Assembly: GCA_033763735.1 (NCBI GenBank)
Contig: JANRJY010000115.1
Coordinates: 26,612-90,611 of the forward strand
Reading direction: 5' to 3'
DNA length: 64,000 bases
DNA from: Bacteroidota bacterium
GTDB lineage: Bacteria > Bacteroidota > Bacteroidia > Cytophagales > UBA9547
Under the pieces are notes generated by a model that was not told the origin of the DNA, did not search any database, and was given only the letters and a program-made list of their open reading frames with translations. Made by a program: the position numbers and the translations under genes. This document shows positions 1 through 64,000 of this stretch, piece after piece. Numbering within the stretch: the first letter of the stretch is position 1; each line of letters begins with the position of its first letter.

Positions 1-71
1 GGAATATTGTTGTGTGCAAAAAAAATGAATACCCTGATGTATTTACAATTACAAATGAAAACTGCTGCCAA

Positions 72-1856
72 TTAAGGTTTTCTAGCCCATTTAAAGTTAT
101 AATTCAAATAGGTGTGCCGTTCAAGTGACATACACGATAAGGGACGCATTAGCAGCGGATTTAAACCACTGAATCCTTGGTGCTTATATAGGAAACCATT
201 TGTTGGTTTATTAAACAAAAAAGACCGCTGTGGCACAAAGGTTGAATCTGCAATAATAAAATTGTCGTCCATGGGTTCACTCAAATAGTCGGGAGCAGCA
301 GTGCCATCTACTACCATTAAGTAGGGTCCATTGATGAGTGCTCCACGAACATTGGTAGGAAAATTATCAAGTGAGTAAGATTTCTTTTCAATAGTTACCA
401 ATTTTACTTTATGATTAAACAAAATTTGCACTACATCTTTACTTTTTAAATTTGAAGGCAAATAAATATATCCATCTGTTTCTACGGGAGTGCGTGTAAT
501 TCCATTGATAGTCAGAGAAGTACTTACTGCCCATGAAGGTTTTCTGATAGTTACTTTATTAGAATCCGCATTTTTTAAAATCGTCAATTGAAAATGGGTA
601 TTATTTGAAGGTATTTTATGCCATATACATTCAAAGGTGGCATCTTTGTATTCTTTATTGAGGAATAATTGTATTTGTATGGACTTGTCGATTTTGGTAA
701 TAATAGCATTTTGTGCCATTATTAATTGTTGTAATCCATGAAAGGTACAGCACCACCACGATTTTATTTCCTGATTTCCAAGTCTGAAACCTTTGTCGCC
801 ATCAAATGTGTGGTGTCCAAACTCTCCTGTTTCAAACTGATTGTAGAAAAAATGATTTAAAAGGCAATATTCTGCTTTTTCAAGGTACGAAATATCATTA
901 GTTGCTTGCCACAATTGGATGCTTAATGCAAAAAAATCGGCTTCTGAGCAACCTTCATCGTTTGGTCCATAGGGTGCAGGTTTGGGTCCAAATATTTCTG
1001 CTACCCCACCGGTAATAAGGTAATCATTGGAATTGACTAAACTATCATAGCGGATTTTGGCAAAAGTAAGGTTTGATGAATTTTTAAAATATAAGTAATT
1101 AAGTATTGCACCTCTCAATGTAAGCATGTAACCGTGCGAATGCTGATTGGCTCTCGGTTCCAGCACCTGTTGTACTTGCTCCGCCAGTTTTGCATATTTG
1201 ATGTTTCCGGTAAGTTTAGCGAGTCTTACAAGTCCCTCATTACATTGTGTAAAGCAAATAAATGAATAGGCAGGCAAACCTACAAGGCGCTTCCGTACTT
1301 CTTGTTTTGAACAATTTTCAATGATTTTCACAAGAAAATTGCCCAATTTAATAGCTGCATTCTTTGATTTTTCATCATTGTCGTAGGCTTCTGCATAATC
1401 AATTAAGGCAACTAACATACGTCCGTTACCCCACAACTGAGCCATTTGCCTTGAACCGATTGAGTCCACCTCGTACGATAAATTTGCATTTCCTATTCTG
1501 CCATCTTTGTTTTGAGATAAAATAATTTTGTTTAATACCGTATGCAAAAGTGAAGGTCTTAATTCCTTTGGGAGTGCACACATTGCTGAGATATATCTAC
1601 CTGAGATATCCCCATTAAATTCGTCAAACCTTCTGGGCTCATTTTTGTCGGGGAAGATGTCAGCCAAAATAAATTTCTCATCCATTTTGGGAGCTTTTCC
1701 ATACAATATTCTATTGGTCGCTAAAGTTATGCGGTGTTGAATTTCGTCCGAAGCGGATGGCTGTAGCTGACAAAAAGCATTTTGAATAAAAATTACTAAA
1801 GTAAAAAAACAACCCAAAATAGTTGCTGATACATACTTTGAAAAGGATTGAATCAT
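72..1856 (-). CDS. Secreted glycoside hydrolase, GH127/GH146 (beta-L-arabinofuranosidase)-like
   Basis: Signal peptide; EGC (NDEGCSEAD) and WCC (SWWCCTFHG) motifs resembling the Zn-Cys site of GH127; IRKPSW and GPYLM in the C-terminal beta-sandwich. Confidence 0.6.
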   Translation of the reverse strand: MIQSFSKYVSATILGCFFTLVIFIQNAFCQLQPSASDEIQHRITLATNRILYGKAPKMDEKFILADIFPDKNEPRRFDEFNGDISGRYISAMCALPKELRPSLLHTVLNKIILSQNKDGRIGNANLSYEVDSIGSRQMAQLWGNGRMLVALIDYAEAYDNDEKSKNAAIKLGNFLVKIIENCSKQEVRKRLVGLPAYSFICFTQCNEGLVRLAKLTGNIKYAKLAEQVQQVLEPRANQHSHGYMLTLRGAILNYLYFKNSSNLTFAKIRYDSLVNSNDYLITGGVAEIFGPKPAPYGPNDEGCSEADFFALSIQLWQATNDISYLEKAEYCLLNHFFYNQFETGEFGHHTFDGDKGFRLGNQEIKSWWCCTFHGLQQLIMAQNAIITKIDKSIQIQLFLNKEYKDATFECIWHKIPSNNTHFQLTILKNADSNKVTIRKPSWAVSTSLTINGITRTPVETDGYIYLPSNLKSKDVVQILFNHKVKLVTIEKKSYSLDNFPTNVRGALINGPYLMVVDGTAAPDYLSEPMDDNFIIADSTFVPQRSFLFNKPTNGFLYKHQGFSGLNPLLMRPLSCMSLERHTYLNYNFKWARKP

Positions 1857-2073
1857 TTTACCTGATTTAATTATTTTATTTCGGTTAAATATAACTTTTA
1901 CAAATTATTTTAAGGTTCAATATTATCCATTAATTCTTAAAAAGTATAGTGATTGATGGTAATGAGTATAATCAGATATCCACGATGATACCACAATAGA
2001 CGTGAAATTAAACATTTTTTTGGGTTGGTATTTTATAATTACGGTACTATATTCTTGCTCTGATGTATTTTTT

Positions 2074-2304
2074 TCTGCCGGTGTGCATGAGTTGCACAAA
2101 TATTTTACCACCCTTATCGTGCACAGCTTGCGTTGTTTTTTTCCATCCTTCCACTTGCGCTTGGCTGTATATGCCCTGTATTCTGGAGTACCCCAATCCA
2201 TTGGGCGATGATGAAGTACCTTCGGTAATAATAAGTCCCGCCTCGGCTCTTTGTGCATAATAGGTAGCCATTACATCGTTAGGAATGCTACCAATTGCGC
2301 GAGA
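2074..2304 (-). pseudogene. Fragment of an old-yellow-enzyme (NemA-like alkene reductase) gene
   Basis: YYAQRAEAGLIITEGT...GWKKTTQAVHDKGGKIFVQLMHTGR is typical OYE N-terminal sequence; only about 77 aa remain, similarity is lost on both sides. Confidence 0.8.
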
Positions 2305-2658
2305 AACATTGAAATTTTTCATTTTTGTTTTTTCACATGTTTCTAAATTTGTAACAAAAAACAATGAATTGATTCACACCTATTCATTTGTAAATAAATA
2401 AGACATTATATATTCATCTCCTACATTTGGAGAATTACAAAATAATTGCAAACCCACCCAAAACTTAATTAGTTTGCATTGAGAAAAAAGCTTCGTTCAA
2501 TTAATAAGTGCTGTTAAATAAATTGAAATAATTGAGATTGAAACCGTTCTAATACATTTGAAAAACCAAAATAAGAAAATATAAAATTAATAAAGAAATT
2601 AGACGCGGAGAGTAAATTTTGATTATTCACTATTTAATGGTCATAAAAATTTTAATTA

Positions 2659-3531
2659 ATGAAAAGCAATGAAGAAACCGCTATAATAACTACCTACTTT
2701 AGCATCGTAAGTAATACAGCATTGGCTTTGGTAAAAGGAATTTCAGGCTATTTTGGAAATTCGTATGCACTTATAGCAGATGCTATAGAATCAACTACTG
2801 ATATTTTTTCATCACTTTTAGTTCTATTTGGAATTAAATATGCCAACAAACCACCTGACAAAAACCACCCTTATGGTCACGGAAGAGCAGAGCCATTAGT
2901 TACTTTTATGGTAGTAGGTTTTTTGATAACTTCAGCTACTATTATTGCATATGAAAGCATTTTGAACATAGGTACGCCACACGAATTGCCCAAACCATTT
3001 ACTTTAATTATATTAGGTGCAATTATTGTTTGGAAAGAAATCTCATACCGAATTGTAATTCACAAGAGCAATCAAACCAAAAGTTCTTCACTAAAGGCAG
3101 ATGCCTGGCACCATAGAAGCGATGCCATTACTTCAATAGCTGCATTTATTGGCATTTCAGTGGCTTTATTTTTTGGAAAAGGATATGAATCAGCCGATGA
3201 TTGGGCGGCACTATTCGCATCCGGTTTTATATTTTACAATAGCTACTTGATATTCCGACCTGCATTAGGCGAAGTTATGGATGAGCACGTATACGCTGAT
3301 CTGGAAAATGAAATTAGAGAAATTTCTAAAAATGTTCCAGGTATTAAAGATACTGAAAAATGCTTTATTCGTAAATCAGGTATGAAGTATCACGTGGACC
3401 TACATGCGCAAGTTGAAGCAAATATAAGCGTAAAAGATGGTCATGAAATTGCGCATCATTTAAAAAATATATTAAGAAGCACGATTCCATCATTAGGCCA
3501 TGTGCTTATACACATAGAGCCATTTCAGTAA
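2659..3531 (+). CDS. Cation diffusion facilitator (CDF) family metal transporter
   Basis: SYALIADAIES, HPYGHGRAE and ADAWHHRSD motifs; C-terminal dimerisation domain (VDLH...IHIEP). Confidence 0.93.
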   Translation: MKSNEETAIITTYFSIVSNTALALVKGISGYFGNSYALIADAIESTTDIFSSLLVLFGIKYANKPPDKNHPYGHGRAEPLVTFMVVGFLITSATIIAYESILNIGTPHELPKPFTLIILGAIIVWKEISYRIVIHKSNQTKSSSLKADAWHHRSDAITSIAAFIGISVALFFGKGYESADDWAALFASGFIFYNSYLIFRPALGEVMDEHVYADLENEIREISKNVPGIKDTEKCFIRKSGMKYHVDLHAQVEANISVKDGHEIAHHLKNILRSTIPSLGHVLIHIEPFQ

Positions 3532-3909
3532 TTATTCTTTCCCGTTATTCAAATCAGCTTCTATTGCATGTAAAAAAACGCGATCTATAGATTCTTCTTT
3601 AGTAGGCAAAATATTAAGCACTTTATCAAGTTGTGCAATTGTAATGAGTTTTTTTACAGAATCGCTTAAACCGTAAATAACAAAAATACCACCTTCACCT
3701 TCACAAACTCTGTTGGCAAATAGTATGGAACTCAAACCAGAAGAATCCACATATTTCACCTCTGTAAGATCGAGAATCATGTTTTTAACACCTTCAGCAT
3801 TTAGGTTTGTAAGTTCCGTTTTCAAAACTGGTGTTTTTAGTGCATCCAATTTATCAACGTGAACTTGAATGAGTGTGTATTGTTCGGTTTTATCTAATGT
3901 AAATTTCAT
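3532..3909 (-). CDS. STAS-domain anti-sigma factor antagonist
   Basis: ILDLTEVKYVDSSGLSSI motif containing the phosphorylatable Ser. Confidence 0.9.
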   Translation of the reverse strand: MKFTLDKTEQYTLIQVHVDKLDALKTPVLKTELTNLNAEGVKNMILDLTEVKYVDSSGLSSILFANRVCEGEGGIFVIYGLSDSVKKLITIAQLDKVLNILPTKEESIDRVFLHAIEADLNNGKE

Positions 3910-3931
3910 ATTCCAAAATTACTAAATAATC

Positions 3932-4867
3932 TTAATTTAATGCTAAAAGTATATTATTTTCTATTCTTTTTTCAATATTTAAGTAGATATCTTTCACAAA
4001 ATTTTCACCCGTAAGTTTTTCGTAAAGCTCTATATATCTTTCAGTTACATTTTCAATAAATTGATCCGGCATTATTGGCACCGTTTGGCCTTCTTTTCCC
4101 ATGAAATTATGATCAATTAACCATTGACGCACAAATTCTTTAGACAATTGTTTTTGTGCTTCTCCTGTTTTTTGGCGTTCTTCGTAACCTTCTTTATGAA
4201 AATATCGGGATGAATCCGGAGTGTGAATTTCATCAATCAAATAAATAACGCCATCCTTCTTGCCGAACTCATATTTAGTATCCACCAATATCAGTCCTTG
4301 TTTGGAAGCTATTTCTTGACCCCTTTTGTATAATGCCAATGTAAGTCGTTCCAATTCAGTATAGTCTTTCTCCGATACGATTCCTTTTTTAAGTATTTGC
4401 TCTTTGGAAATATCTTCATCATGTCCTTCCGAGGCCTTTGTTGTAGGTGTGATAATTGGAGTAGGGAAAGCATCGCTTTCTTTCAATCCATCCGTCATTG
4501 GCACACCACAAAGTTCACGTTTGCCTTCTTTATATTGCCTCCATGCATGTCCTGACAAATATCCGCGTACCACCATTTCTACTTTAAATGGTTCACAATT
4601 ATAACCAATAGCCACATTAGGGTCTGGGGAACTGATGAGCCAATTTGGACATATATCTTTTGTTTTTTCCAACATTTGCACGGCCAATTGATTCAAGACT
4701 TGACCTTTGTATGGAATAGGTTTTGGCATTACTACATCAAATGCTGATATGCGATCTGAAGCAACTATAATGAGCTTATCTCCAACCGAATACACATCAC
4801 GTACTTTACCACGATAAAAATTCGTTTGTCCCGGCAAACGAAAATTGGTTTCTTTGAGTCCTGTCAA
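3932..4867 (-). CDS. purC: SAICAR synthetase
   Basis: [26 protein letters not shown] and [10 protein letters not shown] motifs. Confidence 0.97.
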
Positions 4868-4871
4868 TCGC

Positions 4872-5492
4872 TTATTTCTTGTTAATTTTTCTTAATTCTA
4901 ACACATCAATTTTATCCTTTTCTCTGGTTGTAGCGTTTTTATTGTCTATCAAATCTTCATAAGAAATAAAATTCAGTTCTACATTTTTATATTTTGATTT
5001 CTGTGCATTTTTCAAACTAAAATCAAAACTTTTTAATCCATCAATCTCTGTTTGAATTTCAATTCTATAAAATCCTTTACTTAAGGTTAATATTCCATCA
5101 ATGGTTCCGGTTTTCTGCATAAAATCCACATTACCTCGTATATTAATTTTCATTGACTCAATTGATTTTACAAGATTTTGAAGATTATCCCATCCTGGTT
5201 TTACCCAAATATCAAAATCACCTGTATTTCTGACATATCCATAATAATTGACAGCGTAACCTCCGATAATCAAATGTGCTACTTTATATTCAGTTAATTT
5301 TTCAATAAAATCAAAATAAAAATTCTCTTCTGAAGGATTCATAACTCTTGCATTTTTTGAAAAATAAAAGCTGTTTTTTTGAATAAAAGTTAAATAATCC
5401 AGCCTCTCTATTGCTGAAAGATTTCTGTTAAAATCAAGGATTTGCAACTCTGATTCCTGACGGGTAATATTTGAGGCAATAATCATTTTCAA
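4872..5492 (-). CDS. Nucleotidyltransferase-like protein (AbiEii/DUF6036-like) with N-terminal extension
   Basis: [21 protein letters not shown] and NK...REKDKID motifs; alternative internal start at 5342. Confidence 0.7.
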
Positions 5493-5520
5493 ATTTACTA
5501 TAAATTAAAAAATTAGCCAA

Positions 5521-7059
5521 CTATTTCCTTTTAGGTTTACTTGGTGTGTACTGATATAGTTTTTTTTCTGTTTCTGCACTTTTTTTCTCTTTCACAGTCA
5601 GTTGTTTTTTCTGAAGGGTTTGATTGGTATTTTGACTTGGGTCGTATGGAATAATTTCAGCTGGTTTTACTGTTTTGTTTTTAACCGGATCTACTTTTTG
5701 TGCCCTGAGTACTTTATCTGCTCTTAATGTTTCTATTCTGATCAATCTGCCTTTTTCATCATAATAATTCCATGGACCGGTTTTATGTCCCAACACCAAG
5801 TTTCCTTCTGACTCAAGTTTACCATTCGGATGATAATTACGACATAGTCCGGAAAGGTCATTATTGCGATATATTTTTTCTGCAATCAGATTTCCGGATT
5901 TGGAATAAAAAGTACTCAATCCATTCCGATTGCCATTTGCCCATGTTTGCGATTCAATTTTATTGCCTTCTTTATCAAAAAGCAAACGAATACCATTCAA
6001 TTTACTGTCAGCATAATTTTCATGAACGGAATCAATCCCTGCTGTATTATAATATTTCCATAAACCCATTTTATAAGGCCCTTTGAATAATTGAATACTA
6101 TATAATTTTCCGGTTGGGTAATACAATTTCTTTTGTTCGGTTTGCAATAAGTTATCCACTTCGTTTTCTTCCATTTTGTTTCCATTCAAGTAGTACAAAG
6201 TGTAATTACCTGTTTTTGTGCCTTTCAAGTAGTTGAATTCCCCTTTCTTTTCACCGGTTTCGTAGTAGGAAATGGCCTTGCCATCTAATTCGCCAATGTT
6301 ATAATTTGCTTCCAAAGCAAGTTTGCCCGATTCAAAATACGTTTTACAAATTCCATTTCGGACTCCATTTTTATTTTGACCTTCGCTTTCAAGTGTTTGA
6401 GTTTTAAAATAGGTTTTAAAAGGGCCATCCAGTTTACCATCAGCAAAGGTTTCCAATGAGCTTAACCCAATTACATCTTCATAATAATTCAGTACAGTGC
6501 CGTTAGGTTTGTTATTTGCATAATCTGCATCTTGTTTTAATACTCCTGATTCAAAATATGTATAAAGTTTCCCATTAATTTTATCGCTTTTGAACATGCC
6601 TTTGTTTCGCAATTTCCCCGATTGATAGTAGGAATAAAGGGTATCGGATATGGAATCATTTTTGAAGATACCTTTTTGGTAAATGGTTCCGGTAAAAGAA
6701 TATATCTCAAATGGTCCTTCTTTCCTTCCTTTTATGTAATTGATTTTGCTTTTGACAACACCATTTTCCCAATATTCAGTGAATGTGCTATCTCTTTTTC
6801 CTTTAACATATTTGCCAACAAACTCAAAATCGCCTTTCGGATAAAATCGCGCATAGTGGCCATTGAGAACCTTGTCTTTTTTGTTATTGACCTGGTATAT
6901 TTCTTTGATCAAATACTTCTCTTTGTCATAATATGTTTTAATAAGTACCTGCCCAAAGGAAGAATGGGTAACAAAAACATACATTATTATCAAAGAATAA
7001 AAAAACCTAGAAAGTATCCATTTCATGGGCATAAACGGATAAACGGTTTCTCGTAACAC
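5521..7059 (-). CDS. MORN-variant (YwqK-like) repeat protein
   Basis: Many YYxxGxL...G.Y.NG..xG repeats; N-terminal hydrophobic segment. Confidence 0.85.
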   Translation of the reverse strand: MLRETVYPFMPMKWILSRFFYSLIIMYVFVTHSSFGQVLIKTYYDKEKYLIKEIYQVNNKKDKVLNGHYARFYPKGDFEFVGKYVKGKRDSTFTEYWENGVVKSKINYIKGRKEGPFEIYSFTGTIYQKGIFKNDSISDTLYSYYQSGKLRNKGMFKSDKINGKLYTYFESGVLKQDADYANNKPNGTVLNYYEDVIGLSSLETFADGKLDGPFKTYFKTQTLESEGQNKNGVRNGICKTYFESGKLALEANYNIGELDGKAISYYETGEKKGEFNYLKGTKTGNYTLYYLNGNKMEENEVDNLLQTEQKKLYYPTGKLYSIQLFKGPYKMGLWKYYNTAGIDSVHENYADSKLNGIRLLFDKEGNKIESQTWANGNRNGLSTFYSKSGNLIAEKIYRNNDLSGLCRNYHPNGKLESEGNLVLGHKTGPWNYYDEKGRLIRIETLRADKVLRAQKVDPVKNKTVKPAEIIPYDPSQNTNQTLQKKQLTVKEKKSAETEKKLYQYTPSKPKRK

Positions 7060-7066
7060 TTATTGC

Positions 7067-8050
7067 TTATGCTTTGTAAAGCACTTGTTTTACCGCTTTA
7101 ACTACTTTTGGAGGTGTAGGCAGTATTTCATCGATGAGCGTAGGTGCATATGGCAAAGGAAGATCTTTGCAGGTAACTCTAATTACCGGGGCATCCAAAT
7201 AATCAAATGCATATCGTTGTAGGTGATAAGTGATTTCGGTAGCAATGCAACCCAAAGGCCAAGCTTCTTCCACAACAACACATCTGTTGGTTTTCTTTAC
7301 GGAATCTACTACCGTTTGATAGTCAATTGGTCTAATTGTGCGTAAATCAATTAATTCGACACTGATTCCATCTTTTTCCAATTCTTCGATAGCAGGAAGT
7401 ACCACTCTTGATATCATTTTGCCAAAACTCACTATGGTTACATCTGAGCCTTCTTTAATGATATTTGCTTTACCAATTGGCAAAGTGTATTCGCCATCAG
7501 GAACCATGCCTTTGTCGCCATACATTACTTCCGACTCCATAAAAATCACAGGATCATTGTCTCTAATGGAGGTTTTTAAAAGTCCTTTTGCATCCGCAGG
7601 TGTTGCTGGCACTACCACTTTAAGTCCTGGAGTATTGGCAAACCAATTGTCGAAAGCTTGTGAATGTTGAGAGCTTAACATACCTGCATTTCCGGTTGGT
7701 CCACGAAATACTATAGGAACATTATATTGCCCACCAGTCATGGACATCATTTTAGCAGCACTGTTAATAACCTGATCAATAGCTACTAACGAAAAATTAA
7801 AAGTCATAAATTCAATGATTGGTCGTAAGCCATTCATTGCTGCACCTACACCTATTCCAGCGAATCCTAATTCCGCTATCGGGGTATCAATCACTCTTGA
7901 AGGACCAAATTCATCCAACATACCTTGACTTACTTTATAAGCACCATTATACTCTGCTACTTCTTCTCCCATCAAAAAAATAGATTTATCCAATCTCATT
8001 TCTTCATTCATTGCTTCTCTTAGGGCTTCTCTGAATTGTAATTCTCTCAT
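7067..8050 (-). CDS. pdhB: Pyruvate dehydrogenase E1 beta subunit
   Basis: MGEEVAEYNGAYKVSQG, DTPIAELGFAG and EFMTFNF motifs. Confidence 0.96.
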   Translation of the reverse strand: MRELQFREALREAMNEEMRLDKSIFLMGEEVAEYNGAYKVSQGMLDEFGPSRVIDTPIAELGFAGIGVGAAMNGLRPIIEFMTFNFSLVAIDQVINSAAKMMSMTGGQYNVPIVFRGPTGNAGMLSSQHSQAFDNWFANTPGLKVVVPATPADAKGLLKTSIRDNDPVIFMESEVMYGDKGMVPDGEYTLPIGKANIIKEGSDVTIVSFGKMISRVVLPAIEELEKDGISVELIDLRTIRPIDYQTVVDSVKKTNRCVVVEEAWPLGCIATEITYHLQRYAFDYLDAPVIRVTCKDLPLPYAPTLIDEILPTPPKVVKAVKQVLYKA

Positions 8051-8193
8051 TATGATGGTATTAAATAAGTAATTATTGGTACTGTACTCGCAAAATTATA
8101 TATACTTGATTGAAAATAAAAGTATTTATTCAAAATGGCCTGTCAATTTTAACTATTATTTGTATTAAATCAAATGAACCTTAATTTTGTGAC

Positions 8194-9051
8194 ATGTATC
8201 CAGACTATGTAACTGACGCCCGATTGCGAAAAGCCATCAAAGATGCACTCGCAGAAGATATAGGGCCAGGCGATTATACTTCCTTATCTTCAGTGCCATC
8301 AAATGCAGTCCGATCAGCAAAGTTATTATTCAAAGAAGAAGGAATAGCGGCAGGTTTGGAACTTGCGGGCTTCATTTTTAAACAAGTTGACAAAACCCTA
8401 AAAGTAGAATTTCACAAAATTGATGGAGATGAAGTAAAGAAAGGTGATGTAGGATTCATAGTAACAGGACCGGCTCAATCTATTTTAAGAGCAGAACGAT
8501 TGGTGTTGAATTGCATGCAACGTATGTGTGGTATTGCAACTCTTACTCGCGAATATGTACGCCAAATTAGCCATACAAGGGCCAAGTTGCTCGATACAAG
8601 GAAAACTACCCCAAATTTCAGAATATTTGAAAAATGGGCAGTGCGCATAGGTGGCGGACAAAATCATCGGTTTGGATTATATGACATGATCCTTTTGAAA
8701 GACAATCATATTGACTATGCCGGTGGCGTAAGAAAAGCTATTTTAAATACAGTCAAATATCTTCATGACAATCATTTAGACTTAAAAATTGAAATTGAAG
8801 TCCGTAACCTGGAGGAGCTAAAACAAGTGATAGATACCGGAAAGGTCAATCGAATACTGTTGGACAATATGTTGTTATCCGTAATGGCTGAAGCAATAAA
8901 AATGGTAAACCGCCAATATGAAACAGAAGCATCGGGCGGTGTAAATATTAACACGATAAAATCAATTGCCGAAACAGGAGTTGATTTTATTTCTGTTGGC
9001 AAAATAACCCACTCCTTTAAGAGTATGGATATTAGCCTGAAGGCAGTTTAG
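8194..9051 (+). CDS. nadC: Quinolinate phosphoribosyltransferase
   Basis: DTRKTTP, NHRFGLYDMILLKDNH and EASGG motifs. Confidence 0.97.
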   Translation: MYPDYVTDARLRKAIKDALAEDIGPGDYTSLSSVPSNAVRSAKLLFKEEGIAAGLELAGFIFKQVDKTLKVEFHKIDGDEVKKGDVGFIVTGPAQSILRAERLVLNCMQRMCGIATLTREYVRQISHTRAKLLDTRKTTPNFRIFEKWAVRIGGGQNHRFGLYDMILLKDNHIDYAGGVRKAILNTVKYLHDNHLDLKIEIEVRNLEELKQVIDTGKVNRILLDNMLLSVMAEAIKMVNRQYETEASGGVNINTIKSIAETGVDFISVGKITHSFKSMDISLKAV

Positions 9052-9656
9052 TTTGAACTTATTAGTTCCAATGGAATTTCACATGCTGCCATAAATCCTT
9101 TAGAAGGATAGGTTTGGATACGAAGCAATTCCCCGTTGATATGATCATCCAAACTTTCATTAACAGATTCAAATAACTGTTTTTCTTGATTATAAGATGT
9201 TTGAGGAGGATAATTAATTATTTGAATATCCGGATAATACATTTTAAAAGTATAGCAAACTCTTAGCTGCCGGTAAGCATTGGCGACTAATATTACTTTT
9301 TTGAAATCCTTGCCAAAGGATAATGGAGGTTTTATATTGTTTAATACCTCTTTTGTATTTCGTATATTTTCACCTGTATTAGTTGAATCCGTCTCTAAAA
9401 TTAATTTTTCAATAGGAAAACCAGGTATTTTTTGTAAAAGTTTATCTTTAAAAAACAAAGCCTCCGGTTGGGATATACCCGTGCTGCCTGCACCAACTCC
9501 TCCGGTAAATATAATATAGGTAGCAAATCCTTTTTGAAATAACTCTGCACAAGTTTGAGGAATTTTTGGGTCAAAATGTCCAAAACCAATAATAACGTCT
9601 GCCAATTGTAATTCGTCTCTGACGCATAAAAAATCGAATTGCTTACTTTTTATCAT
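9048..9656 (-). CDS. YdcF/DUF218 family protein
   Basis: FTGGVG, EA..F and ETDSTNTGEN motifs. Confidence 0.85.
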   Translation of the reverse strand: MIKSKQFDFLCVRDELQLADVIIGFGHFDPKIPQTCAELFQKGFATYIIFTGGVGAGSTGISQPEALFFKDKLLQKIPGFPIEKLILETDSTNTGENIRNTKEVLNNIKPPLSFGKDFKKVILVANAYRQLRVCYTFKMYYPDIQIINYPPQTSYNQEKQLFESVNESLDDHINGELLRIQTYPSKGFMAACEIPLELISSN

Positions 9657-10593
9657 TCTTCATCAAAGTCTGAAATTCCTCCCATGCTTCATTGATTTCC
9701 TCAATTGAATAATCCATATTTTCTTCTATTGAAAGATTTATTTTTTTGGTAATTTCATCCAATTCAACCACAGAGCTTTTGTATGATTCAAGGATAATAC
9801 TCGCATTTTCTACATCTTTTTCCATTTCTGAAAATTGGTGAATTCCAAGCAACCGGGCAATGGGTGCTCTGAGTAAGTGAGAGTTCATATAAAGTAGTGC
9901 TGATATTTGCTTGTTTCTTGATTTTAATTGCGCTGTACGTTCATTGACTTTAATTTCAAGTTGCTCGTTGATGGTTGAAATTTCATGGTTTTTCTCTTCC
10001 AGTTCAAAGTACTGCGAACTAATTTGCAAATTCAGCTCATCTAATTCTTTGTAGTTTTTTTCAAGCAATTCTGATTTTAGTTCAAATTCTCGTTTGACAA
10101 TGTCAGTAACAATTAATCCTGTAAATATTCTACATAAAAATGTCAAAAATTGAATGTAGGAAGGATCGTTGGTACGGGAATTTAAAATCCATTCCGGATG
10201 GGTGAATTGAACCACAAAAAGGAACCCAATAATTGTAAAAAATAAACCCAAAAGCACCCCTCTGACATTTCCGGAATAAAACATTACAATCATAATTGCC
10301 AGACTATAAAAATCAAGAATGGCTATTTGTGAAAGTCCACCAATTAAGAAGAATGCAAGTAAAACCGCCTGATAGCTAAAAAAAACTACAATATTCTTAA
10401 TTATGTTAGGGTTAGCACCTCTTATATGGAATATAAAAATGGTGAGGTAAATTGACAATGTTACAAATTCTGATAAATAGCTTTGAGAATTGCCGACACT
10501 GATATCGTACAATAAATAAATGAGAATATTAATTAAACTAATGATTAATAAACGTGTTAAAAGTAACCTAACTAACTTTTCTTTATAGTTCAT
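9643..10593 (-). CDS. Membrane sensor with coiled coil and HisKA-like dimerisation segment, no ATPase domain
   Basis: About 6 TM segments, coiled coil LEIKVNERTAQL, H-box-like SHLLRAPIARLLG; ends without N/G boxes. Confidence 0.65.
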   Translation of the reverse strand: MNYKEKLVRLLLTRLLIISLINILIYLLYDISVGNSQSYLSEFVTLSIYLTIFIFHIRGANPNIIKNIVVFFSYQAVLLAFFLIGGLSQIAILDFYSLAIMIVMFYSGNVRGVLLGLFFTIIGFLFVVQFTHPEWILNSRTNDPSYIQFLTFLCRIFTGLIVTDIVKREFELKSELLEKNYKELDELNLQISSQYFELEEKNHEISTINEQLEIKVNERTAQLKSRNKQISALLYMNSHLLRAPIARLLGIHQFSEMEKDVENASIILESYKSSVVELDEITKKINLSIEENMDYSIEEINEAWEEFQTLMKNDKK

Positions 10594-10637
10594 TCAACAA
10601 AGTATAAAAAATATGTGTTTTAGTAAATTAACTAAAA

Positions 10638-11603
10638 TTACAATTTATTAGCAAATTGTTTTGCAAAATAGGTTAATATCACATCTGCACCCGCTCGCTT
10701 GATGGATAACAATGTTTCATTTATTATCTTATTTTCATCAATCCAACCGTTGATTGCTGCGGCTTTGATTTGAGCATATTCGCCACTTACCTGATAAGCG
10801 GCAATTGGCAAATTATAATTATCGTGCAACGATTTAATTATATCCAAATAAGGAAGTGCCGGTTTTACCATTAAATAATCGGCTCCTTCAAGTACATCAA
10901 GTTCGGCTTCTATCAATGCTTCTCTACTATTTGCAGGATTCATTTGATAGGTTTTTTTATCTCCCATTTTTGGTGCGCTATCCAAAGCATCTCTGAAAGG
11001 ACCGTAAAATGCACTTGCATATTTTGCAGTATATGACATTATTGAAGTTTCTGAATATCCATTTTTATCTAATTCTTTTCGGATGTATCCGATTCTGCCG
11101 TCCATCATATCGGATGGCCCAAGAATATCAGCACCTGCTTGTGCTTGTACCATGGCCATTTTCCCCAATATTTCCAATGTTTCATCATTCAATATTTTTC
11201 CATCTTTAACCAATCCATCATGCCCATCGGAACTATATGGGTCCATGGCCACATCGGTCATTAAAACCAAATCGGGAAAAGTGGATTTGATTTTCTGTAT
11301 CGCTTGTATGTACATACCCTTTTCATTAATGCTTTCTGAGGCCGTTTTGTCTTTAAATTCGTCAGTATAATGAGGGAAAAGCGCAAAAGCATGGATATTT
11401 AACTTCATACACGATTCTATTTCTTTTAATAAATTATCCAAGGACCAACGGTATATGCCGGGCATACTTTTAATCTCAACTTTTAAATGATTACCTGCGG
11501 TTAAGAATAAGGGAAAAATTAAATCAGAAACTTGTACTTGGTTTTCCTGAACTAAATTACGTATTACCGGGCTTTTACGATTACGTCTGGGTCTACGAAG
11601 CAT
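10638..11603 (-). CDS. hemB: Porphobilinogen synthase
   Basis: RRPRRNR, SDMMDGRIG, YASAFYGPFRDA, MVKPALPYLD and AYQVSGEY motifs. Confidence 0.97.
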   Translation of the reverse strand: MLRRPRRNRKSPVIRNLVQENQVQVSDLIFPLFLTAGNHLKVEIKSMPGIYRWSLDNLLKEIESCMKLNIHAFALFPHYTDEFKDKTASESINEKGMYIQAIQKIKSTFPDLVLMTDVAMDPYSSDGHDGLVKDGKILNDETLEILGKMAMVQAQAGADILGPSDMMDGRIGYIRKELDKNGYSETSIMSYTAKYASAFYGPFRDALDSAPKMGDKKTYQMNPANSREALIEAELDVLEGADYLMVKPALPYLDIIKSLHDNYNLPIAAYQVSGEYAQIKAAAINGWIDENKIINETLLSIKRAGADVILTYFAKQFANKL

Positions 11604-11606
11604 ACA

Positions 11607-12011
11607 TCAATTGTTTTTTTCTAAATCTTCAATTTGAATATCTAACGCTTTGGTTGAAAGAATAATTTCCATGGAACAAACCAAAAGTGAGATTAATAAT
11701 AGTACCTGGCTAATACCGAACATATATCCCGCTACTTCTGTATAATCTTGATATATCAAAAACATAGTTGCTGCAGCAAAAAACACGGATGCAATACCGA
11801 GCAATTGCATATTACGAATCAAATGAATTCTCCTTCTTAAAATATGAATTTGTTTGCGGATTATTTCTGTGTTTTCGTTTTTGTATTGTGCATACAATAA
11901 CCTGATTCTGTTACTGATGGCTACGTATCTATTTCCATAAGATAATAACAATAGCGAAACTGTTGGAAAAAGTAAAGCCGGAGTGGTAATAGATAATTGC
12001 TGATGCATCAA
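11607..12011 (-). CDS. DUF2721-like small membrane protein
   Basis: TPALLFPTVSLLLLSYGNRY N-terminus, three hydrophobic segments. Confidence 0.7.
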   Translation of the reverse strand: MMHQQLSITTPALLFPTVSLLLLSYGNRYVAISNRIRLLYAQYKNENTEIIRKQIHILRRRIHLIRNMQLLGIASVFFAAATMFLIYQDYTEVAGYMFGISQVLLLISLLVCSMEIILSTKALDIQIEDLEKNN

Positions 12012-14116
12012 TAGCCCATGGGCAGTTTTATTGTGAAAGTGCTTCCTTCGTTAGGTTTGCTTTCTGCAGTAATATCGCCTCTATTCATTTGGACAAAATC
12101 TTTGCAAAGCATAAGTCCCAAGCCACTTCCTTTTTCCTTTTTAGTTCCAGGCAAAGTGTTTCTTGTATCGGGATTAAATAAGTTATCTAACATGCTTTTG
12201 TCCATACCTATGCCGTTGTCAATAATTTTGATTACTACACTTTTATTTTCCTCCAATATCTCCACTTTTACTTCCCCTCCGGTGTTGGTAAACTTGATCG
12301 CATTGTGAATAATATTCCGGAATATAAACTCGAGCATGTTTTTGTCGCCCATTACCTCTATTTCTTCGTTGGCTTGAAGTACAAATGATATATGTTTGTC
12401 CAAAAACTGAGGCAAAAACAATTCAGCCTGTTTTTTAATCAATTGAACCAAATTAACATGTACAATGCTTACCTGAATAGCACCGGATTGGACCATGGCC
12501 CATTCCAGCAAATTATTAAGCAATCCGGAAAGATTTGAAAGCGATACATCCATGATATGCGCAAAATCTTTAATTTCTTTGCTCGATATATTTTCAGGAA
12601 ATTCTTTGGCGATGTTCAGATATCCTTTCAATGAATTTAATGGAGCCTTTATATCGTGTGAAATAATTGAGAAAAACTTATCCTTGGTTGAGTTAAGTGT
12701 ACTGAGTTCAGTTTCCGATTCCTTAAGTTCGTATATGATATGTTCCAGATCTTTGTTTTGTTTGTAAAGTATGGCATTCAACCGCTTTTTTAACAAATAC
12801 CTATTGTATATCAGGAGTGCCAGGAACAATAGCAATACTGACAAAGCAGATAAGGTATACAACCAAATGGCACTTTTTTCAAGTTCCAGTTTGTCTATCT
12901 CCTTTTCTTTTTTTAACAATCGAATCTGAATTTGTTTCTTTTCAATTTCCATTTGAGCACGCAGCTTTTGCAATTCATCTTCTTTTTCTTCAGCATAAAT
13001 CAAATCGCGCTCAGCCACATATTTTTGATAATAATTAAAGGCATTTTTGTAGTCTTGCATTAAGCTCAAACATAGCGATATGCCCTTATAGGATTCCATT
13101 TTGGATATTTTCAAATTTTGCTCTTTTGAAAGCTCCAGAACTTCTTTATATTTGATAATGGCACCTTTATAGTTTTTAGTATTCAGTTCAATATCGCCCA
13201 ATGATACCAAACAAGCAGCCATTTCATGATAATTCTCTTCTTTTTTGTATAGCTCTATTGAGTAATTAAAGTTGTTTTTCGCTTCAATAAAATTACCCAT
13301 TTGTTTGTATACCACCGCAATTTGTTTCAAAGCCTGTGCTGCTTTATTTGATTTTGTTTTCTTGTTTTTGATGGATGATGATTGTATATTTTTTCCCGCA
13401 TTTTTATCTTGTTGAAGCTGATTCGCATTTGACTCTTTTTCTTCTCTTTCGCTTTCTCTGCTTATTTCGGTAACGGGTTCTTCTTCAATTTTTTTCAAAT
13501 CGTTCTTTTTAATTTGTTTAAATATTATAGAAGCGTTTTCTAGCGCTTTTTGAGCCTTTTCCATTTCTTTAAGTTCAAAGTATATACTACCGAGCTTTGA
13601 ATAGGTATTGGCTTGTCCATAGGGATTTGATGCTTGTTTGTACGTTTCGATTAATTGCATACATTTTTGTTCTGCTTCTTCAAATTCCTTTAGTTTAATT
13701 TTGCATTCTACAATTTTTTCTAATGCAACTATCTGATTTTCATAATCTTTGTATTTAATTGCAAGACTAAGGGAAGATGAATAATACCCTTCGGCCGACT
13801 TATAATCCTTATTGTGATAATACAAATTGCCGTACAAATAATATGCGGTTTGCTTACGGATATCATCTTTGGATTCCTGTATGAGCTGTAGAGCATATTC
13901 CAAAGAAGCACTTGCCTTGGCTGACTGGTCTGATTCTATTGATTTTTTTATTTCTTTAAATAAACTGTCAATTTTGAAAGGGTAGTTTTTTTTGGATTTA
14001 GTCTGCCCCACCAAAATCGTTTGGCATAAAAAAATAAGAAGAAAAACAACAACTACACGTATCAAAATGTATGAGAAATCTATTTTTGAATATCCTTTTG
14101 GGTAATTTAAAATCAA
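12008..14116 (-). CDS. TPR-repeat sensor histidine kinase
   Basis: Periplasmic TPRs, TM helix, H-box FFSIISHDIKAPL, N-box NIIHNAIKF, G-boxes DNGIG and GSGLGL. Confidence 0.93.
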   Translation of the reverse strand: MILNYPKGYSKIDFSYILIRVVVVFLLIFLCQTILVGQTKSKKNYPFKIDSLFKEIKKSIESDQSAKASASLEYALQLIQESKDDIRKQTAYYLYGNLYYHNKDYKSAEGYYSSSLSLAIKYKDYENQIVALEKIVECKIKLKEFEEAEQKCMQLIETYKQASNPYGQANTYSKLGSIYFELKEMEKAQKALENASIIFKQIKKNDLKKIEEEPVTEISRESEREEKESNANQLQQDKNAGKNIQSSSIKNKKTKSNKAAQALKQIAVVYKQMGNFIEAKNNFNYSIELYKKEENYHEMAACLVSLGDIELNTKNYKGAIIKYKEVLELSKEQNLKISKMESYKGISLCLSLMQDYKNAFNYYQKYVAERDLIYAEEKEDELQKLRAQMEIEKKQIQIRLLKKEKEIDKLELEKSAIWLYTLSALSVLLLFLALLIYNRYLLKKRLNAILYKQNKDLEHIIYELKESETELSTLNSTKDKFFSIISHDIKAPLNSLKGYLNIAKEFPENISSKEIKDFAHIMDVSLSNLSGLLNNLLEWAMVQSGAIQVSIVHVNLVQLIKKQAELFLPQFLDKHISFVLQANEEIEVMGDKNMLEFIFRNIIHNAIKFTNTGGEVKVEILEENKSVVIKIIDNGIGMDKSMLDNLFNPDTRNTLPGTKKEKGSGLGLMLCKDFVQMNRGDITAESKPNEGSTFTIKLPMGY

Positions 14117-14246
14117 ATTTATAACATTATATACAATTATCAGGTGTTTTTTTTTCTAAACAATCTATTTTATAGTTTTCATACCTCACTATATTTTAAA
14201 TTGAATATTAACCCATATTGAAAACCAAGCTGAGATTTATTTAAAC

Positions 14247-14297
14247 TTTTTTCAGGACGAGACAGAGAGTCAGGTGAGGACACCTGCAACGGGGAGG
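14247..14297 (-). repeat. REP-like hairpin element abutting the distal end of the cassette array
   Basis: Hairpin CAGGTG-AGGA-CACCTG (14271-14286); TGTCTCGTCCT plus A-tract also found at 24037-24053. Confidence 0.45.
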
Positions 14298-14318
14298 GTG
14301 TTGGTGGAAGTACATTTT

Positions 14319-15272
14319 TTATAGCCATTCTTTAATCTGCTGTTCAGTCAAATTACGTCCACATATTATGCTGCATAGCTTTTTATTTTTAAATTTTTGT
14401 TGATTTTCTAAAATGGCAGCTATACCAACCGCAGCAGATGGTTCTACAATTAATCCCTCATGACTATTTATAAGCTTAATTCCTTCGACAATACTCTGGT
14501 CGCTTACTAAAATTCCCTCGTCTATTAATTCCATCATATCCTTTATAACCTCTGGGATAGGCAATCGAACTGCTATACCGTCAGCAATTGTGTTAGCCAC
14601 TAAAAAATTAATCACATCATTTTTTTTCCACGATTCAATCATCGCTGGGGCGCCTTTTGCTTGAACCGCTATTATTTTTGTTTCCGGAGAATATTCTTTA
14701 AAAACTTTAGCAATTCCTGTTGCTAATGCACCATTCCCAAGTGCAATTAGCAAATAATCTAATTTTTTTGGCAAGTTCAACAATTCTAATCCTATCGTTG
14801 CCGCCCCTTCTACAGTTTCAATATCTAAGCTATCTTCAACAAATCTAATTTGTGCTTTTTTTGAAAATAATTTAGCTTCTGATTTAGCCTCATCAAAATC
14901 ATTTCCATATAAAACCACATTTGCTCCTAAAGACCTCATCTTTTCAACTTTTAAGCAATTAGCATTTTGACTTGCGTATATCGTTGTTTTTATACCCCTC
15001 TTATTACATGAGTAAGTTAAAGCCTGACCAAAATTACCTGCGCTTGCACAAACTAATTCAGGAATATCACCTAAATTTGAAGTTAACAACTCTGTTCCTC
15101 TTCCTTTAAAAGAACCTATAGAATTTTGGGTTTCATCTTTTAAAAAGATTTCGCACTGAAGTACATCTGAAAGAGAATCAGATTTATATTGTGGAGAATC
15201 CAAAAATAGAGGGTCAATTCTATTAACAGCTTCTTTTATTCTTGAGATAGTGATTCTGGTTGTCGTCTTCAT
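14319..15272 (-). CDS. PLP-dependent threonine/serine dehydratase family enzyme (cassette 5)
   Basis: GSFKGRG (PLP Lys), ASAGNFGQ, ALGNGAL, EPSAAVG; start moved to ATG 15272 because the upstream in-frame region is the recombination site. Confidence 0.88.
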   Translation of the reverse strand: MKTTTRITISRIKEAVNRIDPLFLDSPQYKSDSLSDVLQCEIFLKDETQNSIGSFKGRGTELLTSNLGDIPELVCASAGNFGQALTYSCNKRGIKTTIYASQNANCLKVEKMRSLGANVVLYGNDFDEAKSEAKLFSKKAQIRFVEDSLDIETVEGAATIGLELLNLPKKLDYLLIALGNGALATGIAKVFKEYSPETKIIAVQAKGAPAMIESWKKNDVINFLVANTIADGIAVRLPIPEVIKDMMELIDEGILVSDQSIVEGIKLINSHEGLIVEPSAAVGIAAILENQQKFKNKKLCSIICGRNLTEQQIKEWL

Positions 15273-15280
15273 TTTTTGTA

Positions 15281-15484
15281 TTTCCACCAATGGCTCGGTT
15301 GTTGCCGAATGTTGAAACGGGCTGGTGGCACACCAGCATAAAGTTTCGACATGAAGGCTGCAAAGCCCGTTTTCAATTTCGGCAACAAAGGTGTTGTGTC
15401 GAAGTTTTCTCTTGGTACAAAGGTAAGAAAAAGAACGAAGCAGAAAACGGGCATTTGCATCAACCGAGCCATTGGGCAAAATTT
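15281..15484 (-). repeat. Variant attC-like site with AAT/ATT cores
   Basis: Perfect 15-bp inverted repeat CCAATGGCTCGGTTG (15287-15301)/CAACCGAGCCATTGG (15461-15475); internal IR 15299-15309/15378-15388. Confidence 0.65.
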
Positions 15485-15685
15485 AGGATGCGGGAATGCG
15501 AGGCACGAGCATGAAGCATCCGAGTGCGAAGGGAACGATTTATTCGGATATTGAGTTGAGAAACGAATGTTGTATATGCTGCTTGGCAGGCCAAAGCTTA
15601 GGTTAAATGTAGCAGGTATTCCAAGTAGCATATACATAAATGAGTTAGCGAATAAATCGTGCGCGTTTGTAAAATTTTGCCCAAC
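15471..15685. other. ORF-less structured cassette (cassette 4)
   Basis: Ends ATTGGGCAAAATTT/AAATTTTGCCCAAC are complementary at 13/14; nested IRs 15535-15546/15649-15660 and 15571-15586/15621-15636. Confidence 0.6.
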
Positions 15686-15812
15686 GGTTTGGGTATTGCC
15701 GAAGGCGGGGAATTTCAGCACTATCGCTCAATGGAAATGCAAATGTTTAACTATTTCTGTCAGCCAAATAGATATTGTCAAGCCCCGCTTTTGGCAATAC
15801 CATGTTGGCGGT
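15677..15812 (-). repeat. attC-like site (136 bp)
   Basis: TTGCCCAAC-ggtttg-GGTATTGCCGAAGGCGGGG ... CCCCGCTTTTGGCAATACC-at-GTTGGCGGT; stem 17/19 Watson-Crick plus 2 G.T. Confidence 0.85.
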
Positions 15813-15842
15813 TCGTGCTTGTCATGGTGCAGCAGCTATATT

Positions 15843-17573
15843 CTAAAAACCACCCATTGGTAGATACTTGCCGCTTGTTTTCATCTCCAAGTTTTTCTCG
15901 TTGCTAAAGCCCAATCCTTTTGTTTGGTATGTCTCGTCAAAAATATCTGTTAGGTCAGGGGTCAAAGCAAACACGTTGTCCTCAGATGCAATTTGCTTTC
16001 TGTCTAATTTATTATTAAGAAAGGCACCACAGACCTCTAATTCGTCACTGGTTATAAGCTTGCCATGTAATTGTTCTCTTAAGATAAGAAAATCTGTTAG
16101 GTCAGATTTCTTTTTTCCTAATTTTTCCATCTGAAGTAGAAAGATTTCCAAGTCGTCAATGCAAATGCTCCAAGGATAATCATCATCATCATAAATTTCA
16201 AGCATATAGCTTAGGTCAGTTTGGATTTGTCCAAATCTTTCAAGGGTGACAACTATTGAGACAGCCTTGTGATAATTTTTCGTTCTTATATCAATTACAT
16301 GGTTTTTTAACGCCTCATCTTTGAAGATTTTAAGAGGTTCACGATTAATGAACTTTGATTTGACTCTATATGCTTGGTCATAGCCCTTCTGAATTGTCTC
16401 CTCAAAATTCGATACGATTAATGGATACGCCATATCGGGTTCTCTACGCGGTTCGTCACGTTTTGATGCCTTGGCTTCTATAATTAAAGCCAATCCCTCG
16501 TACAGAAACAATAAATCCTGTTCGTGTTTGTCTTGCGTGAAAAAGCTCTTATATACAAAGGCTTTGTTCTTAAAAAATCTTTGGAAAATACTTTCTATTT
16601 TATCCTCAAGTTTCTTCCCTCTCACTGCGTAATATTTTTCATTCAGTGCTGGTTGGGAAATGCAGAACTGAAACAATACATTATAAACCGCTTGGATGAT
16701 TTGATGCGTCTCAATTAACTGAAATTCTTCGTCATTAATATTAAATATTGGCTTTGAATGAAGCGGGTTCTTCTCTGTGTAATACAAAAAATTTGTTTGC
16801 TGTCTTTTACAGGTGAACGTATTTAAGAATGCATTTGCTTTTTGCTCCCCAAACTTTTCAATTAAGGATTGCTTTGAATACCGTTGCATTTTCCCCTTAT
16901 CATACATCCATTCAAACATGTTTTGAAAGTGTTGCGGTAAATGTGGCTGCCATTCCCAAGGTGGAATACTTTTAGCTTGCATTTCGTCACCAAATTCTTC
17001 CCACGTTTGCTGTCCCTCTTTCTTATTTATATTTTCATTTAAAAAGTTGTTAGGAACTTGGTCAATATAATTGTAGATGTCAATAAAATCTGCCACAGAT
17101 AAACCTAATTGACTACTTATTTCTTTGTCAAATGGTTTAAAGTATTCTTCAACTCTTTCAATGATTTGCTCTTCGTAGTTTAATAACCCTTGATTGAAGT
17201 AACTAAGGAATGTAGGCATTGCAACCATTCTTCTCATCTTCCAATCTTCATCAACTACATCATCTGGTTTAGGATAAAAGAATTGTTCATAGCCTGTTTC
17301 TATCTCATTCAACAACGACTTCATGTGTTCAAAGTCTTCGTCTGAATATTGAGCCTTAAGCGGCTCTGTTTCGCTTTTAGCAGAAGTAACATTCAATGCC
17401 GCCAAATACAGCAGTTGTCGCTGTGGTGACGACAAGCCATTCAGTGATTTCATTGGGCTGTCAAAGCGGATAAACTGCATCAAACTTGAGATGTCGCCAA
17501 GAAACATTGGCGTTTCAAATTGGCTAACAAAGTCTTTTAGTTCTTTAGATTTTTGAGCAAGGTCAATCTTCAT
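15843..17573 (-). CDS. Uncharacterised protein with C-terminal PD-(D/E)XK (NERD-like) nuclease fold (cassette 3)
   Basis: GKKLEDKI...EQDLLFLYEGLALIIEAKAS gives an E...D...EAK arrangement; downstream Q..Y.QA helix. Confidence 0.6.
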   Translation of the reverse strand: MKIDLAQKSKELKDFVSQFETPMFLGDISSLMQFIRFDSPMKSLNGLSSPQRQLLYLAALNVTSAKSETEPLKAQYSDEDFEHMKSLLNEIETGYEQFFYPKPDDVVDEDWKMRRMVAMPTFLSYFNQGLLNYEEQIIERVEEYFKPFDKEISSQLGLSVADFIDIYNYIDQVPNNFLNENINKKEGQQTWEEFGDEMQAKSIPPWEWQPHLPQHFQNMFEWMYDKGKMQRYSKQSLIEKFGEQKANAFLNTFTCKRQQTNFLYYTEKNPLHSKPIFNINDEEFQLIETHQIIQAVYNVLFQFCISQPALNEKYYAVRGKKLEDKIESIFQRFFKNKAFVYKSFFTQDKHEQDLLFLYEGLALIIEAKASKRDEPRREPDMAYPLIVSNFEETIQKGYDQAYRVKSKFINREPLKIFKDEALKNHVIDIRTKNYHKAVSIVVTLERFGQIQTDLSYMLEIYDDDDYPWSICIDDLEIFLLQMEKLGKKKSDLTDFLILREQLHGKLITSDELEVCGAFLNNKLDRKQIASEDNVFALTPDLTDIFDETYQTKGLGFSNEKNLEMKTSGKYLPMGGF

Positions 17574-17612
17574 CTTATAAGTCTCTGATTAGTTGAGGAG
17601 TGTTGTAGCATG

Positions 17613-17751
17613 ACCGCCAACGGTCCGCGGCTACCCGCAGTGCGGGCGTATAAAAGTAAGCAGTTCAGCGAGTTCGAGCAAATTAAATTTCCTGTAATTT
17701 GCTCGAACGAAAGGCAAGCTGCCCGCATTGTGGGTAGGCGCTGTTAGCGGT
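17613..17751 (-). repeat. attC-like site (139 bp)
   Basis: ACCGCCAAC-ggtcc-GCGGCTACCCGCAGTGCGGGC ... GCCCGCATTGTGGGTAGGCGC-t-GTTAGCGGT; inner perfect 14-bp IR 17672-17685/17695-17708. Confidence 0.88.
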
Positions 17752-17761
17752 TGTAATACTT

Positions 17762-18616
17762 TTAGTTGTCGCATTGATATTCATTCCAATAGTCGTTCAT
17801 TTTTGGGGTGGGTAGTTTACCATTCAACCTTTTTATAACTTTTAGTTCTCTGCAAATACATTCTCTCAATCCTTCTGTATATCTGTCTAGTTGTCGTGGA
17901 GTTATGTTAGGATTACCGACAGCATCTTGGAAGTCAGTCCAACAAATGTCAACTCTTCCTTTAAGCGTGTTTAATACAGGAGTTGGAATTAATTGTTGCA
18001 ATAGTAGTCCTTCAGAGATTACAGATTGAGAACTGGTTATTTCGTCAAACTGATTAACTTTCGATTTTACTGCATCAACATTCTTAGTTTCACGCCAAAG
18101 TTGTAAAACTTGAAGTCCAACTGAGATTACCCCAGTTACAAATTGTCCTAAACCGTAATCCATAGTTTTTTTATTTTTAAAATTTTGTTTGAATAATTTT
18201 TGTAAAATTTCCTTTTGAACAAAGGGTAAATGTTCTTCGTAAATCGTTGCAGAACGAATATTGGTTAACTTTCCTTCTATGTCTGGAATTACGACTTGAA
18301 ATTCTTCAGTAACAATCCATTTAACATTAATGAAAAATCCATTCCAGTCAGAAAGTTTGTCAAATGAAAGTTTGTCCTCAATCAAGCTATGCACAAACGA
18401 AGTCTTCACAACGCCTATTGCTTTTACTCTAATTGTACGTGAACCACCTCGGTTTGCTTTTAGATAAATAATATCGCCAGCCTTCAAAAGTGCAACCGTG
18501 TCAAACAAATCTTTTGCGTGTTGATAATCCCAACCAACAACAAAGTATTCGTTCGCTATGAAGTCGTCTTTAAGTTCGTCTCCGTCCCAGTTTGAGCCTG
18601 CTCCAAATATTGCCAT
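17762..18616 (-). CDS. Bipartite hypothetical protein, N-terminal EVE/PUA-like domain (cassette 2)
   Basis: VGW...LKAGDIIYLK...IGVV...VKW pattern; A-rich internal start at 18163 (MDYGL...). Confidence 0.5.
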   Translation of the reverse strand: MAIFGAGSNWDGDELKDDFIANEYFVVGWDYQHAKDLFDTVALLKAGDIIYLKANRGGSRTIRVKAIGVVKTSFVHSLIEDKLSFDKLSDWNGFFINVKWIVTEEFQVVIPDIEGKLTNIRSATIYEEHLPFVQKEILQKLFKQNFKNKKTMDYGLGQFVTGVISVGLQVLQLWRETKNVDAVKSKVNQFDEITSSQSVISEGLLLQQLIPTPVLNTLKGRVDICWTDFQDAVGNPNITPRQLDRYTEGLRECICRELKVIKRLNGKLPTPKMNDYWNEYQCDN

Positions 18617-18649
18617 TTTACATTTTCTTTGTCGTTATGTTTAATTATT

Positions 18650-18785
18650 GCCGCTAACGTTTTGGCGCTTGGCGAAGAAGCGGATTTCGAAGCACTAAAC
18701 TGTCAACCCAGCACAAAAGTTGATACGAGGCAGAATGTTCATTTAACCACTGAACCCGCTTTTTTGCCAAACGCCTGTTACCGGT
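18650..18785 (-). repeat. attC-like site (136 bp)
   Basis: GCCGCTAAC-gtttt-GGCGCTTGGCGAAGAAGCGG ... CCGCTTTTTTGCCAAACGCC-t-GTTACCGGT; stem 17/20 Watson-Crick; related in sequence to the 15677 site. Confidence 0.88.
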
Positions 18786-18799
18786 AGTTATTCTCTCTG

Positions 18800-19582
18800 T
18801 CATAGTATGTCATTTGCGTCAACAGAAATCCCTAGTGCTTTTAATTCCTTGACCAAGTCGAATTGCCACTTACCTGACTTGTCAAAAGGAACAAACAATA
18901 CGCCACTGTAGTCAGAAGGAATTTCAAAATCGTTCTCTTGTTCATGTAAAGCTAAAACCCTGTCCCGTCCCAATTTGCCAATGAAATACCCTAGTTCAAA
19001 AATAACATTTTGTCTTGCCCTATATTTCGCAGTTTCAGGCTTCTCGCTTTTGTTGTATGAAATGTCGTCTGCTGAAAGTAGGACAACAGCAAAAGAAACT
19101 TCAGAATTGTCCGTGAATTTTTCAATGATTGTCTTTCCCTTGCTTGGTTGCTCGTGTAATATTATTGGATTAAGTTTCAATTTCTCAATTGTCCTTGCAA
19201 CAGCTAATTTCATTTCTTCATTGTGTCCATGCACAATAAAAACATTATTTGAATTCGGTGAAGATTTGTCCGCTAGTTTTTTAGGTTCATTAATAACTGT
19301 GTCCAATTGCAGGTCTTCTGCTATGACATTTAATAGATTTAGAAGTTGCTTTTTACCACTGTTAAAACTACTTTCAAACGCACTGTCAGGGGTTCCAGAT
19401 GTCCAAATACTAGGTGAATATCTAATTGCTTTTAAAGACTTTAAATAATGAGTGCTGTCACCAAATATTTTTCGCAACAGCATTTCTGCTCTTTTCTCAA
19501 CTGCATCACGTTGTCCATTTCGATAGGCAATTTGTTCTGCTTGGTTTATTAAGTCCTGAATAAGTTCTATGTTTTTACTCAT
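18800..19582 (-). CDS. TIR-like nucleotide-binding domain protein (CAP12/Pycsar-type TIR) (cassette 1)
   Basis: VFIVHGH, PIILHEQ, TIIEKF, FAVVLLSADD, RARQNVIFELGYFIG and PSD motifs. Confidence 0.88.
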   Translation of the reverse strand: MSKNIELIQDLINQAEQIAYRNGQRDAVEKRAEMLLRKIFGDSTHYLKSLKAIRYSPSIWTSGTPDSAFESSFNSGKKQLLNLLNVIAEDLQLDTVINEPKKLADKSSPNSNNVFIVHGHNEEMKLAVARTIEKLKLNPIILHEQPSKGKTIIEKFTDNSEVSFAVVLLSADDISYNKSEKPETAKYRARQNVIFELGYFIGKLGRDRVLALHEQENDFEIPSDYSGVLFVPFDKSGKWQFDLVKELKALGISVDANDIL

Positions 19583-19605
19583 GCGTTTGTGTCGTCTTTA
19601 TAATT

Positions 19606-19717
19606 ACCGGTAACATCCTTGTATACGCATATTGCGTATACATACTATTATTTACATGTTTTTGTATTGCGTATATATCTTGTATTTAGGAAATATACGA
19701 ACTTTTATTTTTTTCAA
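19606..19717 (-). promoter_or_regulatory. Putative attI-like entry site and Pc-like promoter of the array
   Basis: Core GTTACCGGT (19614-19606); 10-bp palindrome 19620-19642; direct repeat TATTGCGTATA at 19630-19640 and 19665-19675; TTG-N17-TATATTTC on minus (19717-19690). Confidence 0.55.
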
Positions 19718-19957
19718 TAATAACCATTATTTTTTACAATTTACCTACACTTATATCTTTATTGCTATTTACAACACCTATATGTAACAATATAAAAACC
19801 ACGAGGTGAGGCTTTCGGTTTTGAATTGAACATGTTATATCTCAAATTTTACTTCACTTGATACTTTGACCGAGGTTGGTAAGTAATAGGTTTTTGCAAT
19901 GGTTTTAAATAATTGGTTTATTGGTGAAATGAAATTGATTAAAAAGTAAAAAATGAA

Positions 19958-19996
19958 AGATTGCTTCAGTCGCTGAAAAAGCGACTTCGCAATGAC
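19958..19996. repeat. REP-like element, AGATTGCTTC...CGCAATGAC family
   Basis: Same termini at 32498-32537 and 42009-42035; inner hairpin AGTCGCT/AGCGACT. Confidence 0.7.
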
Positions 19997-20001
19997 GACC
20001 T

Positions 20002-20403
20002 TTATAAAGCCCTGAAGGCATTTTTAATGCATTTTGTATATTTTGTTGACTTGTAGCAACGATTCCGTGGGCTGAAAAAATGATTCCGTGGGCTGAAGAA
20101 ATGATTCCGTGGGCTGAAGGAATGATTCCTTGGGCTGAAGCAATGATTCTTTGGGCTGAAGGAATGATTCCGTGGGCTGAAGAAATGATTCCGTGGGCTG
20201 AAGCAATGATTCCTTGGGCTGAAGCAATGATTCCTTGGGCTGAAGCAATGATTCCTTGGACTGAAAGAATGATTCCTTGGACTGAAAAAATGATTCCTTG
20301 GGCTGAAGGAATGATTCCGTGGGCTGAAGAAATGATTCCTTGGGCTGAAAAAATGATTCTGTGAGCTGAAGAAATGATTCATTGGAATGAAATACTGAAC
20401 CAA
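20002..20403 (-). CDS. Possible heptapeptide-repeat protein (NH[F/S/C]FSPR)n
   Basis: ATG-started open frame across the whole tandem repeat; three of four recurrent unit variants are silent in this frame. Confidence 0.3.
   Translation of the reverse strand: MVQYFIPMNHFFSSQNHFFSPRNHFFSPRNHSFSPRNHFFSPRNHSFSPRNHCFSPRNHCFSPRNHCFSPRNHFFSPRNHSFSPKNHCFSPRNHSFSPRNHFFSPRNHFFSPRNRCYKSTKYTKCIKNAFRAL
20059..20394. repeat. 21-bp tandem repeat (VNTR), 15 units plus 1 degenerate unit
   Basis: Unit ATGATTCC(G/T)TGG(G/A)CTGAA(G/A)(A/G/C)A recurring every 21 bp from 20059 to 20374, no spacers. Confidence 0.97.
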
Positions 20404-20481
20404 TTGGCAGTTATAAACAGTCCAATCAAAGGGAGGGATATTATTTGGTGTGCCACCTACAAAGGGCTATGAATAATTGAC

Positions 20482-21561
20482 TTATTGTGGGTTTTGAACC
20501 CTCAAAAGGTTTTTGGAAATCCTTTTATATACCAAATCCACAATTTCTTGAGGTTCAATTTGCTCCATACAAGCATGGTCTTTCCGGTAACATGCTTTAT
20601 TGCCATACACAGAACAAGGTCGACAAGACAAATTACCCAACCCATACACACCTGTTTCTGATTGTTGATAAGGCGTAAATCCTGTGTAAGAATGTGTGGG
20701 CCCCCATATGCTCAAAAGTGGTGTGCCACAGAGAGCGGCCAAGTGCATATTGGCTGAGTCCATAGTTATCATCAAGTCTAATTTGGAAATGACACCCATT
20801 TCTGACGTTAATCCATTAGTCAAATCTGTCATAATAAACACCCCATTCAATCCTTGAGCAAGGGCTTCCATTTTTGTTTTTTCGGCTTTACTGCCAAACA
20901 GATAGATATTTGATTTGCCATCATGAACTAAAATTTCAATGATTTTTTTTGAATGCCTATCCGGAAGTATTTTAAGAAAATGTGCCGCAAAAGGAGCAAA
21001 TCCAATATGGTATTTTCCATTGGGTTTCGATTTCAAGAGTTCTAAGGCTGCTTTTGTAGCTGATGGCTCAGGTTCAAAATACATTGCATGCTCGGATATT
21101 GAAAAAGAATAACCTGCTTTTGCAAATACTTCCAAATACCTATCCGAAGTACTTTTGACAAGTAGTAGTTTTTTGTTATTTCTTCTGGTTAAGGCTTTTT
21201 TTTCGGTCCTCCCTTTGTCAATGATTGCGATTTTGTTTCCGGTAAACCATAAGAAAGTTCTTACGATTTGGGTGCGCAATACATCGTGCATATCTAAAAT
21301 AGCTTCAAACGGCCCTGATTTTGATAGAAATATGAACAATTTCCAAAGGCCAATGATGCCTTTATAATCCTTCATATCTAATCCTATAAATATTAGATTA
21401 GGAATATTTTGGAATAGGGGAGCAAAGTTTTTTCGGGAAACAAATACAACTTCTTTATCCGGAAATGCCTCTGCAAAATTGCGTAATACCGGCCAAAGTA
21501 TGGCCACATCACCCATTGCTGAAAGACGAATTACTAAAAGTTTGCCTTTGGAATTATGAAT
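20482..21561 (-). CDS. Glycosyltransferase family 9 (LPS heptosyltransferase-like)
   Basis: LLVIRLSAMGDVA, DSANMHLA, WGPT and CRPCS motifs; true start uncertain (first ATG at 21516 lies inside the conserved motif). Confidence 0.88.
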   Translation of the reverse strand: MHNSKGKLLVIRLSAMGDVAILWPVLRNFAEAFPDKEVVFVSRKNFAPLFQNIPNLIFIGLDMKDYKGIIGLWKLFIFLSKSGPFEAILDMHDVLRTQIVRTFLWFTGNKIAIIDKGRTEKKALTRRNNKKLLLVKSTSDRYLEVFAKAGYSFSISEHAMYFEPEPSATKAALELLKSKPNGKYHIGFAPFAAHFLKILPDRHSKKIIEILVHDGKSNIYLFGSKAEKTKMEALAQGLNGVFIMTDLTNGLTSEMGVISKLDLMITMDSANMHLAALCGTPLLSIWGPTHSYTGFTPYQQSETGVYGLGNLSCRPCSVYGNKACYRKDHACMEQIEPQEIVDLVYKRISKNLLRVQNPQ

Positions 21562-22156
21562 TTGCGTTTGAATACAAGGATGGGTTTAGCTCCTGACTAT
21601 TATACATTTTCATTTGGCGGTACACCCGAAAATATCGGGTGCCTTTGCTTATTTCATCAATAAGCTGATCAAAACAGGTACTCATATCTGTGCGTTGTTC
21701 CAGTAATATGGCAAGTTTGTTTTTGCATTTATCAATGTGTGCTTGATCTACATTGGTACGCAAGGTTTGTTCCTCCATATGGTATATTTTCAATTCCAAT
21801 ATACTCATACGGTCAAGCAACCATGCAGGCGTTTCGGAGTTCATTCGGGCATTGGAACTTTGCTTAACATCTTTAAATTCAGAATGTACCAAATCATCCA
21901 GTAGTTCCACAGTGTCAGTTCGTTCTTGATTGAGTTTGTCGATATTGCGTTTTATTCGTACCAAATCTTGGTCCGGAAGGTCAGGACGTCTGATTTCGTC
22001 TTCCTCATGCCACTGAATGGTGTCAATATGGTTTTTCTTATACAATAAATAAGCTGCCGAATGCTCAGGAAAAGGATTGGAAGCGGGAGATAGGTTTTTG
22101 TGCCAATCAGTTATGGATTGAATAAATATTTTGATGGCTTCACTTGCCTGTAACAT
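21554..22156 (-). CDS. DUF4254 family protein
   Basis: IDTIQWHEED, IDKLNQERTD, NSETPAWLLDRMSILELKIYHM, YRQMKMYN; start set at ATG 22156. Confidence 0.8.
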   Translation of the reverse strand: MLQASEAIKIFIQSITDWHKNLSPASNPFPEHSAAYLLYKKNHIDTIQWHEEDEIRRPDLPDQDLVRIKRNIDKLNQERTDTVELLDDLVHSEFKDVKQSSNARMNSETPAWLLDRMSILELKIYHMEEQTLRTNVDQAHIDKCKNKLAILLEQRTDMSTCFDQLIDEISKGTRYFRVYRQMKMYNSQELNPSLYSNANS

Positions 22157-22209
22157 ATTGCATTGAATTTTGTTGCAAGATAGTACATAAGAACCAAAGA
22201 CTAAAAAAT

Positions 22210-22235
22210 GAAAATGAAGGTTAGATATTAATACC
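22210..22235 (+). repeat. 26-bp direct repeat, left copy
   Basis: GAAAATGAAGGTTAGATATTAATACC, identical to 24054-24079. Confidence 0.9.
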
Positions 22236-22878
22236 CTTAACTGTTCCAAATTTGGAGATCTATTTCAAATAAATCATAGTATAACGTAGAACAGCTTCCA
22301 ATCTAGGTTTTCTGCACCAACCCTAGCTTGTGTAACACCTAGTGTTCTGTAATACAAATCCGTATGGAAAATAAAAACAAAATATTTCCGGTTCCCACAA
22401 ACACTCCTGAAGTAATAAATTAAAAGCTATTACACGTATATAATGTGTGTTATAAAATAAATTATTAGATTTGTTTTATAACAGTTAGTGTTAAAATGTG
22501 AAAAGAATATACAAAAAGTTTGCACCGGCAGAGCTAAACTTCTATTTATGACTTATTTAAGGCGCTTAAAAACAACACAAGCAATTGAAAAATGATAAAA
22601 GCACATATACATCCACGATTTGAAAAGAAATGGTCTAATTCAAGGACAGTAATCCTAAAATATTAAATATCAGTCAAAACCAAAAAACTGGTGTAAATAT
22701 TTGTTGATTTTAATGGTTTCATAGTTGCACATTGTGTTTTTTGCATTTGAAATTGATCCCCAAAGTGGTTTTAACCAAGGGAGTTATCTTTTAGTCTAAT
22801 GAGAAAAGCATAATATTGGAGGTATTGCCAAGGATCTAAATAAATTTTTAAGTATTGTTTAACAAATAAAAAATCAGA

Positions 22879-23829
22879 ATGGAGCAATCCGACAAATTAA
22901 GATCTCTTTTTTTTCAAGAGTCAGACTTATACCTCTCTATTTATGACAAAGATTTAAACTGTCTGGATTTTAACGATGCCTTTTTAAGTGTATTTCAATG
23001 TGAACGAAAGGACCTTTTGGGAAAAAATTTATGTGAAATTTCACCCGACCTCAAGATCAATGGACGCTACGACCTATACAAAGAAGTGATCAGAACAGGG
23101 AATGTCATTGAAATTGACCATATGCAGCCGCATCCTACTATCGGGAACTATCATTTTCGAATTAGGGCTTTCAAAGTGGGGGACGGATTGGGGCTATTGG
23201 TTAAAGATATTACGGATTTGGTAGAATTGACAGAAAGATTCAAATATGCTACTAATGCTTCAAAAGAAATTATTTATGAATGGAACCTCAATAACGATTC
23301 TGTAATGTTCAATGATTCATATTTTGAGTTAATGGCACTTGAAAACAAAACCAATCCATTATCCCGAAGCAACTGGACAACGCATATTCACCCGGAAGAT
23401 GTTGCGAAAGTTCAAAATAGTTTGGATGATTTTCTCCATCAAGACAAGAATTATTGGTCAAACGAATATAGGTTTATAGGAAAAAATAATCAACTCTATT
23501 ATTTTGCCGAGAGGGCATTTATGATACGAGACAGAAAGGGAAAACCAGCTAAAATGATTGCATCGGTGACTGACATTACTTATTGGCAACTCAACATTAA
23601 TCATCTTGAAGAAATGTTATTTACCCTCTCACATAAGGTGCGGCAACCGGTCTCCAATATATTGGGAATATCTATGCTTCTTGATTACAATTTGATGAAA
23701 AAGGAGGAATTGAAAACCATTGTAGGTTATATGAAAAAGTCAGCAAATTTGCTAGATGTGTTTGTTAGTGAAATGACAAGCCTCATTTACAATCACAAAG
23801 AAAAAACTGCTGAGAAAAACTGGAATTAG
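22879..23829 (+). CDS. Tandem PAS-domain protein with HisKA-like tail, no ATPase domain
   Basis: PAS (N..F...DLLGK), PAS_3 (IHPED...EYR), H-box-like SHKVRQPVSNILG. Confidence 0.8.
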   Translation: MEQSDKLRSLFFQESDLYLSIYDKDLNCLDFNDAFLSVFQCERKDLLGKNLCEISPDLKINGRYDLYKEVIRTGNVIEIDHMQPHPTIGNYHFRIRAFKVGDGLGLLVKDITDLVELTERFKYATNASKEIIYEWNLNNDSVMFNDSYFELMALENKTNPLSRSNWTTHIHPEDVAKVQNSLDDFLHQDKNYWSNEYRFIGKNNQLYYFAERAFMIRDRKGKPAKMIASVTDITYWQLNINHLEEMLFTLSHKVRQPVSNILGISMLLDYNLMKKEELKTIVGYMKKSANLLDVFVSEMTSLIYNHKEKTAEKNWN

Positions 23830-24053
23830 AAATGGCAACTGCTTATTATTACAAAATAGGAAATTTCGAAAAAAAAGTGTTTCTAATTTGTAAGTTTCGA
23901 AGTAAATTTTTTAAATGTGAGTTTCAATTATTTTCTTTTATATAATTGTAATCTTAAAGAATCTCCGAATTATTCACTCAAATAATATTCCATTATTTCC
24001 CGTGCTGTCGGGAGTTTCCTCCTTACAAAAAATTCATGTCTCGTCCTAAAAAA

Positions 24054-24079
24054 GAAAATGAAGGTTAGATATTAATACC
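24054..24079 (+). repeat. 26-bp direct repeat, right copy
   Basis: Identical to 22210-22235. Confidence 0.9.
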
Positions 24080-24148
24080 GAATTTATAATAAGCAGTTAT
24101 AAATCTACGATATTTAATAATTGTGTAACTTTGAAAAATTAGTTTGAA

Positions 24149-24556
24149 ATGGATGATAACAGTTCATTATTGGAATTAGATAAAATAATAAGTCATTGGA
24201 TTGAAAGTTCGGATGATGATTATTCTACCATGATCAAATTATTTGATTCAAAATCATATAGCTGGTCATTATTTGTTGGGCATATTGTAATCGAAAAGCT
24301 GCTGAAAGCAGTTTTCGTCAAAAAACATAAGAAGCATGCCCCTTTAATTCATAATTTGTATAGATTGGCTGAGTTAAATGAAATAGAAATGTCTAATGAA
24401 CAAGCGGATATGTTATTTCAGATTACAACTTTTAATATTAATACCAAATATGACGACTATAAAAATAAGTTTCATTTGAAATGCACTAAAGAATTTACTT
24501 TAGAATGGATTGAAAAAATTAAAACTGTAAGATTATGGATCAAAAAGATGCTTTAA
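24149..24556 (+). CDS. HEPN domain protein
   Basis: W...S.DD, FVGHIVIEKLLKA and HNL..L motifs; overlaps downstream MNT gene. Confidence 0.85.
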   Translation: MDDNSSLLELDKIISHWIESSDDDYSTMIKLFDSKSYSWSLFVGHIVIEKLLKAVFVKKHKKHAPLIHNLYRLAELNEIEMSNEQADMLFQITTFNINTKYDDYKNKFHLKCTKEFTLEWIEKIKTVRLWIKKML

Positions 24557-24837
24557 AAGTTGCTTTAAGTTTCACAGATGTGGTAAGGTTGAAATTCAAA
24601 TGTGATAAATTTTATCTATTTGGTTCTTATATAAAAGGAAACTTTTCGGAATATAGTGATATTGATATAGCAGTGGTTATGCAAGATTATAATGATGAAA
24701 TAGATATGCAACTTGAATTAATGCGAATGACCCGAAAAGTGGATAGCAGAATAGAACCTCATGTTTTTAAAAAGAGCGATTTTGAGTTATCCAATCCATT
24801 AGTTTATGAAATAGTTAAATATGGGAAAGAAATTTAA
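24535..24837 (+). CDS. Minimal nucleotidyltransferase (MNT), partner of HEPN
   Basis: YLFGSYIKG...SDIDIAVV motif. Confidence 0.88.
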   Translation: MDQKDALKVALSFTDVVRLKFKCDKFYLFGSYIKGNFSEYSDIDIAVVMQDYNDEIDMQLELMRMTRKVDSRIEPHVFKKSDFELSNPLVYEIVKYGKEI

Positions 24838-24969
24838 AGAAAATCCTTAATATTTTTAAATGGCATTAGCAAATGGCTAAATACAACTAGAAAAGATGTA
24901 ATCAACAGACAATATAAAATTTTGGCATTCTTTTCAGAAATTAAGACCAATAACAAAAATTGACAAATT

Positions 24970-25464
24970 ATGAATTACACCATTGATGACGGTTTTCCTT
25001 ACTATATCGAATTGGTTGGAAAAGAGGATTACAAGCATTTGTTTGAATCAAAAACATTGTATGACCTGCTCCAACCAATCTCCGAATCAAAGGCAAACTA
25101 CCGATATGCTTCCGGCAAATGGAGCATAAAGCAAGTACTCGGGCATGTAACTGATCATGAACGAATTATGATGTATCGAATTTTGCGATTTAGCCGTAAA
25201 GATACCACACCTTTGCCCGGTTATGACCAAAATGTAATGGTTGATAACAGCAGATTTGATGAAATATCTGTTGCTGATTTGTTAACCGATTTCAATAATG
25301 TTCGCCAGTCATCTTTGAGCTTTATCAAAATGTTGTCAAACGTACAAATGCAATTAACCGGCAAAGCATGGAAGTATGAACTTACGGTGGAGGAATTCCT
25401 TAAGGCAACCATCGGACATGAACTCCATCATGTACAGGTGTTAAGAGAAAAATATCTTATATGA
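24970..25464 (+). CDS. DinB family protein
   Basis: YASGKWSIKQVLGHVTDHE and GHELHH motifs. Confidence 0.88.
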   Translation: MNYTIDDGFPYYIELVGKEDYKHLFESKTLYDLLQPISESKANYRYASGKWSIKQVLGHVTDHERIMMYRILRFSRKDTTPLPGYDQNVMVDNSRFDEISVADLLTDFNNVRQSSLSFIKMLSNVQMQLTGKAWKYELTVEEFLKATIGHELHHVQVLREKYLI

Positions 25465-25509
25465 TGCTTTATGATAAAAACGGTGTACGAAAATATTGCA
25501 CCTAACGTG

Positions 25510-25965
25510 TTATTTCCTATCGTCAGGAACTAATACTATCGATACAGAATTGACACAATGGCGAGTATTTTTTTTAGTTAAACCCTCTCCTACAAATACA
25601 TGACCTAAGTGTGCCTTGCAGTTGGCGCATACAATTTCAGTTCGTTCGCCATCGGCATCGGTATATTTTAAAATGGCACCTTTGATTTCGTCATCAAAGC
25701 TTGGCCATCCGCAATGTGAATCAAATTTGTCGGTCGACCTATACAACGATGCATTGCAACGCCTGCATACATACACCCCTTTGTCATGATTATCCACATA
25801 CTTTCCGGTAAATGGTCTTTCTGTTCCTTTATGTACAATCACCCTTTCTTCTTCAGGTGTAAGTTTATTGTATTTGGTTGGGTCTTTAATCAATTGAAGT
25901 GTTTGGGCACTGGTTTCCATGGCAATGAATGAAATGAGCAGAAGCAGAAATGAGTTAGTTTTCAT
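25510..25965 (-). CDS. msrB: Methionine-R-sulfoxide reductase, signal-peptide bearing
   Basis: GTERPFTG, Cxx[18 protein letters not shown] and RHCVNS motifs. Confidence 0.93.
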
Positions 25966-26040
25966 AATTGTTATTTCATAAACCATAAACGAATATTAAT
26001 TGTTCAAATTGTTTGAAATCAATTAAAGGGTATTAATATA

Positions 26041-26348
26041 ACGTGAGTCGGGATAAAATAATGCTTGATTAACAAACTATGCGCGGTGGGTTGTCCACGA
26101 AAAGAGCACGGACATGCGAATGCATGTAGCGTGAATGTGTGAAGGAATTTTTTTGGCATGGTAAGGTGGATTTGTGCGGCAAAAAAAAACTTGGATTTGG
26201 TTTTCGTGGTGGGGTTTTTGTTTACTTTTTGACCAAACAAAAAGTAAAAAATTAAGATTAAAATTTTCAATAAATATAATTCGCTAAAAATGAGTCATTT
26301 AATTCTTTTTCAGTTAATAAAATTTTAAAAACTATCCCGAACTCACGT
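26041..26348. mobile_element. Non-autonomous MITE with terminal inverted repeats and 7-bp target duplication
   Basis: TIRs ACGTGAGTCGGGATA (26041-26055)/TATCCCGAACTCACGT (26333-26348); TAATATA on both flanks (26034-26040, 26349-26355); no transposase. Confidence 0.8.
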
Positions 26349-26390
26349 TAATATAAATAAATTCAAATTCACATTGTCATATAGACAAAA

Positions 26391-26419
26391 ACCGATTCTG
26401 TGATTTAAGCAGAATCGGT
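26391..26419 (-). terminator. Hairpin downstream of the SRPBCC gene
   Basis: ACCGATTCTG/CAGAATCGGT stem followed by a T-run on the minus strand. Confidence 0.6.
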
Positions 26420-26472
26420 AGTATTGCTTTCGATGGTAAGTAATAATTATAGCTTGGCAATTATATTTGCTG

Positions 26473-26961
26473 CTACTTTTGTTCTGCCAATTCTTTTAAT
26501 TTCCTGTTCATATTATTAAATCCGTTCACAGTATTATGATCCAGCATTTTTTTGAACATTGGAACCAATATTCCATTAAATTTTTCACTGTGAACAAAGG
26601 TTGTAGTGCCGTTGCCATTATCAATGAGTTCGAATTTATGTTGACCATCGAATAAACCGGCAAACATTAAGTGACCTAGCCAGCTGAATTCTTTATTGGT
26701 TACATAAGTGAGCATTTTGGGTTTGAATGTCATTCCTTGAGCATCCGGTGGTTCAATTCTGGCGGTGATTTTATTTCCCACTTGTACTTGACCTTTAATA
26801 GATTTAATGAAAGGATTCCAATTGGGGTAATTTTCAAAGTTTGTAAGAATAGACCAAACTTTATCGGGAGATGCATTAATTAAAATTTCGGTTTTGATTT
26901 CCTTTGCCATGGTATTTACGTTTAAGAGTCCTGTTAGGATAATTGTTGTTAAATATTTCAT
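26473..26961 (-). CDS. SRPBCC (START-like) domain protein
   Basis: EILINASPDKVWSILTNFENYPNWNPFI motif. Confidence 0.85.
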   Translation of the reverse strand: MKYLTTIILTGLLNVNTMAKEIKTEILINASPDKVWSILTNFENYPNWNPFIKSIKGQVQVGNKITARIEPPDAQGMTFKPKMLTYVTNKEFSWLGHLMFAGLFDGQHKFELIDNGNGTTTFVHSEKFNGILVPMFKKMLDHNTVNGFNNMNRKLKELAEQK

Positions 26962-27076
26962 TTGTTTAAATGTTAAATTATGTAGCAAAGGTCTGGTCAA
27001 TAAATAACTTTGCTCTTGACATATATCAAGAAATGCAATCCATTTGGAAATTCTAAATAAAGGAAATTGAATAAGG

Positions 27077-27658
27077 CTATAGAAGCTGTTTTTTTCTGAT
27101 TCTACTGAATGTTTCAGGAGTCATTCCAAGCATGGAAGCAATGTATTGCAGAGGTACTTGATTAAATAATTCTCTATTGTTTTGAAAGAAAAAATGGTAT
27201 CTTTCTTCAGCTGTCATTGATAAATGGCTAAAAATTCTATCTTCCAATATAGTGAAGCATCGTACCAAAAACAACTTTTCAATTTCAGCCCATTTAGGAA
27301 CCAGGTCCTCGATTTTTTTATAATCTTCTTTGTTAATTGTGTACAATTCTGTTTCGACCAATGCTTGAATGTTCCACCTTGCGGGAGCATTAAATATAAA
27401 ACTTGATAAGTCCGTTGCAAAATAACCTTTCGTTGAAATCCACTGGGTTATTTCCTTTTCATCGTTATTGACAAATATTCGTAACAATCCGGATTGAATA
27501 AAACTTAATTTATCACATCTGTTATTTGTTTTTAATAAAAAATCACCTTTTTCTAATTTATGTAATTTGAAAAATGAACTGATGGTATTTAAGTCGTCAG
27601 TGTTAACGATTCCAAAGTATGAATTGATATAATGTTCGAGTTCCGTCATGCATTGCAA
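27077..27658 (-). CDS. Crp/Fnr family transcriptional regulator
   Basis: cNMP-binding fold; AEERY and IASMLGMTPETFSRIR HTH. Confidence 0.9.
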   Translation of the reverse strand: MQCMTELEHYINSYFGIVNTDDLNTISSFFKLHKLEKGDFLLKTNNRCDKLSFIQSGLLRIFVNNDEKEITQWISTKGYFATDLSSFIFNAPARWNIQALVETELYTINKEDYKKIEDLVPKWAEIEKLFLVRCFTILEDRIFSHLSMTAEERYHFFFQNNRELFNQVPLQYIASMLGMTPETFSRIRKKQLL

Positions 27659-27804
27659 TCAATGGCAAAATTATTAACTTTAATAAAACCATTATTTAAT
27701 TAATGTCCAATTGTAATTTACATTTATACCACCATGCTTTTTGAATTGCGAGGACATATATCTCGGATTTGGAAATATATTTAAACAAATGAATCATTCA
27801 TAAA

Positions 27805-28158
27805 TTAATTATGATTTAAAATTTCGGCTTTACCATTATCATCACCATAATATACTTCAACATAATAAAATACATTATTCCCGTCTTTGTCTTTTTTTGA
27901 TTCAATCAGAGAAACTACATGTTTGCGTACGTTATCGCCATCTTCTGACGCATCATAACCTTCTTTGCTTCCATCAGGAGCGATAAAAAATGAACAATGG
28001 TTGTTAATTAAGCTTTCGACAATTGGACTTATCAATTGAGCACCATTTTTTGCTTCCATCTTGGATTGATAAATAGCAATAATCTCCAAGCGGAGTTTTG
28101 CCAATGCTGCTTTATCATTGGTAGTTACTATAATAGAATGGTGCCGAGTATTTCTCAC
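27805..28158 (-). CDS. Hypothetical protein
   Basis: 117-aa ORF with a conserved-looking FFIAPDGSKEGY segment; function unknown. Confidence 0.6.
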   Translation of the reverse strand: MRNTRHHSIIVTTNDKAALAKLRLEIIAIYQSKMEAKNGAQLISPIVESLINNHCSFFIAPDGSKEGYDASEDGDNVRKHVVSLIESKKDKDGNNVFYYVEVYYGDDNGKAEILNHN

Positions 28159-28486
28159 TTAATCAATTTTCGAATGCGAAATTAACTATTTAACAATAAC
28201 TTAACCTACAAAAATGTGTTTGTTTATTCTTTTTGTACAAATTCACTGTATTTTTAATTTATAAGTAAATTGTAATATAGGTGCAAAAATTAAGTATGTA
28301 TTACAAAATAATATTCACTTTTACGTTCATGTAATTAAAATTTAAACTGATATTTTAAAAAATATTGTTTTTTATTAAAAAATATCTTTAAATTTATGAC
28401 TCCTAATTAAATCTAAATTCATATAAAAAGTCCAAAATTAAAACTTAATTAGCATACATTAATTTTTGGCTACTCTTGAACCTAAA

Positions 28487-28810
28487 ATGAAAAAAATCCA
28501 AGCCATAATCAGAGCTTCAAAATTTGAAGATGTACGTGATGCCCTTCATAAGATAGGCGTGGAGTTTTTTATATTTTATGAAGTTAAGGGAGTAACCTTT
28601 CAAACCGAACAAAAAGGTTCGTATAGAGGATTGTCCATTTATGACTCTGCGGGTTCCATACCAAGGAGAGTGCTAGAAGTAGTAGTGCCTGAGTCGGATG
28701 CAAAGGAAGCAATAAATGTAATCAAAAAATCAGCTTATACCGGTGAAACCGGTGATGGCAAAATATTTGTATCATCAATTGAAGAAACACACCGAATAAG
28801 CCTTGGATAA
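28487..28810 (+). CDS. P-II family nitrogen regulator (GlnB/GlnK)
   Basis: MKKIQAIIR, YRG T-loop, TGETGDGKIFV; directly upstream of amt. Confidence 0.92.
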   Translation: MKKIQAIIRASKFEDVRDALHKIGVEFFIFYEVKGVTFQTEQKGSYRGLSIYDSAGSIPRRVLEVVVPESDAKEAINVIKKSAYTGETGDGKIFVSSIEETHRISLG

Positions 28811-28842
28811 CATTTGAAAATCTAATTAAACCCTAATTAAAC

Positions 28843-30207
28843 ATGGAAAACATAATATCTGATTCCGTAAGCCTGGTAAGTACCGATTCCACCTTTTATC
28901 TAAAATCGGTAATGGATTCGATAACTGCATCAAAGGCAGCTTATTTGCAAGCAAAAACCGAGATAACCAGCAACAGTACCTCCATTAACTTGAATGCATT
29001 CAAACTTGATAACCTTTGGATGATGATAGCTTCTGCATTGGTTTTTATAATGCACCTTGGTTTTGCTACTTTGGAATCAGGTTTGACAAGAGCCAAAAAT
29101 ACTACCAACGTATTGTTCAAAAACACGGTGATTCCTGCCATTGGGTTACTTACATTTGCTTTATGCGGATTTGGTCTTATGTACCCGGGTGCGGAGTTTA
29201 CAGGTGCATTTTTTGGTTTCAAAGGCTTTGGATTGAACTTGCCGGATGGAGGGGAAACAAGTGCTTATAGCCCTTCATATACTTATTGGACTGATTTTCT
29301 GTTTCAGGGCATGTTTGCTGCCACATGTGCTACTATAGTATCGGGGGCAGTTGCTGAACGTATTAAGTTAATCAGTTTTATGCTGTTTTCAATGTTTTTT
29401 GTGGCACTGGTTTATCCAATTTTAGGTATGTGGAAATGGGGAGGCGGATGGCTGAATGTAATTGGTTTTCATGATTTTGCAGGCTCTACAATAGTGCATT
29501 CTATTGGCGGTTGGGGTGCTTTGGCAGGTGTTATTTTACTAGGGCCACGTCTGGGTAAGTTTGAAAAAGGAAGAACCTATCCAATTCCCGGGCATAATAT
29601 GACCTCTGCTGTAATAGGTACTTTTATGTTGTGGCTAGGATGGTTTGGTTTTAATGGTGGTTCCGTATTATCAGCCGATGCCGGACTGGTATCAAAGGTG
29701 CTGGTAACTACCTGTATTGCAGCATCAGCGGGTTGTATTGCAGCTACTTTCACTATATTTTCAATCAGCAGAAATTTTGATTTATCCATGACCTTAAATG
29801 GCATATTGGCTGGTTTGGTAGGTATTACAGCCGGGGCTGATGTAACAGGCGTTTTAGATTCATTAATTATAGGCTTAGTTGCAGGTATAATAGTAGTGTT
29901 GTCGGTAATTACGTTTGATCGATTAAAACTTGATGATCCTGTAGGCGCACTATCTGTACATTTGGTTTGTGGAATTTGGGGTACCTTAGCTGTAGGTTTA
30001 TTTGGATCTAAAGCAGGATTGCAGCAAGTTGTAATTCAATTGATTGGGATAGTAAGTATAGGATTAGCCGCATTTGTTGCCGCTTTTGCAATATTTTTTA
30101 TCATTAAATCTACTATTGGAATAAGAGTATCTAAAGACGAAGAAATATATGGTTTGGATGGCGGTGAACATGGCATGGAAGCCTATCCAGATTTTATGAA
30201 CAAGTAA
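28843..30207 (+). CDS. amtB: Ammonium transporter
   Basis: FQGMFAAT, SGAVAER, HDFAGSTIVH, WLGWFGFNGGS and DDPVGALSVH motifs. Confidence 0.95.
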   Translation: MENIISDSVSLVSTDSTFYLKSVMDSITASKAAYLQAKTEITSNSTSINLNAFKLDNLWMMIASALVFIMHLGFATLESGLTRAKNTTNVLFKNTVIPAIGLLTFALCGFGLMYPGAEFTGAFFGFKGFGLNLPDGGETSAYSPSYTYWTDFLFQGMFAATCATIVSGAVAERIKLISFMLFSMFFVALVYPILGMWKWGGGWLNVIGFHDFAGSTIVHSIGGWGALAGVILLGPRLGKFEKGRTYPIPGHNMTSAVIGTFMLWLGWFGFNGGSVLSADAGLVSKVLVTTCIAASAGCIAATFTIFSISRNFDLSMTLNGILAGLVGITAGADVTGVLDSLIIGLVAGIIVVLSVITFDRLKLDDPVGALSVHLVCGIWGTLAVGLFGSKAGLQQVVIQLIGIVSIGLAAFVAAFAIFFIIKSTIGIRVSKDEEIYGLDGGEHGMEAYPDFMNK

Positions 30208-30222
30208 CTTAGCCCCCCTAAA

Positions 30223-30264
30223 TTCAGTCCTCAAGTATTTTTTTTGCCTTCCCTGAGGACTGGA
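30223..30264 (+). terminator. Hairpin after amt
   Basis: CAGTCCTCA/TGAGGACTG stem shortly after the stop codon. Confidence 0.5.
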
Positions 30265-30329
30265 TTATATTGAACTATTTGATATTAAGCTTTTGAAAAA
30301 GTTATAAATGATAGTACTTTTGTGATTGA

Positions 30330-30698
30330 ATGAAAATATTTGCAAGTGTTTTTCTCATTTTTATACTAATGCTCCAGATGAATTTCAAATCTGCTTTCAT
30401 TTTGGCTTGCGAAATGAACAAAACTTTTATTGCTACTAATTTTTGTGTTAATAAATCAAATCCAACATCGTGCTGCAAAGGCAAATGTTTTGTAAACAAA
30501 AGTTTGAAGGCTCAAAATGATTTTGAACGTAAATTACCGATTCAATTAAAAGTGGTTGATGAATTAGTTTTTTTTATGGAATCGAACGTGGGATTTGAAC
30601 AAAAGATTTTTCTTTGCAATGAATCACAATCAACAAATCCTTATTTTTTCAAAATATACAAATCACCTTTTTTAGAAATTCTACAACCTCCTGCCTGA
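30330..30698 (+). CDS. Small Cys-rich protein ending in PP (DUF2946-like leader candidate)
   Basis: Hydrophobic N-terminus, FCVNKSNPTSCCKGKC, C-terminal ILQPPA. Confidence 0.7.
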   Translation: MKIFASVFLIFILMLQMNFKSAFILACEMNKTFIATNFCVNKSNPTSCCKGKCFVNKSLKAQNDFERKLPIQLKVVDELVFFMESNVGFEQKIFLCNESQSTNPYFFKIYKSPFLEILQPPA

Positions 30699-30776
30699 TT
30701 TTTTGTTATTCAGTCAATTTAACTAAGGACTTATTCCTCAGATAAGTATATTTTAAATAATTTATCATATTTATTA

Positions 30777-31652
30777 ATGAAAGCATTTTTTAAAATTCGC
30801 ATTATTTTATTTTTTACCTGTTGTATTTGTTGTCTGCTTTCTTGCAGGCCCAATGACCCTGCCCCAAATAATAATAAAGGTGGGACTACCATTACTGGAA
30901 ATAATATTATAACCATTTCAGGCACTAATAATTCAACTTCAGGAAACACCACAACTGGTACCTATACTTCATCTGGATTAGGCACTTTAGCTTTCCATTT
31001 GCATAATACAATGGATGATCAGGAGTTTGATGAATACAATACCGTATATCAATCATCCGCTGGCAGAAAATACAAATTTACAAATGGTGAATTTTTTATT
31101 TCAAATATTCAATTGACCAAATCCGATGGAAGCATTTATTCAGTAGCAGGAATAATAATACTAAAAACAATAGAAAAAATTACAATTACTATTGCAAAAG
31201 TGCCTGTAGGAAACTATAAGTCTATTAGCTTTTATGTGGGTTTGGATAGCCTTACCAATGCTTCAAATCCTTCAATAAATGAAAATTTGAATGTATCAAC
31301 GATGTGGTATGGAACTACTGCCCAAGCAAAAGGATATATATATTTGAAATTTGCCGGAACTATTGATACCACATCTACAATGGCTGGAATTGAAGCCAAT
31401 ATGCAGCCTTTTGAATATAATATTGGCACTTTAGGGGCATATAAAAAAGTACAAATGGGAGAAAAAAACTATACTGTTGTTGAAGACCAAAAAATGTATG
31501 TTCATATGTATTGTAATTACTTGGCTTTATTCAATGGCATTCAGATTAATAAAAGTGCTAATCTGAAAGTGTTAACTCCCGCAGATAATACAACGCAATT
31601 GGCAAAAACAATAATTGATAATATTCCAAGTATGTTTAGCTATGAAGAATAG
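30777..31652 (+). CDS. MbnP-like lipoprotein
   Basis: Lipobox LLSC; FFISNIQL, P.GNY.SISFYVGLDS..N and GYIYLKF.G motifs. Confidence 0.7.
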   Translation: MKAFFKIRIILFFTCCICCLLSCRPNDPAPNNNKGGTTITGNNIITISGTNNSTSGNTTTGTYTSSGLGTLAFHLHNTMDDQEFDEYNTVYQSSAGRKYKFTNGEFFISNIQLTKSDGSIYSVAGIIILKTIEKITITIAKVPVGNYKSISFYVGLDSLTNASNPSINENLNVSTMWYGTTAQAKGYIYLKFAGTIDTTSTMAGIEANMQPFEYNIGTLGAYKKVQMGEKNYTVVEDQKMYVHMYCNYLALFNGIQINKSANLKVLTPADNTTQLAKTIIDNIPSMFSYEE

Positions 31653-32058
31653 ATTTCATCTGATATTTCTAGTAATTTATTTCATTTTCGGAATCGTGAT
31701 CTTTACTTGCACCAATGATAATAAAGAAGATATCAAGCCTAAAATCAATGACATTTGCAACAAAATAACGATATCATTTAAAAACGATATCGTGCCAATA
31801 TTCAATACGCATTGTATCAATCCAGGATGCCATTCCGGAAATTCACCTCAAAGCAATTTGAATTTGGAATCTGATAAGGCTTATGTCCAATTGTCGAGGA
31901 AAAGTAGGGGTTATATAGACACACTTGAACCGAAAAATACCGTATTGTATGCATCTTTAACTTCAACGATAAGTCCAATGCCTCCTTCAGGCAAATTGGA
32001 TGATTGTACTTTGGCATTATTTGAAAAATGGATGAAACAAGGCGCAAAGAATAATTAA
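31642..32058 (+). CDS. Small c-type cytochrome-like lipoprotein
   Basis: ISFKNDIVPIF, CINPGCH (CxxxxCH), MPPSG and WMKQGAKNN motifs. Confidence 0.7.
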   Translation: MKNRFHLIFLVIYFIFGIVIFTCTNDNKEDIKPKINDICNKITISFKNDIVPIFNTHCINPGCHSGNSPQSNLNLESDKAYVQLSRKSRGYIDTLEPKNTVLYASLTSTISPMPPSGKLDDCTLALFEKWMKQGAKNN

Positions 32059-32070
32059 TTACTAAACTAT

Positions 32071-32433
32071 TTGAAAGCAATTCTACCTTTAGTACTTATT
32101 TTTAATGTCCTGTATCACAATACGTTGCGATTGGCAATTGTGGCAAATTATCAATTGCATATCTCTGAAATAACGGAGAAATATTGTGTGAATAAGTCTA
32201 AACCAGAAATGCATTGCAAAGGTAAATGTCATTTGCAAAAAAAATTAAAGCAAAATGATACAGAAAAACATTTGCCAAAATATTTGAAAAATATGGTGGA
32301 AGATTGGTTTATGTTTTCCTACCAAAAAGAGACAGTTTTTGGGGTTGTTTTTCATAAAATATTATATTATCCTTATTTAATTCTTCAATATACAAATAGA
32401 ATTTTTACCATTTTTCACCCACCTCCGCTTTAA
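32071..32433 (+). CDS. Second small Cys-rich protein ending in PP, paralogue of 30330-30698
   Basis: YCVNKSKPEMHCKGKCHL, C-terminal IFHPPPL. Confidence 0.7.
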   Translation: MKAILPLVLIFNVLYHNTLRLAIVANYQLHISEITEKYCVNKSKPEMHCKGKCHLQKKLKQNDTEKHLPKYLKNMVEDWFMFSYQKETVFGVVFHKILYYPYLILQYTNRIFTIFHPPPL

Positions 32434-32497
32434 TTAATTGTATAGGTATACTTTGGAAGGATAAGTATTATTATGAATATTTCTAATCACCATTGAC

Positions 32498-32572
32498 AGA
32501 TTGCTTCATTTCATTTAAAAAACGAATTCGCAATGACATTCTCAACACGTCAATGTGACGTACGAAGCAAAC
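32498..32572. repeat. REP-like element pair, AGATTGCTTC...CGCAATGAC family
   Basis: Forward copy 32498-32537 plus degenerate inverted copy GTCAATG...GAAGCAA. Confidence 0.6.
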
Positions 32573-32717
32573 TTAACCTGGCTATATAAAAAGATGTATC
32601 CTACATTTTGTTATCAATTATACAAAATTCATGAGTCTATTGACATTTAAATCATAATCAAATAACAAAACGATTAAGCTATCAAAAGCTTTATCTAAAT
32701 ATTTAAAAACTTTAAAA

Positions 32718-34904
32718 ATGAAAAATCTAAAAAAAACCACTCAATATATTTTTTTGGCATTGATTGCCACTTTATTTGATATTAATGAAACCTTTGCCCA
32801 CTTTGGGGAAAGAAGTCCCACAGGAGGAAGTGTAACAGTGCTAGTGGTGGAACCCAATTATAATGTATTATATCTTGGAACTAAAAGCGGGGGTACATAT
32901 TATATGGCTACTCCTACCGCCACCGGTTGGTCACGCAGAAATACTGCAGGGTTGAAAAGTGGTAATATTACCTCCATTACAACTATAGGCAATACAACTA
33001 CCGGTCTGTACATCATTGCAGGAACATCAGATGCAGGGGTTTTTGTTTCTTCGGATAGAGGCGTAACATGGACATCTACTACTTCGGGATTGACTAATCA
33101 GAACATAAATGCCTTATATACAGTAGGTTCAGTTGTATTGGCGGGCACCAAAGGAGGTATATTTGTAAGTACAAATAACGGTGCATCATTTACAGCAGCC
33201 GCTACTCAACCTACGGATTTGAATATCACTTCTTTTGCAAATGATGGTGGATTATTGTATGCCGGAACCTCAAGCAAAGGAGTGTTCAGAAGCTCTGATA
33301 ATGGAATCACTTGGACAGATGCAAACAATACTGTGATTTCTGCATCAGGAATTAATTCATTGGCCGTTGCTAATAATTCACTAGTGGCAGGAACCAATGA
33401 AGGTGTATATGTTGCTGTCAATCAGCTTACTGCCAACTGGGCTTTGGCAATTACAGGTATAACTAATACTACTGTAACTAGTATTGCCAGCAACGGGAAT
33501 ATCTGGTATGCAGGAACAAGAGCCGGGGTGTTTTCGTCAACAGATTCAGGTGTGAATTGGACAGTGGAAGATATTGGATATACAGGTGCCGTTCAAACAT
33601 TGGCTATTCACAACAATAATTTATATGTGGGCGTACCTACAGGTGTGTTCAGAAAATTAGCCATTTCTACAACAGGAACTAGTTTTAATACAGGAATTTA
33701 TAATGTAAACACCTATGCTTTGTATAACTCGGGTACTTTGTCGATAGTTGCTAATGAAAACGGTGTATATGTAAGCACAACAAGTGGCTCTCCTGTAACG
33801 AGTTATGTAGCTGCTTCAGGATTTACGAATGCAACGACTGTGAACACCTTTGCTAAAGCCGGTACAAAATTATATGCAGGCACCAAATTTGATGGCATAT
33901 TCGAATCATCGGATAACGGATTCACTTGGACTGCTGCAAATACAGGATTACCTTCAGGAATTGCAGTAAATGAAATTGCAGCAACAAAAACTAGAATAAT
34001 AGCTGTCTTAACTTCTGGAGCAACATATAGTAGCCCTTTAGGAACAATTTCATGGACGGCAGGAACCGGAACCGGATTGTTTTTTCCAACCGGAATTGCA
34101 ACGGATAGTGTCAATGCTTTTGTAAGTTACATAAGTGATGGTGTGTATGTAAGTACCAATGGAGGGCTCAATTGGACACCTTTCAAAACCGGATTGCCTA
34201 CATCGGCTATTATAAGCTCTATTGCTGTAAATGGTACAAATGTGTATGTGGGAACTTCTGGAAATGGCATTTGGAAGACCAGTGTGTTGACATGTCCTTC
34301 TTGGTCAGCCTTAACTGCCACCATTCCATCGCAAAACATTACTTCAATGGGGTCGGGAGGCAAATGGATTGTAGCAGGTTTCAAAGGAGGTGTAACTGCC
34401 AGTCCTGACAATGGAACTACTTGGGAAGAACCAACCAATCTATGGATACCTGATTGGGGTATTGTTAAGGAAATTTCGTTCACTGCTGCTAATGCTTCTG
34501 ATAGGATAAATGTTGTAGTGCCTACTAATGGAGTTTATTCAAATGGTACAGGCGAACTACCAGGTTATTCAACTGTTGCGGGAGCAAACTCATTAGCTGC
34601 AAATTCGGTAATATATTCATGTAATTCTGCTACAACCGGAACAATTACTGGTTTTTCTAAAGAATTTGAATCCAAATTGACCATTGTACCAAATCCAAAT
34701 AATGGATCGTTTACCATTAGTTTGTCAGACGAAGAGAACAGCTTGACTTCTGTGACTTTGATTAATTGTTTTGGACAATTGGTAGATACCTTCACTTCGA
34801 GAAGTATTAGCTTAGTTATAAATGAGAGTTATAACCCTGGTATATATTTTGCGAAAATATCAACATCAAAAGGTGATGTATTTAAAAGAATAGTTATAGA
34901 GTAA
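32718..34904 (+). CDS. T9SS-secreted BNR/Asp-box beta-propeller protein
   Basis: Signal peptide; at least seven SxD/NxGxxW/F boxes; C-terminal VPNP...PGIYF...KRIVIE sorting domain. Confidence 0.85.
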   Translation: MKNLKKTTQYIFLALIATLFDINETFAHFGERSPTGGSVTVLVVEPNYNVLYLGTKSGGTYYMATPTATGWSRRNTAGLKSGNITSITTIGNTTTGLYIIAGTSDAGVFVSSDRGVTWTSTTSGLTNQNINALYTVGSVVLAGTKGGIFVSTNNGASFTAAATQPTDLNITSFANDGGLLYAGTSSKGVFRSSDNGITWTDANNTVISASGINSLAVANNSLVAGTNEGVYVAVNQLTANWALAITGITNTTVTSIASNGNIWYAGTRAGVFSSTDSGVNWTVEDIGYTGAVQTLAIHNNNLYVGVPTGVFRKLAISTTGTSFNTGIYNVNTYALYNSGTLSIVANENGVYVSTTSGSPVTSYVAASGFTNATTVNTFAKAGTKLYAGTKFDGIFESSDNGFTWTAANTGLPSGIAVNEIAATKTRIIAVLTSGATYSSPLGTISWTAGTGTGLFFPTGIATDSVNAFVSYISDGVYVSTNGGLNWTPFKTGLPTSAIISSIAVNGTNVYVGTSGNGIWKTSVLTCPSWSALTATIPSQNITSMGSGGKWIVAGFKGGVTASPDNGTTWEEPTNLWIPDWGIVKEISFTAANASDRINVVVPTNGVYSNGTGELPGYSTVAGANSLAANSVIYSCNSATTGTITGFSKEFESKLTIVPNPNNGSFTISLSDEENSLTSVTLINCFGQLVDTFTSRSISLVINESYNPGIYFAKISTSKGDVFKRIVIE

Positions 34905-34913
34905 ATTATATCG

Positions 34914-34946
34914 AAAAGGTGTAAATTTCATAATTTGCACCTTTTT
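34914..34946. terminator. Bidirectional intrinsic terminator
   Basis: AAAAGGTGTAAATT/AATTTGCACCTTTT between convergent genes. Confidence 0.7.
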
Positions 34947-34971
34947 TAACTTATTACCAAATTATTGAAAT

Positions 34972-37377
34972 CTACTTCAACTTAAATCTCGCACCCGCAT
35001 AAAACATTCGGCCTATGATGGGGCCCCATACTAAAGAAGCATCGAAATATTGGCTATAGGGTGCATTGGCAGCAATAATTAGGTCTTGTTGGCGGAAATC
35101 GAGAAGGTTTTCGCAACCCAAATATACATCCCACCAGGTTTTCATTGGGTTGCCAAAGCTTTTGGATATTTGGGCATTCATTAAAAAAAAGTCGGGGCTG
35201 TAACTGGGTCGCTGATATTCAGTTGGGTTAGAGGAAGTATTGGGCAATCGTTTAGGTCCGTTCCAGTTGATGGTGTAGTCAAACTTCCATTTGCTTTTGG
35301 TTTCATAGGCAATGTTTGCAAATGCACGATGCTTGGATATGAATGGTCGCTCCAAAAGTTCGCCATGATACGTAGTTTTTACATCATACATTCTATATGC
35401 AAGTCGAATGTCGAGCCTTTTGAGCAGTTCATAATCCACTTCAGCTTGAAAGCTATTGGCATATGATTGACCATTAAGGTTGTAAATATTCAGTTGCTGA
35501 GGCGATTGGTCCAAATCTACAACCACTTGATTCACAAAGTCGGTTCGGTAATAATCGACTGTAATATTTCCCTTGCGGTAATCTAGTTTAAAATCTTGTG
35601 ATAGACTGGCTCCATAGTTCCACGAAACTTCAGGTTTTAAATTGAAATAAGTAATATTTTGGGTGAAATCATTGTAATTAATTCCTCCAAAATATTCTCC
35701 ATTACTGAATGCAATGTCTTTACTTGACAAATAAAATTTATTATTTATAATTATTGATCTGTTACTAACTAAATAATTCATATTATCAGAAAATACTGTT
35801 GGAGTTCGTTGTCCTCTTCCTCCGGAAAACCTTATGGATGTTTTTTCTGTAATATCTATTTTCCCGTGTAACCTGGGAGTAATGTAAGCTCCAAATAAAT
35901 TGTTATAATCAGCTCTTAATGAAGGTATAATTGTTATTCTTTGAGAAATTTGCCAAGTATATTCAAAAAAAGCACCTGGGACTATTTCTGTTCTCTTGAA
36001 TTTAAAGGCACTTTCAGGTATTGGATATGATTCTGAAAGTTCATCCCGAACGAGACTCAATCCAGTTCTGAATTTGTGATTGGTATTACCAATAATGGAT
36101 TGATAAATAAGATTTGCATATGAACTATTTTGAAAGCCATCGTAAGGAAACAATCCAAAATTATTGGATTGAACATGAAATAATTGATTGATTATTAATC
36201 CAATGCTTTTGTATTTTTTTTCTGGAAAAACATAACCTAATTTACTAAATCCTTCTAATCGCTGTGTATTTAAATTGACATTATATAATGGTGCTTTAAG
36301 CCCTTCAATATTCTCATTTGGAGCTACGCGAATTCCGCTATTTGATAAATTAGTTTGTTCATACTGACCACCCGTTCTTTCATCTACCAAAGCTTTCACT
36401 CCAAACTGTACGATCCAGTTGTTATGTTCAAACTTCCAACGATTTACCCCATTGAATTGATATCCAAGAGGAATGTCCAAAAACTTATCATCATTCATAT
36501 CAACTCGGTTGTTGATTCCGTTGGCATGGAGTAGGGTAGTAGTGCTCCATTTTTTACTTAACTTATTGGTAATGTTCAGGTTGCCTTCGGTTCGTCCCAT
36601 CATATTCACATAAGCATTAGCATATACTCTTTCGCCTACTTTGGGGGTTACTTCGGTTTTCTTAAGTTCTACATTGATTTGACCGGTCATGCTTTCGTAG
36701 CCATTGACCACTGAACCTACACCTTTGGTTACTTGAATGCTTTCAATCCATGGGCCGGGAATATAGCTCATGCCATAGTTGGCGGCCAATCCGCGTATAC
36801 CGGGCATGTTTTCAGTTGTCATCTGGGTGTAAATGCCTGATAGTCCGAGCATTTGAATTTGCTTTGCGCCAGTAGCCGCATCGGGGTACGACACATCCAC
36901 CGAAGGATTGGTTTCAAAGCTTTCGGAAAGGTTGCAACATGCGGCCTTGAATAATTCTTTTTCAGACATATTTTTGGTGTTCAAAGGCTCCAATGCATTA
37001 ATAGATGATGATGAAATGCGTTCCGTAATTTCGACTTCATTCAGTTCCTTACTTCCTTCTTGAGCTAATATTACTCGTGCTTGTGAGGTGCCTTTTACAT
37101 CAATCGTGTCGCTTTTAAAACCTATATAACTGATTACAAGTTGCCCCACCCCTAACCCCTCCCCAATGGAGAGGGGAACTTGTATTTTGAAAGCCCCGGA
37201 AGTATCCGTTACGGTTCCTTCATTTGTACCTAACCAAATAACAGGAGCCCCAACCAATGGAACAAACTGTCCTTTTTTTGTTTCTTCTAACACCACCCCA
37301 CGCACATATTTTTGAGCATGGGTAACAGAGGCAATTATTACAAATAAGACCAGTATTAAGCTTCTTATAGTTTTCAT
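34972..37377 (-). CDS. TonB-dependent receptor, heavy-metal associated type
   Basis: N-terminal carboxypeptidase-regulatory-like domain, plug with KAACCNLSESFETN, IESIQVTKG, C-terminal GRMFYAGARFKLK. Confidence 0.9.
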   Translation of the reverse strand: MKTIRSLILVLFVIIASVTHAQKYVRGVVLEETKKGQFVPLVGAPVIWLGTNEGTVTDTSGAFKIQVPLSIGEGLGVGQLVISYIGFKSDTIDVKGTSQARVILAQEGSKELNEVEITERISSSSINALEPLNTKNMSEKELFKAACCNLSESFETNPSVDVSYPDAATGAKQIQMLGLSGIYTQMTTENMPGIRGLAANYGMSYIPGPWIESIQVTKGVGSVVNGYESMTGQINVELKKTEVTPKVGERVYANAYVNMMGRTEGNLNITNKLSKKWSTTTLLHANGINNRVDMNDDKFLDIPLGYQFNGVNRWKFEHNNWIVQFGVKALVDERTGGQYEQTNLSNSGIRVAPNENIEGLKAPLYNVNLNTQRLEGFSKLGYVFPEKKYKSIGLIINQLFHVQSNNFGLFPYDGFQNSSYANLIYQSIIGNTNHKFRTGLSLVRDELSESYPIPESAFKFKRTEIVPGAFFEYTWQISQRITIIPSLRADYNNLFGAYITPRLHGKIDITEKTSIRFSGGRGQRTPTVFSDNMNYLVSNRSIIINNKFYLSSKDIAFSNGEYFGGINYNDFTQNITYFNLKPEVSWNYGASLSQDFKLDYRKGNITVDYYRTDFVNQVVVDLDQSPQQLNIYNLNGQSYANSFQAEVDYELLKRLDIRLAYRMYDVKTTYHGELLERPFISKHRAFANIAYETKSKWKFDYTINWNGPKRLPNTSSNPTEYQRPSYSPDFFLMNAQISKSFGNPMKTWWDVYLGCENLLDFRQQDLIIAANAPYSQYFDASLVWGPIIGRMFYAGARFKLK
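37144..37179. repeat. GC-rich REP-like palindrome inserted in frame in the TonB receptor gene
   Basis: CCCCACCCCTAACCCCTCCCCAATGGAGAGGGGAAC, encoding VPLSIGEGLGVG. Confidence 0.6.
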
Positions 37378-37456
37378 TTGCAACACGATTTTTTTTGAGT
37401 GAATAATAACTTCAAAGTGTATTTAATCAATTGCCATATTTTTATTACTAATGCTC

Positions 37457-38116
37457 TTAGTGACATGAAATCCCATGTTTTTTAAGTTGATAATAATTAT
37501 ATGGTAGTGGGGCAATAAATCCCATAATTAATGATATAGCGATTGCCATCCAATAGAAAGGCTGAGATGGATCAACTTGTCCCCCAGTAAGAAGTAAATC
37601 GGTTGCATTTTCAGTAATTTCCATCGTGACCATGGATAAAAAAGACATACCGAATGCCGTTTTTAAAGCGGTAATCCAGTCAAATTTTTCGTTGATTTTG
37701 AGAACAACCGTTTCTAGAATTATTGACGTGGTTAGTCCGGAAATCATAGCAATCATCATCATCAAATACATGTTGATATGTATGTGATTGGACTGAAAAT
37801 AAATAATAACACCAAAATCGCCTATCGAGCATCCAATGAGACAACTTAAGGTGTTTTTGGCAGCTCTTTTCCAAGTAAATGTATCATTCCAGAATGAATT
37901 ATCAGGAACTTCGTTTTCATACACTCTATATTTTGAATTTGATTCTAAGGCTTTATTAAGTTGACTGGCATCAATATGACTATTCATATCAACTGTTACA
38001 TGCTCAAAGTCATTAATATTAACTTGAGTGACGCCCTCAACTGTAGACAGAATTTTTTTAACTTTTACTTGACATCCCGCACATGTCATTCCGGTTACTT
38101 TATATGTATGTTTCAT
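37457..38116 (-). CDS. HMA domain fused to DUF4396-like membrane domain
   Basis: GMTCAGC; TLSCLIGCSIGDFG; C-terminal SCH. Confidence 0.85.
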   Translation of the reverse strand: MKHTYKVTGMTCAGCQVKVKKILSTVEGVTQVNINDFEHVTVDMNSHIDASQLNKALESNSKYRVYENEVPDNSFWNDTFTWKRAAKNTLSCLIGCSIGDFGVIIYFQSNHIHINMYLMMMIAMISGLTTSIILETVVLKINEKFDWITALKTAFGMSFLSMVTMEITENATDLLLTGGQVDPSQPFYWMAIAISLIMGFIAPLPYNYYQLKKHGISCH

Positions 38117-38209
38117 TTTGTTAAAATTTAATGATACAAAGTAACAAACTGAAAATGAGATGTTTAGTGCAATATTTTAGAAAAAATGTATAAAATTTTT
38201 GTTTTAGTT

Positions 38210-38752
38210 TCAACTATATGCGTGCAGTTTAATGAACTGGCTGGGTGTCATACCTGTATATTTTTTAAATTGATTGGAAAGTGCTTGGCTGCTACTATAA
38301 TTCAGTCGAAAAGCAATTTCGCTGATGGTTAATTCCTTGTATTTGATTAATTCTTTAACCTTGTCAATTTTTAATTGAATGATATACTTTTCAATGGTAA
38401 CATTTTCAATTGATGAAAATAAATTGCTTAGATAAGAATAATCCATGCCTAATTTTTGGCTTAGATAGGTGGAGTAATTGGAATGAATATTATTCTCATG
38501 GTTAATAATTAGTTCAATGAGATTGTACTTGATTTTTTCGATAAGTGCTGTTTTTTTATCTTCTAAAATACTAAATCCAAATTTCTCTAATTCTGTATTG
38601 AGATTTAACAATTGTTGTTTCTCTGGGTTATTAACGAGAATTGCTGAGCCTATTTTTACCATATCATATGGGATTGAAAGCCGTTGTAATGTTTGTTCAA
38701 CAACCATCACACAACGGCTACAAACCATATTTTTAATATTAACCACATGCAT
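38210..38752 (-). CDS. AraC family regulator with N-terminal metal-binding CxxC
   Basis: IKNMVCSRC; HTH TISEIAFRLNYSS...FKKYTGMTPSQF. Confidence 0.9.
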   Translation of the reverse strand: MHVVNIKNMVCSRCVMVVEQTLQRLSIPYDMVKIGSAILVNNPEKQQLLNLNTELEKFGFSILEDKKTALIEKIKYNLIELIINHENNIHSNYSTYLSQKLGMDYSYLSNLFSSIENVTIEKYIIQLKIDKVKELIKYKELTISEIAFRLNYSSSQALSNQFKKYTGMTPSQFIKLHAYS

Positions 38753-38754
38753 GA

Positions 38755-39087
38755 TTATTTCTTCCTTGTGTATTGACAACACTCCGGAAGAGCATTATAG
38801 GCAGCGTCATCTGCTTTTTTCAATTCAGTATCGTAACCTGATGATGCAATTAATTCATGAAGTTTATCCTGATTGATTTTTGCAGGCAAATAAACAATTT
38901 CAATGATTTTGGTTTCCTTGTTCCAATTGGCTGATTTTACACCTTTTGTATCCAATGATCCTTCAATGGTTTTCTTACACATTTCGCAATTGCCATAAAC
39001 CTTAAACTTGATTGTTTCGGTTTCTTTTGTTTGGCTAAATGAAGAAATACTGATTAATAAAGCGAGAGAAATTAATATAGATTTCAT
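38755..39087 (-). CDS. Exported heavy-metal-associated (HMA) chaperone
   Basis: Signal peptide, VYGNCEMCK and LPECCQY motifs. Confidence 0.88.
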   Translation of the reverse strand: MKSILISLALLISISSFSQTKETETIKFKVYGNCEMCKKTIEGSLDTKGVKSANWNKETKIIEIVYLPAKINQDKLHELIASSGYDTELKKADDAAYNALPECCQYTRKK

Positions 39088-39117
39088 TTTTAATTGATTA
39101 AGATGATTAAAGATATT

Positions 39118-39486
39118 TTACATTTTTGAACAACAATTTTTGTCTTCTTTTTTGCACATATCTGTTGAACAACAAGTTTTGCCCATGGCTGTGGTGTCGT
39201 CTTTCATGGACATACATTTATCCATATCAGTACATGATTTTTCGCAGCAACCCATAGAAGCCGACTTTTTGTCCATTGAACAACAACTATTGTTGCTTTT
39301 AGTACATGAGTCAGTATTGCAACATTCTTTACCGCAAGTTGCATCTGCGCTACTCATAGCTTTGCATGAGTCCATTTTGCAACAAGATTTGCCACAACAT
39401 TTACTTGTTGTGGTTTCTTTATTGGAGTTGCACGAAATAGCTAACCCACATATTATTAGGGCAATCGAAACAATTATATTTTTCAT
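39118..39486 (-). CDS. Cys/Met-rich metallothionein-like lipoprotein
   Basis: Lipobox LAISC; 22 Cys (7 CC pairs) and 11 Met in 122 aa; no aromatic residues. Confidence 0.7.
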   Translation of the reverse strand: MKNIIVSIALIICGLAISCNSNKETTTSKCCGKSCCKMDSCKAMSSADATCGKECCNTDSCTKSNNSCCSMDKKSASMGCCEKSCTDMDKCMSMKDDTTAMGKTCCSTDMCKKEDKNCCSKM

Positions 39487-39510
39487 TTTTATATAAATTT
39501 ATTTGGTTTA

Positions 39511-39536
39511 AACAGTCGGTTGTAAAACCGACTGTT
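39511..39536. terminator. Intergenic hairpin
   Basis: Perfect 11-bp stem AACAGTCGGTT-GTAA-AACCGACTGTT. Confidence 0.55.
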
Positions 39537-39549
39537 GATTTGATTTGAA

Positions 39550-39963
39550 CTATTTTTTCAGACAATGCATCACACATGCAGCTGCTTTTAGTTGTGCTTT
39601 GTCAACAGTTCCTAATAAAGTACCGGACTTATCCATAATACTGCATTTTCCATCTTTGTCCGCTGCTGATACGGTATAAATAACGGTGCCGGATCCATCT
39701 TTAAATGATCCGTTATCCATGATTTCACCCATTTTCATTCCCATTTTGTCTTTCAATGAGTTGCCTTCGATTTTGCCCAATACAGCACCCTTTGCATCCG
39801 TAATTGTACCATCACTCGATACGCTAGCTACTACAATTCCTTTTTCATCCGTCACTTTGCCACTGGCGTCAATTTTGACTGCTTTGTAGTTTTGAGAGAA
39901 GGCCACAGATACACTTAACATTGTTGCTGCTATAATAGCAGCGATTTTTACTAACTTTTTCAT
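39550..39963 (-). CDS. Exported beta-hairpin repeat protein with C-terminal CxxHC
   Basis: Signal peptide; repeated DxxGxxxG units; AAACVMHCL. Confidence 0.65.
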   Translation of the reverse strand: MKKLVKIAAIIAATMLSVSVAFSQNYKAVKIDASGKVTDEKGIVVASVSSDGTITDAKGAVLGKIEGNSLKDKMGMKMGEIMDNGSFKDGSGTVIYTVSAADKDGKCSIMDKSGTLLGTVDKAQLKAAACVMHCLKK

Positions 39964-40119
39964 TTTATTAATATTGATTGATTTAAAATAACGTGTTTAC
40001 AGGTACACGATTCGACCTTTTTGATAGTCCAATTTAAATAGTAAATAATTGATTGTAAATGACATAGCTCATCTTTCGAGACGAAAAATGTCAACTTTCT
40101 TTAAATTAAAAATTACAAA

Positions 40120-40485
40120 TCAAATTTGGATAATCCTGATAAAAATATGAATGGGTACTTTGTATAGAACAAAGTGTTTTTGAATAATAGAAAGTTTGTG
40201 AAAAGATTCGATTTTATCTAAAACAGACAAATAAAAACTAGAAACATAGGGTGCGAATGAAAAATTGTATTCAAATGATTGATGTTCATTTGCAGAATGC
40301 TTAACTATTACCTTTGAGGAGCAACAATTGCTTTTTTTTGACTCATTGCCACATGCACATCCTTTTGCTTCAGCATTGATTGAAAATGCAATAATCCTGT
40401 CCGAACAATAGTGAAGACTGATTGAAAAGCCTGTTACGGAGTATAGATATAAAAATATGAATAAGCCTAAAAACCTGCGTTTCAT
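40120..40485 (-). CDS. HYC_CC_PP family protein
   Basis: SLHYCS, GCACG and NCCS motifs; first gene of the metal operon. Confidence 0.75.
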   Translation of the reverse strand: MKRRFLGLFIFLYLYSVTGFSISLHYCSDRIIAFSINAEAKGCACGNESKKSNCCSSKVIVKHSANEHQSFEYNFSFAPYVSSFYLSVLDKIESFHKLSIIQKHFVLYKVPIHIFIRIIQI

Positions 40486-40556
40486 ATAACAAATATACAA
40501 TTAAATTAAATATTTGGTTCTCTAACTGACAAAAATCATTCTAGAGGTACATTAAC

Positions 40557-40643
40557 AGCAAAGAATTAGAAGATTTTCGCAAAGAAAACGCAAAGTTTTT
40601 TTTCTTTAATTTCTTTGCGTTACACTTAGCGACCTTTGCGGTT
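40557..40643. repeat. Short CGCAAAG/CTTTGCG inverted repeat cluster downstream of the GxxExxY gene
   Basis: CGCAAAGAAAACGCAAAG ... CTTTGCGTTACACTTAGCGACCTTTGCGG. Confidence 0.55.
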
Positions 40644-40657
40644 ATTAAACCATAAAA

Positions 40658-41035
40658 TTATAATTTATTAACTACTCTTTTTATGCCATCTTTCAACTTA
40701 AAAACATTAAAGTTTATAAGTAACCCTAATTTATAATTTCCTAGTTTCATATAAGTCAAGGTTTGTGCCAAATGGACATCATTTAAAGTTTCCACGCTTT
40801 TTATTTCAATAACTACTTTATTTTCAACCAGCAAATCTATTCTATATCCACATTCCAATTTAACTCCTTCATATGTTAATGGCATAGGTTTTTCTTTTTC
40901 AACAAACAAACCTGACTGTACCATTTTGTAATATAAACATTCCTTGTATGCATTTTCAAGTAAGCCAGGACCTAATGCAGTATGGATTTCTATGCCTACG
41001 CCAATTATTTTACTAGATAGTTCATTTTCAGTCAT
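40658..41035 (-). CDS. GxxExxY protein (PD-(D/E)XK fold)
   Basis: LGPGLLENAY, RIDLLVE, IEIKS and GLLINF motifs. Confidence 0.93.
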   Translation of the reverse strand: MTENELSSKIIGVGIEIHTALGPGLLENAYKECLYYKMVQSGLFVEKEKPMPLTYEGVKLECGYRIDLLVENKVVIEIKSVETLNDVHLAQTLTYMKLGNYKLGLLINFNVFKLKDGIKRVVNKL

Positions 41036-41040
41036 TGCTA

Positions 41041-41964
41041 TTATCTTATACCTTCAACTTTATTTCCAGCCAAGTATTCCTTTATATTCATCTTCCTTTT
41101 ACCTTCAGGCTGAATATTGATTAATGAAATAGAGCCTTCGTTGCATTTGATTAATACAAATGATTTTCCATCGGTTTCAAATGGGGATTGTATGGTACTT
41201 TCAATTATCTGTACTTCGTGCACTTTTGTATAAGTATTGTTTAAATAGCAATAAGCGGAGGGAAATGGGTTTAAACCCCGCACAAAGTCATACACATGCT
41301 TAGCCGATTGATTAAAATTAATTTGACAATGCTCTTTGAATATTTTGGGCGCAGTTTTTAAAATTTGATTCGAATTTTGGGGAATAGGATTAAACTTACT
41401 GTTATGATCAATTAACTGAACCGTTCGTAAAATCAAATCAGCTCCTTTGTGCATCAATCGTTCATACAAAGTACCTGCAGTATCGTTATAATGTATGGGT
41501 TCTGATTCTTGTAAAATTAAATCACCCGTATCAATTTCGTGTTTTAAAAAGAAAGTTGTGATGCCTGTTTGAGTTTCTCCATTGATTATCGCCCAATTGA
41601 TTGGTGCGGCACCTCTATATTGAGGCAAAAGACTTGCGTGTAGATTAAAAGTGCCCAAACGTGGCATGTTCCAAACCATTTCGGGTAACATCCGGAATGC
41701 AACTACTATTTGTAAGTCAGCTTTATAGGACTTGAGTTCGTTGATAAATGATTCGTCTTTCAGTTTGACAGGTTGAAGGACAGGTATGTTTAATTTTAAA
41801 GCTGCAAGTTTAACTGCGGATTCACCAAGTTGTAGACCTCTTCCTTGTGGTTTGTCAGGAGTGGTAATCACAGCTACCACATTAAAGCCATTTTTGACCA
41901 AAATTTCAAGACCGGGCACCGCAAATTCCGGAGTACCCATGTATATGATACGAAGTTGTTGCAA
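41041..41964 (-). CDS. fmt: Methionyl-tRNA formyltransferase
   Basis: YMGTPEFAV, NLHASLLPQYRGAAPINWA and IDTGD motifs. Confidence 0.96.
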   Translation of the reverse strand: MQQLRIIYMGTPEFAVPGLEILVKNGFNVVAVITTPDKPQGRGLQLGESAVKLAALKLNIPVLQPVKLKDESFINELKSYKADLQIVVAFRMLPEMVWNMPRLGTFNLHASLLPQYRGAAPINWAIINGETQTGITTFFLKHEIDTGDLILQESEPIHYNDTAGTLYERLMHKGADLILRTVQLIDHNSKFNPIPQNSNQILKTAPKIFKEHCQINFNQSAKHVYDFVRGLNPFPSAYCYLNNTYTKVHEVQIIESTIQSPFETDGKSFVLIKCNEGSISLINIQPEGKRKMNIKEYLAGNKVEGIR

Positions 41965-42008
41965 TTTAATTGGATTTAATTTCTTTTATAAATTGTATTT
42001 TTTTTAAA

Positions 42009-42076
42009 AGATTGCTTCTTTTCACTCGCAATGACGTGTTTCTATTTACGTCATTTTGAACTTAGTGAAGCAATCT
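42009..42076. repeat. REP-like inverted pair, AGATTGCTTC...CGCAATGAC family
   Basis: AGATTGCTTC (42009) ... GAAGCAATCT (42067-42076). Confidence 0.65.
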
Positions 42077-42139
42077 CAATTTTTTGATACTTTATGTTTT
42101 TACATTTTTCAAAAGTACATTAAGAATGTTATTAAATAA

Positions 42140-42172
42140 AAAAAGCCATCTGACATTATCAGATGACTTTTT
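42140..42172 (-). terminator. Intrinsic terminator
   Basis: AAAAGCCATCTGA/TCAGATGACTTTT stem with A/T tails. Confidence 0.65.
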
Positions 42173-42192
42173 AACTTCTAACTGAAATAAGG

Positions 42193-42549
42193 TCAATTTT
42201 CTTTAATAATAAATGATATAGGTAATTCCACAACTTTATTTTCACCTTTGTATAAAGATGAAGATATTTTGTTGGGTGTATTTTTGATAATCTTAATTAG
42301 TTGATTGTCAATTTGTTCGTTTACACCATTTACTACATATACGGAATCAAATCCACTAGAAGATACATTGAGTTTAAACCGGAAAGTCCCTTGAACATGT
42401 TCGTCAATAAAGTCAATGTTACGGTTTATTTGTTTTGAAATATATTGACGAAATTCAGTGTTTGCGCGCGCATTAGCCTCTTTACTTTGGCCGGAAGCAA
42501 CAGTCATACCAATCATTAGTATGGCTGCTGATAATATTACTTTTTTCAT
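42193..42549 (-). CDS. Exported protein, TonB C-terminal-like fold
   Basis: Signal peptide; VQG.F...V...G and ELPISF pattern. Confidence 0.5.
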   Translation of the reverse strand: MKKVILSAAILMIGMTVASGQSKEANARANTEFRQYISKQINRNIDFIDEHVQGTFRFKLNVSSSGFDSVYVVNGVNEQIDNQLIKIIKNTPNKISSSLYKGENKVVELPISFIIKEN

Positions 42550-42818
42550 TTTAGTAATTTGGTTAATTACAATACAAATGTCGCAGTTATAATAATATAA
42601 TGCAATGATGAATTTATTAATTCATTGTAAATGAATACTATTATATTGGAATAATACAATTAATTAAAAAGTTCTTGAATTGTTTATATCGGATTCATTG
42701 AATTGTACAAAACTAATAAATACGTTTATTGGATAATTCATGTTTATTTATAAGATTAGTACCATTTTATTTCAATTTTCAATAAAATTTGTAATCTTGT
42801 ACATTAAAATGGGATTAA

Positions 42819-43253
42819 ATGAAACGAATTATTGAATTAATAGCACCTAAAATATGTGGAACTGTTTTGGCAAAAATGAGTCCAATATTAGATAAGGCAA
42901 GAGAAAAATCGAATGAAGAATTCTATAATGTGTTTTTGGAACAAATATTAGAAAATAAAGTTGCTGTATATTTTGATGATAAAGTTTCGTTGGAAGAATT
43001 GAATTATAATTTGCGCACGCTCATAATTGATAATCATATTAATGTAGATACAATTGCAAATGATTTCAATGAAAACGAAGGAGCTGATGGCATGTTAGGG
43101 ATAGCCGCTAAAACTTTCAGAAAGCAAGGATGGGCAATATGTGATTTTGATTCTGACCCAAAAATATATTATTTGTCCATAGTGCCTATTTCATCCCAAA
43201 ATGAGTTGAGCAAGTTTGTAAAGGAAAATGGACTTTTTGTTCAGTTTTTTTAG
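42819..43253 (+). CDS. Hypothetical protein
   Basis: 144-aa ORF with normal codon usage. Confidence 0.6.
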   Translation: MKRIIELIAPKICGTVLAKMSPILDKAREKSNEEFYNVFLEQILENKVAVYFDDKVSLEELNYNLRTLIIDNHINVDTIANDFNENEGADGMLGIAAKTFRKQGWAICDFDSDPKIYYLSIVPISSQNELSKFVKENGLFVQFF

Positions 43254-44452
43254 TTATAAAGTCTTTTCAAAGCAAGTTCGGATACTGTTTTGCCGATTGA
43301 CAATGAAGATGTTGCAGCAGGTGAGGGTGCATTACACACCTGAATCATGTGTTCATTTTCAATAATGCTAAAATCATCGAGCAAGCCTCCCTCTCTATCG
43401 CAAGCTTGTGCTCTAACACCTGAGTTGGCAGGAATCAAGTCATCCTTTTGTACTTCAGGAACCAATCTTTGTAGTGCTTTAGTAAACGCACTTTTTGAAA
43501 ATGATCTGTAATACTCTCCCAATCCTGTTTTCCAATATTTGATTGCTACTTTTTGAAAACCCGGCCAGGTAATGGAGTCGGTGAATTCTTTAAAATCAAA
43601 ATCCAGTTTACGATAGCCTTCTTTTTTAAAGGCAAATACGGCATTTGGACCTGCTTCAACACCTCCATGAACCATATTGGTGAAGTGTACACCTAGGAAA
43701 GGGAAATTTGGGTCAGGTACGGGATATATTAATGTTTTGACCAAATATTGTTTTTCAGGCTTAAGCATGTAGTATTCGCCTCTGAAAGGAATGATTCTCA
43801 CATTCAAATCTTTATTTACCAAACGTGCAATACTATCACTATAGAGTCCGGCACAATTAATTACTATTTTTGCTTCGAAAGTATTATTTGGTGTGATTAC
43901 TTCAGAGCCTTGTGTTTTATTTTTTACAGAAATTACTTTTTCATTGTTAAATATTTCTCCTCCCTGATTTTGAAATAGATAAGCAAGTTTGTTAACGATT
44001 TCGGTATAGTCAATTATACCGGTATAAGGCACTTTTATTGCTTCTATACCACTACAATGAGGTTCGATTTCTTTAAGTTCCGATTGATTTATTTTTTTAA
44101 TTTTATCAAGACCATTATCTATTCCTCTTTTGTAAACATTGTTAAGTGCTTCCAATTCTGAAGTTTGTGTCGCCACAATTACTTTGCCGCATAGATTGTA
44201 CTTAATATCGTTTTTGTTGGCAAAATCAAGAAGCATATTGTAGCCATTAATGCAGTTGGTTGCTTTTAAGCTTCCCGGTTTGTAATAGATGCCAGAATGA
44301 ATAACCCCACTATTGTTTCCAGTTTGGTGTTGGCTTAGTTTTGATTCCTTTTCAAGAAGTGCAATTTTAAGGCTGGGTTTTTGTTCTTTTAATTTGAATG
44401 CGGTGGCCACTCCCACAATTCCTCCTCCTATTATAATGATATCGTATTTCAT
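43250..44452 (-). CDS. lhgO: L-2-hydroxyglutarate oxidase
   Basis: GGGIVG, HQTGNNSGVIHSGIYY, PFLGVHFT and NAPSPAATSS motifs. Confidence 0.92.
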   Translation of the reverse strand: MKYDIIIIGGGIVGVATAFKLKEQKPSLKIALLEKESKLSQHQTGNNSGVIHSGIYYKPGSLKATNCINGYNMLLDFANKNDIKYNLCGKVIVATQTSELEALNNVYKRGIDNGLDKIKKINQSELKEIEPHCSGIEAIKVPYTGIIDYTEIVNKLAYLFQNQGGEIFNNEKVISVKNKTQGSEVITPNNTFEAKIVINCAGLYSDSIARLVNKDLNVRIIPFRGEYYMLKPEKQYLVKTLIYPVPDPNFPFLGVHFTNMVHGGVEAGPNAVFAFKKEGYRKLDFDFKEFTDSITWPGFQKVAIKYWKTGLGEYYRSFSKSAFTKALQRLVPEVQKDDLIPANSGVRAQACDREGGLLDDFSIIENEHMIQVCNAPSPAATSSLSIGKTVSELALKRLYN

Positions 44453-44499
44453 TAATTAACTTATTATTAAATTGGGCTGCAAATATAGTATTTACGACA

Positions 44500-45429
44500 T
44501 TATTCAAACCACATTTTATATTCTCTATAAATGGAATTGTCTTTTGGAATAGCTCCATTAATTTGGCAAATGTTAGCTGAAAAAGATAAAGAACGCTCCA
44601 ATATAGTTCTGGGAGGCCATCCAAGTATATTACCGATGGCATATACCGCTGCAAATGCATCACCGGCACCAACAGTATCTATTTTATTATCAAGTGGTTT
44701 TGCTTTTTGTTCATATACTTCATGTTTTGATGTAATGATTCTGGCTCCTTTTTCTGCCATAGTCATAACTACTTGATCTAAATGATAATTAGACATTAAG
44801 TAAAAAATGAAATCAAATTCGTCTGTAAATTTCTCGTTTTTGAAATACTTATTTCTCAGTAATTCAAGTTCTTCATGATTGACTTTAAGTATATCACATG
44901 ATATCAAACTACTTTCTATAACATCCCACGAATGGTATCCTTGCCTTATATTGATATCAAATAATACCTTTTCAGCCACTACATCATCATCTGGAAGACA
45001 CTTATTTAAGATATTTCTATTGTGGGAGGTCCTTTGAATTAGGCTGCCAAAATAAAACATACTTACACCTTTAGATAGTAAAGTCTTCAGATTTTTGGAT
45101 AAATCAATAAAATCCCAAGCAGCATTTTCTAAAATTTCATACTGAGCCTGACCTTTACTGTCTACAGAAACTAGTACCACGCCTGTATATTGTTTTTCTG
45201 ATTCTTGTAAATATGTACAAGGGAAATTGATTTTTTTGAAGTAGTTTTTTATCAATTGTCCGCGTTCATCTATCCCAATTCGACTCACAAAAATTGGTTC
45301 AATAGGTAAGTTAAAAATAGTACTGAATTGGTGAATATGTGATATGAAATTAAAAGGTGCTCCACCCAAAACCTCATGATCAGGAAAACTATCAAACAAT
45401 ATTTCACCAAAGGCAAGTACCCGATGCAT
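44500..45429 (-). CDS. PfkB family carbohydrate kinase
   Basis: GGAPFN and DTVGAGDAF motifs. Confidence 0.9.
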   Translation of the reverse strand: MHRVLAFGEILFDSFPDHEVLGGAPFNFISHIHQFSTIFNLPIEPIFVSRIGIDERGQLIKNYFKKINFPCTYLQESEKQYTGVVLVSVDSKGQAQYEILENAAWDFIDLSKNLKTLLSKGVSMFYFGSLIQRTSHNRNILNKCLPDDDVVAEKVLFDINIRQGYHSWDVIESSLISCDILKVNHEELELLRNKYFKNEKFTDEFDFIFYLMSNYHLDQVVMTMAEKGARIITSKHEVYEQKAKPLDNKIDTVGAGDAFAAVYAIGNILGWPPRTILERSLSFSANICQINGAIPKDNSIYREYKMWFE

Positions 45430-45532
45430 CAGATATTATTATGGGTTGTTAAAATAGTAAAATTTATTAGATAATCAATTCGTTTTGGCTATTTTTGCAC
45501 TCCTTTTTCAAAAAACGACTCAAAAGCAGTTT

Positions 45533-46876
45533 ATGGATATCACTTTAGAAAAGAAAGACAAAGTTAATGCATTCATCAAAATAAATTTGAAAGAAGCTGA
45601 TTATAAAGAAAAATATACTTCCAAACTTAAAGAATACGGAAAAAAAGCGCAATTAAAAGGTTTCCGTCCCGGTCATGTACCTCCTTCATTAATTGAAAAA
45701 ATGTATGGTAAAAGTATATTGGTTGATGAAATTAATAGCCTTTTGTCAACTTCCATTATGGATTATATCAAAACCAATCAAATTGATATTCTTGGTGAAC
45801 CAATGCCTCAGAAAGAAGATGCAGAACGCATTGATTGGGATAATCAGAAAGATTTCAATTTTACTTATAATTTGGGACTTACTCCTGAATTTCAGATGGA
45901 GATTTCAGACAAAATTGTATTTGACAATTATAAAATAAATTATGGAGATAAAATTGTAAAAGAGACCATCGAAAATCTCAGAAAACAATTCGGTACCTAT
46001 TCGGATGTTGATACAATTAGCATTGATGATATTTTATATGCCGATGCTAAAGATTTGGCAACAGGTAAAGTTTACAAATCAATAACACCAATGAATAGAG
46101 TTTCGGAAGCTTCTTTGAAAGTACTGAAAACAAAAAAAGTAGGTGATAAGTATGTAGAGGATCTAAACGTAGTTTATCCTGAATCAGCTTCTATTGCTTA
46201 TGCATTGGGAATTGATAAAAAAGAAGCAGAGACACTTTCAGGAAGTTTTGAATTTACAATTGAGCGCATCAGCAGTCCACAAGGAGCGGAATTGGATGAG
46301 ACTTTCTTCAAAAAAGTTTTTCGCACAGAAAACATCACTGATTATGCCACATTTGAAGCTAAATTAAAGGAAAACATAGCTCAGAATTATCAAATGGAAG
46401 GTAAAAATGCCTTGGCAAATGATATATTTGATTATTATACCAAAAACACCAAAATTGAGTTTCCAACTGAATTTTTGAAGGATTGGTTATATGTGGCTAA
46501 TGAAGGTAAATTAACCAAAGACCAAATCGAAGAACAATATCCTTCATTTGAAACCAGCTTACGTTGGGATTTGATCAAAAACAAGGTAGCCAAAGATTTT
46601 GAGATCAAGGTTGAACATAATGAAGTAATGGACAGAGCTCGCGCAATGGTTCAGTCACAATTTGGTTTGCAAGGTCAATTAGAAGAAGAAATGCAAAAAA
46701 TTGTGGACCAATGGGCGGATAATTTGCTAAAACGTGATAATGGTAAAGAGTACAGAAAAATGTTTGAGGAAATTTATTCAGACAAAGTAATTGAGACCAT
46801 TTCGGGAAAAGTAAAATTGAAAGATATCTCTATAGATATAGAAGAGTTCAAGAAAAAAAGAGAAGCTAAGAAGTAA
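45533..46876 (+). CDS. tig: Trigger factor
   Basis: KGFRPGHVP ribosome-binding signature; start set at ATG 45533. Confidence 0.93.
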   Translation: MDITLEKKDKVNAFIKINLKEADYKEKYTSKLKEYGKKAQLKGFRPGHVPPSLIEKMYGKSILVDEINSLLSTSIMDYIKTNQIDILGEPMPQKEDAERIDWDNQKDFNFTYNLGLTPEFQMEISDKIVFDNYKINYGDKIVKETIENLRKQFGTYSDVDTISIDDILYADAKDLATGKVYKSITPMNRVSEASLKVLKTKKVGDKYVEDLNVVYPESASIAYALGIDKKEAETLSGSFEFTIERISSPQGAELDETFFKKVFRTENITDYATFEAKLKENIAQNYQMEGKNALANDIFDYYTKNTKIEFPTEFLKDWLYVANEGKLTKDQIEEQYPSFETSLRWDLIKNKVAKDFEIKVEHNEVMDRARAMVQSQFGLQGQLEEEMQKIVDQWADNLLKRDNGKEYRKMFEEIYSDKVIETISGKVKLKDISIDIEEFKKKREAKK

Positions 46877-46916
46877 TTTTGAATGTTAAACAGTTAATAA
46901 TTATTAATTAATAATT

Positions 46917-47288
46917 ATGAAAGTGGATGACATGTTGATTTTAATGATTGAACCTAAGGTTAGGGAAATTCAAGAGCGATTTTCTAAAGGCGAAGGTTTG
47001 ACTAATGAAGATATCAATACTCTTTTACTAAAATCTCAATACAATCATATTAATCATTTAGATGCCAAGCTAAATGAAGTAACTGCTGATGTGGCTTCAT
47101 TGAAAACTGTATTTGCAGAACTAAAGGCTGATTTTAAAAATCTCGAGTTAAAATTTGACAAACTAGAAACCAATTTGGATTTAAAAATTCAAAAAGCACT
47201 TAATAGCAACATCAAATGGAGTGTTGGGTTGGTGGCTTTTGTGGTTACTTTTTTGAAATTGGTTGAAATGATATTGGCTAAGATTTAA
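46917..47288 (+). CDS. Coiled-coil protein with C-terminal TM helix
   Basis: LLLKSQYNHINHLD, heptad repeats, hydrophobic tail. Confidence 0.6.
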   Translation: MKVDDMLILMIEPKVREIQERFSKGEGLTNEDINTLLLKSQYNHINHLDAKLNEVTADVASLKTVFAELKADFKNLELKFDKLETNLDLKIQKALNSNIKWSVGLVAFVVTFLKLVEMILAKI

Positions 47289-47306
47289 GCCTTTGTCTTT
47301 TTGTTT

Positions 47307-48332
47307 TTACAACGACTTCCTCAATATTAAACTTCCTGGGTTTTCAATTCTGCCTTTAGTCTTATTCTTTATCATTAATGCTGCATTTTTGCCCAATAAA
47401 GCAAAGTCAGTAGAAATGACTGAAATGCCACCTTCTAATATTTCTTTCATGGGCGTGTCGTCATAAGAAATTAATCCGATATCCTTACCTAATTCCAATT
47501 GTTTTGAACGGCATGTTTTGATTAGTTCAATAAGATCATTATCATTATAAATAATAAAACATTTACCTTTTTGGACCAAATCGGGTTTTAAGTCATTCTC
47601 AAAAGAATATTTGATATTGTATTGATCACAGAACTTATTGAAGCCAATAATATTGTCTTCCGGAATAAATTGAAAGCTTTTTTTGCTCAGTATAAATGTA
47701 ATGGATTGGTATTTTTTAATTTTATCCAGAGCTTTTACCAGACTATCAAAAATGTCTTTTTCAAATGCCTGACAAATAGTAGGGTAATGGTCACTGAGAG
47801 ATTTTACTTCGTTATCTATAATTAAGGTTCGATCTTTTGGTAATTTTTTGACCACTTTTGAGACATCTTCCTTGATGTGCGGCATAATGACATAATAGTT
47901 GAAATTACCTATATTTTCATTGATCAGATTTTCGAATAATTTGAAATTGTAGTGATGATAAAAAATAGTTACCGAACTTGAAGGTACACCCAATTCATTA
48001 ACAAAAGAATCGTAAATTATTTGCTTAAATGGATTAATTTGATCAAAAATCATGAAGATATTAAAATCAATATCAACATTGGATTTGCTTACATAAAATC
48101 CCTTTCCATGAGTTGAGGATATTATTCCACTGGCTCGTAAGGAATTATATGCAGTTACAACAGTGCCTTTGGCTAAGTTGTATTCATCGCAAATTTCATT
48201 TATTGAGGGTAAAAGATCTCCTTTTTTTAATAGTTTGCTTTCTATACCTGATTTTACAGAATCTATTATTTGCTTGTAAATCGGAGTTTTAAGTGTATTG
48301 TCTATTTGAATAATCGTCTTTATCTCTTTCAT
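47307..48332 (-). CDS. GntR family regulator with periplasmic-binding-protein-like effector domain
   Basis: PIYKQI, LPSINE and HGKGFYV wHTH; ISYDD...STDF effector domain; divergent from the sugar operon. Confidence 0.9.
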   Translation of the reverse strand: MKEIKTIIQIDNTLKTPIYKQIIDSVKSGIESKLLKKGDLLPSINEICDEYNLAKGTVVTAYNSLRASGIISSTHGKGFYVSKSNVDIDFNIFMIFDQINPFKQIIYDSFVNELGVPSSSVTIFYHHYNFKLFENLINENIGNFNYYVIMPHIKEDVSKVVKKLPKDRTLIIDNEVKSLSDHYPTICQAFEKDIFDSLVKALDKIKKYQSITFILSKKSFQFIPEDNIIGFNKFCDQYNIKYSFENDLKPDLVQKGKCFIIYNDNDLIELIKTCRSKQLELGKDIGLISYDDTPMKEILEGGISVISTDFALLGKNAALMIKNKTKGRIENPGSLILRKSL

Positions 48333-48383
48333 CCTAATATTCAGTCTGATACGCAAGTTAGTGCAAAAAATGTTAAAATATTA

Positions 48384-48439
48384 TTGGAAATAGAAAAACA
48401 ATATTTACATTTGTGGTATAATAGTACAGTATAGTACAG
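48384..48439 (+). promoter_or_regulatory. Bacteroidota promoter with tandem operator candidate
   Basis: TTG (48384)-N19-TACATTTG (48406-48413); ATAGTACAG repeated at 48421 and 48431. Confidence 0.55.
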
Positions 48440-48454
48440 ATAAACATTAAAATT

Positions 48455-49450
48455 ATGATAATCATACAAGAATATTCTTTAGCAGTGTTTTTTTGTGTGC
48501 TGGCAATGATCTTCTGGGGGTCGTGGCAAAATTCTCGTAATTTGATCAGCGCTGATTGGCGTTTTGAGCTATTTTATTGGGACTTCATTTCAGGCGTACT
48601 TATTATATCGTTTTTAGCAGCCATCACAGTAGGAAGTATGGGTTCGGTGGGACAAACATTTTGGCAAAGTGCTTCGCAGGCTGATTGGAATTCGATTGGA
48701 TCGGCAATGACAGGTGGTTTATTATGGAACATTGGTACCTTGCTTTTGGTTGCAGGTATATCTATCTCAGGAATGGCAACTGCATTCCCCGTGGGGGGTG
48801 GAATTGCCTGGTTATTAGGTATTTTGGTCAATTATTTAGGTGATCCTAAAGGGAATCCAATATTGATTTTATCTGGATGCATTTGTATTGCAGCTGCCAT
48901 AGTTTTTTGTGCATTATCTTACAAGAAATTGCCTCAAAATGTAACTAATACTTCATTCAAAGGTATTTATTTGGCCGCAATAGCAGGAGTGCTAATTGCC
49001 TTTTTTTATCGGTTTGTAGCCTTTTCGTTAGTTTCTGATTTTAATAATCCTGAAGTGGGAAAGTTAACACCGCTGACAGGTGTATTTTTCTTTTGTTTAG
49101 GAGCTTTCTTAAGCACTTTTATCTTGAATCCAATTGTAATGAGAAAACCATTTCAGGGAACTCCGGTGAGTATTAGTATGTATTTCGCTGCTCCTATCAA
49201 AAATCATATCATTGGTATTTTTGGTGGCATGCTTTGGTGCATCGGTATGATATTTAGTTTTATGGCTTCCAATGCTGCAGGGTTTGCCATATCATATGCG
49301 GTTAGCAATGCGGCTCCTGTAGTAGCTGCCATTTGGGGGATATTTGTTTGGAAAGAATTCAAAACAGCTCCCAAAAGTGTGAATATACTCTTGGCAAGTA
49401 TGTTTTTGTTTTATCTAATAGGGTTAGCATTGATAGTGAGTAGTAAGTAG
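48455..49450 (+). CDS. GRP/DMT-superfamily sugar transporter
   Basis: About 10 TM; WGSW, WRFELFYWD and WGIFVWKEF motifs. Confidence 0.8.
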   Translation: MIIIQEYSLAVFFCVLAMIFWGSWQNSRNLISADWRFELFYWDFISGVLIISFLAAITVGSMGSVGQTFWQSASQADWNSIGSAMTGGLLWNIGTLLLVAGISISGMATAFPVGGGIAWLLGILVNYLGDPKGNPILILSGCICIAAAIVFCALSYKKLPQNVTNTSFKGIYLAAIAGVLIAFFYRFVAFSLVSDFNNPEVGKLTPLTGVFFFCLGAFLSTFILNPIVMRKPFQGTPVSISMYFAAPIKNHIIGIFGGMLWCIGMIFSFMASNAAGFAISYAVSNAAPVVAAIWGIFVWKEFKTAPKSVNILLASMFLFYLIGLALIVSSK

Positions 49451-49451
49451 T

Positions 49452-49558
49452 TTTAGTTATGAGCTATAAGCTATTAGTTGTGAATATTAAGTTAGTAAAT
49501 CATACATCAAGAATCGTAATTCATAATTCGTAAATCAAAATTCGTAATTCGTAAATCA
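49452..49558. repeat. Degenerate heptamer repeats (TTAGTTA-like, then AATTCGT/AATCGTA)
   Basis: AATCGTAATTCATAATTCGTAAATCAAAATTCGTAATTCGTAAATC. Confidence 0.65.
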
Positions 49559-49564
49559 ATATAG

Positions 49565-50578
49565 ATGAAATTAAAGTTTGCAGTAATAGGTTGTGGATTT
49601 TGGTCGCATTTTCAAGTGGCTGCGTGGTTTGAATTGCATGGGGTAGAATTAGTGGCAGTATGTGATAAAGATGCAAATAAGGCTGAAGCATTGGCTGCAA
49701 AATTCGGTATTCCTAAGGTATACACCGATGCAGATACCATGTTCAAAAATGAGAAATTAGATTTTGTAGATATTATCTCGAGTGTAGACACGCATCGCTT
49801 ATTTGTTGAAAAAGCAGCTCAATATAAAGTGAATGCCATTTGTCAAAAGCCAATGGCGGATAATTTGCCAGATGCGTTGAAGATGATGGAAACTATTCGC
49901 AAAGCAGGTATCCAATTTTATGTGCATGAAAACTTTCGCTGGCAAGCACCTATTCGTAGAGTAAAGGAATTATTGAATGCTAATGTGATTGGCCGACCTT
50001 TCAAAGCAAATCTTCGTTTTTGCTGTAGTTTTCCGGTGTTTGATAACCAACCGATATTGAAGGAATTACATCAATTTATTATCGCTGACTTAGGTGTGCA
50101 TGTGTTGGATGTAGCCAGGATGTATTTTGGTGAAGTGGATACACTTTATTGCAGAACACAAAAGGTAAATCAATCGATCAATGGGGAAGACGTAGCAAAT
50201 ATCATGTTGCAAATGGAAAATGGCGTACAATGTTATGTTGAGTTGTCCTATGCTTCCATTCTTGAAAATGAGCGGTTTCCTCAAACCTTTGTATTGATTG
50301 AGGCGGAGAAAGGATCGATGTATTTGGGACCTGATGGAGAAATCAGAATAACCACTAAGCAAGGAACTACTGTTGAACATATAAAACCTGTAATGTATTC
50401 TTGGTTGGATCCAGCATATGCGGTTGCGCATTCCAGTGCGGTAGATACCAATAGGAATATTTTGCAAGGACTAATGGGAAAAACAGCCGAAACAACCGGA
50501 GAGGACAATATCAAAACGGTTAAGTTGGTTTTTGCTGCGTATGAATCAGCCAAAACAGGAAAAGCATTGAAATTATGA
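49565..50578 (+). CDS. Gfo/Idh/MocA oxidoreductase, putative D-apiose dehydrogenase (ApsD-like)
   Basis: VIGCGFW, CQKP, HENFRWQ and DLGVH motifs; apiose gene context. Confidence 0.75.
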   Translation: MKLKFAVIGCGFWSHFQVAAWFELHGVELVAVCDKDANKAEALAAKFGIPKVYTDADTMFKNEKLDFVDIISSVDTHRLFVEKAAQYKVNAICQKPMADNLPDALKMMETIRKAGIQFYVHENFRWQAPIRRVKELLNANVIGRPFKANLRFCCSFPVFDNQPILKELHQFIIADLGVHVLDVARMYFGEVDTLYCRTQKVNQSINGEDVANIMLQMENGVQCYVELSYASILENERFPQTFVLIEAEKGSMYLGPDGEIRITTKQGTTVEHIKPVMYSWLDPAYAVAHSSAVDTNRNILQGLMGKTAETTGEDNIKTVKLVFAAYESAKTGKALKL

Positions 50579-50730
50579 TTTATGATTTACGATTTACGAT
50601 TTTTGAATTACGATTTACGATTGTTGATTTACGATTTTCAAATTCACTAATTCAGTTATTCAATCATTCAAAACTCAATCATATATTCACTTACTCATTC
50701 AAAATTCACTAACTCACTAATTCAGTCATT
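50574..50730. repeat. Heptamer (TTTACGA) and octamer (ATTCAATC/ATTCACTA) short tandem repeats
   Basis: About 9 TTTACGA-like units at 50574-50637, then ATTCAxxx units; more octamers at 51551-51584. Confidence 0.75.
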
Positions 50731-50733
50731 CCC

Positions 50734-51549
50734 TTGAAACTCGGCATCAGCACATATACTTTTACTTGGGCAATTGGTGTACCCGGACATATTCCGGCTC
50801 ATCCTTTGACAGCATTTCAATTAGTGGAAAAAGCTGCCAAATATGATGTTGATTGTGTTCAAATTGCAGATAATTTGCCATTGGATACGTTTACGAATGA
50901 TGATCTAATTTTACTTAAAAATCATGCTGATAAAGAAAATATTAATATTGAAGTAGGGATGAGGGGCTTGAAAATTCCAAAAGTACTCCAATACCTGGAA
51001 ATAGCTCGTTTGTTTAATTCATCTTTCTTACGAATTGTAATTGATGAGAATGAATTTCATCCCTCATTGGAAGAGATCATCAGTCTATTGAAAGAGTTGA
51101 TGCCATCTTTTGAAAATCACAACATTGTACTTGCCATTGAAAATCATGATAGATTTCTCGCTGCTGAATTCAAATATATCATTGAATCTGTCGGGTCTAA
51201 ATATCTAGGAATTTGTCTGGATTCAGTGAATTCGATGGGGGCTGGGGAAGGATTTCGAGAAGTTTCAGAGACTCTTTTACCTTTTACGGTTAATCTTCAT
51301 TTAAAAGATTTCAACATAACGCGAGTGTCACATATGATGGGATTTGATATTTTGGGGGCACCAGCAGGACAAGGTATGATAAATGTCAATGAGATCATTG
51401 CTAGAGCATCTTCTAATGGTAAATGTGTGTCGGCAATTTTGGAATTGTGGACACCATTTGTCAATTCAATTGAAGAAACAATTGCATTGGAACAGAAATG
51501 GGCAGATGAAAGTATTTCGTTCTTGAAAAAATTAATAAATAAAAGCTAA
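50734..51549 (+). CDS. Xylose-isomerase-like TIM barrel, putative 3-oxo-isoapionate decarboxylase (OiaC-like)
   Basis: AIENH, CLDSVN, HLKDF and ILELW motifs; directly upstream of the ApnO-like gene. Confidence 0.65.
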   Translation: MKLGISTYTFTWAIGVPGHIPAHPLTAFQLVEKAAKYDVDCVQIADNLPLDTFTNDDLILLKNHADKENINIEVGMRGLKIPKVLQYLEIARLFNSSFLRIVIDENEFHPSLEEIISLLKELMPSFENHNIVLAIENHDRFLAAEFKYIIESVGSKYLGICLDSVNSMGAGEGFREVSETLLPFTVNLHLKDFNITRVSHMMGFDILGAPAGQGMINVNEIIARASSNGKCVSAILELWTPFVNSIEETIALEQKWADESISFLKKLINKS

Positions 51550-51597
51550 AATTCAATCATTCAATCATTTAATAATTCAATCATTTTAAATTCTAAT

Positions 51598-52452
51598 ATG
51601 AAAGTAGCATTAGTAGGAGCCGGAGGCAAAATGGGATGCAGGCTCACAGACAACTTCTTGAAATCTAAAAAATATGATGTTTCATTTATAGAAGTGAGTG
51701 ATGCCGGTAAGGAGCGACTAGCACAGCGTGGGGTGACCGTTTCCAGTGACGCTGTTATAGCAGACGCTGATGCTGTCATATTAGCTGTTCCGGACATTTA
51801 CATTGGAAAAGTGGCAACTCATTATTTGCAGACTTTTAAAAAAGGTTGTATCGTTATCACACTTGATCCCGCTGCTGCAGTAGGGGGGCATTTACCGAAA
51901 AGAGACGATATTACCTATTTTGTTGCACATCCTGCTCATCCTTCTGTGTTCAATTGGGAGGCCGATAAACAAAAACATTTTGATTATTTTGGTGGGATAA
52001 CTGCTACACAATCCATTGTATGTGCGCTTTTTCAAGGACCGGAAGAGCATTATCAAATAGGTGAGGACATGGCTAAGATATTTTATCAACCGGTAAGCAG
52101 AGCACACAGAATAACAGCGGAACATATGGCATTATTAGAACCTGGATTGGCAGAGACTTTTCTTGGTGCAGTGATGTTTACCATGCGCGAAGCAATGGAA
52201 GAAATCATCAAAAAAGGAGTGCCTAGAGAGGCCGCTTTTGACTTCTTTATGGGACATATTAATATCGACCTGGCATTGTGCTTTGATCAGATACCAGGTG
52301 GCGTATTCTCAGATGCTTGCTATAAAGCTATCAAAATAGGTAAACCACTTATTTTCAAAGAAGACTGGAAAAAAGTGCTTGATCCTGAGCATGTTAAATA
52401 TCAGATTGGGATTATGACAGATCCAAATGTGCCTGTGGTACGTGATCTTTAA
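51598..52452 (+). CDS. Putative D-apionate oxidoisomerase (ApnO-like)
   Basis: VALVGAGGKMGCR, ILAVPD, LDPAA, HPAHP, LEPGLAET, FFMGH and FSDAC motifs. Confidence 0.75.
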   Translation: MKVALVGAGGKMGCRLTDNFLKSKKYDVSFIEVSDAGKERLAQRGVTVSSDAVIADADAVILAVPDIYIGKVATHYLQTFKKGCIVITLDPAAAVGGHLPKRDDITYFVAHPAHPSVFNWEADKQKHFDYFGGITATQSIVCALFQGPEEHYQIGEDMAKIFYQPVSRAHRITAEHMALLEPGLAETFLGAVMFTMREAMEEIIKKGVPREAAFDFFMGHINIDLALCFDQIPGGVFSDACYKAIKIGKPLIFKEDWKKVLDPEHVKYQIGIMTDPNVPVVRDL

Positions 52453-52488
52453 GAATTTTATATTTTCAAGTCTAAAATTAATAGCAAT

Positions 52489-53865
52489 ATGAAATATTTA
52501 TTGATTATTCTATCCCTTTTGAGTTTTACAATTCAGGCACAGTTTAAGAGCCAACGATTAAAAGTTTCTGACAACAAACGTTTCCTCGTTTATGAGGATG
52601 GTACACCTTTCTTTTATTTGGGTGATACTGGTTGGGAATTGTTTCATCGATTAGACAGAGAGCAAGCTGAAAGATACCTTAAAAAACGCTCTGAGCAAGG
52701 GTTTACGGTAATACAAGCGGTGGCTATTGCAGAAGAAAATGGTTTAAAAGATCCCAATCCATACGGTGAAGTTCCATTGATCGATTTGGATCCCACCAAA
52801 CCTAATGAAAAGTATTTTCAACATGTAGATTATATCATTGATTTGGCAGCTAAATATGGAATTTTCATTGCTTTACTACCTACTTGGGGCGACAAAGTAG
52901 ATAAAATGCAGTGGGGGCAAGGACCGGAAATTTTCAATCATGAAAACATCCGTAGCTATGGAAAATGGATTGGGAACAGGTACAAGGACAAAACAAATAT
53001 CATCTGGGTAAATGGCGGTGACAGGGAGCCCAAACCTGCCCATATATTCATTTGGAGGGCATTGGCTGAAGGAATTATTGAAGGAGTTGGGAATAAGGAC
53101 AAAGCGCTAATATCGTTTCACCCTCCGGGTGGAACAGGTTCGTCCAATTGGTTACACAAAGAGGAGTGGCTGGATTTCAATATGTTACAAACAGGACATT
53201 GCCGCGATGTGGATGTTTATACACGTATTGCAAAAGACTATAATTTAATTCCCACCAAACCTACGATGGATGCTGAACCTATCTATGAAGACCATCCGGT
53301 ATGTTTCGATGCCAAAACGCATGGCTATAGCACCGATACCGATTTGAGAAAGTCAGCTTATTGGGGTGTTTTTGCCGGAGGTCATGGACATACCTATGGC
53401 TGTCATGATGTATGGCAGATGTTTTCACCAGATAAATTACCGGTGAATAACCCACGTAGACCATGGTATGATGCCTTGGACATGATAGGTGCCAATCAAA
53501 TGAAGCATTTGAAAAATCTGATCCTTTCTCGTCCTTTTCTGAGTCGTATTCCGGATCAGTCGATGGTGGTTGGTGAAAATAAAACGGGACCTGAATATGT
53601 GGTAGCTACCCGTGATCAAAGAGGTAGTTACGCCATGGTGTACATTCCTGTAGGTAAAAAAGTAAGTATTGATTTGAGTAAACTAAGTGGATCCACATTA
53701 AAAGTATTCTGGTATAACCCAAAGGATGGAACAGTGACTATTGCATCTGATATCTCTAAAAAAGCAGTACAAGATTTTACGCCTGCAACATTAGGCAAAG
53801 GAAATGATTGGGTTTTGATTATCGATGATGCTTCGAAAGGATTTAAAGCTGTTGGAGCTAATTAA
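52489..53865 (+). CDS. GH140 (DUF4038) apiosidase-like, secreted
   Basis: PFFYLGDTGWELF, LLPTWG, WVNGGD, QTGH, DAEPIYEDHP, GHTYG and NDWVL motifs. Confidence 0.85.
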   Translation: MKYLLIILSLLSFTIQAQFKSQRLKVSDNKRFLVYEDGTPFFYLGDTGWELFHRLDREQAERYLKKRSEQGFTVIQAVAIAEENGLKDPNPYGEVPLIDLDPTKPNEKYFQHVDYIIDLAAKYGIFIALLPTWGDKVDKMQWGQGPEIFNHENIRSYGKWIGNRYKDKTNIIWVNGGDREPKPAHIFIWRALAEGIIEGVGNKDKALISFHPPGGTGSSNWLHKEEWLDFNMLQTGHCRDVDVYTRIAKDYNLIPTKPTMDAEPIYEDHPVCFDAKTHGYSTDTDLRKSAYWGVFAGGHGHTYGCHDVWQMFSPDKLPVNNPRRPWYDALDMIGANQMKHLKNLILSRPFLSRIPDQSMVVGENKTGPEYVVATRDQRGSYAMVYIPVGKKVSIDLSKLSGSTLKVFWYNPKDGTVTIASDISKKAVQDFTPATLGKGNDWVLIIDDASKGFKAVGAN

Positions 53866-53929
53866 TAAAAGGTAAAAAAAAATTATCAATTAAATAAAAA
53901 TAGCTAAAATGGTTTTTAAAATTAAAAAC

Positions 53930-56413
53930 ATGAAAACTTCTCTACTTGTATTGAATTTATTTATTTCAGTTGCTATTTCAGCACAATCTTACCAACACGG
54001 AAGAGTTGTCGTCCATCCCGGTAACCGTTATTTTCAATATGAAGACGGTTCGCCTTTTTTTTATCTGGGAGATACCGATTGGGAGCTTTTTCATCGATGT
54101 AGTAGAGAAGAAGCCCATTTGCTGATTAAAAATAGGGCAGAAAAGGGATTTACGGTGTTGCAAGCGGTTGTTTTAGCAGAATTGAATGGGGTAAATGATC
54201 CAAATGTATATGGAGATTTACCGCTTCTCAACAACAATCCATTAACGCCCAATGAAGCCTATTTCAACCATGTGGATTACATTATCAATTTGGCGGATGC
54301 GTACGGACTTCAAATTGCATTACTCCCCACTTGGGGAGATAAAATTACCCCGAACATTGGTGTCGGACCTGTAATATTCTCTAAGCCGGAAGTTGCGCAA
54401 GCCTATGGAGAATTTTTAGGCAAAAGGTATAAGGATAAAAAAAATATCATTTGGATGCTTGGAGGCGATCGTCAATGGGAAGGCTATGAAGCCATATGGA
54501 GAGCGATGGCTAAAGGAATTACCATTGGTGTAGCCGGAAGTGAGGATTATTCCAAAACCACAATGACTTTGCACTCATATGGAGGTACTACTTCATCTCA
54601 ATTGTTTCATAATGATAAATGGTTGGACTTTAACACATGGCAAACAGGGCATTGTTATGCCATACCCACATATGACAAAATATTTAGTGATTACTCCAAA
54701 ACGCCTCAAAAACCCGTTATTGATGGTGAACCATTATATGAAGAGCATCCGATTTGTTTTGATGCATCCAAATATGGCTTTTCTACTGATTACCATATCA
54801 GAAGATTTATTTATCACGATTTATTTGCTGGAGCCGCGGGGCACACATATGGTTGTCATGCCATTTGGCAAATGTACCTAGAGCCCAGAAGCCCATTAAA
54901 CAACCCTAGAAGAAATTGGATCGAATCATTGAATCTGCCCGGTTCATTTCAAATGGAATATGCACGCAGATTGGTTGAGTCTAGGCCATATTTTAGCCGC
55001 ATTCCTGATCAGAGTTTGATAGTTTCAGATGTTGGAACTAATAATGACCGAATTACCGCCACCCGCGATGCTAATGGCACTTATGCTTTCGTGTATTCCG
55101 AACAAGGCAGGCCTTTTTCGTTGAATTTGAATAAATTAAGTGCTAAGTCTTTCAAAACTTATTGGTTTAATCCCAGAACCGGAAATACTGAAATAGCACA
55201 AATTGTGGAGAGTGCACCTGAAATTAAATTTGTCCCTCCCACAAATGGTTTAGGAAACGATTGGGTTCTTATAGTTGATGATATTACTAAGTCCTATCCG
55301 TATCCTGCTAAACCAATCAAAAATTTGACCAGTTTATTGCCTCCTACCGAATTAAAAGCTATAAAGGTTAAGGATGTTAGCTGTTTGCTGCAATGGAAGA
55401 GCCCGTTAATTAAATGTGCTTTTAAAATATATGTCAATGATCAATTTTATGGAGCCACAGCGGATTCAAGTTATCTGATTCAAGATTTGAAACCGGGAAG
55501 TAATTACAAAATTAGTGTAAGAAGCTTTCATGAAGGGAATGCAAGCAATAATGCAATCGATATGAACATTAATACACAAAAAGAGGTAATAGCAACCGCT
55601 CTAATTGCCTCACGAAAAGAATTGGTTATGAAAACCGGAATGGAAGAAGTAATCACTTTCAAAACCATACCAGAAGCCATTTCAATCAAAAGTCAGTTGA
55701 AATTTGAAAGTTCCGATACTTCCGTAGCCGAATTTTTATCTCTCGGAATTATAAAAAGCAAAAAACCGGGTTCGGTAATTCTTAAGGCCACTAAATTGCC
55801 TGAAAAATTAGAGTCTACAATTTCTGTAAAAGTAGAAGCCCCAGCAGAATTTTTGTTGGTAGATAAAATTGATGCCAGATTTATTATTGACGGAGAATTA
55901 AACGAGTCTTTTTGGAAGCTCGATAAATCATTAACTAAGGATGCTTTTGGCAAATCAGACAATACGGTTCGTTTTGGATTAGCTTATAACGATAAGTATT
56001 TGTTAGTTGCAATTGAAGTAACAGACAAACAACTAATTAACGATGGCGGAATGCCTTATGATAATGATGGAATTGAAGTATTTGTAGATGGGAATTATGA
56101 TCATAGAAATGGACTTGGAGCTATCTCTGACAGACAATTTATCATTGGTCTTGAAGATGAATTGTCGGAACAAAATAGTAGACTTAAAGGAGTTAAGTCT
56201 GCTTTAAACAAAACTGCAAATGGTTATACTTTAGAAATGGCTATTTCGTTTGATGCCCTTAAAATAGTTCCAAAATCAGGTAGGTACTTGGGGTTTGATT
56301 TAGCCAATTCCGATGATGACACCGGAGGTAAACGTCAGCATTTGAAAGTTTGGAAAGGTGGAATGGATAACTGGAATATTACTCTAAATTACGGTACTTT
56401 AAAGTTGAAATAA
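53930..56413 (+). CDS. Multimodular GH140 with FN3, Ig-like and CBM9-like domains
   Basis: Paralogous GH140 core; LKPGSNYKISV (FN3); ESSDTSVA (Big_2); IDGELNE..W, DGIEVFVD and GYTLEMAI (CBM9-like). Confidence 0.83.
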   Translation: MKTSLLVLNLFISVAISAQSYQHGRVVVHPGNRYFQYEDGSPFFYLGDTDWELFHRCSREEAHLLIKNRAEKGFTVLQAVVLAELNGVNDPNVYGDLPLLNNNPLTPNEAYFNHVDYIINLADAYGLQIALLPTWGDKITPNIGVGPVIFSKPEVAQAYGEFLGKRYKDKKNIIWMLGGDRQWEGYEAIWRAMAKGITIGVAGSEDYSKTTMTLHSYGGTTSSQLFHNDKWLDFNTWQTGHCYAIPTYDKIFSDYSKTPQKPVIDGEPLYEEHPICFDASKYGFSTDYHIRRFIYHDLFAGAAGHTYGCHAIWQMYLEPRSPLNNPRRNWIESLNLPGSFQMEYARRLVESRPYFSRIPDQSLIVSDVGTNNDRITATRDANGTYAFVYSEQGRPFSLNLNKLSAKSFKTYWFNPRTGNTEIAQIVESAPEIKFVPPTNGLGNDWVLIVDDITKSYPYPAKPIKNLTSLLPPTELKAIKVKDVSCLLQWKSPLIKCAFKIYVNDQFYGATADSSYLIQDLKPGSNYKISVRSFHEGNASNNAIDMNINTQKEVIATALIASRKELVMKTGMEEVITFKTIPEAISIKSQLKFESSDTSVAEFLSLGIIKSKKPGSVILKATKLPEKLESTISVKVEAPAEFLLVDKIDARFIIDGELNESFWKLDKSLTKDAFGKSDNTVRFGLAYNDKYLLVAIEVTDKQLINDGGMPYDNDGIEVFVDGNYDHRNGLGAISDRQFIIGLEDELSEQNSRLKGVKSALNKTANGYTLEMAISFDALKIVPKSGRYLGFDLANSDDDTGGKRQHLKVWKGGMDNWNITLNYGTLKLK

Positions 56414-56591
56414 AACCATTTAACTTCTTAGTTTTTATTATTTCCAAATTCGATATAAAATTTATTAGCTCTAATTAATAATGAACTTTTTTCAAATTCA
56501 GTCTAGCGATTATTAGTCTGAATTGCAATGGGTTAAAAAATCTTTTATGAATACATTCTAACATTAATTTGAAGTATTCGTATCAGACTTT

Positions 56592-59500
56592 ATGTTTCCT
56601 TTTAAACGATTTTTTTTCGTTTTTTTTGGATTTTTATTTTTTGGATTTACAAATGTAAGTATTGCCCAAGAGGAATCCTTTCACCGGATTGGAGTCGAAC
56701 ATGGAATAAGTCATTCAGTTATCAATTCCATTCAAAAAGATAAATATGGATTTATGTGGTTTGCAACCGGCAACGGATTGTGCAAGTTCGATGGGAAAAG
56801 TACGAAAGTTTACCTGCCTTCCAGAAAGAACACTAGAATTGGTTTGAAAGATTACAACATCGTGAATATTAAATTGTGCAATAATGGTGATTTAATGTTG
56901 TCATCTTTTAGCAAAATATACAGATATTCTTATTCAAACGATGCTTTTATTGATCTTACTGATTCTGATGAATTCAAGAAAAAACTATCAAATCATGTCT
57001 ATAACAAAATTGAAGTGCTTTCAGATTCTGTTTTATGCATAACAGTATTAAATAAAGCTTTTACTTATAATTTCTATACACATCATATTGATTCTGTTTT
57101 GAATCAGAAACCGGGAGAGGAAGTACAACAAATAACAAATTTTTGTAAATCATTAGAAAAAGGTTTCTATTTCGTTGCTCGATATCAAAGTATCTATAAA
57201 GTTAATCCAATTACAAAAGAGGAGTCCTTGTTTTACAAAATTGAAAACAATTCAAAAATAGGAAGCTATGAGGTTGGTAATCCTGAAATATTTGGGGATT
57301 CACTTTATTTGTCTGTAAGAAATGTGGGGGTTGCCATATTAAATCTGAAGACAAAAGTGATTGATAGAATAATAGACTTATCAAATTATAATTACAATAT
57401 TGCTAATAGTTTTCATGTTTTTAATTCCAATTTATGGATTGGAACATCAGATAATGGAATTTTTAAAGTGAGCCTTAACAATGATTCAATCTATAATTTT
57501 GTGTATGAAAAGTCGAATTTGAATTCGATTCCCTCCAACCAGATAATTTGTTCATATTTTGATCCGAATGGGGTACTTTGGTATGGTTCAGGTGATGGTG
57601 GTGTTTTTTACCTCGATTTGAAAGAAAAAGTATTTCATAAAAGATTTCATGTTGAAGGTAAGGCTAATACATTGCCCTTTAAATCTGTTATCGGCATATT
57701 TGAAGATAGTAAACAAAGAATTTGGTTGGGATCCTGGGTAGAAGGATTCGCCGTTTTTAACCGCAGGAACAATACATTTGAACATGTTAAACCTTATGGT
57801 CCAAACCAGGAGGGTATGGAATGGCATTCGGCTCTTTGTCGATTTGTTGAATTGAAATCCGGAGATATACTTGGGTTAAACTGGATTAATGGATTGTGGC
57901 GAATCAAAAAAATGCCAATTAAATCAAAAGTCAAGTGGAAAATATCGAAAGTGTATGATGAATTGAATGTAACTAATAAAAGCTTAAATTGGAGTGGCAG
58001 GGATATGTGGTACAAGAAGGAAACTGATGAGCTATGGATAGTAACTAATGACAGTAAATTGACAAAATTAAATTTTAAAACAAAAGAAGTTTCTGGTGTT
58101 CAAAAAGTTAATGACACTTCAGAAATACCTCGTCGCAATTATGCTTGGTGTACCATCGAAGATAATAGCCATAATTTATACATTGGATCCAATTTTTTTG
58201 GATTATTTATTTATAATTATCAAAAAAATACATTGAAAAGATATTCAGGGGACAAGTATCATATTCATGGATTTCCAGCCAGTCATGTAAAATGTGCATA
58301 TATTGACAACAAGGGAAAAGTTTGGATGGGTACTGGAGGAGAAGGGCTGATAAGCTTGGATACTGCCACAAAAAAATTTACACAATTCACTACCGATGAA
58401 GGGCTTTCAAATAACGTAATTTATTCTATTCTGGAAGACGACAATAATAATCTTTGGATTAGTACAGATCATGGACTGAGTAAGTTTAATAAATCAACAG
58501 GGATTTTCACTAACTACTTTATCAGCGATGGCTTATTGGATAATGAATACGGTTTCAATTCAGGTTGTAAAGCCAAGGATGGAACGTTGTTTTTTGGAGG
58601 CAAAAACGGTTTTATTTTCTTTAATCCTGAAAGCATTAAAAAGGATAGTACGATAATGCCATTGGTTATTACAAACTTTTCAATTTTTAATAAAAGTGTA
58701 AATATCGGAGACACTATTTTAGGATATATTCCATTGAGTAAAAACATTAATGAAACTAAAGAAATTAGGCTTTCCTATAAGCATTCATTATTTACTATTG
58801 ACTTTGCTGCTTTACATTTTAGAGAACATGATAAAATCAAATACGAATACATGTTGGATGGATTGGATAATTCCGATTGGATTGAAACAGATATTGAACA
58901 TTCTAAAGCAACCTTTACTAATTTGAGTGGTGGAACATATAAATTCAAATTAAGAGCTTATAATCCGGATGGCATCCTTACTCCTGAGAAAACATTACTT
59001 GTTATATATATAGATCCCCCATTCTGGAAGACTTGGTGGTTTATACTTTGTGCTATTCTGATTTCTATAATTTCAATTGTATTGTTTTTTAGAGCAAGGA
59101 CAAAATATTTAGTAAAAAGAAAGAAAATGCTGGAATTACAAGTGGCCGAGAGAACAGAAGATTTGCAAAAAAAGACCATGGAAGTTCAATTGGCAAATGA
59201 AGAATTAGTCGCGCAATCTGAGGAAATCCAACAAAATCTGGAGCAAATTGCACAACAAAATATTCATATTACTCATTTGTATACAGAGCAAACTGATAAC
59301 ATTCAGGTTTCGCAAAGAATACAACAATCCATATTGCCTTTACGCAAAAACATTGAAAGTAATGTAGGTTCAATTTTGCTGTATTACAAACCAAAGGATA
59401 TTGTTAGTGGCGATTTTTATTGGTTCTATGAAACAGATACTTACAATTATGTTGCTATAGTCGATTGTACCGGACATGGTGTTTCGGGTGCTTTCATGAC

Positions 59501-60044
59501 ATTAATGGCTTATAATTTGCTGAATCAGGTATTGTTACAACTGCAAAACCCTACTCCGGCCGAAATTTTAAATCAATTAACCATTTTATTAATTGATGCA
59601 TTGAAACAAAAAACAGATGATGCAATAACAAAGGATGGAATGGACGCATCACTTATTAGAATTTCAAAAAATAAAGGTAAAGTATTGTATGCTGGAGCCG
59701 GATTAAAAACTTATCATATTAGAAATGGAGAGTTAACTCAAATTGAAGGAAATAAATATGCCGTGGGAATTTTGCCAAATCAACGAATGCCTCTATTTGA
59801 GGATAAGGAAATAGATATTGCTAAAGGTGATTTGCTTTACTTGTTTTCGGATGGCATACCCGGGCAATTTGGCGGTAAATCAGGTGATGAAAAACTAAAA
59901 TATGGTCAATTCCGGTCTTATATTGAAACTATTTGCAAGTATCCAATAAATGAGCAAGAAAGCTTAATAGAGAAATTGATATCAGATTGGAAAGGAGAAT
60001 TCGATCAAACGGACGATATGATATTGATGGGCATTCAGTTTTAA
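56592..60044 (+). CDS. Beta-propeller/Y_Y_Y membrane sensor with PP2C (SpoIIE) phosphatase output
   Basis: QKDKYGFMWFAT propeller repeats, FTNLSGGTYKF, PPFWKTWWF, KPKDIVSGDFY, DCTGHGVSGA, DGMD and QTDD motifs. Confidence 0.92.
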   Translation: MFPFKRFFFVFFGFLFFGFTNVSIAQEESFHRIGVEHGISHSVINSIQKDKYGFMWFATGNGLCKFDGKSTKVYLPSRKNTRIGLKDYNIVNIKLCNNGDLMLSSFSKIYRYSYSNDAFIDLTDSDEFKKKLSNHVYNKIEVLSDSVLCITVLNKAFTYNFYTHHIDSVLNQKPGEEVQQITNFCKSLEKGFYFVARYQSIYKVNPITKEESLFYKIENNSKIGSYEVGNPEIFGDSLYLSVRNVGVAILNLKTKVIDRIIDLSNYNYNIANSFHVFNSNLWIGTSDNGIFKVSLNNDSIYNFVYEKSNLNSIPSNQIICSYFDPNGVLWYGSGDGGVFYLDLKEKVFHKRFHVEGKANTLPFKSVIGIFEDSKQRIWLGSWVEGFAVFNRRNNTFEHVKPYGPNQEGMEWHSALCRFVELKSGDILGLNWINGLWRIKKMPIKSKVKWKISKVYDELNVTNKSLNWSGRDMWYKKETDELWIVTNDSKLTKLNFKTKEVSGVQKVNDTSEIPRRNYAWCTIEDNSHNLYIGSNFFGLFIYNYQKNTLKRYSGDKYHIHGFPASHVKCAYIDNKGKVWMGTGGEGLISLDTATKKFTQFTTDEGLSNNVIYSILEDDNNNLWISTDHGLSKFNKSTGIFTNYFISDGLLDNEYGFNSGCKAKDGTLFFGGKNGFIFFNPESIKKDSTIMPLVITNFSIFNKSVNIGDTILGYIPLSKNINETKEIRLSYKHSLFTIDFAALHFREHDKIKYEYMLDGLDNSDWIETDIEHSKATFTNLSGGTYKFKLRAYNPDGILTPEKTLLVIYIDPPFWKTWWFILCAILISIISIVLFFRARTKYLVKRKKMLELQVAERTEDLQKKTMEVQLANEELVAQSEEIQQNLEQIAQQNIHITHLYTEQTDNIQVSQRIQQSILPLRKNIESNVGSILLYYKPKDIVSGDFYWFYETDTYNYVAIVDCTGHGVSGAFMTLMAYNLLNQVLLQLQNPTPAEILNQLTILLIDALKQKTDDAITKDGMDASLIRISKNKGKVLYAGAGLKTYHIRNGELTQIEGNKYAVGILPNQRMPLFEDKEIDIAKGDLLYLFSDGIPGQFGGKSGDEKLKYGQFRSYIETICKYPINEQESLIEKLISDWKGEFDQTDDMILMGIQF

Positions 60045-60193
60045 TAATGTGATCCATTTTTTTTAGTTTTAACTAGATTTATTGTTTAAAGTTCAGATTG
60101 CATAATTGTTGTTTCGGCTTCAATTTTGAATGTTTCAATCTGTTTCCATATTGTCTATTAGAGGCAACAAAATAGTTTTGAAGAAAAAAAACT

Positions 60194-60967
60194 ATGAAAA
60201 TTATTTCCGAGCTATTTTATCGAAATGAATCACTAGCCTGGTTTGGATTAGCCAATTTGATATTATTTGTGTTGGCATGGGTTGCATATATAGTTGATAA
60301 TCGAATACTTAATGGCGTAAATGTTTGGGTTAAACCTATGAAATTTGCCTTGGCATTATGGATATTGACATGGACACTGGCCTGGATTATGTATTACTTG
60401 CCTCAAAGCAAAAGTGTATTGATTATACAATGGATTGTGTTGATTACTATGACGATAGAGCAATTATGTATTTTTTCACAGGCGGGAAGGGGAGTGATGT
60501 CTCATTTTAATGTTCAATCCGGTTGGTATAATGGAGCTATATTTCAAGTTATGGGATTTGCAATAACCATCCATACATTTGCAATTACCTATCTTACTTA
60601 TTTGTTTTTTAAGGAATCAGTAGATTTGCCCGACTCCTATTTGTGGGGAATTCGATTGGGATTAGTAATGTTTGTTTTGTTCAGTTTAGAAGGATTTGTA
60701 ATGGGTGCCTTGCTTAAACATACAATTGGAGCAGCTGATGGAGGCAAAGGAATTCCTTTTCTGAATTGGAGTATCAATGCCGGTGATTTAAGGGTGGCTC
60801 ATTTTATTGGTATTCATGCGTTACAAATCGTGCCTTTAGTGGGTTATATTGTAATGATATTAGGAGGCCATTTTGGATATACTTTGGGATTTGGATTTAT
60901 TTACTTTTGCATATCTTGTTTTACTTTTGTCCAAGCAATGTTGGGCAAGCCACTATTTGGATTTTAG
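60194..60967 (+). CDS. Conserved membrane protein
   Basis: About 7 TM; WVKPMKF, RGVMSHFN and GDLRVAHFIGIHALQ motifs. Confidence 0.7.
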   Translation: MKIISELFYRNESLAWFGLANLILFVLAWVAYIVDNRILNGVNVWVKPMKFALALWILTWTLAWIMYYLPQSKSVLIIQWIVLITMTIEQLCIFSQAGRGVMSHFNVQSGWYNGAIFQVMGFAITIHTFAITYLTYLFFKESVDLPDSYLWGIRLGLVMFVLFSLEGFVMGALLKHTIGAADGGKGIPFLNWSINAGDLRVAHFIGIHALQIVPLVGYIVMILGGHFGYTLGFGFIYFCISCFTFVQAMLGKPLFGF

Positions 60968-60989
60968 TATATTTTAAAATAAAACCTTT

Positions 60990-62492
60990 ATGAAAGAGTT
61001 AAAGGCAGGTTTTTTAACCGCAGAGATCGATAATGGATTTATTAGGTATATCCAATTGAACGAGGCGGAAGTGCTTCAAATGATATATTTTGCTGTGAGA
61101 GATGGTAATTGGGGTACAATTCCATTTCGAATAGAAAATTTTAAGGAAAAAATTGAAGAAAGTGAGTTTAATATTTCATTTGATGCAATTTTTACGACCA
61201 ATCAACCAATGTACAAAGCCAGAATTACCATACTTGGCAATGTCAATAGTACCTTATATTTCAATTTTGAAGGAGAGGCTCTTGAAACTTTTGAAAGGAA
61301 TAGAATTGGATTATGCGTTCATCATCCTTTGAAAGAATGTGTAGGAAATGAATGTAAAATAATTCATTCAGATGGTTCTATTTCATTGGGTCAATTTCCT
61401 CAAAATGTCATGCCACATCAACCATTTAAAAATATTTCTGAAATTGAATGGGGTGATGAGTCGGGCTATCATGCTCATTTGAAATTTGAAGGTGATATAT
61501 TTGAAATGGAAGATCAACGCAATTGGACAGACGCTTCCTTCAAAACATATTCTACACCCCTTGATATTCCTTTTCCAGTACGAGTCAATAAGGGTGATAA
61601 AGTAGTGCAACAGCTTACTTTGCATGTTTCAAAAGTTAATAATGAAGGCATAAAAGCTGCAACTACAATTGTAAAATCTAATATAATAAAGCCAAAAGTT
61701 GGATTGGGTTTGTCTACCTCTACTGATAAATTGACACAATTTCAGGCGAAATTGTTAAATAAACTCAATCTCAATCACATCAGAATAGATGTTAATTTGT
61801 TTAGAAAAGATTGGAAAATACAATTTCATAAATCCTTGGAACAGATTAAACTTATTCCAATAAAAATTGAATTAGTAATCCATGTTAGTCAATATTGGGA
61901 AATAGAAATTCAGAACTTGATTTCTGAAAACATCGACAAAGAAATAATTGACACAATCATTCTTTTCGAATTTCGTAAAGCAGGATTATCAAATGATATC
62001 ATTAGTAAAGCTTTGCCATTGTTGAGAAATCATTTTTACGGTATAAAAATAGGTACAGGTACGGACGCCAATTTTGCTGAATTAAATAGATCAAATATAG
62101 ACCCTAATCCATTTGATTTTTTGACATTTGGAATCAATCCCCAGGTCCATTTATTTGACGATCGGTCTGTTTTGGAAAATGCATATGCACAAAAGGAAGC
62201 GGTTCAATCGGCATTGGTTTTATCCAAAGGGAAACCCATTCACATTTCTGCTATTACATTAAAGCCACGATTTAATGCCGTTGCAAAAGACCCAAACGCC
62301 ATACAAATACCCTTAACTGATGAAAGGCAAACTACAGAATTTTGCGCCAAATGGACTGCAATTAGCTTGAAATCAATCAGAGAAGCGGGAGCTTCATCCG
62401 TTACATATTTTGAAACAGTTGGACTAAGAGGCATAATGAACGAAAATGCATATCCGGTTTATGAGGTATTTGAAAATTATTTGTCAAATTGA
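60990..62492 (+). CDS. Putative D-apionate lactonase (ApnL-like)
   Basis: AVRDGNWGT, NRIGLCVHHP, PHQPF, FEGDIFEMEDQRNWTDASFKTY, NFAELNR and PQVH.FD motifs. Confidence 0.7.
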   Translation: MKELKAGFLTAEIDNGFIRYIQLNEAEVLQMIYFAVRDGNWGTIPFRIENFKEKIEESEFNISFDAIFTTNQPMYKARITILGNVNSTLYFNFEGEALETFERNRIGLCVHHPLKECVGNECKIIHSDGSISLGQFPQNVMPHQPFKNISEIEWGDESGYHAHLKFEGDIFEMEDQRNWTDASFKTYSTPLDIPFPVRVNKGDKVVQQLTLHVSKVNNEGIKAATTIVKSNIIKPKVGLGLSTSTDKLTQFQAKLLNKLNLNHIRIDVNLFRKDWKIQFHKSLEQIKLIPIKIELVIHVSQYWEIEIQNLISENIDKEIIDTIILFEFRKAGLSNDIISKALPLLRNHFYGIKIGTGTDANFAELNRSNIDPNPFDFLTFGINPQVHLFDDRSVLENAYAQKEAVQSALVLSKGKPIHISAITLKPRFNAVAKDPNAIQIPLTDERQTTEFCAKWTAISLKSIREAGASSVTYFETVGLRGIMNENAYPVYEVFENYLSN

Positions 62493-62609
62493 GTCGCATA
62501 ATTTTGCAATTGCTTCACTCATTAAAGAGTCCGATAGTTGTTCAAATTGAAATAATCCAATTAAAAGGGTTACTTTTGTGAGAAATTCACATCAAAAACT
62601 CCAAAAAAT

Positions 62610-63881
62610 TTGTTATTTCAAGACCTTAACCTAATTGAGCCTATACTCAAAGCATTACAAAAAACAGGTTACAAAAATCCAACCCCTATACAAGAACAAG
62701 CCATTCCAATTATTTTGAAAGGAAAAGATTTGCTTGGTTGTGCTCAAACAGGTACAGGCAAAACAGCAGCTTTTGCTATTCCAATAATTCAAAAATTACA
62801 TACTGCTGTAAATCCAACCAGAGGAATAAAAGCCTTAATTTTGACTCCAACCAGAGAACTCGCGATTCAGATTCAGGAAAATATTGAGACATATGGTCAA
62901 TTTACCGGCCTTAAGCACTTGGTGATATTCGGAGGCGTATCGCAAGTGCCCCAAGTGGATAAACTTAAAAAAGGCGTAGATATACTAGTGGCCACCCCCG
63001 GTCGATTATTGGATCTGATGAATCAAAATTGGATCAGACTCAATGAATTGCAAATATTAGTTCTTGATGAAGCAGATCGTATGCTTGATATGGGTTTTGT
63101 AAATGATGTAAAAAAAATCATTGCTAAAATACCTCCTCAAAGACAAACATTATTTTTCTCTGCTACAATGCCTAAAGAAATAATGGCTTTAGCAAATTCA
63201 ATACTTCGCAATCCTGAAAAAGTAGAAGTTTCCCCTGTTTCATCAACAGTAGAAATTATTGAGCAAATGGTATTCTGTGTGGAATCGGCCAACAAGCGAC
63301 CTTTACTCGCTCATTTGTTAAAAGAGAAAAACATTAAAAGCGCACTTGTTTTTACCAGAACAAAACATGGAGCGGATAAAGTTGTCAAAGACTTATTACG
63401 AATTGGTGTCACCGCTGAAGCCATTCATGGAAACAAATCCCAAAATGCGCGTCAAAGAGCATTGAATAATTTTAAAGATGGCGAAACGAGAGTGTTGGTG
63501 GCTACTGATATCGCTGCTCGTGGAATTGATATTGATGACTTGAGCCATGTTATAAATTATGAATTGCCCAATATCCCCGAAACGTATGTTCATCGAATCG
63601 GGCGAACCGGTAGAGCAGGGGCTAGTGGTATTGCATATTCCTTTTGTGAGAGAGAAGAGCAAGCCTATTTGAGAGATATTGAAAAATTAATCGGCAAACC
63701 CGTACCGAAGGGTAATATCAATCCATTTACTGTAGTATTTTCAGGACCTATTCCTCCTCCTCCTCCGCAAGGTGGCGGTGGTGGCGGACGCAGCTCACGC
63801 CCTAAAAGTTCTTTTTCCAAAGGAGGTCCGCCAAGTGGTAAAAGGAATTCAGATTCTCGTCCATTCAGGAGGGATAGGTAA
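62610..63881 (+). CDS. rhlE: DEAD-box RNA helicase, RhlE-like
   Basis: [28 protein letters not shown] and [10 protein letters not shown] motifs; Gly/Arg-rich tail. Confidence 0.9.
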
Positions 63882-63906
63882 TAATTTGTGTAACTTATAA
63901 ATTACG

Positions 63907-63952
63907 TCATCCATGAAAAATGGCAAATCGATTTGTCATTTTTCATGGATGA
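63907..63952. terminator. Near-perfect 46-bp palindrome after the helicase gene
   Basis: TCATCCATGAAAAATGGCAAAT-CG-ATTTGTCATTTTTCATGGATGA. Confidence 0.55.
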
Positions 63953-64000
63953 AACACAGCCTTAATCTGACTTTTTGCCAAACTTATTGATTTCATTTTT

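Follow-up and report, generated by a model that had tools for sequence, protein, structure and literature searches.

Mobile cassettes behind an attI-like site in a Cytophagales genome, probably built in trans by an IntI-related recombinase that lacks the I2 domain

Results

A Cassette Array with Self-Matching Ends

The 64,000-nt stretch analyzed here ("the window"; assembly GCA_033763735.1, contig JANRJY010000115.1, positions 26,612 to 90,611) belongs to a member of the Cytophagales that is the only representative of its genus in our sample (G000). It carries five mobile cassettes behind a secondary attI-like site (table 1), and we conclude that this array was likely built in trans by a tyrosine recombinase that is related to IntI and lacks the I2 domain.

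Table 1. Features of the cassette array, in positions of the window
Feature	Position	Strand	Description
attI-like docking site	19612..19767	-	core G/TT, G at 19614; integrase-less locus
Cassette 1	18658..19613	-	956 nt; ORF 18800-19582, 260 aa, TIR-domain protein, predicted anti-phage
Site A	18656..18779	+	124-nt attC-like hairpin (fold); + strand is the bottom strand
Cassette 2	17621..18657	-	1037 nt; ORF 17762-18616, 284 aa, family-less
Site B	17619..17745	+	127-nt attC-like hairpin; fold z = -7.9
Cassette 3	15685..17620	-	1936 nt; ORF 15843-17573, 576 aa, NERD-like (language-model features)
Site C	15683..15806	+	124-nt attC-like hairpin, moving together with cassette 3
Cassette 4	15291..15684	-	394 nt; without convincing gene
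Site D	15289..15473	+	atypical 185-nt hairpin, AAT/ATT core, R' bulge absent
Cassette 5	14300..15290	-	ORF 14319-15269, 316 aa, PLP-dependent threonine/serine dehydratase-like; hairpin lost past AAC
21-bp tandem repeat	20061..20385		15.5 copies; upstream of docking site

An earlier note on this DNA paired the start of each cassette with its end, and its coordinates and scores for cassettes 1 to 5 (9/9, 8/9, 9/9, 13/14, and 9/11) were reproduced. Over the 6 nt beyond each core, the ends match within cassettes at 6, 5, 6, 6, and 6 of 6 positions, and the resulting 29 of 30 is the best of 120 pairings (mean 17, second 27). The outer ends of the hairpins, which the note held not to match each other, do match in part (4, 5, 2, and 3 of 6), although more weakly than the ends of the cassettes. 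Across the genome, 17 of 21 cassettes match at all six positions (permuted mean 0.9, maximum 6). In ten other genomes, 48 of 52 cassettes match perfectly at 4 nt (permuted mean 2.1, maximum 10), compared with 5 of 69 for the two ends within a site, and the complementarity reaches 6 nt beyond GTT in 47 of the 52. A cassette starts with G/TT and 6 nt and ends with the complementary 6 nt and AAC, the trace left when a circle is opened within the site that it carries. Site D has an AAT/ATT core, and cassette 5 has the AAC end only, with no hairpin after it. Start codons, previously placed 19–48 nt from the core, lie 19–45 nt past it, or 22–48 nt from its G.

The cassettes are mobile. As had been proposed, they were integrated at G/TT: cassettes 3 and 4 have copies in unlike contexts whose limits are exact at the cores, and identical cassettes sit behind different sites. 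Cassette 3 recurs at ~99% identity in other metagenomes, on contigs of 2.6 kb and 11.4 kb that are unlike ours on both flanks, and the limits of the shared unit are 15681-17623 and 15685-17621. Cassette 4 has four more copies in this genome (97–99% identical; two on contig C18, the others on C62 and C17), thus occupying five genomic places in all, with homology ending at the cores, and is absent from 300 other genomes of the order that were searched. Site D keeps A/TT before four different neighbors, and in three contexts the start of cassette 4 reads G/TT; this cassette ends in its own A/TT and takes the G of the upstream site at its start, so the cut falls behind the first R' base. This places the crossover at G/TT of R', the TT itself being uninformative. 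The sites of the array are hybrids, as the note stated, in that each hairpin is part of the cassette upstream of it and moves along with that cassette, as site C does with cassette 3. Circular junctions were not found in the 8 runs searched, all of them assembled contigs, which drop rare variants. Four family homologs of the flanking GT9 gene have no match to our site model (R2, below) within ~1.5 kb.

The cassette 1 protein matches Pfam CAP12-PCTIR_TIR (E 6e-38) and PADLOC PDC-S35 (E 2e-83), and a homolog of its gene forms a matched-end cassette in another genome (G137). The cassette 2 protein has zero matches in Pfam, PADLOC, and NCBIfam. Language-model features make the cassette 3 protein NERD-like (Atlas score 0.98), PF08378 being present on 56% of its top cluster. 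The cassette 5 protein is assigned to Pfam PALP (E 5e-68); the closest homologs of its gene (50–53%) are not cassettes, and a metagenome scan returned homologs at 28–36% only. The R2 scan finds no site after cassette 5, where a short repeat known elsewhere in the genome stands; the array edges carry REP-like repeats. Site D holds the promoter-like word TAnnTTTG at 15425 (top strand), and the docking platform has a single near-match to this type of consensus, TAnnTTTC, which lies 83 nt upstream of the core. Transcription of the promoterless cassettes would likely come from the platform, and cassette 4 is a possible second source.

Docking Sites and a Candidate Recombinase

The element at the head of the array is an attI-like docking site and not a hairpin site. 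A 10-bp palindrome (19620-19642) contains an inverted half-site 6 nt upstream of its core, and TATACGCAA occurs once more at 19666-19676. The site is 85–87% identical over 157–282 nt to paralogs on contigs C86, C105, and C21; the paralog on C86 is likewise preceded by a related tandem repeat, and the first gene behind it is GmrSD. No integrase adjoins the docking site of the window, and tblastn finds no integrase remnant at this locus. The label "integrase-less" therefore holds for the locus and not for the genome: contig C46 encodes a tyrosine recombinase related to IntI, intact and 536 aa long, and contig C91 carries a fragment of the integrase. A docking site resembling that of the array, with the same core motif, lies 220 nt downstream of the C46 integrase, and the motif likewise lies downstream of the C91 fragment, beside which there is an attI-like site. 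This intact candidate beside a matching attI-like site substantiates the earlier proposal of a recombinase acting in trans.

The C46 protein scores 225.9 bits against TIGR02249 (cut-off 265), and no IntI exceeds the cut-off in this genome, which is 98.8% complete. It has the full catalytic motif set (R392, H481/R484, H507, and Y516), and its nearest solved relative is IntI4. The IntI-specific I2 domain is absent: the KGxKDR and HxLRH motifs are separated by 69–70 residues in every one of 30 aligned sequences without the insertion (26 from the family, TnpF, one plasmid relative, and two IS91-linked recombinases), versus 111 residues in 13 IntIs. The structure was examined in an alignment-based model (pLDDT 83, pTM 0.44); a single-sequence fold (pLDDT 36) was not used. 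The enzyme has three HARP-like repeats, which are N-terminal in the family. Pfam HARP is matched in 33 of 72 family members at E ≤ 0.05 (best 1.6e-5), the SMARCAL1 structure 4o66 matches at E 0.037, and the T4 UvsW N-terminal domain (residues 1–87) is matched with Z 6.4 and rmsd 3.0 over 65 aligned residues, below the caution line of 8 of the tool. Each of these signals is weak alone, and so is the fold comparison, for which the repeats were taken from the model of the enzyme. Short family members (262–320 aa) without an N-terminal repeat also exist, so HARP-like domains are not universally required. An ssb gene directly follows the enzyme gene in 7 of 26 loci, and co-oriented sites follow the enzyme gene in many.

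We predict with good confidence that the C46 enzyme catalyzes cassette movement. An attI-like motif stands ≤800 nt downstream of the enzyme gene in 17 of 26 loci, compared with 4.6% of random windows, and an attI-like site adjoining the integrase, with array insertion at G/TT, is found at C46, at C91, and in those 17 loci; the other 9 have no attI motif. Sites were found in 52 of 61 sampled genomes, some singly, with a median of 8.5 per genome where the enzyme is present and 1 where it is not, and one complete genome (G051) has the enzyme and no R2 match. It is unlikely that the cassettes are real but are moved by host XerC/XerD or another tyrosine recombinase, with the HARP-bearing enzyme as a neighbor or optional component. 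Such a reading would accommodate the 7 of 32 relatives that hold at least 10 sites without a detected enzyme copy and the 6 of 8 attI-like sites of this genome that have no integrase sequence alongside; however, most assemblies are fragmented and often broken at the enzyme locus, the attI motif keeps a fixed spacing just downstream of the enzyme in the 17 loci, and a quick tree, whose root is unsure, places the enzyme with IntI and the IS91-linked recombinases, apart from XerC/D.

Structure of the Hairpin Sites

Four hairpins were counted rather than the three full ones claimed before, the fourth being the bulge-less site D, which is nonetheless mobile. Sites were detected with an RNA model (R2) that has site A in its training set; an earlier model without base pairs (R1) was not used, and R2 also replaced heuristic site scans, which were noisy (59 matches, mostly terminators; 11 strict matches versus 3 in shuffled DNA). 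Rfam assigns no family to the sites of the window (one chance rli53 match only, E 0.056) and none at gathering level to three site-rich loci (L055, L063, and L125). Folding of the + strand gives z = -2.3 for site A, -7.9 for site B, and -2.5 for site C. For site A in its array context the predicted advantage of the bottom strand is small (-23.0 vs. -22.9 kcal/mol).

An R''(AAC)...R'(GTT) palindrome 3' of the ORF, hybrid in arrays, is present throughout. Covariation is 0.44 in the model-fitted alignment, versus 0.13 when shuffled and ≤0.08 when slid, and 0.30 versus 0.13 in a MAFFT alignment. This bears on the improbable reading in which the cores are exchanged as ordinary double-stranded sites and the hairpins are RNA or cruciform elements rather than single-stranded substrates. 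In its favor, the enzyme lacks I2, the domain that recognizes extrahelical bases (PMC4792948), and site D has no bulge; against it, a 20-bp stem covaries despite low sequence conservation, the conserved mismatches form G.T pairs on the non-coding strand only, which is the wrong strand for mRNA structure, and the palindrome ends precisely at the crossover core.

In the definition of classical attC sites, the R''-L'' arm carries the extrahelical bases and a central spacer is left unpaired in both arms (PMC2727003). This combination was not found here: 65 of 69 sites have 3–4 extra nt on the R' arm, whereas at each of the 16 nt that begin the R'' arm an extra base is seen in at most 3 of the 69. 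We therefore consider it very unlikely that the array is an ordinary CALIN, in which classical attC cassettes were left by or are served by a canonical IntI. The cores are the same (GTT/AAC), as are the G after AAC, the 5-nt spacer to an xTT L''-like box, and the cassette polarity; toxin–antitoxin-like cassettes occur, and canonical IntI is present in the phylum. Nevertheless, the extra bases lie on the arm opposite to that of classical attC (PMC2727003), the attI-like sites adjoin the I2-less enzyme, and the genome has no IntI above the cut-off. The statement that the phylum is not usually associated with integrons needs narrowing, since canonical IntI is frequent in its other classes and exceeds the cut-off in 90 of 301 sampled phylum genomes, with one positive in this class among the matches listed; the integron gap concerns the class of this genome rather than the whole phylum.

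That the hairpins are scattered REP- or MITE-like repeats whose ends match by chance would suit the single sites in some genomes and the repeats at the array edges, but can be set aside on the end-matching permutation tests, the absence of strand mixing in any of 20 genomic stretches, the co-orientation of the longest ORF in 35 of 39 cassettes, and the identical units with core-exact limits in different contexts.

Discussion

Under the preferred reading of an I2-less recombinase acting in trans, the enzyme is predicted to recombine folded single-stranded hairpins. New cassettes would enter at the attI-like site, with its double-stranded core, 6-nt spacer, and extra TACGCAA repeats, and cassette 1 would therefore be the newest. 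The bottom strand is the probable substrate because the conserved G.T pairs favor its fold. We further posit that the 3–4-nt bulge beside the cut may take over strand choice from the classical extrahelical bases, and that the HARP-like repeats may bind the ss/ds junction in place of I2, with linked SSB helping in some genomes; for these two steps together, we judge the case to be evenly balanced.

More tentatively, we speculate that Bacteroidia may own a class-wide cassette system that integron screens have overlooked and whose I2-less integrase employs HARP-like fork-binding domains to recombine bulged single-stranded hairpins. Resistance genes of Bacteroidota origin, tet(X), lnu(H), and aadS among them, could be assembled by this system, with its integrase–attI–tet(X) platform captured onto Acinetobacter plasmids. 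The system might also be a living example of a stage before integrons that had neither I2 nor extrahelical bases. Cassette recombination is considered to depend on the I2 domain, and the origin of this domain before attC is presented as a chicken-and-egg problem (PMC4792948); a widespread I2-less cassette system makes this question directly testable. The system would also fill a large blind spot, the cited part of IntegronFinder 2.0 (PMC9024848) naming one complete integron in Bacteroidetes against sites in 52 of 61 genomes here. It offers a mechanism for the gathering of tet(X) and other resistance genes in Bacteroidota and for unexplained homology-free integration in Riemerella, and its arrays are a ready source of candidate anti-phage genes, such as the TIR protein here and GmrSD behind the C86 site.

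Comparison with Known Systems

In Riemerella anatipestifer, aph(3')-IVb, lnu(H), and blaRATA undergo attC-like, homology-independent integration (PMC13148043, AAC 2026), and a gene that carries 27 nt of upstream and 140 nt of downstream sequence inserts there in the absence of homologous flanks (section 11 of the same paper). That case shares with ours a gene with a short leader and a ~140-bp stem-loop, site-specific integration, and a Bacteroidota host; it differs in that the cited part of PMC13148043 names no recombinase, attI, or rule of matching ends and describes the mechanism as still to be elucidated. Both tet(X2) and lnu(H) are cassettes of the type described here, and on an Empedobacter plasmid the lnu(H) cassette has matching ends and a site that scores 70 bits with R2. 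Plasmid-borne tet(X) genes for tigecycline resistance are bracketed by such sites too, and an attI-like site and G/TT core precede tet(X) by 19 nt; the two ends of tet(X3) do not match. The TnpF/"xerD" protein beside tet(X3)/tet(X5) in Acinetobacter is 70% identical over the aligned catalytic part and forms one clade with the C46 enzyme (support 98, quick tree). Unlike the system here, TnpF/"xerD" and the CTnDOT-type ermF–tet(X)–aadS region are annotated merely as recombinase or transposase, and the plasmid copies are 5'-incomplete; tnpF–ermF–tet(X) is treated as a conserved gene order in PMC8693923, whose cited part does not mention integrons or cassettes.

The "integron-like" subgroup of tyrosine recombinases, which includes IS91-linked enzymes, is known to contain proteins that do not conserve the IntI insertion (PMC8138268). 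The IS91-linked recombinases likewise have no IntI insertion; in contrast to our system, no cassette system is assigned to the insertion-less members in the cited part of PMC8138268, and R2 finds no site beside the two IS91-linked genes tested. We found no description of this integrase–attI–cassette system in Bacteroidota in a literature search whose scope lay mostly outside subscription journals.

The closest comparison is with integrons, especially sedentary chromosomal integrons and CALINs. Shared features are the G/TT crossover, AAC...GTT hairpins 3' of promoterless co-oriented ORFs, hybrid sites, the G after AAC, an xTT box 5 nt past AAC, an attI-like platform, and a cargo of defense, toxin–antitoxin-like, and gene-less cassettes; an attI downstream of the integrase gene has also been reported for archaeal integrons (bioRxiv 2022.02.06.479319). 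The system described here differs in an enzyme without the ~42-aa I2 insertion and often with N-terminal HARP-like repeats, in sites whose R' arm has a 3–4-nt bulge and whose R'' arm lacks a conserved extrahelical base, in end complementarity extending 6 nt beyond GTT, in an ssb gene linked in some loci, and in several integrase-less attI paralogs in this genome. It works like an integron but falls outside integron membership, because I2 is absent and the hairpins are unlike classical attC.

Cassette Ends and Their Generality

The five pairs of matching cassette ends that the earlier note described were all found exactly as given when the sequence was re-read, and on the coding (minus) strand each unit runs from G/TT through an ORF and AAC to a hairpin that closes in the next G/TT, the polarity of integron cassettes. 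In the 6 nt past the cores the five cassettes agree at 29/30 positions, the best among 120 pairings. The outer ends of each hairpin, held in that note to be mismatched, are far less alike than the cassette ends but still match at 14/24 positions. Cassette 5 has lost its hairpin. Named relatives of cassette 3, together with Atlas clusters, point to a Bacteroidota host. Host genes flank the array on both sides (table).

We scanned this and related genomes, as had been proposed, with a covariance model (R2) trained on 27 sites with the structure set by hand and outer flanks left unpaired. It identified 25 sites (E<=0.1) in the genome holding the window; 52 of 61 genomes, this one counted, have one or more. 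Perfect 6-nt ends occur in 17/21 cassettes of this genome (permuted mean 0.9, maximum 6), a set that takes in the degenerate C96 locus and one short C22 site from a separate earlier scan. For a wider test we used 20 site-rich stretches of ten relatives, none of them in R2 training, though 5 of these genomes supplied other training sites. These hold 80 R2 matches, from which we removed 2 that a contig end truncates and 4 that duplicate another on the opposite strand; of the 54 adjacent pairs we set aside one of 97 nt and one whose core is non-canonical, leaving 52. Ends are perfect over 4 nt in 48/52 (permuted mean 2.1, maximum 10) and over 6 nt in 47/52, whereas the two ends of the same hairpin are alike in only 5/69 sites of the ten relatives. 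The rule that each cassette, not each hairpin, has matching ends is thus general. We found no strand mixing of sites within any of the 20 stretches, and the longest ORF is co-oriented with the sites in 35/39 cassettes.

Some cassettes carry two genes like Gp49/HTH toxin–antitoxin pairs (table). First cassettes elsewhere in the genome encode GmrSD (C86) and a cation-efflux protein (C105). At two loci group II intron sequences adjoin cassette sites, an arrangement that recalls the known class of group IIC-attC introns.

Locations of features (C, contigs of the genome holding the window; L, fetched loci)
Feature	Location	Remarks
Sites A–C	window 18656..18779, 17619..17745, 15683..15806	hairpins, 124–127 nt
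Site D	window 15289..15473	hairpin, 185 nt; AAT/ATT core
TPR histidine kinase	window 12008-14116	flanks array
GT9 glycosyltransferase, DUF4254	window 20482-22249	other flank
Cassette 4 copies	C18, C62, C17	C18: one whole, one cut by contig end; C62: directly behind attI-like site
attI-like sites after integrase sequence	C46, C91	
attI-like sites without integrase sequence	C85, C86, C105, C21, C62, C96	six; C96 degenerate
21-bp tandem repeat, REP-like palindrome, short decayed ORF	window 19780-20400; C86:30300-30900	shared, upstream of attI-like site
TACGCAA/TTGCGTA around TAnnTTTG-like word	C46:71800-71850; C91 near 3960-4000	5' of integrase; C91 copy decayed
Two-gene cassettes	C18:137-900; C78:1080-1735	Pfam: HTH on both, Gp49 on C78
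Group II intron 3' end (Rfam)	L095: 1264-1339	abuts cassette 5' core
Group II intron parts	L123: 2598-9401	between sites
Repeated elements	L044: 334-645 and 2058	downstream of integrase (G058)
Short integrase family member	L051: 17474-19559	G027; 283 aa
TnpF/xerD and attI-like site before tet(X3)/tet(X5)	L121/L122/L127: 4043-6200	Acinetobacter plasmids and pHH1107
Resistance array	L125: 208-4337	NZ_CP072225
estT-tet(X4)	L126: 1040-3180	E. coli tet(X4) plasmid

Site Structure

On the top strand 69 sites share with classical attC the order AAC, 5-nt spacer and xTT box (T7 in 69/69), and the base preceding GTT is C in all of them. Classical attC sites carry extrahelical bases on the R'' arm, according to PMC2727003; in contrast, the inner stem here pairs best with a bulge of 3–4 extra nt on the R' arm (65/69), and no conserved extra base is present on the R'' arm in the 69 sites. 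Stem covariation exceeds both controls in two alignments, the second of which was fitted to the R2 model. Two conserved A/C oppositions pair, as G.T, on the bottom strand only, and in modelled circle junctions that strand folds better by 3.7–9.7 kcal/mol for 4/4 cassettes. In one relative (L044), long frames start with repeated elements and have the same N-terminus, which suggests a further site type, longer and divergent, that R2 picks up only weakly.

Mobility and the Crossover Point

Four further copies of cassette 4, 97–99% identical, are present in the genome; their homology ends at the cores and their neighbors differ every time. Of the array, cassette 3 is the only long segment that all eight metagenome runs cover, with about 16 differences in 1.9 kb; the runs come from eight studies and were selected for holding part of the window. 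The contigs of runs X1 and X12 extend beyond it in both directions into unlike sequence (limits 15681-17623 and 15685-17621); in X5, X10, and X11 one or both limits fall at contig ends and may be assembly breaks, and in X16 the match ends at 15805, short of site C. Of the more distant homologs of cassette 3, two have matched ends and occupy the first position behind an attI-like site, and two others are not intact cassettes. The core-exact limits of cassette 4 in differing neighborhoods and the unlike flanks of cassette 3 in X1 and X12 bear out that cassettes move; the search proposed for circles joined at the core revealed no joint among the assembled contigs of the eight runs. Cassette 4 has A/TT at its end in front of four different neighbors, G/TT at its start in three contexts, and AAT as its own inner end. 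The upstream site therefore keeps the first base of the R' triplet, as it does in integrons, which places the crossover after that base (G/TT), where the earlier note had put it.

Docking Sites and the Recombinase

The docking site 5' of cassette 1 forms no hairpin and consists of a short palindrome, 9 nt and GTT. Eight such attI-like sites are present in this genome, and the first cassettes behind them have 6/6 ends in five of six scored, that of C96 being the exception. The elements that the window and C86 share upstream suggest that the docking platform was duplicated as one block. Upstream of the C46 integrase and of its C91 copy, the docking-site word also surrounds a word resembling the promoter consensus TAnnTTTG, a context that hints at autoregulation of the integrase.

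None of the 13 tyrosine-recombinase matches in the genome passes the IntI cut-off. The best candidate is encoded on C46 and has 536 aa; its stop codon comes 220 nt before an attI-like core that sits where the contig ends. A decayed copy on C91 heads a co-oriented array. The array in the window is integrase-less, as the earlier note has it, but the genome itself encodes this candidate. NCBIfam would name it 'site-specific tyrosine recombinase/integron integrase' (NF040815, 222.9 > 220), and its closest solved relative is IntI4. The segment that spans 111 residues in IntIs is only 69 residues long here, which means that I2, the IntI-defining insertion, is absent. In a quick tree whose root is unsure, the IntI clade and two IS91-linked enzymes nest among these Bacteroidota enzymes, away from XerC/D. 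Its N-terminal 245 residues are predicted to form three alpha/beta repeats with a weak but concordant likeness to HARP. HARP domains bind single-/double-stranded DNA junctions.

Homologs occur in 28/60 relatives. Among 30 integrase loci, the 26 with at least 150 nt downstream were kept; GCGTA-N9-GTTR lies within 800 nt downstream of the integrase in 17/26, one of them in the present genome, which supplied the motif, versus 4.6% of random windows. An ssb gene directly follows the integrase in 7/26 loci. Genomes with the enzyme have a median of 8.5 sites versus 1 without, but 7/32 genomes without a detected enzyme have at least 10 sites; these counts come from non-independent kin and mostly fragmented assemblies. 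A short family member (L051) has no N-terminal repeats and a site upstream in divergent orientation, the layout of a classical integron.

Resistance Genes on Plasmids

The catalytic part of the C46 enzyme is 70% identical to a recombinase of the same family that Acinetobacter plasmids and pHH1107 carry under the annotation TnpF/xerD or tyrosine recombinase. Matches of 60–80% occur in 51/522 plasmid records; the alignment of these copies starts only at residue 34 or 55 of a 268-aa query. In each of three records examined, an attI-like site of the same 9-nt spacing comes after the recombinase, then G/TT and, 19 nt on, tet(X3) or tet(X5), an arrangement that resembles a captured platform with tet(X) as a putative first cassette. 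Only the first half of a site follows tet(X3), and the two ends of tet(X3) mismatch. On a Bacteroides thetaiotaomicron plasmid (NZ_CP072225) tet(X2) is a complete cassette (7/7 ends, 87-bit site); four R2 sites enclose aadS, tet(X2), and an inverted ere(D), which makes the region a cassette array. The ends of lnu(H), on a plasmid of Empedobacter, also match each other, and its site scores 70 bits. On an E. coli plasmid, estT-tet(X4) begins at GTT behind an attI-like word and closes with a 3' end of the tet(X2) type that breaks off immediately before the hairpin; its two ends mismatch.

Comparison with Integrons

The system comprises mobile units with matched ends that cross over behind the first base of R', a hairpin whose stem covaries, a platform site and, next to such a site, an enzyme that lacks I2. 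We posit that the C46 enzyme would act in trans on the secondary platform of the window and that the folded bottom strand would be the recombined substrate, and we consider this account of the cassette system as a whole probable. That the bulge and HARP-like repeats stand in for extrahelical bases and I2 is an evenly balanced possibility. The literature searched yielded no description of this integrase–attI–cassette system, and two Elizabethkingia papers report no integrons with IntegronFinder. A Riemerella paper (PMC13148043) anticipates the attC-like site in part, and its Fig. S6 may help to show whether the sites are the same. The system is integron-like in its working, yet lacks two defining features, the I2 domain and extrahelical bases; the array is real, and a variant of the integron kind.
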